A DNA stretch of 24,000 nt from Mycobacteriales bacterium (GTDB taxonomy: Bacteria > Actinomycetota > Actinomycetes > Mycobacteriales > CAJCIY01): NCBI GenBank assembly GCA_035545535.1, contig DASZYF010000155.1, positions 1 to 24,000 on the forward strand, read 5' to 3'. The translations under genes and the position numbers were made by a program. The notes below the pieces were generated by a model, which searched no databases, was not told where the DNA came from, and was given only the letters and a program-made list of their open reading frames with translations. Each line of letters begins with the position of its first letter. The first letter of the stretch is position 1. Positions 1 to 24,000 of this stretch are shown piece after piece.

Positions 1-294
1 GAGCCGGACGGGCCGCGCTCGCTCTACCTGGCCGCCCTCCGGGTGCGGCACCTCCAGCCCGGCGTCTTCCAGCGGGTGCTGCTCGTGGAGGGCGTGTTCG
101 CCCTCGCGGTCATCCTCGCGCTGGCCGACCTCGCCAGCCCGTGGCTCATCGCCGTGCTCCCCGCCGTCGTGGCCGTGCTGGTGAAGCTGCACGACCTGGT
201 CGAGGAGGGCATCGAGCGCGCCCGGGCCGGGACGCAGGACGGCCCCGGAGCGCGCTCCGGGGCCGGGGTGGTGCAGGGGCCGAGCGACTTCTAG
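1..294 (+). CDS. C-terminal part of a hypothetical membrane protein (5' end lies outside the window)
   Basis: Frame 1 is open from base 1 to TAG 292-294. Third codon positions are almost all G/C, as in the confident genes. The hydrophobic stretch [36 protein letters not shown] looks transmembrane. No family recognised. Confidence 0.5.
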
Positions 295-327
295 AGCATC
301 GACGCCCAGAGCATCGACGCCTAGAGC
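292..327. repeat. Tandem 15-nt direct repeat (two full copies plus a partial third) filling the convergent junction between the first ORF and rpsT
   Basis: TAGAGCATCGACGCC (292-306), CAGAGCATCGACGCC (307-321), TAGAGC (322-327). The copies differ only at the first base. Confidence 0.85.
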
Positions 328-581
328 GCCGCGGCCTTCTTGGCGATGGCCGACTTGCGGTTGGCCGCCTGGTTCTTGTGGATGACGCCCTTGCTCACGG
401 CCTTGTCGAGCGCCCGCGAGGCGGCGCGCTCGAGCGCGAGCGCCTGGTCCTTGTCGCCCGCGTCCGCGGCTTCACGGAACTTGCGCACCGACGTCTTGAG
501 CGAGCTCTTGACCGCCTTGTTGCGCAGGCGGGCCTTCTCGTTCGTCTTGTTGCGCTTGATCTGGCTCTTGATGTTGGCCAT
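321..581 (-). CDS. rpsT: 30S ribosomal protein S20
   Basis: 86 aa starting [30 protein letters not shown]..., the typical S20 N-terminus, basic composition and size. ATG at 581-579. Confidence 0.97.
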
Positions 582-722
582 GCGAGTTCCGTCTGTCCGA
601 TCAGGTGGGGCGCCGGCTCGAGCGGGCCCGGGGAGCCTTCCAGCCGCGGGAGGTGTCCACGCAGCCCGTCAAGGCTAGCAGGAGCGGTCGGGAGCGCACC
701 GCGCACCTGGGAGACTCGACGC

Positions 723-2576
<1,854 letters not shown>

Positions 2577-2642
2577 CGCCGCATCCGGACCGACACTCCG
2601 GTATCAATGGGGCACTTGCCGCATGACCCCCGGAGGTTCCCC

Positions 2643-3521
2643 ATGAAGCTGCGCACCCGTCTCGGCCCTCGCGTGATCGCCGCGCTCGCCGTAGGCGCCG
2701 GGCTCGCCCTGTCCGTGCCCGCCGGGCAGGCCGCGCCGCGCGACGGCGCATCCGAGGTCTACGTCATCCGCAACGGCGGCACGCCCTGCGCCGCGCTGTC
2801 GAAGACGCTGCACGGCTCGATCATCGGGATGGACCACCGGCTCGTGAACGCGATGATCAGCATGGACATCCAGGACGCGACCGGGCGCGTGATCGACGGC
2901 AACGGCTGCGTCGGCTCCTCCGGCTACGGCCTGTCGGTGCACGTGAACTACTCGGTGCCGTCCAACGGAGCGGTGCCCGGCCGGTCCGAGGCCGACGGCG
3001 CGGTCACGCAGTGGTCGGTGACGCTCCCCTCGGACGCGGCGAAGGTCTACATCGAGGTCTACCCGCAGCGCCGCTCCAGCGACCCCAAGTACGGCGGCAC
3101 CGACAAGTCGCACTACGGGTTCGCCGAGCGGCCCGGCCTCAAGATCGGGGCGAGCGGCGCGACCGTGAAGCTCGCGCTGCCGGTGGCCAGCTGCTCGCTG
3201 CCGCACGGTGCCGGCACCCTGACCGGCCGCTTCCTCTCCGGTGGCCGCGTCGTGCGGGGCGTGCGCGTGAGCGCGTTCAGCGAGGCCACGCCGCCGTCGG
3301 ACCCGGTGGCATCGGGGCCGCTCGGCTTCGGCATCTGGAACGGCAGCGCGGGCCAGTACCGCATGCCGCTGCTGGCGTCCGGCTCCGGCAAGGGCCAGCC
3401 CTACACGTTGATCGCGCGCCTGGCCGACGGCCGTTCCAAGACCTTCGTCATGAAGGCCCGGGGCGTGGTCAAGACCGGCGTGAGGCCGTGCAAGGTCACG
3501 ACGTTCGACCTGAGCTTCTGA
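2643..3521 (+). CDS. Secreted protein of unknown function
   Basis: ATG 2643 is preceded by GGAGG (2632-2636, 6-nt spacer). The N-terminus MKLRTRLGPRVIAALAVGAGLALSVPAGQA/AP looks like a Sec signal peptide with an AxA-type site. High GC3 throughout. The mature part has four Cys. No family recognised. Confidence 0.75.
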   Translation: MKLRTRLGPRVIAALAVGAGLALSVPAGQAAPRDGASEVYVIRNGGTPCAALSKTLHGSIIGMDHRLVNAMISMDIQDATGRVIDGNGCVGSSGYGLSVHVNYSVPSNGAVPGRSEADGAVTQWSVTLPSDAAKVYIEVYPQRRSSDPKYGGTDKSHYGFAERPGLKIGASGATVKLALPVASCSLPHGAGTLTGRFLSGGRVVRGVRVSAFSEATPPSDPVASGPLGFGIWNGSAGQYRMPLLASGSGKGQPYTLIARLADGRSKTFVMKARGVVKTGVRPCKVTTFDLSF

Positions 3522-3563
3522 CGCGCCGGTCCGCGCACACGTCCCCGAGCAGCACCGGCGTGG

Positions 3564-3598
3564 CCTGACCAGCGGGGGAGGGGACCCCGCCGGTCAGG
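3564..3598. terminator. Hairpin between convergent genes, a possible bidirectional terminator
   Basis: CCTGACCAGCGGGG (3564-3577), a 7-nt loop, then CCCCGCCGGTCAGG (3585-3598): a 14-bp stem with one mismatch. It overlaps the stop codon of the Rpf-like gene. No U-tract, which is common in GC-rich actinobacteria. Confidence 0.5.
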
Positions 3599-4049
3599 CG
3601 TGCACGCGGGCGGCCTTGCGGCCGCAGGTGCCCCAGTCAGCCCAGCTGCCGCGGCGGTCGTGCAGGCGCGCGGCGGCGGCGTCCTGGACGGCGTTGGACG
3701 CGTGGTTCGGCATGCCCTTGTAGCCCAGGCTGTGCCAGGTGGACGGCAGGAACTGGTAGGCGCCGTAGTAGCCGTTGCCGGTGTTGATCGAGTAGCGGCC
3801 GCCCGACTCGCACATCCGCAGCGCCTGCAGCGCCTTGGACAGGGTCCGGACGCGGCTCCACTGGTGCGGCGTGACACCCGCGGGCGTCGACGACGAGTGA
3901 GCGGCGGCGGGCTTCGAGCTCGACGAGCTCGACGTGCCGGACGACGGGGTGGCGGCCGAGGCCGCCGGGGCGGTCACGATCGACAGGCCGAGCAGAGCCG
4001 GCACGGCCGTGCTGAGCACAGCCGTGCTGACGCCATGGAGGGCACGCAC
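3594..4049 (-). CDS. Secreted Rpf-like (resuscitation-promoting-factor / transglycosylase-like domain) muralytic protein, copy 1
   Basis: The C-terminal domain LRMCESGGRYSINTGNGYYGAYQFLPSTWHSLGY...WGTC matches the Rpf core (ECESGG-x-W-x-INTGNG-x-YGG-x-QF...W...C). It has an N-terminal signal-like segment (AVPALLGLSIVTAPAASA) and a Ser-rich linker. GTG start at 4049-4047, with GGGAG 7 nt upstream. Confidence 0.85.
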   Translation of the reverse strand: MRALHGVSTAVLSTAVPALLGLSIVTAPAASAATPSSGTSSSSSSKPAAAHSSSTPAGVTPHQWSRVRTLSKALQALRMCESGGRYSINTGNGYYGAYQFLPSTWHSLGYKGMPNHASNAVQDAAAARLHDRRGSWADWGTCGRKAARVHA

Positions 4050-4059
4050 GCAGGGACTC

Positions 4060-4248
4060 CCGGACGCCTGCGAGGTGAGCTGTCGGGTTCGGACGCGGGA
4101 AAGGTCGCCCGGCCGGCTCGCGCCGGCTTCACCCCTAGGACCGCCTCCCGTCGTGCTGACCGGGTCGAGATGCGGCCCGCCTGTGGTTCCCCCACTCCCG
4201 TCCTTGGGGTCGTACGCCGCGCGGCCGGGGACGGGATTGGGCGTCCGG
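4060..4248 (-). promoter_or_regulatory. ydaO/yuaA-class (c-di-AMP) riboswitch aptamer in the 5' leader of Rpf-like gene 1
   Basis: The minus strand contains CGCCCAAUCC, GGGAGUGGGGGAACCAC, CUAGGGGUGAAGCC and CCGAACCCGACAGCUCACCUCGCAGGCG. These match the conserved blocks of the ydaO motif as I remember them (CGCUUAAUC / GGGGACCCA / GGGGUGAAUC / CCGAAUCCGACAGCUAACCUCGUAAGCG). The closing helix is CCGGACGCC (4248-4240) paired with GGCGUCCGG (4068-4060). Confidence 0.85.
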
Positions 4249-4283
4249 CCGAGCAGGGCCCCACGGGTGCGGAGCCGTGGCGG

Positions 4284-4314
4284 ACGCTAGCAGCCCCCGT
4301 GCACAAGTGATCAA
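4284..4314 (-). promoter_or_regulatory. Putative promoter of the riboswitch / Rpf-like 1 transcript
   Basis: Minus strand: TTGATC (4314-4309), 19 nt, then TAGCGT (4289-4284, fits TANNNT), about 35 nt upstream of the aptamer. The TAGCGTC heptamer is shared with the copy-2 leader. The spacing is long and no transcript data are available. Confidence 0.3.
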
Positions 4315-4320
4315 GAGCTG

Positions 4321-4338
4321 TGTGACGGCGATTTCACA
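4321..4338. promoter_or_regulatory. CRP/FNR-like palindrome with non-canonical spacing (TGTGA-N8-TCACA)
   Basis: TGTGAcggcgattTCACA has perfect half-sites, but the spacer is 8 nt rather than 6. It lies just upstream of the putative Rpf-like 1 promoter and overlaps the MFS stop codon. Confidence 0.3.
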
Positions 4339-5647
4339 CCGCGGCGACCTCGAGCCCCACTGGTCCCACAGGCCTCACCCGTCCCACGGCCTGGACGAAG
4401 AGCGCGGCGACCACGGCGAGGCCGCCGGCGACCGCGAACGCGAGGGTGTAGCTGCCCTCCGCGCCCCGGACCGCACCGGCCGCCCAGGCGGCGACGGCCG
4501 CGCCGAGCTGGTGGCTGGCGAAGACCCAGCCGAACACCACGCCGGCCCGTTCCGGGCCGAACGCCCGGGCGCACAGCGCCACCGTGGGCGGCACGGTGGC
4601 GACCCAGTCGAGCCCGTAGAACAGCGCGAACGGCAGCAGGCCCGCGTGGTGGCCCTGGCCGAGCGCGCTCGGTAGCAGGATCAGCGAGAGGCCGCGCAGG
4701 CCGTAGTACCAGAACAGCAGGCGCCGCGGCTCGATCCGGTCGGTCAGCCAGCCGCTGGCCATCGTCCCGGCCACGTCGAACACACCCATGAGCGCGAGCA
4801 GGCCCGCCGCGGTGGTCTCCGGGATGCCGTGGTCGACGCAGGCCGGGATGAGGTGGGTGCCGATGAGGCCGTTCGTGGTGGCTCCGCAGATCGCGAACGA
4901 GCCCGCGAGCAGCCAGAAGTCCTTGCTCCGCACCGCGATCCGCAGGCCGTCGAACGCCGCGGCGATGGGGTTGCCAGCCGCCCCCGCAGGCGCGTCGTCC
5001 TCCGTGGCGCCGTAGGCGCGCAGGCCGATGTCCTCCGGGCGGTCGCGCATGAGGAGGGCCACGAGCGGCCACACGAGCAGCGCTCCTCCGGCGACCGCGA
5101 TGGAGGCCGACCGCCAGCCGTGCTCCTTCACCAGCCAGGCGAGCAGCGGCAGGAACGCGAGCTGCCCCGTGGCGCTCGCCGCCGTGAGCGTGCCGGTGAC
5201 CAGGCCGCGCCGCGCGACGAACCATCGTGTGGCGACCGTTGCCGCCAGCACCGTCGCCATGCAGCCCGTGCCGGTCCCGACCACCACGCCCCAGAGCAGG
5301 TAGAGCTGCCAGGGCGCGTTGATGCGCGCAGTCAGCGCCGATCCGGCCGCGACGAGCATCAGAGCGATGAGCACCACGCGCCGGATGCCGAACCGCTGCA
5401 TCAGCGCGGCGGCGAACGGCCCGGCCAGGCCGAAGAGCACGAGGTTGATCGAGACGGCCACGCCGATCGTCGCCCGGCTCCAGCCGAACTGGTCCTGCAG
5501 CGGCACGATGAGCACGCCGGGCGCGGAGCGGAAGCCGCTGGCGCCCATGAGCGTCACGAAGGTCACGGCGGCGACGATCCAGGCGTAGTGGCGGCCGACC
5601 TTGGCCGGTGCGGCCGGGTCGGTCGCCGGTGCTGTCACACCGTCCAT
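4334..5647 (-). CDS. MFS transporter (oxalate/formate-antiporter or monocarboxylate-porter-like subgroup)
   Basis: About 12 hydrophobic segments. The N-terminal region YAWIVAAVTFVTLMGASGFRSAPGVLIVPLQDQFGWSRATIGVAVSINLVLFGLAGPFAAALMQRFGIRR resembles OFA/MCT-type MFS proteins. Start set at ATG 5647, because codons 5648-5707 of the tracked ORF have many A/T third positions. Confidence 0.85.
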   Translation of the reverse strand: MDGVTAPATDPAAPAKVGRHYAWIVAAVTFVTLMGASGFRSAPGVLIVPLQDQFGWSRATIGVAVSINLVLFGLAGPFAAALMQRFGIRRVVLIALMLVAAGSALTARINAPWQLYLLWGVVVGTGTGCMATVLAATVATRWFVARRGLVTGTLTAASATGQLAFLPLLAWLVKEHGWRSASIAVAGGALLVWPLVALLMRDRPEDIGLRAYGATEDDAPAGAAGNPIAAAFDGLRIAVRSKDFWLLAGSFAICGATTNGLIGTHLIPACVDHGIPETTAAGLLALMGVFDVAGTMASGWLTDRIEPRRLLFWYYGLRGLSLILLPSALGQGHHAGLLPFALFYGLDWVATVPPTVALCARAFGPERAGVVFGWVFASHQLGAAVAAWAAGAVRGAEGSYTLAFAVAGGLAVVAALFVQAVGRVRPVGPVGLEVAAV

Positions 5648-5741
5648 CACACCGGAGAAGGTCCGCGGAAGTCGATCACATTCCCGGGCGGCCCCGAGAT
5701 GTGGCAAGACCGCTGGCCGAAAGGGCGTGCGCGGCAGCGAT

Positions 5742-5747
5742 TAGCGT
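5742..5747 (+). promoter_or_regulatory. Candidate -10 hexamer for a leaderless transcript of the four-gene operon
   Basis: TAGCGT (TANNNT) ends 8 nt before GTG 5756, and no Shine-Dalgarno precedes that GTG. The heptamer TAGCGTC is identical to the one in both Rpf-like leaders. Confidence 0.3.
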
Positions 5748-5755
5748 CACGTCTC

Positions 5756-8056
5756 GTGGGCATCCGCAGCGGCCTCGCGAACAAACGGCTGCTGCTCACC
5801 GGCACCACCGGCTTCGTCGGGGAGGCCCTGCTCGAGCGGATCCTCTCCGAGCTCCCGGACACCCGGGTCGTGCTGGTCGTGCGCCCGCAGGGCAGGAAGA
5901 GCGCCCGTGCGCGCGTCGAGGAGCAGCTCCGCACGAAGAGCGCGTTCGCCGGGCTGCGCACGCGGCTCGGTGACGACGCGCTCGTCGCCCTCCTCGACTC
6001 GCACGTGGACGTCATCGAGGGCGACCTCGGTGCGCCGCTGCCCGCGCTGCCGTCCGACCTCGACGTCGTCATCCACTGCGCCGGCGAGGTCACGTTCGAC
6101 ATGGCCATCGACGAGGCGTTCCGCGCGAACCTCCTCGGCGCGCAGAGCCTGCTCGACGCCGTGCGCGCCTCCGGGTCGACACCGCACTGGCTGCACGTCT
6201 CCACCGCGTACGTCGCCGGCCTGACGTCGGGCTGGGTGCCGGAGGCGCGGCACGCACACGAGGTCGACTGGCGGGCGGAGTGCGCCGCAGGCCTCGCGCT
6301 GCGCGACCGCGTCGATCTCGACAGCCGCGTGCCCGGCGTGCTCGGGCCGCTGCTCGACGAGGCGCGCGCGGCACAGGGCCGGGCCGGTTCGAAGGGCGTC
6401 GCCGACGAGGCCGAGCGGCTGCGCAAGCGGTGGGTGCACAAGCGCCTGGTCGAAGCCGGCTTGCAGCGCGCTCAGAGCCTCGGCTGGACCGACGCCTACA
6501 CGTTCACCAAGGCGCTCACGGAGCGCATGACCGAAGAGCTCTGCGCCGACTGGGGCGTGCCGCTCACCGTCGTGCGCCCGACCATCGTCGAGAGCGCGCT
6601 CACCACGCCGCACCCCGGCTGGATCGAGGGCTTCAAGGTCGCCGAGCCGATCATCCTGGCCTACGGGCGCGGTCAGCTGCCCGACTTCCCGGCCGCGCCG
6701 GACACGGCGATGGACATCGTCCCCGTCGACATCCTCGTCGCGGCGATGCTCGCGGCCGCGGCGACGCCCCCCGCCGTCGACGCGCCCGCGTACTACCAGG
6801 TGGGGTCGAGCGCGCGGAACCCCCTGCGGTTCCTTCAGCTGTACACGAGCGTGCGCCACTACTTCCAGCAGCACCCCATGCCCAAGCGCGAGCGCGGCAC
6901 CGCGGGCGTGCCCACGTGGCAGTTCGCGAGCGAAGCGTCGATCGAACGCAAGCTGCAGCTCGCCGAGCGCGGGCAGCGGTGGGCCGAGAAGGCCGTCGGT
7001 GCGCTGCCGCAGAGCGACCGGTCGCGGTCGTTGGTCAACAAGGTCGACGCGCAGGCCAGCGGGCTGCGCCAGGTGCGCAAGCTCGCCGACCTCTACCGCG
7101 CGTACACGCAGGCCGAGGTCGTCTACACCGACGACAACGTCGTCGCGCTGCTGCGGTCGCTCCCGGAAGCCGAGCAGCGCGACTTCCCGTTCGACGTCGC
7201 CGTCATCGACTGGCACCACTACCTCACCGAGCTGCACTGCCCGGCGGTGACGGCCGGCCTTCGGTGGCTCGATGCGATCCCGATGCCGGCGCCGAAGCCG
7301 CTGCCCGAGCTCGCCGCCCGCCCGGCCGCGACCGACGACGGTCAGGTCATCGCCGCGTTCGACCTCGACGGCACGCTCGTGAAGAGCACGGTGGTCGAGG
7401 CCTACCTCTGGACGCGCCTGGCGGATCTCGGGGGCCGCGACCGGGTGCGCGAGGTCGGAGCGGTGCTCGCGTCGCTGCCCGGCTGGATCAGGTCCGACCG
7501 CGTGAACCGCAGCGCGCTGCTGCGCTCCCTCTACCTGCGGTACGCAGGCGCCGACCTGCTCGAGCTCGAGCGGCTCGTGGACGACGACATCGCGGGTGTG
7601 GTCCTGCAACGCGTCAGCGCCGCGGCACTGCGGCGCGTCCGCGAGCACCGGGCGGCCGGTCACCGCACCGTGCTCGTCACCGGAGCGCTCGACGTGCTCA
7701 CCCGTCCGCTCGCGCCGTTGTTCGACGAGATCGCCGCAGTGCATCTGATCACCGATGCGCACGGGATCGCGACGGGTCGGCTCGCGGAGCCGCCGCTCGT
7801 CGGCGAGGCGCGTGGTGCGTGGCTGCGTCGGCGCGCGGGCGTCGCGGGCTGGGACCTCTCCGCGTCCTACGCGTACGCCGACAGCCACTCCGACCTGCCG
7901 ATGCTGCGGGCGGTCGGCCATCCGGTCGCGGTGAACCCCGACGCCGACCTGCTGCGCATCGCGAAGCGGGGCAGCTGGCCGGTCGAGACGTGGCCGGTGT
8001 CGAAGGCCATCCCGGCGATCCAGCTGCCCGAACGCACTGCATCGGTGTGGGGGTGA
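5756..8056 (+). CDS. Fusion protein: N-terminal fatty acyl-CoA/ACP reductase (NAD_binding_4 'male sterility' SDR) plus C-terminal HAD-IB (SerB-like) phosphatase
   Basis: N-terminal half: LLLTGTTGFVG (TGxxGxxG Rossmann) and GWTDAYTFTKALTE (YxxxK in the PNTYTFTKAL context typical of FARs). C-terminal half: AAFDLDGTLV (DxDGT motif I), VLVTGAL (motif II) and YADSHSDLPML (motif IV, HAD-IB style). Start set at GTG 5756, because codons 5699-5755 have low GC3 (caa, aaa, cga, tta, tca, cgt). ATG 5699 is the alternative. Confidence 0.85.
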   Translation: MGIRSGLANKRLLLTGTTGFVGEALLERILSELPDTRVVLVVRPQGRKSARARVEEQLRTKSAFAGLRTRLGDDALVALLDSHVDVIEGDLGAPLPALPSDLDVVIHCAGEVTFDMAIDEAFRANLLGAQSLLDAVRASGSTPHWLHVSTAYVAGLTSGWVPEARHAHEVDWRAECAAGLALRDRVDLDSRVPGVLGPLLDEARAAQGRAGSKGVADEAERLRKRWVHKRLVEAGLQRAQSLGWTDAYTFTKALTERMTEELCADWGVPLTVVRPTIVESALTTPHPGWIEGFKVAEPIILAYGRGQLPDFPAAPDTAMDIVPVDILVAAMLAAAATPPAVDAPAYYQVGSSARNPLRFLQLYTSVRHYFQQHPMPKRERGTAGVPTWQFASEASIERKLQLAERGQRWAEKAVGALPQSDRSRSLVNKVDAQASGLRQVRKLADLYRAYTQAEVVYTDDNVVALLRSLPEAEQRDFPFDVAVIDWHHYLTELHCPAVTAGLRWLDAIPMPAPKPLPELAARPAATDDGQVIAAFDLDGTLVKSTVVEAYLWTRLADLGGRDRVREVGAVLASLPGWIRSDRVNRSALLRSLYLRYAGADLLELERLVDDDIAGVVLQRVSAAALRRVREHRAAGHRTVLVTGALDVLTRPLAPLFDEIAAVHLITDAHGIATGRLAEPPLVGEARGAWLRRRAGVAGWDLSASYAYADSHSDLPMLRAVGHPVAVNPDADLLRIAKRGSWPVETWPVSKAIPAIQLPERTASVWG

Positions 8057-8060
8057 TCGC

Positions 8061-9224
8061 GTGAAGGCCGTCGAGGTCTACCGCTCGGTGCCGCGGTACG
8101 TCGCGACCCGGGTGCTGACGCAGCGCACGCCCCTCGCGCAGGGACTGGCCCCCGTGCGCTACGTCGACCGGCGCGAGCCGTCGCTGCCCGGTGACGGCTG
8201 GGTGCGCGTGAAGCCGCTGCTCTCGGGCATCTGCGGCAGCGACCTCGCCACCGTGAGCGGCTCGTCGTCGTTCTACTTCTCACCGCTCGTCTCGATGCCG
8301 TTCACCCCGGGCCACGAGGTGCTCGGGGAGCTCGAGGACGGCACGCGGGTCGTGCTCGACCCGGTGCTCGGCTGCGCGGCCCGCGGCCTCGACCCGTGCG
8401 CGTCGTGCGCGGCGGGTGCGACGTCGCGCTGCGACCGGGTGACGCTCGGGCACGTCTCGCCCGGCCTGCAGACCGGTTTCTGCGCCGACACCGGCGGCGG
8501 GTGGTCCGGCGGTCTGGTCGCGCACACCTCGCAGCTGCACGTCGTTCCCGGCGACCTGCCCGACGAGCGGGCTGTGCTGGCCGAGCCGCTCGCGTGCGCG
8601 GTGCACGTCGCGCGGCGCAGCGGCATCGAGAAGGACCAGAGCGTGCTCGTCGTCGGAGCGGGCGCCGTCGGCCTGCTCACGCTGCTCACCGTGCGCGCGC
8701 TCACGCCGGCCGGCCGCATCACCGCTGTCGCGAAGCACCCGAAGCAGACCGCGCTCGCCCGCGAGCTCGGCGCCGACGAGGTCGTGGGGCCGTCGGCGGT
8801 CGTGCGGGGCATCCGGCGCAGCACCCGCGCGGTCGTCGTCAGCCCGGAGCGCGGTCGCGACTACCTGCTCGGCGGCGTCGACGTGTCCATCGAGTGCTCG
8901 GGCAGCTCCACCGGGCTCGACACCGCGGTGCGCACCACGCGCGCCGGTGGCCGCGTGGTCCTCGCGGGGCTGCCGACGAGCGGTGTCGACCTGACGCCGG
9001 TCTGGTACCGCGAGCTCGAGGTCGTCGGCGCCTACGCCACGCACGCCGGAGACTTCGCGACCGCGCTCGAGCTGCTCAGCGACGAGCGCCTCTCCGGCCT
9101 GACGACGTCGTTCCACCCCCTCACGCGCTGGCGTGAGGCGATCGACGAGGCGGCCTCCGCGGGCCGGCTCGGACTGGCGAAGGTCGGCTTCGACCTGCGT
9201 GACGGTGAAAGAGGTGCCGCGTGA
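8061..9224 (+). CDS. Zn-dependent medium-chain dehydrogenase/reductase (sorbitol/threonine dehydrogenase-like)
   Basis: GICGSDL and PFTPGHEVLGE (catalytic Zn ligands), a Cys cluster GCAARGLDPCASCAAGATSRCD (structural Zn) and VLVVGAGAVGLL (NAD(P) fold). GTG 8061 lies 4 nt after the upstream stop. Confidence 0.9.
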   Translation: MKAVEVYRSVPRYVATRVLTQRTPLAQGLAPVRYVDRREPSLPGDGWVRVKPLLSGICGSDLATVSGSSSFYFSPLVSMPFTPGHEVLGELEDGTRVVLDPVLGCAARGLDPCASCAAGATSRCDRVTLGHVSPGLQTGFCADTGGGWSGGLVAHTSQLHVVPGDLPDERAVLAEPLACAVHVARRSGIEKDQSVLVVGAGAVGLLTLLTVRALTPAGRITAVAKHPKQTALARELGADEVVGPSAVVRGIRRSTRAVVVSPERGRDYLLGGVDVSIECSGSSTGLDTAVRTTRAGGRVVLAGLPTSGVDLTPVWYRELEVVGAYATHAGDFATALELLSDERLSGLTTSFHPLTRWREAIDEAASAGRLGLAKVGFDLRDGERGAA

Positions 9225-10801
9225 CCCGACCAGGCTTCGTGCTGGAGGTGGACGAGCGCACGCCGCCGCTGCTCGTGCACTCCGGTGAGAGCTTCCGCCT
9301 CGAGCGCTTCCCGCTCGGGACCCGGGTCATCTACCCCGCCGAGTCGCTGCCCGCGCTGCCTGACGTGCCCGCCGCCATCGCCGACGCGCTCGACAACCCG
9401 CTCGGCGACTCCAAGCCGTTGCGCGAGCTGCTGTTCTCCGGCATGCGCCTCACCATCGCGTTCGACGACATCAGCCTGCCCCTGCCGCCGATGCGCACGC
9501 CGGACATCCGCCAGCAGGTCATCGAGCAGGTGCTCGAGCTGGCCGCACGCGCGGGTGTCGACGACGTGCAGCTCATCAGTGCGAACGCGCTGCACCGCCG
9601 GCTGACCGCCGGCGAGCTCAAGCGCATCGTGGGGGAGCGGGTCTTCCGCTCGTTCTACCCCGAGGCGCTCGTGAACTTCGACGCCGAGGACCGCGACAAC
9701 CTCACGCACCTCGGGGTCACGCCGCACGGCGAGGACGTCGAGATCAGCAAGCGCGCCGCGGAGAGCGACCTCCTCGTCTACGTCAACGTGAACCTCGTCG
9801 CGATGGACGGCGGCCACAAGTCCACATCGATCGGCCTCGCGTCCTACAACTCACTGCGACACCACCACAACCCGCACACGATGACGCACTCGCGGTCCTT
9901 CATGGACCCGCGGCACTCCGAGATGCACAAGTCCGCATGGCGCATGGGCAAGGTGCTGCAGAGCAACGTCAAGGTCTTCCAGATCGAGACCACGTTGAAC
10001 AACGCCGCGTTCCCGTCGCAGTACGGCTTCCTCACCAAGCGCGAGTGGGAGTGGTCGGTCAAGGACCAGGCCATGGCGGTCGGGATGTCCAAGAGCATCG
10101 ACCGGCTGCCGGCGCAGCTGCGCCGCAAGGTCTTCCGCGACATCGTGGCCGACTACGGCGTCACCAGCGTGCAGGCGGGCGAGATCGAACCCGTGCACGA
10201 GCGCACGTTGCAGCACGTGCATCGCCAGCAGCTCGTCGAGGTCGAGGGTCAGACCGACGTGGTGGTGTTCGGCTTGCCCTACATAGGCCCGTACAACGTC
10301 AACAGCGTCATGAACCCGATCCTCACGATGTGCCTCGGGCTCGGCTACTTCTTCAACATGTACCGGAACAAGCCGCTCGTCCGGAAGGACGGCGCGATCA
10401 TCCTGTTCCACCCCACGCCGTGGGAGTTCAGCCAGCTGCACCACCCGAGCTACGTCGACTTCTTCGAGGAGGTGCTCACCGCGACCACCGATCCGGCGGT
10501 CATGAGCGAGCGCTTCGAGAAGCAGTACGCCGAGGACGAGTGGTACCGCCACCTGTACCGGACGAGCCACGCGTACCACGGCGTGCACCCGTTCTACATG
10601 TGGTACTGGGGCGCGCACGCGCTCGACCACGTGCAAGACGTCATCTACGTCGGTGCGGACCGGAAGTCCGTGGAGCGCATGGGCTTCCGCACCGCGTCGT
10701 CGTTGCGGGACGCGCTCGCGATGGCGAGCGGCAGCGTCGGCAGCGACCCCTCGATCACGTACCTCCACTCGCCGCCGCACATCCTCGCGGACGTGCGATG
10801 A
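9221..10801 (+). CDS. LarA-like protein (DUF2088 / lactate-racemase N-terminal domain family), 526 aa
   Basis: NALHRRLTAGEL and VAMDGGHKSTSIGLASYNSLRHHH resemble the LarA blocks GTHR..T.EE and GFSGGRKS..PG.AS...I..NH, as I recall them. GTG 9221 overlaps the upstream TGA (GTGA), with GAAAGAGG 6 nt upstream. Confidence 0.8.
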   Translation: MTRPGFVLEVDERTPPLLVHSGESFRLERFPLGTRVIYPAESLPALPDVPAAIADALDNPLGDSKPLRELLFSGMRLTIAFDDISLPLPPMRTPDIRQQVIEQVLELAARAGVDDVQLISANALHRRLTAGELKRIVGERVFRSFYPEALVNFDAEDRDNLTHLGVTPHGEDVEISKRAAESDLLVYVNVNLVAMDGGHKSTSIGLASYNSLRHHHNPHTMTHSRSFMDPRHSEMHKSAWRMGKVLQSNVKVFQIETTLNNAAFPSQYGFLTKREWEWSVKDQAMAVGMSKSIDRLPAQLRRKVFRDIVADYGVTSVQAGEIEPVHERTLQHVHRQQLVEVEGQTDVVVFGLPYIGPYNVNSVMNPILTMCLGLGYFFNMYRNKPLVRKDGAIILFHPTPWEFSQLHHPSYVDFFEEVLTATTDPAVMSERFEKQYAEDEWYRHLYRTSHAYHGVHPFYMWYWGAHALDHVQDVIYVGADRKSVERMGFRTASSLRDALAMASGSVGSDPSITYLHSPPHILADVR

Positions 10802-10805
10802 GCGC

Positions 10806-10839
10806 GGCGTCATGAGGAGCACGGCGTCATGAAGAGCAC
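10806..10839 (+). repeat. Tandem 17-nt duplication spanning the start of the acyltransferase gene
   Basis: GGCGTCATGAGGAGCAC (10806-10822) and GGCGTCATGAAGAGCAC (10823-10839) differ at one base. Copy 1 supplies GAGGAG as the Shine-Dalgarno and an ATG (10812) that opens a 6-codon ORF (MRSTAS). That ORF ends in ATGA, overlapping the real ATG at 10829. Confidence 0.85.
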
Positions 10840-11728
10840 CGTCGCGCAGCTCGCGCGCGACTTCCGCTGGGGCCACCGCCCGGCGGTCCCGCGCGACGCG
10901 GTGCCGCACATCAAGGCGGCGAAGGCGACCGAGTTCCCCACCGCGTGGGCGCGCACGCCCGCGGCGCGGGCCTTCCGCACGGTCGCGCAGGACGTCGGGC
11001 TCGCCGCGCTCATCAAGGCCGAGGTGAAGCTCGTCGTCACCGGCCGCGACCGGCTGGCTGCGCTGGGCGAGCAGCCGTGCGTCATCGTCTGCAACCACAG
11101 CTCGCACCTGGACACGGCCGCGCTGATCTGCGCGCTGCCGCCGGAGTGGCGCCGGCGCACCGCGGTCGCGGCGGCGGCGGACTACTTCTTCGATGCGTGG
11201 TGGCGTGCGGTCGGCACCGCGCTGGTGTTCGGCACCGTGCCCATCGAGCGGCGCGGCGGCGTGCCGTCGCAGAAGCCGGGCGAGCTGCTGGACGACGGCT
11301 GGAACGTCGTGGTCTTCCCCGAGGGGACGCGTTCACCGGACGGCTGGATGCACGAGTGGAAGACCGGCGCCGCCCGGCTCGCCATCGACCACGGCGTGCC
11401 GGTGCTGCCGGTGGCGATCCGCGGTACGTTCGCCGCGATGCCGCGCGGGCGCTCGTGGCCCAAGCCGGGCCGCCCGCCCGTGCACATCCGGTTCGGCCGT
11501 CCGCTCGCACCGGGCCGCGACGAGGACCCGAAGGCGCTGCTCGGCCGGATGCGCGAGGAGCTGGCCCGGGTCGTCGACGAGGACACGTCCGGCTGGTACG
11601 CGTCGCTGCGCAAGCAGGCCGAGGGCCGGACGCCCGACCCCGCCGGCCCCGAAGCGTCCCGGTGGCGCCGCACCTGGGACGCCAGCGCGCCCCCGGTCAA
11701 GCTCGACCGAGGGCGCGTCTGGAAGTAG
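10829..11728 (+). CDS. PlsC/LPLAT-family acyltransferase (1-acyl-sn-glycerol-3-phosphate acyltransferase-like)
   Basis: VCNHSSHLD (HX4D catalytic motif), VVFPEGTRS (motif III) and VPVLPVAIRG (motif IV). ATG 10829 has GAGGAG 8 nt upstream. Confidence 0.9.
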   Translation: MKSTVAQLARDFRWGHRPAVPRDAVPHIKAAKATEFPTAWARTPAARAFRTVAQDVGLAALIKAEVKLVVTGRDRLAALGEQPCVIVCNHSSHLDTAALICALPPEWRRRTAVAAAADYFFDAWWRAVGTALVFGTVPIERRGGVPSQKPGELLDDGWNVVVFPEGTRSPDGWMHEWKTGAARLAIDHGVPVLPVAIRGTFAAMPRGRSWPKPGRPPVHIRFGRPLAPGRDEDPKALLGRMREELARVVDEDTSGWYASLRKQAEGRTPDPAGPEASRWRRTWDASAPPVKLDRGRVWK

Positions 11729-11762
11729 GTGCGGGGCCCCAGGGGGGGATGAGGCCCCGCAC
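11729..11762. terminator. GC-rich hairpin between convergent genes, a possible bidirectional terminator
   Basis: GTGCGGGGCC (11729-11738), a 14-nt loop, then GGCCCCGCAC (11753-11762): a perfect 10-bp stem starting 1 nt after the acyltransferase stop. No U-tract. Confidence 0.55.
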
Positions 11763-11808
11763 GTCTGGCTGTGGCTGGGGAGAGGGGATCACCTCAGCCA
11801 AGGAGAAG

Positions 11809-12303
11809 TCAGCTCAGGCCGAGGTAGCGCGAGCAGGCCGGCCACGGCTGCCAGCCGCGCTGCGCGTGCAGGCGGACGACGGCCTGGTCCTGCTTCCACG
11901 CCGGAGCGTCCGACGCGACGCCCGCGTAGCCGAGGCCGCGCCAGGTGCCGTAGTCGAACTGGTAGGCGCCGTAGAAGCCGTTGCCGGTGTTGGTGCGGTA
12001 GTTGCCACCCGACTCGCAGCCGCGCAGCGCGCGCATCGGCTTCACCATCGACGCCGGGACGACGAAGTGGTGGGCCTTGCGCGCGTGCCGGCGCTTGGCC
12101 TTGTGACGGGTCGCCGGCTTGGCGGCGGGCTTGGCAGCAGGCGCCGCCGCGGTGGTGCTCGCGGCGTTCGTCGTCGCTGCGGTGTGGGTTGCCCCGAACG
12201 CGTCGGCCGGCGAGACCGTCAGCGCTGCCGCTGACAGGGCCGCGGCCGCCGCGAGCGACGGGCGGATGCGGGCGCGCAGAGGCGCGCCGGTGTTCCGGTG
12301 CAC
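11809..12303 (-). CDS. Secreted Rpf-like (transglycosylase-like domain) muralytic protein, copy 2
   Basis: LRGCESGGNYRTNTGNGFYGAYQFDYGTWRGLGY...WPAC is paralogous to copy 1. It has a signal-like N-terminus (RPSLAAAAALSAAALTVSPADA) and an Ala/Lys/Arg-rich linker. Start set at GTG 12303-12301, with GGGAG 7 nt upstream. The 12304-12582 part of the tracked ORF runs through the riboswitch. Confidence 0.85.
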   Translation of the reverse strand: MHRNTGAPLRARIRPSLAAAAALSAAALTVSPADAFGATHTAATTNAASTTAAAPAAKPAAKPATRHKAKRRHARKAHHFVVPASMVKPMRALRGCESGGNYRTNTGNGFYGAYQFDYGTWRGLGYAGVASDAPAWKQDQAVVRLHAQRGWQPWPACSRYLGLS

Positions 12304-12312
12304 AGCAGATCT

Positions 12313-12479
12313 CCCGCACGCCTGCGAGGTGAGCTGTCGGGTTCGGGCTGGGATTCGCCCGGCCACATCTGTGGCTTCACCCCGAGGCTCGCAACCTTCG
12401 CGAGCCGGGAAGTGGTTCCCCCGCTCCCGCCCCCTGGGTCGTGATGGCTGGCGCCCTGGGACGGGACTCGGCGAGCGGG
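12313..12479 (-). promoter_or_regulatory. ydaO/yuaA-class (c-di-AMP) riboswitch aptamer in the 5' leader of Rpf-like gene 2
   Basis: The minus strand contains CGCCGAGUCC, GGGAGCGGGGGAACCAC, CUCGGGGUGAAGCC and CCGAACCCGACAGCUCACCUCGCAGGCG. The last 28 nt are identical to copy 1. The closing helix is CCCGCUCGCC (12479-12470) paired with GGCGUGCGGG (12322-12313), 10 bp with one U-U mismatch. Confidence 0.85.
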
Positions 12480-12515
12480 GCCAGCCGCACCGGCCACTTC
12501 GCCGGTACGGGAACG

Positions 12516-12546
12516 ACGCTAGCCCGCAGCAAGCACCCCCGGGCAA
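12516..12546 (-). promoter_or_regulatory. Putative promoter of the riboswitch / Rpf-like 2 transcript
   Basis: Minus strand: TTGCCC (12546-12541), 19 nt, then TAGCGT (12521-12516). This has the same geometry and the same TAGCGTC heptamer as copy 1. Unverified. Confidence 0.3.
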
Positions 12547-12574
12547 GCGGTGGAGATCAGGTTCACAGACGCCG

Positions 12575-12590
12575 TGTGACAACCGTCACA
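12575..12590. promoter_or_regulatory. CRP/GlxR-type operator, perfect TGTGA-N6-TCACA
   Basis: TGTGAcaaccgTCACA, extendable to GTGTGAC-N4-GTCACAC (12574-12591). It lies in the divergent region between the Rpf-like 2 leader and hemW. Confidence 0.55.
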
Positions 12591-12647
12591 CTCGGGTCGA
12601 AGAACGCGCCGGAAACGTGTCATCCACAGGTCGCGCAGACTCTGTGG

Positions 12648-13853
12648 ATGCCGTCCGCACTGCCTGCCGGCGACCCGGCGCCGGCCGACGGCCGCCTCCC
12701 GCCGAGCGCGCTCGAGAACGCGGCTGGGCGCGAGCTCGGCGTGTACGTGCACGTGCCGTTCTGCGCCACGCGCTGCGGCTACTGCGACTTCAACACCTAC
12801 ACCGCCGGCGAGCTCGGTGACTCGTCGCCGACGTCGTACGTCGACGCCGCGATCGCCGAGCTGCGCACCGCCGCGCGCACGCTCGCTGCTGCCCCGCGAG
12901 CAGCGTCGACGGTGTTCTTCGGAGGTGGCACGCCGACGTTGCTGCCGCCGCGTGAGCTCGCGCGTCTGCTCGACGCCGTGCGCGAACACATCGGCCTCGC
13001 GGCCGACGCGGAGGTGACCACCGAGGCGAACCCGGAGTCGGTGTCCCGCAGCACGTTCGACGAGCTGCGGGCAGCCGGCTTCACGCGCATCAGCCTCGGG
13101 ATGCAGAGCGCGGTGCCGCACGTGCTCGCGACGCTCGATCGCGCCCATGCACCGAACCGCGCGGTCGACGCAGCGCGCGAAGCGGTCGCCGCGGGCTTCG
13201 ACCACGTGAGCCTCGACCTCATCTACGGCACGCCCGGTGAGAGCGATGGCGATTGGCGCGCATCACTCGAGACCGCGCTGACGGCACCCATCGATCACCT
13301 GTCGGCGTACGCGCTCGTCGTCGAGGACGGCACCGCGCTGGCGCGCAAGGTCGCGCGCGGCGACGTGATGGCGGTCGACGACGACGTGCTCGCCGCTCGC
13401 TACGAGCAGGCGGAGGCGCTGCTGTCCGCCGCTGGGCTGCACTGGTACGAGGTGTCGAACTGGGCGCGCGACGTCACCGCGGAGTCGCGGCACAACCGCC
13501 TGTACTGGCAGGACGCGGACTGGTGGGGGATCGGGCCGGGAGCGCACAGCCACGTCGGCGGCGTGCGCTGGTGGAACGTGAAGCACCCCGCCGCCTACGT
13601 GGCGCGCCTGTCCGAAGGGGCCTCGCCCGCTGCGGCGCGTGAGCTGCTCGACGACGACGCGCGCCGTCTCGAGGCCGTGCTGCTCGGGATCCGGGTGCGC
13701 GAAGGTCTTCCGCTCGACGGCCTCGATCCCGACGCGGTGGCCGAGCTCGCCCGAGAAGGCCTGGTGGCCGGCGACTTCCGCGCCACGGGTCGGGTGGTGC
13801 TCACGCTGCGCGGTCGCCTCCTCGCCGACGCCGTGACGCGTGCGCTGACCTAG
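12648..13853 (+). CDS. hemW: Radical SAM heme chaperone HemW (HemN-like, oxygen-independent coproporphyrinogen-III-oxidase-like)
   Basis: YVHVPFCATRCGYCDFNTY has CxxxCxxC followed by x-F rather than the x-C of true HemN. It also has GGGTPT and a HemN_C-like tail. Start set at ATG 12648, because upstream in-frame codons have low GC3. Confidence 0.9.
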   Translation: MPSALPAGDPAPADGRLPPSALENAAGRELGVYVHVPFCATRCGYCDFNTYTAGELGDSSPTSYVDAAIAELRTAARTLAAAPRAASTVFFGGGTPTLLPPRELARLLDAVREHIGLAADAEVTTEANPESVSRSTFDELRAAGFTRISLGMQSAVPHVLATLDRAHAPNRAVDAAREAVAAGFDHVSLDLIYGTPGESDGDWRASLETALTAPIDHLSAYALVVEDGTALARKVARGDVMAVDDDVLAARYEQAEALLSAAGLHWYEVSNWARDVTAESRHNRLYWQDADWWGIGPGAHSHVGGVRWWNVKHPAAYVARLSEGASPAAARELLDDDARRLEAVLLGIRVREGLPLDGLDPDAVAELAREGLVAGDFRATGRVVLTLRGRLLADAVTRALT

Positions 13854-14392
13854 TTCAGCCGGGGGTCCGCGAGCCAGGTCGCGGCGTAGGACATCGGTGG
13901 GCCCTCACGGCGCAGCACGGTCGACCACAGCAGCTCCGGCGTCGCGGTGAACAGGTCGCCCGGGCGCGGGCGGGCGGTCCACCACGCGCCCTCGGCGATC
14001 TCTCCTTCGAGCTGGCCCGGGCCCCATCCGGAGTAGCCGCGGAAGATGCGCACCGGCTCCGGGAGGTCGGGCGGATCCTCGGAGTCGACGACGGTCCATG
14101 CGCACAGCCCGTCGCCCCGGGCGGGCGACAGGGCCATCGTCACCTCGTCCTGCACCGGCCCGCCTCCGAACACGCGCGCCGGCTCGGCGACCGACAGCGC
14201 GAGGCGCGGGACCTCGTCGGCGACCGGGACGTCAGTCGGCCGGTTGAGCACGACACCGATCGCGCCGTGGTCGTCGTGATCCACGAGCAGCACGACGGTG
14301 CGCAGGAAGTTCGGGTCGCCGAGCATCGGTGTCGCCACCAGCAGCTGACCGGTCAGCGTGAGGATGCCGTAGATGTCCCGCGGTTCGGACAT
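13850..14392 (-). CDS. yqgE: YqgE/AlgH family protein (UPF0301)
   Basis: LTGQLLVATPMLGDPNFLRTVVLLVDHDDHGAIGVVLNRP and FRGYSGWGPGQLEGEI are hallmark blocks of this family. Start set at ATG 14392 (MSEPRD...), 1 nt after the ggt stop. Confidence 0.85.
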   Translation of the reverse strand: MSEPRDIYGILTLTGQLLVATPMLGDPNFLRTVVLLVDHDDHGAIGVVLNRPTDVPVADEVPRLALSVAEPARVFGGGPVQDEVTMALSPARGDGLCAWTVVDSEDPPDLPEPVRIFRGYSGWGPGQLEGEIAEGAWWTARPRPGDLFTATPELLWSTVLRREGPPMSYAATWLADPRLN

Positions 14393-14393
14393 G

Positions 14394-16211
14394 TCACCGA
14401 CCCGCCGCGTAGCCCAGGCCGCCGCGCGGGTTCGCACCCGCCCGCAGCCACCCGCCGACCGGACGGTCGTCGGCGACGGCGGACAGCCGGCCGAGCGACC
14501 ACGACGGCATCGGGTCGACGGCGTGCCCGCGCCGACGCAGGTCGTCGAGAACATCTGTGCCGTAGCGCTTCTCGATGGCCAGGTAGCCCGGCCGGGCGAG
14601 CCGCGGCCAGAACGAGCTCGGCATGTGGTCGTTGTGGAACGCGGGCGCGTCGATCGCCTGCTGCAGGCCCATGCCCTCGAGCGCGACGCGCAGGAAGAAC
14701 GACAGCGACCACTGGTCCTGCTGGTCTCCGCCGGGTGTGCCCCAGCCGAGGCGGCGGCCGTCCTCGTGCACGGCGAGCGACGGCGTGAGCGTGGTGCGTG
14801 GCCGGCGCCCGGGCCGCAGCGCGGACGCCGACCTCTCGTCGAGCCACGTCATCTGCGCCCGCGACCCGAGGCAGAACCCGAGTGCGGGGATCGTCGGCGA
14901 GCTCTGCAGCCAGCCGCCGCTCGGTGTCGCGCTGATCATCAGCCCGTCGCGGTCGACGGTGTCGAGGTGCACGGTGTCACCGCGGCCGACCGCTTCGCGC
15001 CGGGACGGTTCGCCGGTCGTCACATCGGCGCCGGGAGCGTGCGAGCGGGCCGGATCGATGCGGTGGTCGGGGTCCAGCGGGTCGGAGCGGCCGGAGCCGG
15101 GGAACAGCCCGTAGCTCGGGAGGTGCGGAGCGCGACCGTCGGGGGAGCCGGGGCGCAGCTCGTCGCTCGCCTGCTCCTCGTCGATCAGTGCGGCGCGGTC
15201 CCGCGCGTAGGCGTCCGACAGCAAGGTCGGGACCGGCACGTCGACCGCGTCCGGATCGCCGTACCAGGCCTCGCGGTCGGCGAACGCGAGCTTGCTGACC
15301 TCGGTGACGAGGTGCACGTGCTCGGCGGTGTCGCTCGGCGGGAGGTCGCCGAGCGCCGCGAGGAGCGCCAGCTGCTGCAGCATCACGGGGCCCTGCCCCC
15401 AGCTCTGCGTCTTGTGCACCGTCCAGCCGGCGTGCCGGAGCGTCACCGGGTCCTCGACCGTCGCCCGCCACGACACGAGGTCGTCACCGCCGAGCAGGCC
15501 GTCGTGCTGCCGGCTGAACGCATCGATCGCGGTGGCGACCGCGCCTTCGTAGAAGAAGCGACGGGCCGCCTCGATGCCCGCCTCCCGCGTCGGCGTGCTG
15601 TCGGCGATGTCGCTCACCGCGCGCCACGTCGCGGCGAGCCCCGGCAGCCGCCACCGCTCACCGGCCTTCGGTGCCGTGCCGTCGGGGTGCAGCCAGGTGC
15701 GCGCCGACGACGGCCACTCGCCCTGCAGGTAGCCGGACAGCGCGTCGAGCGATCCCGCGACGCCGGGGGAGATGGGGAACCCGTGCTCGCACAGGTCGAG
15801 CGCCGGCGTGAGCACCTCCGACAGCGGCAGCCGCCCCCACCGCTCCAGCAGCAGGAGCCAGCCCCCGAAGGCGCCCGGCACCACGGCCGCGAGCAGCCCC
15901 TGCCCGGGCACGAGGTCGAGCCCGCGCCGGCGGTACTCCTCGATCGTCGCCGCCCTCGGCACCGGGCCCTGTCCGCACAGCACGTGCACGCCGCCGCCGG
16001 GCTCCGACACGATCGCCGGCAGGTCGCCGCCGGGACCGCACATGTGCGGCTCGACGACCTGCAGCACGAAGCCGGTCGCGGCCGCGGCGTCCGCTGCCGT
16101 GCCGCCGCGCTCGAGCATCGCCATCCCGGCCGCCGTCGCCAGCCAGTGCGTCGACGCCACCATGCCGTGCAGGCCGAGGATCTCCGGCCGGGCCGGGCTC
16201 AGCTGCACCAC
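14394..16211 (-). CDS. ggt: Gamma-glutamyltransferase family protein
   Basis: GMVASTHWLATAAGMAMLERGGTAADAAAATGFVLQVVEPHMCGPGGD (GGT N-terminal block), RPRTTLTPSL (probable autoprocessing Thr region) and GADPRGG-like ANPRGGLGYAAG at the C-terminus. GTG start at 16211. Confidence 0.9.
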   Translation of the reverse strand: MVQLSPARPEILGLHGMVASTHWLATAAGMAMLERGGTAADAAAATGFVLQVVEPHMCGPGGDLPAIVSEPGGGVHVLCGQGPVPRAATIEEYRRRGLDLVPGQGLLAAVVPGAFGGWLLLLERWGRLPLSEVLTPALDLCEHGFPISPGVAGSLDALSGYLQGEWPSSARTWLHPDGTAPKAGERWRLPGLAATWRAVSDIADSTPTREAGIEAARRFFYEGAVATAIDAFSRQHDGLLGGDDLVSWRATVEDPVTLRHAGWTVHKTQSWGQGPVMLQQLALLAALGDLPPSDTAEHVHLVTEVSKLAFADREAWYGDPDAVDVPVPTLLSDAYARDRAALIDEEQASDELRPGSPDGRAPHLPSYGLFPGSGRSDPLDPDHRIDPARSHAPGADVTTGEPSRREAVGRGDTVHLDTVDRDGLMISATPSGGWLQSSPTIPALGFCLGSRAQMTWLDERSASALRPGRRPRTTLTPSLAVHEDGRRLGWGTPGGDQQDQWSLSFFLRVALEGMGLQQAIDAPAFHNDHMPSSFWPRLARPGYLAIEKRYGTDVLDDLRRRGHAVDPMPSWSLGRLSAVADDRPVGGWLRAGANPRGGLGYAAGR

Positions 16212-16258
16212 GTCGTCAGGTCTAGCAGCGGGTCAGGTCCGGCAAGGTTCGCGGGGCG

Positions 16259-16705
16259 TCACTTCGGCAGGGCCTCGACCTGCTCCTTGAGCAGCTCGCC
16301 GGAGTGGCTGATCTGGTTGCGGATGATCGGCTCCATGCCCTTGCCGAGGGTGCGCCCGACGATGCCGCCCGGCAGCTCGAGGTCGATGTCGAGCACGAAG
16401 CGGGTCTTGCCGCCGCCGGCGTCCTCGAGCGTGTAGGAGCCCGCCTGCTTCACGCCCTTGCGCGGTTCCCACGCGATCAGGTGGTCCTGCTCCCACCGCG
16501 TGATCTCGAGCGTCGCCTCGAGCGTGGTGGGCCCGACCCCGATCTTGGCCTGGAACGTCGACCCGAGGCCCTGGGTCTTGTCGCCGACCGGCTTCCAGTC
16601 CTTCATGCCCGCGACCCACTTGGTGGCGGTCGTGTAGTCGTCGATGTAGGCGAACACGGTGCTCACCGGGGCATCGATCTCGATCTCGCTGTGCACCTGG
16701 ACCAT
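16259..16705 (-). CDS. SRPBCC (START / polyketide-cyclase-like) family protein
   Basis: 148 aa. MVQVHSEIEIDAPVSTVFAYIDDYTTATKWVAGM... is the typical SRPBCC N-terminus. Start set at ATG 16705, because the tracked extension to 16774 would run into the CIRCE element. Confidence 0.8.
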   Translation of the reverse strand: MVQVHSEIEIDAPVSTVFAYIDDYTTATKWVAGMKDWKPVGDKTQGLGSTFQAKIGVGPTTLEATLEITRWEQDHLIAWEPRKGVKQAGSYTLEDAGGGKTRFVLDIDLELPGGIVGRTLGKGMEPIIRNQISHSGELLKEQVEALPK

Positions 16706-16767
16706 GACCTCACCCTGCCACTGACGCGGGCGTCCGACGGATCTTCCGGGCCTCCATCCAGGTAGGA

Positions 16768-16794
16768 TTGGCACTCACCGGGTACGAGTGCCAG
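16768..16794 (+). promoter_or_regulatory. CIRCE operator (HrcA binding site) upstream of hrcA-dnaJ
   Basis: TTGGCACTC-ACCGGGTAC-GAGTGCCAG compared with the consensus TTAGCACTC-N9-GAGTGCTAA (8/9 and 7/9 matches, arms complementary 8/9). TAGGAT (16763-16768) abutting it is a possible -10. Confidence 0.85.
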
Positions 16795-16817
16795 CCCGCG
16801 GACGAGGAGGCGATGCC

Positions 16818-17840
16818 GTGCAGGAGGACCGTCGGTTCGACGTCCTGCGCGCGATCGTCGAGGACTTCGTCGCCACGCAGGAGCCGGTCGGCTCGAAGGC
16901 GCTCGCCCAGCGCCACGGCCTCGGGGTGAGCCCGGCCACCGTGCGCAACGACATGGCCGTGCTCGAGGAGGAGGGCTACATCACCCAGCCGCACACCAGC
17001 GCGGGCCGCATCCCCACCGACCGCGGCTACCGGGTCTTCGTCGACCGGCTCGCCCAGGCGAAGCCGCTCTCGGCCGCCGAGAGGCGCGCCATCACCACGT
17101 TCCTCGAAGGCGCGGTCGATCTCGACGACGTCGTGCACCGCTCGGTGCGGCTGCTCGCCACCCTGACCCACCAGGTGGCGGTGGTGCAGTACCCGTCGCT
17201 CACGCGCTCGCGCGTGCGCCACCTCGAGCTCGTGGTGCTCGACGCCCGCCGGCTGCTCGTCGTGCTCATCACCGACACCGGTCGCGTCGAGCAGCGCACC
17301 GTCGAGCTGCCGTCGGCCGTCGACGAGGAATCGGTGGGCGAGCTGCGGGCCTTCCTCAACACGCGCCTCGCCGGGCTCCACCTCGCCGACGCGTCCGCGG
17401 CGGCGGCAGACATGCCGGACACCGCGCCGCAGCAGCTGCGGCCGCTGCTGTCGGTCGTGCTCGCCACGGTGCTCGAGACCGTGGTCGAGCAGCCCGACGA
17501 GCGGGTCATCGTCGCGGGTGCGTCCAACCTCATGCGCAACCCGGCGGACTTCCCGACGACGATCGGCCCGGTGCTCGACGCGCTCGAGGAGCAGGTGGTC
17601 CTGCTGCGCCTGCTCGGCGAGGTGAGCTCGGACGCCGTGACGGTGCGCATCGGCGGCGAGAACGACGTCGCGCCGCTGCAGACGGCCAGCGTCGTCGCCG
17701 CCGGCTACACGGCGCTGGCCGCGGGCCAGCCTCTCGGTGGCCTCGGCGTCGTCGGCCCGACCCGCATGGACTACCCCGGCACGATCGCCGCGGTGCGCGC
17801 CGTCGCGCGCTACGTCGGCCAGGTGCTGGGCGAGAGCTGA
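16818..17840 (+). CDS. hrcA: Heat-inducible transcription repressor HrcA
   Basis: [68 protein letters not shown] is the canonical HrcA N-terminal winged helix. Start set at GTG 16818, with GAGGAGG 7 nt upstream. The tracked GTG 16788 lies inside CIRCE. Confidence 0.93.
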
Positions 17841-17843
17841 CCG

Positions 17844-18980
17844 ATGGCCACCGACTACTACGCCGAGCTCGGCGTCGACCGCAACGCGACCGACGCCGAC
17901 ATCAAGAAGGCCTACCGCAAGCTCGCCCGCGAGCTGCACCCCGACGTCAACCCGGACCCGGGCGCGCAGGAGCGCTTCAAGCGCATCAGCGCTGCGTACG
18001 AGGTGCTGACCGATCCGGAGAAGCGCCGCATCGTCGACCTCGGCGGTGACCCGCTCGCGCCCGGCGGTGGCGGCGGTGGCTCCCCGTTCGGTGGCGCGGG
18101 CTTCAACGTCGGCGACATCTTCGACGCGTTCTTCGGCGGCGGCACGGGCGGCGGGCGCGGCCCGCAGCCGCGCAAGCGCGCGGGCAACGACGCGCTCATC
18201 GGCATGGAGCTCGACCTGTCCGAAGCCGCGTTCGGCGTCGAGAAGCCGCTGACGCTCGACACGGCGGTGCTCTGCGAGACGTGCGCCGGCGAGGGCACCG
18301 CGCCGGGCACGCACGTCGACACCTGCCCGCAGTGCCAGGGCCGCGGCGAGGTGCAGACGGTCGCCCGCACGCTGCTCGGTCAGGTCATGACCACCCGGGC
18401 GTGCCCGCGCTGCGGCGGCACCGGCACCGTCATCCCCACGCCGTGCGGCACCTGCGGCGGCGACGGCCGGGTGCGGGCGCGGCGCACGGTCACGGTGAAG
18501 GTGCCGGCCGGGGTCGAGGACGGCATGCGCATCCGCATGGCCGGCCAGGGCGAGGTCGGTCCCGGTGGCGGACCTGCGGGCGATGTCTACGTCGAGGTGC
18601 ACGAACGCCGTCACCCGACGTTCACCCGCGACGGCGACGCCCTGCACTGCGAGCTGCACCTGCCCATGACCGCGGCCGCGCTCGGCACCACCATCAAGCT
18701 CGAGACGCTCGACGGCGACGAGGACGTGCACGTGAAGCCGGGCACGCAGACCGGCACGGTGGTCACGGTGCGCGGCAAGGGGGTGCCGCGCCTGCGCAGC
18801 ACCGGCCGCGGTGACCTGTACGTGCACGTCTCCGTGACGACACCGACGCACCTCGACCCCGAGCAGGAAGAGCTGCTCCGCAAGCTCGCGGCCCTGCGCG
18901 GTGAGGAGCACCCGGACGGCCAGGCCCACGACGGCGGCGGCCTGTTCGGCCGCCTGCGGGACGCGTTCACCGGCCGGTGA
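17844..18980 (+). CDS. dnaJ: Molecular chaperone DnaJ
   Basis: J domain [35 protein letters not shown], a Gly-rich linker and four CxxCxGxG zinc-finger repeats ([32 protein letters not shown]). Confidence 0.97.
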
Positions 18981-19759
18981 CGCCGCCGGTCTTCCGAAGC
19001 TCGACCGCTGCGCTCGCCGAGGGCCCGCCGGGTCAGATCGTGGTGCTCGACGGCGCCGAGGGGCGGCACGCCGCCACCGTGCGGCGACTGCGCGTCGGCG
19101 AACGGGTCGACCTCGTCGACGGCGAGGGGCTCCGCGCGCACGCGACCGTGACCGCGGTCGGCAAGGACACGCTCGAGCTGCGCGTGGAGCGCCGCACCGC
19201 CGAGCCGGCACCGGCGCCGCGCCTCGTCGTGGTGCAGGCGCTGATCAAGGGCGACCGCACCGAGCTGGCCGCCGAGCTGCTCACCGAGGCAGGCGTCGAC
19301 GAGATCGTCCCGTGGGCGGCCGAGCGCTGCGTGGTCCGCTGGGACGCCGCCAAGGCCGTGAAGGGCGAGCAGCGCCTCCGGGCGAGCGTGCACGAGGCGG
19401 CCAAGCAGGCCCGTCGGGCGCGGTGGCCGGTGGTCGCACCGCTCGCCGGCACGGCGCAGGTGGAGGAGCGGCTCCGCGCAGCCCGATCGTCGGGTGGCGC
19501 CTCCTACGTGCTGCACGAGTCCGGCGACCGCTCCCTGGCGGCGAGCAACCTTCCCGCCTCGGGGGACGTCGTGCTGGTCGTGGGACCCGAAGGCGGCATC
19601 AGCGACGCCGAGCTGAGCGTGCTCACGGGTGCCGGCGGGTCGGCGGTGCGGCTCGGACCGGAGGTGCTGCGCGCCTCGACCGCGGGGGTCGTCGCGGTGG
19701 CCGCGCTCGCCAGCCGCCTGGGCCGCTGGACCACCCCGGGAACCGGGGAGCCGGCGTGA
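18977..19759 (+). CDS. rsmE: 16S rRNA (uracil1498-N3)-methyltransferase RsmE
   Basis: 260 aa. [28 protein letters not shown] (PUA-like N-terminus) and [15 protein letters not shown]...[11 protein letters not shown] (SPOUT knot). It follows dnaJ as in other bacteria. The GTG start overlaps the dnaJ TGA (GTGA). Confidence 0.9.
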
Positions 19760-20499
19760 GGCGTCCCAGTACCGTGGTGCGCGTGCTTCCCCGGGGGGTG
19801 ACGGCCGCGCTCGCCTGCGCCGGAGCGGCCGGCGGCCTGCTCATCGCGGGCGTCGCGACGCTTCCCGCCGCGGCCGCCACCAACCACGTCACCCGCCACG
19901 TCGCGACCACCGCGCAGGCCCCCCGGGCCGACCCGTCGCCGTCCGGCGGAGCCGACCCGAGCAGCAGCGGCATCGTGATCCTCCCGACCACGCAGGCGCC
20001 TCCGCCCACGAGCGAGGCGGCTCCCACGAGCTCCGCTCCGACCCACAGCGTCGCCCCGACCTCGGCCGCCGCCCGCACGTCGCACCCGGTGTCCAGCGGC
20101 TCGCCCCACGCGACCGCGTCGTCGGTCCCGACCGGCACGACGCACACCAGCCGTGCGGTCACCTCGAGCACGACCGCCGCGAGCGGCGGCACGAGCAACA
20201 CCAGCAGCGGCGGGTCGAACACCACCTACTACCCGCCGCCGGCCGGGCTGCCCACCGACCTCGCCGCGTCGCAGGGGCCGGTCGCGCTCGTCACTTCGAA
20301 GGCCGCCAACGGCAAGGCCGTCTTCGTCCCGCAGGCCAGCGAGGCGCCGGACCGCAAGGTCGGCCGCTTCAGCCTCAGCAGCGTGCTCGTCACGACCGTG
20401 ATCGCCGCGAGCATCGTCGCCGCGCTCGGCGGCATCGGCCTGTGGCTCACCCACCGGTTCGGCACCCGGCTCTCGCAGGCGGACCAGACCCCGCTCTAG
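19756..20499 (+). CDS. Ser/Thr/Pro-rich low-complexity protein with an N-terminal signal/anchor and a C-terminal transmembrane helix
   Basis: GTG 19756 overlaps the rsmE TGA, with GGGAG 5 nt upstream. N-terminus: VTAALACAGAAGGLLIAGVATLPAAAA. The central ~150 aa are dominated by S/T/P/A. C-terminus: LSSVLVTTVIAASIVAALGGIGLWL followed by basic residues. High GC3. Confidence 0.7.
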   Translation: MRRPSTVVRVLPRGVTAALACAGAAGGLLIAGVATLPAAAATNHVTRHVATTAQAPRADPSPSGGADPSSSGIVILPTTQAPPPTSEAAPTSSAPTHSVAPTSAAARTSHPVSSGSPHATASSVPTGTTHTSRAVTSSTTAASGGTSNTSSGGSNTTYYPPPAGLPTDLAASQGPVALVTSKAANGKAVFVPQASEAPDRKVGRFSLSSVLVTTVIAASIVAALGGIGLWLTHRFGTRLSQADQTPL

Positions 20500-20517
20500 A
20501 GGTGCCAGAGTTGCGCC

Positions 20518-20925
20518 GTGCCCAGCGTCTTCAGCCGCATCATCGCCGGTGAGCTGCCCGGCCGCATCGTCTACTCCGACGACCAGGCCGTCGCGCTCCT
20601 CACCATCGCCCCGCTCACGCCCGGCCACACGCTCGTCGTGCCGCGCGCGGAGATCGACCATTGGATCGACCTCGACGAGCAGCTCGCCGAGCACCTCATG
20701 CGCGTCGCCCGCCGGGTGGGCCGCGGCCTGCGGGCCGTGTTCCCCGAGCGCAAGCGGGTCGGCCTCATCATCGCCGGGCTCGAGGTGCCGCACGCGCACC
20801 TGCACGTGTTCGCGTTCGACTCCGAGAGCCAGATCGACTTCGCCAAGGTCGACCCGTCGCCCGACGCCGCCGAGCAGGACCGCATCGCGGACAACCTCCG
20901 CGCGGCCATCGAAGGGGCGGCTTAG
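20518..20925 (+). CDS. HIT (histidine triad) family nucleotide hydrolase/transferase
   Basis: SVFSRIIAGELPGRIVYSDDQAVALLTIAPLTPGHTLVVPR and the triad VPHAHLHVF (HxHxHxx). Confidence 0.9.
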   Translation: MPSVFSRIIAGELPGRIVYSDDQAVALLTIAPLTPGHTLVVPRAEIDHWIDLDEQLAEHLMRVARRVGRGLRAVFPERKRVGLIIAGLEVPHAHLHVFAFDSESQIDFAKVDPSPDAAEQDRIADNLRAAIEGAA

Positions 20926-21015
20926 GCTTCCTGAGGACGCAGCACCCGGCTGCCGAGCGAAGGAAGCGCAACGACCACGGACTCATCTGGCCCGCTCGCG
21001 AGCTCCCGGCGCCAG

Positions 21016-22056
<1,041 letters not shown>

Positions 22057-22074
22057 CGAGGTGATCGGGCTCCT

Positions 22075-22545
22075 GTGAGCGTCTTCGTCGCCAACGAGAG
22101 CGGCGTGCCCATCGACGAGAAGGTCCTCGTCGCGCTGGCCCGCCACGCCCTCGACTCGATGGGTGTCTCCCCGCTGGCGGAGCTGTCGGTGCTCGCGGTC
22201 GACGAAGGCGCGATGACCGCGCTGCACGAGCAGTACATGGGGCTGCCCGGCCCGACGGACGTGCTCGCGTTCCCCCAGGACGACGTCATCGCCAAGGGCG
22301 TGCCCGAGGACGTCGAGGACCAGCCCGAGGCGCTGCTCGGTGACGTCGTGCTCTGCCCCGCGTACGCCGCGCGGTCAGCGCAGCAGCAAGGGCACTCGCT
22401 CGAGGTGGAGCTCGACGTGCTGCTGGTGCACGGCATCCTCCACCTGCTCGGCTACGACCACGCGGAGCCCGACGAGGAGCGCGAGATGTTCGATCGTCAG
22501 CGCGAGCTCCTGCAGTCGTGGGGCGCGGCGAGAGCGCGAGGCTGA
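22075..22545 (+). CDS. ybeY: rRNA maturation endoribonuclease YbeY
   Basis: HGILHLLGYDH zinc-binding motif, 156 aa, located directly after phoH. Confidence 0.93.
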   Translation: MSVFVANESGVPIDEKVLVALARHALDSMGVSPLAELSVLAVDEGAMTALHEQYMGLPGPTDVLAFPQDDVIAKGVPEDVEDQPEALLGDVVLCPAYAARSAQQQGHSLEVELDVLLVHGILHLLGYDHAEPDEEREMFDRQRELLQSWGAARARG

Positions 22546-22551
22546 CGCGCC

Positions 22552-23844
22552 TTGTCCGGTGACATCGCGCTGATCGTCGTCGCGGCGCTCCTGTTGCTGT
22601 TCGCCGCGCTGCTGTCAGGGATCGAGACCGCGTTCGCGCGCGTCTCCCGCGTGCTCTGCGCCCAGCTGGTCGAGGAGGGCAAGAAGAACGCCCGCCGCCT
22701 CGCGGTCGTCGTCGACAGCTCAGGCCGCGCGCTGGGCGGGGTCGTGCTGCTGCGCGTCGTCTGCCAGGTCGGGCTCGCGGCGATCGTCGCGATCCTGCTG
22801 AGCCACCACCTGGGGCGTGGGTTCGCGTCGGTGGGGGTCACCGCCGCGGCCGTCGGCTTCGTCATGTTCGCGGTCGTCGAGGTGGGTCCGCGCACGCTCG
22901 GCCGCCAGCAGGCGGTGCCGTTCGCGCTCGGCACCGCGGGGTTCGTGCTGCTGCTCTCGCGCCTGCTCGGACCGGTCGCCCACGTGCTCGTGATGGTCGG
23001 CAACGCCGTCACTCCGGGGCCCGGCCTCCCGGACGGACCGTTCGCGTCCGAGGCGGAGCTCCGCGGCATGGTCGAGGAAGCCGAGCGCACCGGGGTCGTC
23101 GACTCCTCCGCCGGTGACATGCTCACGGGCGTCTTCGAGCTCGGCGACACGCTCGCGCGCGAGGTCATGGTGCCGCGCACCGAGATCGTGTTCATCGAGC
23201 GCGACAAGACCGTGCGCCAGGCGCTGTCGCTCGCGCTGCGCAGCGGCTTCTCACGGCTCCCCGTGGTCGGTGACGACATCGACGACATCGTGGGCGTCGT
23301 CATGCTCAAGGACCTCGTGCGCAAGGCGTTCGACGGCCGCAGCACCGGCCGGACCGCACCGCTGAAGAGCCTCATCCGCCCGGTGCCGCACGTGCCCGAC
23401 TCGAAGGTGGTCGACGAGCTGCTGCGGGAGATGCAGGCGGCGCGCACGCACTTCGCGGTCGTCGTCGACGAGTACGGCGGCACGGCGGGCATCCTCACCA
23501 TCGAGGACATCCTCGAAGAGATCGTCGGCGAGATCAGCGACGAGTACGACGACGACGCGGCGCCGGTGCAGGAGCTCGAGGACGGATCGCTGCGCGTGAC
23601 GTCGCGGCTCCTCATCGAGGAGGTCGAGGACCTCTGCGACGTGACCCTGCCGCACGACGACGGCGTCGAGACGATCAGCGGCCTCATGGCCGACGCCCTC
23701 GGCCGCGTGCCGATCCCGGGCGCCACCGTCGAGGTCGGCGGGCTGCGCCTGACGGCGGAGCACGCGACCGGCCGGCGCAACCGCATCGACACGATCCGGA
23801 TCGAACGACTGGTGGAGGACAAGACCGTGGGTGGCAAGGCGTGA
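22552..23844 (+). CDS. CNNM/CorC/TlyC-family membrane protein (DUF21 transmembrane domain + CBS pair + CorC_HlyC domain)
   Basis: N-terminal hydrophobic DUF21-like region (IALIVVAALLLLFAALLSGIETAF), a CBS-pair region (REVMVPRTEIVFI...VVDEYGGTAGILTIEDILEEIVGEI) and a C-terminal transporter-associated domain. TTG start at 22552. Confidence 0.9.
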   Translation: MSGDIALIVVAALLLLFAALLSGIETAFARVSRVLCAQLVEEGKKNARRLAVVVDSSGRALGGVVLLRVVCQVGLAAIVAILLSHHLGRGFASVGVTAAAVGFVMFAVVEVGPRTLGRQQAVPFALGTAGFVLLLSRLLGPVAHVLVMVGNAVTPGPGLPDGPFASEAELRGMVEEAERTGVVDSSAGDMLTGVFELGDTLAREVMVPRTEIVFIERDKTVRQALSLALRSGFSRLPVVGDDIDDIVGVVMLKDLVRKAFDGRSTGRTAPLKSLIRPVPHVPDSKVVDELLREMQAARTHFAVVVDEYGGTAGILTIEDILEEIVGEISDEYDDDAAPVQELEDGSLRVTSRLLIEEVEDLCDVTLPHDDGVETISGLMADALGRVPIPGATVEVGGLRLTAEHATGRRNRIDTIRIERLVEDKTVGGKA

Positions 23845-24000
23845 CCGAGCTGGAGGCCGAGGACGCGAAGCTCGTCGTGCTCGCCCGGGCAGCCCGCGGG
23901 CGCGCCTACGCGCCGCACGCGCAGGGCCGGACCGAGGGCGCCGCGGTGCGCGACACCGACGGCCGCACCTACACCGCCGCAACCGTCGAGCACGCCGACC
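23841..24000 (+). CDS. Cytidine-deaminase-like protein, N-terminal fragment (3' end lies outside the window)
   Basis: GTG 23841 overlaps the upstream TGA. LVVLARAARGRAYAPHAQGRTEGAAVRDTDGRTYTAATVEHA resembles the cytidine deaminase N-terminus (A..aYaPyS.f.VGAA....dG..y.G.NvEna). High GC3. The position before era matches conserved synteny. Only 53 codons are visible. Confidence 0.55.
   Translation, partial: MTELEAEDAKLVVLARAARGRAYAPHAQGRTEGAAVRDTDGRTYTAATVEHAD

Follow-up and report, generated by a model that had tools for sequence, protein, structure and literature searches.

A Group 14 LarA homologue in a conserved actinobacterial cassette of lipid-type genes is a candidate nickel-pincer nucleotide enzyme

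The window analysed here, a stretch of 24,000 nt of actinobacterial DNA, carries a gene for a LarA homologue (LarAH) of the published Group 14 that probably depends on the nickel-pincer nucleotide (NPN). We give a probability of roughly 60 % to the reading in which LarAH is an NPN-dependent, single-base hydride-transfer enzyme; its substrate, as we infer from sequence, would be a glycerolipid precursor without a carboxylate, and its pathway probably the synthesis of alkyl-ether lipids. The neighbours of the gene match the elb ether-lipid operon of Myxococcus xanthus, so LarAH may be a nickel-pincer lipid enzyme rather than a lactate-type racemase. LarAH belongs to a group that has already been described and is functionally unsolved, and there is nothing new in its missing His174 or in its family. 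A first-pass annotation of the same DNA had framed the protein as unusual; this framing did not hold, as the loss of His174 in Groups 14 and 15, the inactivity of the Group 14 protein LarAH14 and the lipid-type gene context were all published before (Desguin et al. 2020, PMC7583248; Gatreddi et al. 2025, PMC12611868). New here are the presence of larB, larC, and larE elsewhere in the genome and beside the cassette in 12 of 80 related loci, the co-occurrence with LarC, the joint loss of Lys200 and LarC in Frankia, and the homology to the elb operon.

The LarAH gene and its family

9221..10801, + strand: LarA homologue gene (LarAH), GTG start, 526 aa; Group 14, NF052592 (LarAH14/15/16)

The GTG start codon overlaps the stop codon of the upstream alcohol dehydrogenase gene (GTGA). 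The predicted start fits the N-termini of 79 orthologues (M/V-[ST]-RPGFVLEVDERTPP), in agreement with the reading frame of 526 aa that had been proposed. In an NCBIfam profile search the protein scored 896.9 bits with NF052592 (cutoff 740) over model positions 1-520 of 520, and the Pfam domain Lar_N was found with an E-value of 1.1e-37 (129.7 bits against a cutoff of 23.3). Scores with the models of characterised families stayed below their cutoffs: 73 against 460 for NF033504 (LarA), 77.5 against 500 for NF052593, and 77 against 540 for NF052525. Both the residue signature and the gene context (AGPAT, HAD/PSP, Zn-ADH, thioester-reductase-type) are those of Group 14. According to the profile search, LarAH is the sole Lar_N protein of its genome.

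An AF2 model of LarAH (pLDDT 91.6, pTM 0.91) has the two-domain LarA fold. All 19 significant PDB matches obtained with Foldseek belong to the LarA family, the top one being the single-His LarA 9q3k_A (TM 0.76/0.83). The alignment and predicted structure that the first-pass annotation had called for thus place the protein in the LarA fold, with the Lys and His cofactor positions present and an incomplete catalytic set, which is not the pattern of an ordinary racemase.

The core of the gene has a G+C content of 0.63-0.65 versus 0.73-0.77 for its neighbours. The hand counts given earlier, 35/60 for positions 9961-10020 and 47/60 for 8401-8460, are exact. The dip is confined to codon positions 1 and 2, and GC3 (0.96) equals that of the neighbouring genes; it therefore reflects the amino-acid composition of the core, as had been proposed, and not a foreign origin.

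Active-site residues

Residues were mapped by BLASTP against L. plantarum LarA (sequence from the supplement of Desguin et al. 2020) and by HMMER against solved structures of the LarA family.

9467..9478, + strand: D83-I-S-L86, D83 corresponding to LarA Asp72 (cofactor ribose); BLASTP against L. plantarum LarA, HMMER against 9q2u and 6d6z
9593..9595, + strand: His125, corresponding to catalytic His108, the only acid/base His kept; BLASTP, HMMER
9779..9817, + strand: shortened loop Y187-VNVNLVAMDGG-H199 in place of the LarA His174-Phe-Phe loop; BLASTP, HMMER
9818..9820, + strand: Lys200, corresponding to Lys184, the thioamide tether of NPN in LarA; BLASTP, HMMER, invariant in orthologues
9866..9868, + strand: His216, third His of the HHH run, corresponding to the Ni-coordinating His200 of LarA; BLASTP, HMMER
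10289..10318, + strand: invariant loop P357-YNVNSVMN-P366, counterpart of LarA helix alpha-11 (Tyr294/Gln295/Lys298); invariant columns

The set of predicted cofactor-holding residues (Asp83, Lys200, and His216) is complete in LarAH. The earlier assignments of the catalytic His codon, of the NPN-tethering Lys codon and of the HHH run as the site of the nickel ligand were all confirmed, the ligand being the third His of the run. The spacing between the Lys and the Ni-binding His, 16 residues, is the same as in LarA. Among 37 aligned orthologues, D82, D83, and S85, the H125-R126-R127 triplet, and H215, H216, and N217 are invariant; variants that are diverged or come without LarC have Asn or Ser in place of His125.

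Sequence and alignments agree with the earlier observation that a second catalytic His is missing ahead of the Lys, as no His occurs between Y187 and K200 (YVNVNLVAMDGGHK). The position of His174 is taken by Asn191 in the BLASTP and HMMER alignments or by a gap in the published Group 14 alignment. Within the loop Y187 and N189 are invariant, and N191 is kept in at least 80 % of 81 sequences. The carboxylate-binding residues Arg75, Gln295, and Lys298 are missing altogether. Leu86 occupies the position of Arg75, which in LarA contacts the cofactor phosphate and the substrate carboxylate, a point absent from the first-pass annotation; I/L is the published Group 14 entry for this position (Desguin et al. 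2020, PMC7583248 supplement). By transfer from the published row, which reads S/-/M/N for Y294/Q295/V297/K298 (PMC7583248 supplement), LarAH has a gap at Gln295 and has Asn365 where LarA has Lys298. In the model the pLDDT falls below 50 nowhere but at residues 357-360 of this region.

These substitutions bear on the possibility that LarAH is an ordinary NPN-dependent racemase or epimerase of a 2-hydroxy acid that was not among the substrates tried, as the NCBIfam name "hydroxyacid isomerase" suggests. All characterised members of the LarA superfamily invert C2 of a 2-hydroxy acid, and LarAH has its cofactor-binding residues intact. Nevertheless, this explanation is highly improbable. Canonical 2-hydroxy-acid racemases have two catalytic His residues, whereas LarAH has H125 alone; the three carboxylate-binding positions carry Leu, a deletion, and Asn, and the score with the LarA model is far below its cutoff. 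LarAH14, 72.5 % identical to LarAH, was purified as a soluble protein in 2020 and was inactive, with NPN added, in seven racemase/epimerase assays using lactate, hydroxyisovalerate, hydroxyisocaproate, malate, hydroxyglutarate, phenyllactate, and gluconate (PMC7583248). Moreover, the conserved neighbours are lipid enzymes and not enzymes of acid or sugar-acid metabolism. We infer that LarAH does not racemise 2-hydroxy acids.

Cofactor synthesis genes and the Frankia variants

As the first-pass annotation had stated, larB, larC, and larE are absent from the 24,000-nt window. The genome-wide search that had been proposed located all three on other contigs, as larB::larC2, larC1, and larE (LarB 249 bits, LarE 259.5 bits, LarC in two parts). 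Their absence from the neighbourhood of LarAH is fortuitous and particular to this genome. In 12 of the 80 related loci all three are found no more than 6 kb from the cassette, and in Micromonospora and two uncultured lineages the adjoining genes score above the curated cutoffs. LarC was found in 34/34 class-level genomes with a LarAH-type protein versus 65/217 without one, and in 41/42 Group-14 genomes of the Frankiaceae-type family. In the single genus that has lost Lys200, Frankia, it was found in 0/14 genomes, save for a 35-bit relic in one; these counts are not phylogenetically independent, and the losses of LarC and of Lys in Frankia represent one event. The LarC of the present genome could also serve other users of NPN, for example NphT-type aldo-keto reductases (PMC13524815).

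The first-pass annotation had offered two readings of the protein. Good support exists for the first, in which the protein is a LarA homologue that binds the cofactor and works by an altered, one-base chemistry: the NPN-binding residues are invariant in 37 orthologues, larB, larC, and larE occur in the genome and beside the cassette at the 12 loci, and every class-level genome with such a protein has LarC. The second, in which the protein binds without catalysing a reaction, is disfavoured for LarAH itself and looks right for diverged relatives in Frankia. The Group 16 proteins FRAAL3757 and Francci3_2278 share the cassette and are 49-55 % identical to LarAH. In Group 16 the equivalent of Lys184 is Gly or Ala, that of His108 is Asn in 2/3, and the His before the nickel-ligand His is Val; the genomes are without LarC, and the scores of 541-624 bits with NF052592 are under the family cutoff. 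Group 16 and a further variant, G017, have lost Lys200 and His125/His215, and G017 is also without Asp83 and His216. The genes are nonetheless intact open reading frames in intact cassettes, the C-terminal motifs REWEW, HP, WY..R, and H456 are kept, and a dN/dS of about 0.35 indicates that they are still under purifying selection. As Group 16 retains the full cassette without cofactor residues or LarC, the cassette can persist without NPN chemistry, and a non-catalytic role does look right for these variants, as judged from their residues.

LarAH could by analogy be a non-catalytic subunit, that is, a pseudoenzyme, a scaffold or a lipid-binding partner of the reductase or acyltransferase, whose active-site residues are kept by inertia. 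The intact Frankia variants speak for such a role. It is improbable for LarAH, however, in which D83, H125, K200, H215, and H216 are invariant together with 36 aligned orthologues, which is the best-conserved gene of its cassette and which is adjoined by larB/larC/larE in 12 loci. The loss of residues also tracks the loss of LarC, as expected if these residues serve the cofactor.

The gene cassette and the elb operon

5699..8056, + strand: fusion of a fatty acyl-CoA/ACP reductase (FAR; NAD_binding_4 + Sterile) with a SerB-like HAD-IB phosphatase; Pfam, NCBIfam
8061..9224, + strand: Zn-dependent medium-chain dehydrogenase (Zn-ADH), polyol/threonine-dehydrogenase-like; Pfam ADH_N, ADH_zinc_N
10829..11728, + strand: PlsC/AGPAT-type acyltransferase with H-X4-D motif (NHSSHLD); Pfam Acyltransferase 7.8e-25, TIGR00530

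LarAH is the third gene of a cassette in the order FAR::HAD, Zn-ADH, LarAH, PlsC acyltransferase, the junctions being 4-nt overlaps or gaps of 4-27 nt. The FAR::HAD fusion, which starts at ATG 5699 or GTG 5756, gave Pfam E-values of 7.7e-45 (NAD_binding_4), 3.4e-09 (Sterile), and 1.1e-27 (HAD) and matched NCBIfam TIGR01490 (HAD-IB). The Zn-ADH has only weak similarity, far under the cutoffs, to the NCBIfam models of L-idonate 5-dehydrogenase, threonine 3-dehydrogenase, and scyllo-inosose dehydrogenase. In the 80 related loci the acyltransferase accompanies LarAH 79 times, the ADH 78, the HAD 76, and the FAR 74 times, misses of the upstream FAR::HAD being contig ends, and the genes flanking the cassette are not conserved. 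Within the cassette LarAH has the highest identity, 64-74 % versus 37-62 % for its neighbours. The arrangement shows that the four genes form a tightly coupled predicted operon, conserved across Actinomycetota. In the published survey COG0204, COG0560, and COG1063 were found beside 88 % of Group 14 members (Desguin et al. 2020, PMC7583248 supplement).

The M. xanthus locus of MXAN_1529 (ElbC) is the elbA-E operon (MIBiG BGC0000871) and has the order Epimerase / HAD / Lar_N / FAR+AMP-binding+PP-binding+Acyltransferase / Epimerase; two further Myxococcota contigs have the same order. Disruption of the operon lowers alkyl and vinyl ether lipids, the effect of an elbB insertion was attributed to polarity, and elbC is given as encoding a protein of unknown function (PMC9131029). 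A separate elbC knockout was not found in the literature. When the window proteins were compared with this locus by tblastn, the FAR part matched the N-terminus of ElbD (28 % identity, E 4e-48), the HAD part ElbB (33 %, E 1e-25), the acyltransferase the C-terminal AGPAT domain of ElbD (30 %, E 4e-25), and LarAH ElbC (48 %), the E-values of all four matches spanning 8e-167 to 4e-25. These four matches establish a module-for-module homology between the actinobacterial cassette and the elbB-elbC-elbD portion of the operon. Neither Pfam nor tblastn detected an AMP-binding, PP-binding or Epimerase-family gene in the cassette.

Proposed function

In the preferred reading, His125 would act as the single base while the tethered NPN takes a hydride from a carbon that bears a hydroxyl group, in a lipid intermediate derived from glycerol(-phosphate). 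NPN would afterwards give the hydride back, or pass it to a neighbouring position in a redox-neutral isomerisation without inversion, and the product of the pathway would be an alkyl (ether) glycerolipid. The glycerol-derived substrates suggested in the first-pass annotation fit the evidence. In a speculative version, a fatty aldehyde made by the FAR would form a hemiacetal with glycerol-3-phosphate, and LarAH would shift the hydride of glycerol C2 to the aldehyde-derived carbon, giving 1-O-alkyl-dihydroxyacetone phosphate. This might then be reduced by the ADH and acylated at sn-2 by the acyltransferase, and the HAD domain might take off the phosphate. Much more tentative, and rather unlikely, is the proposal that proteins of the ElbC/LarAH14 type supply the catalyst still missing from the AGPS-independent route to bacterial ether lipids, with a redox-neutral NPN hydride shuttle from C2 to the hemiacetal carbon forming the ether bond.

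LarAH could also be NPN-dependent and lipid-linked in another pathway, such as a stereochemical inversion of glycerol phosphate from G3P to G1P via DHAP or the formation of monoacylglycerol/wax-type neutral lipids or of long-chain diol lipids. The evidence from the operon applies equally to these pathways. HAD-IB and PlsC modules are paired in plant GPAT4/6, which make monoacylglycerol from glycerol-3-phosphate. In addition, the cassette is without the acyl-CoA synthetase and ACP domains of ElbD, its reductase belongs to a different family, and a limited literature search found no report of ether lipids in the cassette-bearing genera Frankia, Kribbella, Nocardioides, Micromonospora, and Actinomadura. 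We nevertheless consider such pathways rather unlikely: all four shared modules (4/4) have homologues in the operon whose disruption lowers ether lipids, and a true racemisation like that of G3P to G1P normally needs two bases, whereas LarAH has one His. Should the ether-lipid hypothesis be wrong, LarAH would be an ordinary member of a named family with its function unsolved.

The role of the single-His Groups 14-16 is an unsolved question in the LarA field, the sole purified member having been inactive in its seven assays; in the lipid field the question is how the predominant ElbD-dependent, AGPS-independent myxobacterial route forms the alkyl ether bond, a review giving the steps that lead from fatty acid to alkyl ether lipid as unsolved. 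In the searchable literature no paper was found that joins ElbD with lactate racemase. As ElbC is a Group 15 LarA homologue and the cassette, a disassembled elb operon, is often linked to larB/larC/larE, both fields gain a testable candidate, a nickel-dependent ether-lipid step. If proteins of the ElbC/LarAH14 type do form the ether bond, the nickel-pincer cofactor would for the first time have a part in lipid biosynthesis and the LarA fold a chemistry other than that of a racemase, and ether lipids would be made by many soil Actinomycetota (Frankia relatives, Kribbella, Nocardioides, Micromonospora, Actinomadura, and Acidimicrobiales). A nickel-dependent ether-lipid step, if real, would take nickel-pincer chemistry beyond the inversion of 2-hydroxy acids, and more bacteria would count as likely sources of the alkyl glycerol ether biomarkers of soils.

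Comparison with known systems

LarAH14 of Frankia sp. EAN1pec (Franean1_4168, UniProt A8L878), to which LarAH is identical at 72.5 % of 397 aligned residues, is its orthologue in another genus, with which it shares the residue signature (D, I/L, H, gap, gap, L, K, H ...), length class, gene context, and NF052592 and from which it does not differ in any substantial way.

L. plantarum LarA (PDB 5HUQ) has the same fold (Foldseek E 1.7e-23) and has D72, H108, K184, and H200 in common with LarAH. The identity of 28 % concerns the N-terminal domain only. LarA, with 424 aa (433 residues in the deposited PDB chains, which include a tag), is about 100 aa shorter; it has His174, Arg75, Gln295, and Lys298 and racemises lactate via a two-base proton-coupled hydride transfer.

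Among solved structures, the best sequence match to LarAH (E 1.3e-31) is to the single-His Group 17 proteins LarA-Sp and LarA-Bw (PDB 9Q2U/9Q3K and 9Q3J), although the identity is only 18-22 %. These proteins of about 500 aa also keep the equivalents of His108, Lys184, His200, and Asp72 and miss His174. Holo LarA-Sp shows that a single-His LarA homologue is able to carry NPN (Gatreddi et al. 2025, PMC12611868). They differ from LarAH in having an invariant Asn in a loop of full length and Lys at the position of Arg75, where LarAH has a shortened loop and Leu. Both form octamers and have a glycolytic/carbohydrate context (Gatreddi et al. 2025), unlike the lipid context of LarAH.

ElbC is 48-50 % identical to LarAH over the whole length, scores 848.8 bits with NF052592, the same NCBIfam equivalog, and likewise keeps the Lys and both cofactor His residues without His174. 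The two operons are built differently. M. xanthus ElbD (1470 aa) unites FAR and AGPAT in one protein, together with the acyl-CoA synthetase and ACP domains, and the Zn-ADH has no elb counterpart, the SDR-type ElbA and ElbE taking the reductase role in M. xanthus. The actinobacterial Group 14 cassette can be regarded as a disassembled elb operon, physically linked to larB/larC/larE in 12/80 loci.

Residue map and base composition of LarAH

The protein considered here, the LarA homologue LarAH, is encoded by an ORF at 9221-10801 (+). The ORF, whose GTG start shares bases with the stop codon of the preceding dehydrogenase gene, specifies 526 aa, exactly as the first-pass annotation had it. The N-terminus, M-T-RPGFVLEVDERTPP, is consistent with 79 orthologues. 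LarAH was aligned by BLASTP with the reference LarA of L. plantarum, lp_0104 as given in the supplementary material of Desguin et al. (2020; PMC7583248). A second map was obtained from HMMER alignments to solved LarA-family structures; this mapping is sequence-based. The two maps agree.

Residues of LarAH placed by both BLASTP and HMMER
Asp83: equivalent to LarA Asp72
Leu86: at the position of LarA Arg75
His125, codon 9593-9595 (+): equivalent to LarA His108
Lys200, 9818-9820 (+): equivalent to LarA Lys184
His216: equivalent to LarA His200 and, like in LarA, 16 residues past the lysine

The placements proposed earlier for His108, Lys184 and His200 are those of His125, Lys200 and His216. The claim that a second catalytic histidine is lacking is borne out by both alignments: LarA His174 faces Asn191 of LarAH, and the loop in question, YVNVNLVAMDGGHK, contains no His and is 4 residues shorter than the His174-Phe-Phe loop of LarA. 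The hand counts of G+C proved exact on recount, and the reported GC dip in the gene is real. It is confined to the first and second codon positions (GC1 and GC2) and stems from a constrained protein rich in His, Asn, Tyr, Met and Phe. Third-position GC is 0.96, equal to that of the neighbouring genes, by which a foreign origin of the low-GC core is ruled out.

Family membership and published precedent

LarAH matches the NCBIfam model NF052592 ('NPN-dependent hydroxyacid isomerase, LarAH14/15/16 family', NPN being the nickel-pincer nucleotide) over all 520 model positions and scores 896.9 bits, where the cutoff is 740. The models of characterised racemases, with cutoffs of 460-540, give it only about 75 bits. 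Franean1_4168 ('LarAH14'), to which it is 72.5% identical, has been purified and was inactive in the racemisation of lactate, hydroxyisovalerate, hydroxyisocaproate, malate, hydroxyglutarate and phenyllactate, and likewise in gluconate epimerisation (PMC7583248). The Group 14 row of dataset S2 in the same study reads D, I/L, H and gap at LarA D72, R75, H108 and H174, and gap, L, K, H, gap and N at F175, F176, K184, H200, Q295 and K298 (PMC7583248). The absence of His174 and the loss of Arg75, Gln295 and Lys298 are thus already on record. His174 was also described as missing in Groups 14 and 15, with an Asn in its place in Group 17 (Gatreddi et al. 2025, PMC12611868). The features listed in the first-pass annotation are therefore correct, but they are the defining, published traits of a named, uncharacterised family, of which LarAH is a further member.

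Cofactor genes in the source genome and in relatives

The genes for NPN synthesis, larB, larC and larE, had been noted as missing from the window, and none was found within its 24,000 nt. All three are present on other contigs of the source genome (4.09 Mb, 235 contigs, 88% complete). A 392-aa ORF on contig C198 (L007:1450-2625) encodes LarB followed by the C-terminal part of LarC (profile positions 213-374), a separate 247-aa gene on contig C161 (L002:1477-2217) encodes the N-terminal part of LarC (positions 2-235), and the LarE gene is located on contig C48. The LarB::LarC-C, LarC-N and LarE proteins all score over the curated cutoffs, which rules out that LarAH is a cofactor-less protein for want of cofactor genes. 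LarAH itself is the only Lar_N protein in this genome. N-terminal-only LarC matches were also seen in three genomes of the class survey (G035, G081 and G152).

LarAH lies in a four-gene cassette that was compared across 80 related loci, in 12 of which larB, larC and larE are located within 6 kb of the cassette; LarB, LarE and LarC were confirmed by NCBIfam in 3 of these 12. The first cassette gene, a fatty acyl reductase (FAR)::HAD fusion, is preceded directly or closely by a larE of the same orientation in Micromonospora (117 nt away at L071), Actinomadura sp. DC4 and Actinoallomurus. At locus L045, the acyltransferase gene is followed by larE-larB-larC on the same strand. Beside the cassette, two separate LarB-like tblastn matches lie between larC and larE in Actinomadura and Thermomonospora (L070, L072, L076 and L078); they could represent two copies of larB or a single larB in two pieces.

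Among 251 genomes sampled evenly from the class, LarC was found in 34/34 carriers of a LarAH-type protein (a carrier having a protein above cutoff) as against 65/217 other genomes. Other NPN users exist, namely the NphT-type aldo-keto reductases (PMC13524815), so that LarC in a genome is no proof of cofactor use by LarAH.

Diverged variants in the Frankia family

One family of 56 genomes was taken to be that of Frankia, as two of its members match FRAAL3757 and Francci3_2278 by sequence identity. The Group 14 type occurs in 42 of the 56, and LarC in 41 of these 42; the exception is a genome that is 63% complete. One Frankia genus of 14 genomes carries a diverged copy, which scores 541-624 bits when full-length. 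LarC was not found in this genus except for a 46-residue relic in one genome. Here, Lys200 is replaced by Gly or Ala, His125 by Asn in 2 of 3 sequences, and His215 by Val. The blocks at L089, L090 and L091 (G181, G102 and G218) are identical to those of Francci3_2278 and FRAAL3757, and the diverged proteins are the published Group 16. All four cassette genes are intact in this genus, with a dN/dS of about 0.35 that is indicative only, as dS is compressed by extreme GC3 bias. Frankia alni and CcI3 thus have the Lys-less protein and no LarC, while Frankia EAN1pec has the Group 14 type together with LarC. The Group 16 protein seems to descend from an NPN enzyme, to have lost the cofactor and to be kept for another role.

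A second, independent variant (L092, G017:C20) belongs to a three-gene cassette without the dehydrogenase gene; its LarAH is 42% identical and misses Asp83, His125, Lys200 and His216. In a further genome (L093, G236:C7:46000-58000), the FAR, HAD, dehydrogenase and LarAH genes are fragmented by frame changes and one TGA and only the acyltransferase gene is intact; the genes of this cassette appear to be degenerating together.

Across these comparisons, the cofactor residues are kept or lost together with the genes of the cofactor pathway. Such tracking of residue loss with LarC loss is the comparative signature expected of a real NPN site in Group 14, with the loss in Frankia counting as a single evolutionary event. 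The first-pass annotation had allowed for either a cofactor enzyme with altered chemistry or a non-catalytic protein. The persistence of the cassette in Frankia with a cofactor-less protein is the chief evidence against a catalytic, essential role. For LarAH itself a non-catalytic protein is unlikely, and the cofactor enzyme with altered chemistry is the alternative that finds support, so that the earlier interpretation holds in part.

Predicted structure

An AlphaFold2 model of LarAH, made with 37 orthologues as input, has a pLDDT of 91.6 and a pTM of 0.91. Its 19 significant matches in the PDB are all LarA-family proteins, the top fold matches being the single-histidine enzymes 9Q3K and 9Q3J (TM 0.76/0.83). 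The invariant PYNV motif at residues 357-360 (window 10289-10300) is the sole segment of the model with a pLDDT below 50; it is a strictly conserved, apparently mobile loop at the position of the LarA substrate-binding helix alpha-11.

Operon and flanking genes

LarAH is the third gene of a compact operon.

Genes of the operon
To 8056 (+): FAR::HAD-IB fusion, first gene
8061-9224 (+): Zn-dependent dehydrogenase (ADH), second gene
9221-10801 (+): LarAH, third gene
10829-11728 (+): PlsC-type acyltransferase (AT), fourth gene

These four genes keep their order, as far as the contig reaches, in the 80 related loci, which come from Frankia relatives, Kribbella, Nocardioides, Micromonospora, Actinomadura, Thermomonospora, Jiangellaceae and Acidimicrobiales. 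LarAH is the most conserved of them (64-74% identity vs 37-62% for the other three). The COGs around Group 14 in the 2020 supplement are the same as those of the cassette (PMC7583248). In none of the 80 loci were lepA, the MFS gene, the Rpf-like genes or hemW co-located with the cassette, and a promoter and terminator scan of the operon region gave nothing above chance. Two riboswitch aptamers of the c-di-AMP (ydaO) type, which reach the Rfam gathering level at 12304-12463 (-; 60.8 bits) and 4068-4212 (-; 41.8 bits), bracket the MFS gene and the operon. The former sits inside the 5' end of a called ORF (11809-12582, -) with a transglycosylase-like (Rpf-type) domain, and would therefore lie upstream of this gene if its start were shorter.

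The ether-lipid operon of M. xanthus

The neighbours of Group 15 are two NAD-epimerase genes, a HAD phosphatase and a long-chain acyl-CoA synthetase (PMC7583248), which is the composition of the M. xanthus ether-lipid operon elbA-E. As described in a review, the source of the elb gene descriptions used here, elbA and elbE encode NAD-dependent epimerase/dehydratase proteins, elbB a HAD phosphohydrolase and elbD a FAR-ACS-ACP-AGPAT multidomain enzyme, disruption of which causes a strong drop in alkyl and vinyl ether lipids (PMC9131029). MXAN_1529 is listed in Group 15 in the 2020 dataset (PMC7583248). Its locus reads Epimerase (326 aa), HAD (221 aa), Lar_N (536 aa), a 1470-aa multidomain protein (NAD_binding_4, Sterile, AMP-binding, PP-binding and Acyltransferase) and Epimerase (342 aa). 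The assignment of ElbC to MXAN_1529 follows from this gene order and the description in the review, with no locus tag from a paper behind it. The order HAD, Lar_N, ElbD, Epimerase is also present on two further Myxococcota contigs. Literature searches retrieved no paper joining 'ElbD' and 'lactate racemase', although the primary elb paper (Lorenzen et al. 2014) may mention the DUF2088 domain, no paper tying ether lipids to the nickel-pincer cofactor, and nothing relevant on alkylglycerols in actinomycetes, on the operon (DUF2088 + FAR + acyltransferase) or on LarAH14/16/17.

A proposed reaction

The proposal is based on an intact NPN site with one catalytic His and no carboxylate site, on the cofactor genes and on the elb-like lipid operon. 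The tethered NPN would take a hydride from a carbinol carbon in an intermediate built on glycerol(-phosphate), the proton going to His125. As there is no second base on the opposite face, the hydride would not be given back to invert the centre; it would pass to a neighbouring carbon, or come back once a step at an adjacent atom has taken place, making the reaction a redox-neutral isomerisation. A hemiacetal scheme, which is speculation, would employ every module of the cassette. FAR would produce a fatty aldehyde (the ElbD-dependent species detected in M. xanthus is the aldehyde, not the alcohol), which would form a hemiacetal with glycerol-3-phosphate. In the LarAH step, the hydride at C2 would migrate to the carbon that derives from the aldehyde, water would leave, and 1-O-alkyl-DHAP would result. 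The ketone would then be reduced by ADH (ElbE/ElbA in myxobacteria), sn-2 acylated by the acyltransferase and the phosphate removed by the HAD phosphatase.

Comparison with the elb locus

The Zn-dependent ADH of the window has no counterpart in the M. xanthus elb locus, whereas the other modules do. The FAR matches the N-terminus of ElbD (E 4e-48), the HAD domain matches ElbB (E 1e-25) and the AT matches the C-terminus of ElbD (E 4e-25). LarAH and ElbC have a sequence identity of 48-50%, and the score of ElbC on NF052592 is 848.8 bits. New here are the comparative evidence for NPN dependence of LarAH and the finding, made via ElbC, that the cassette is homologous to the elb ether-lipid operon.
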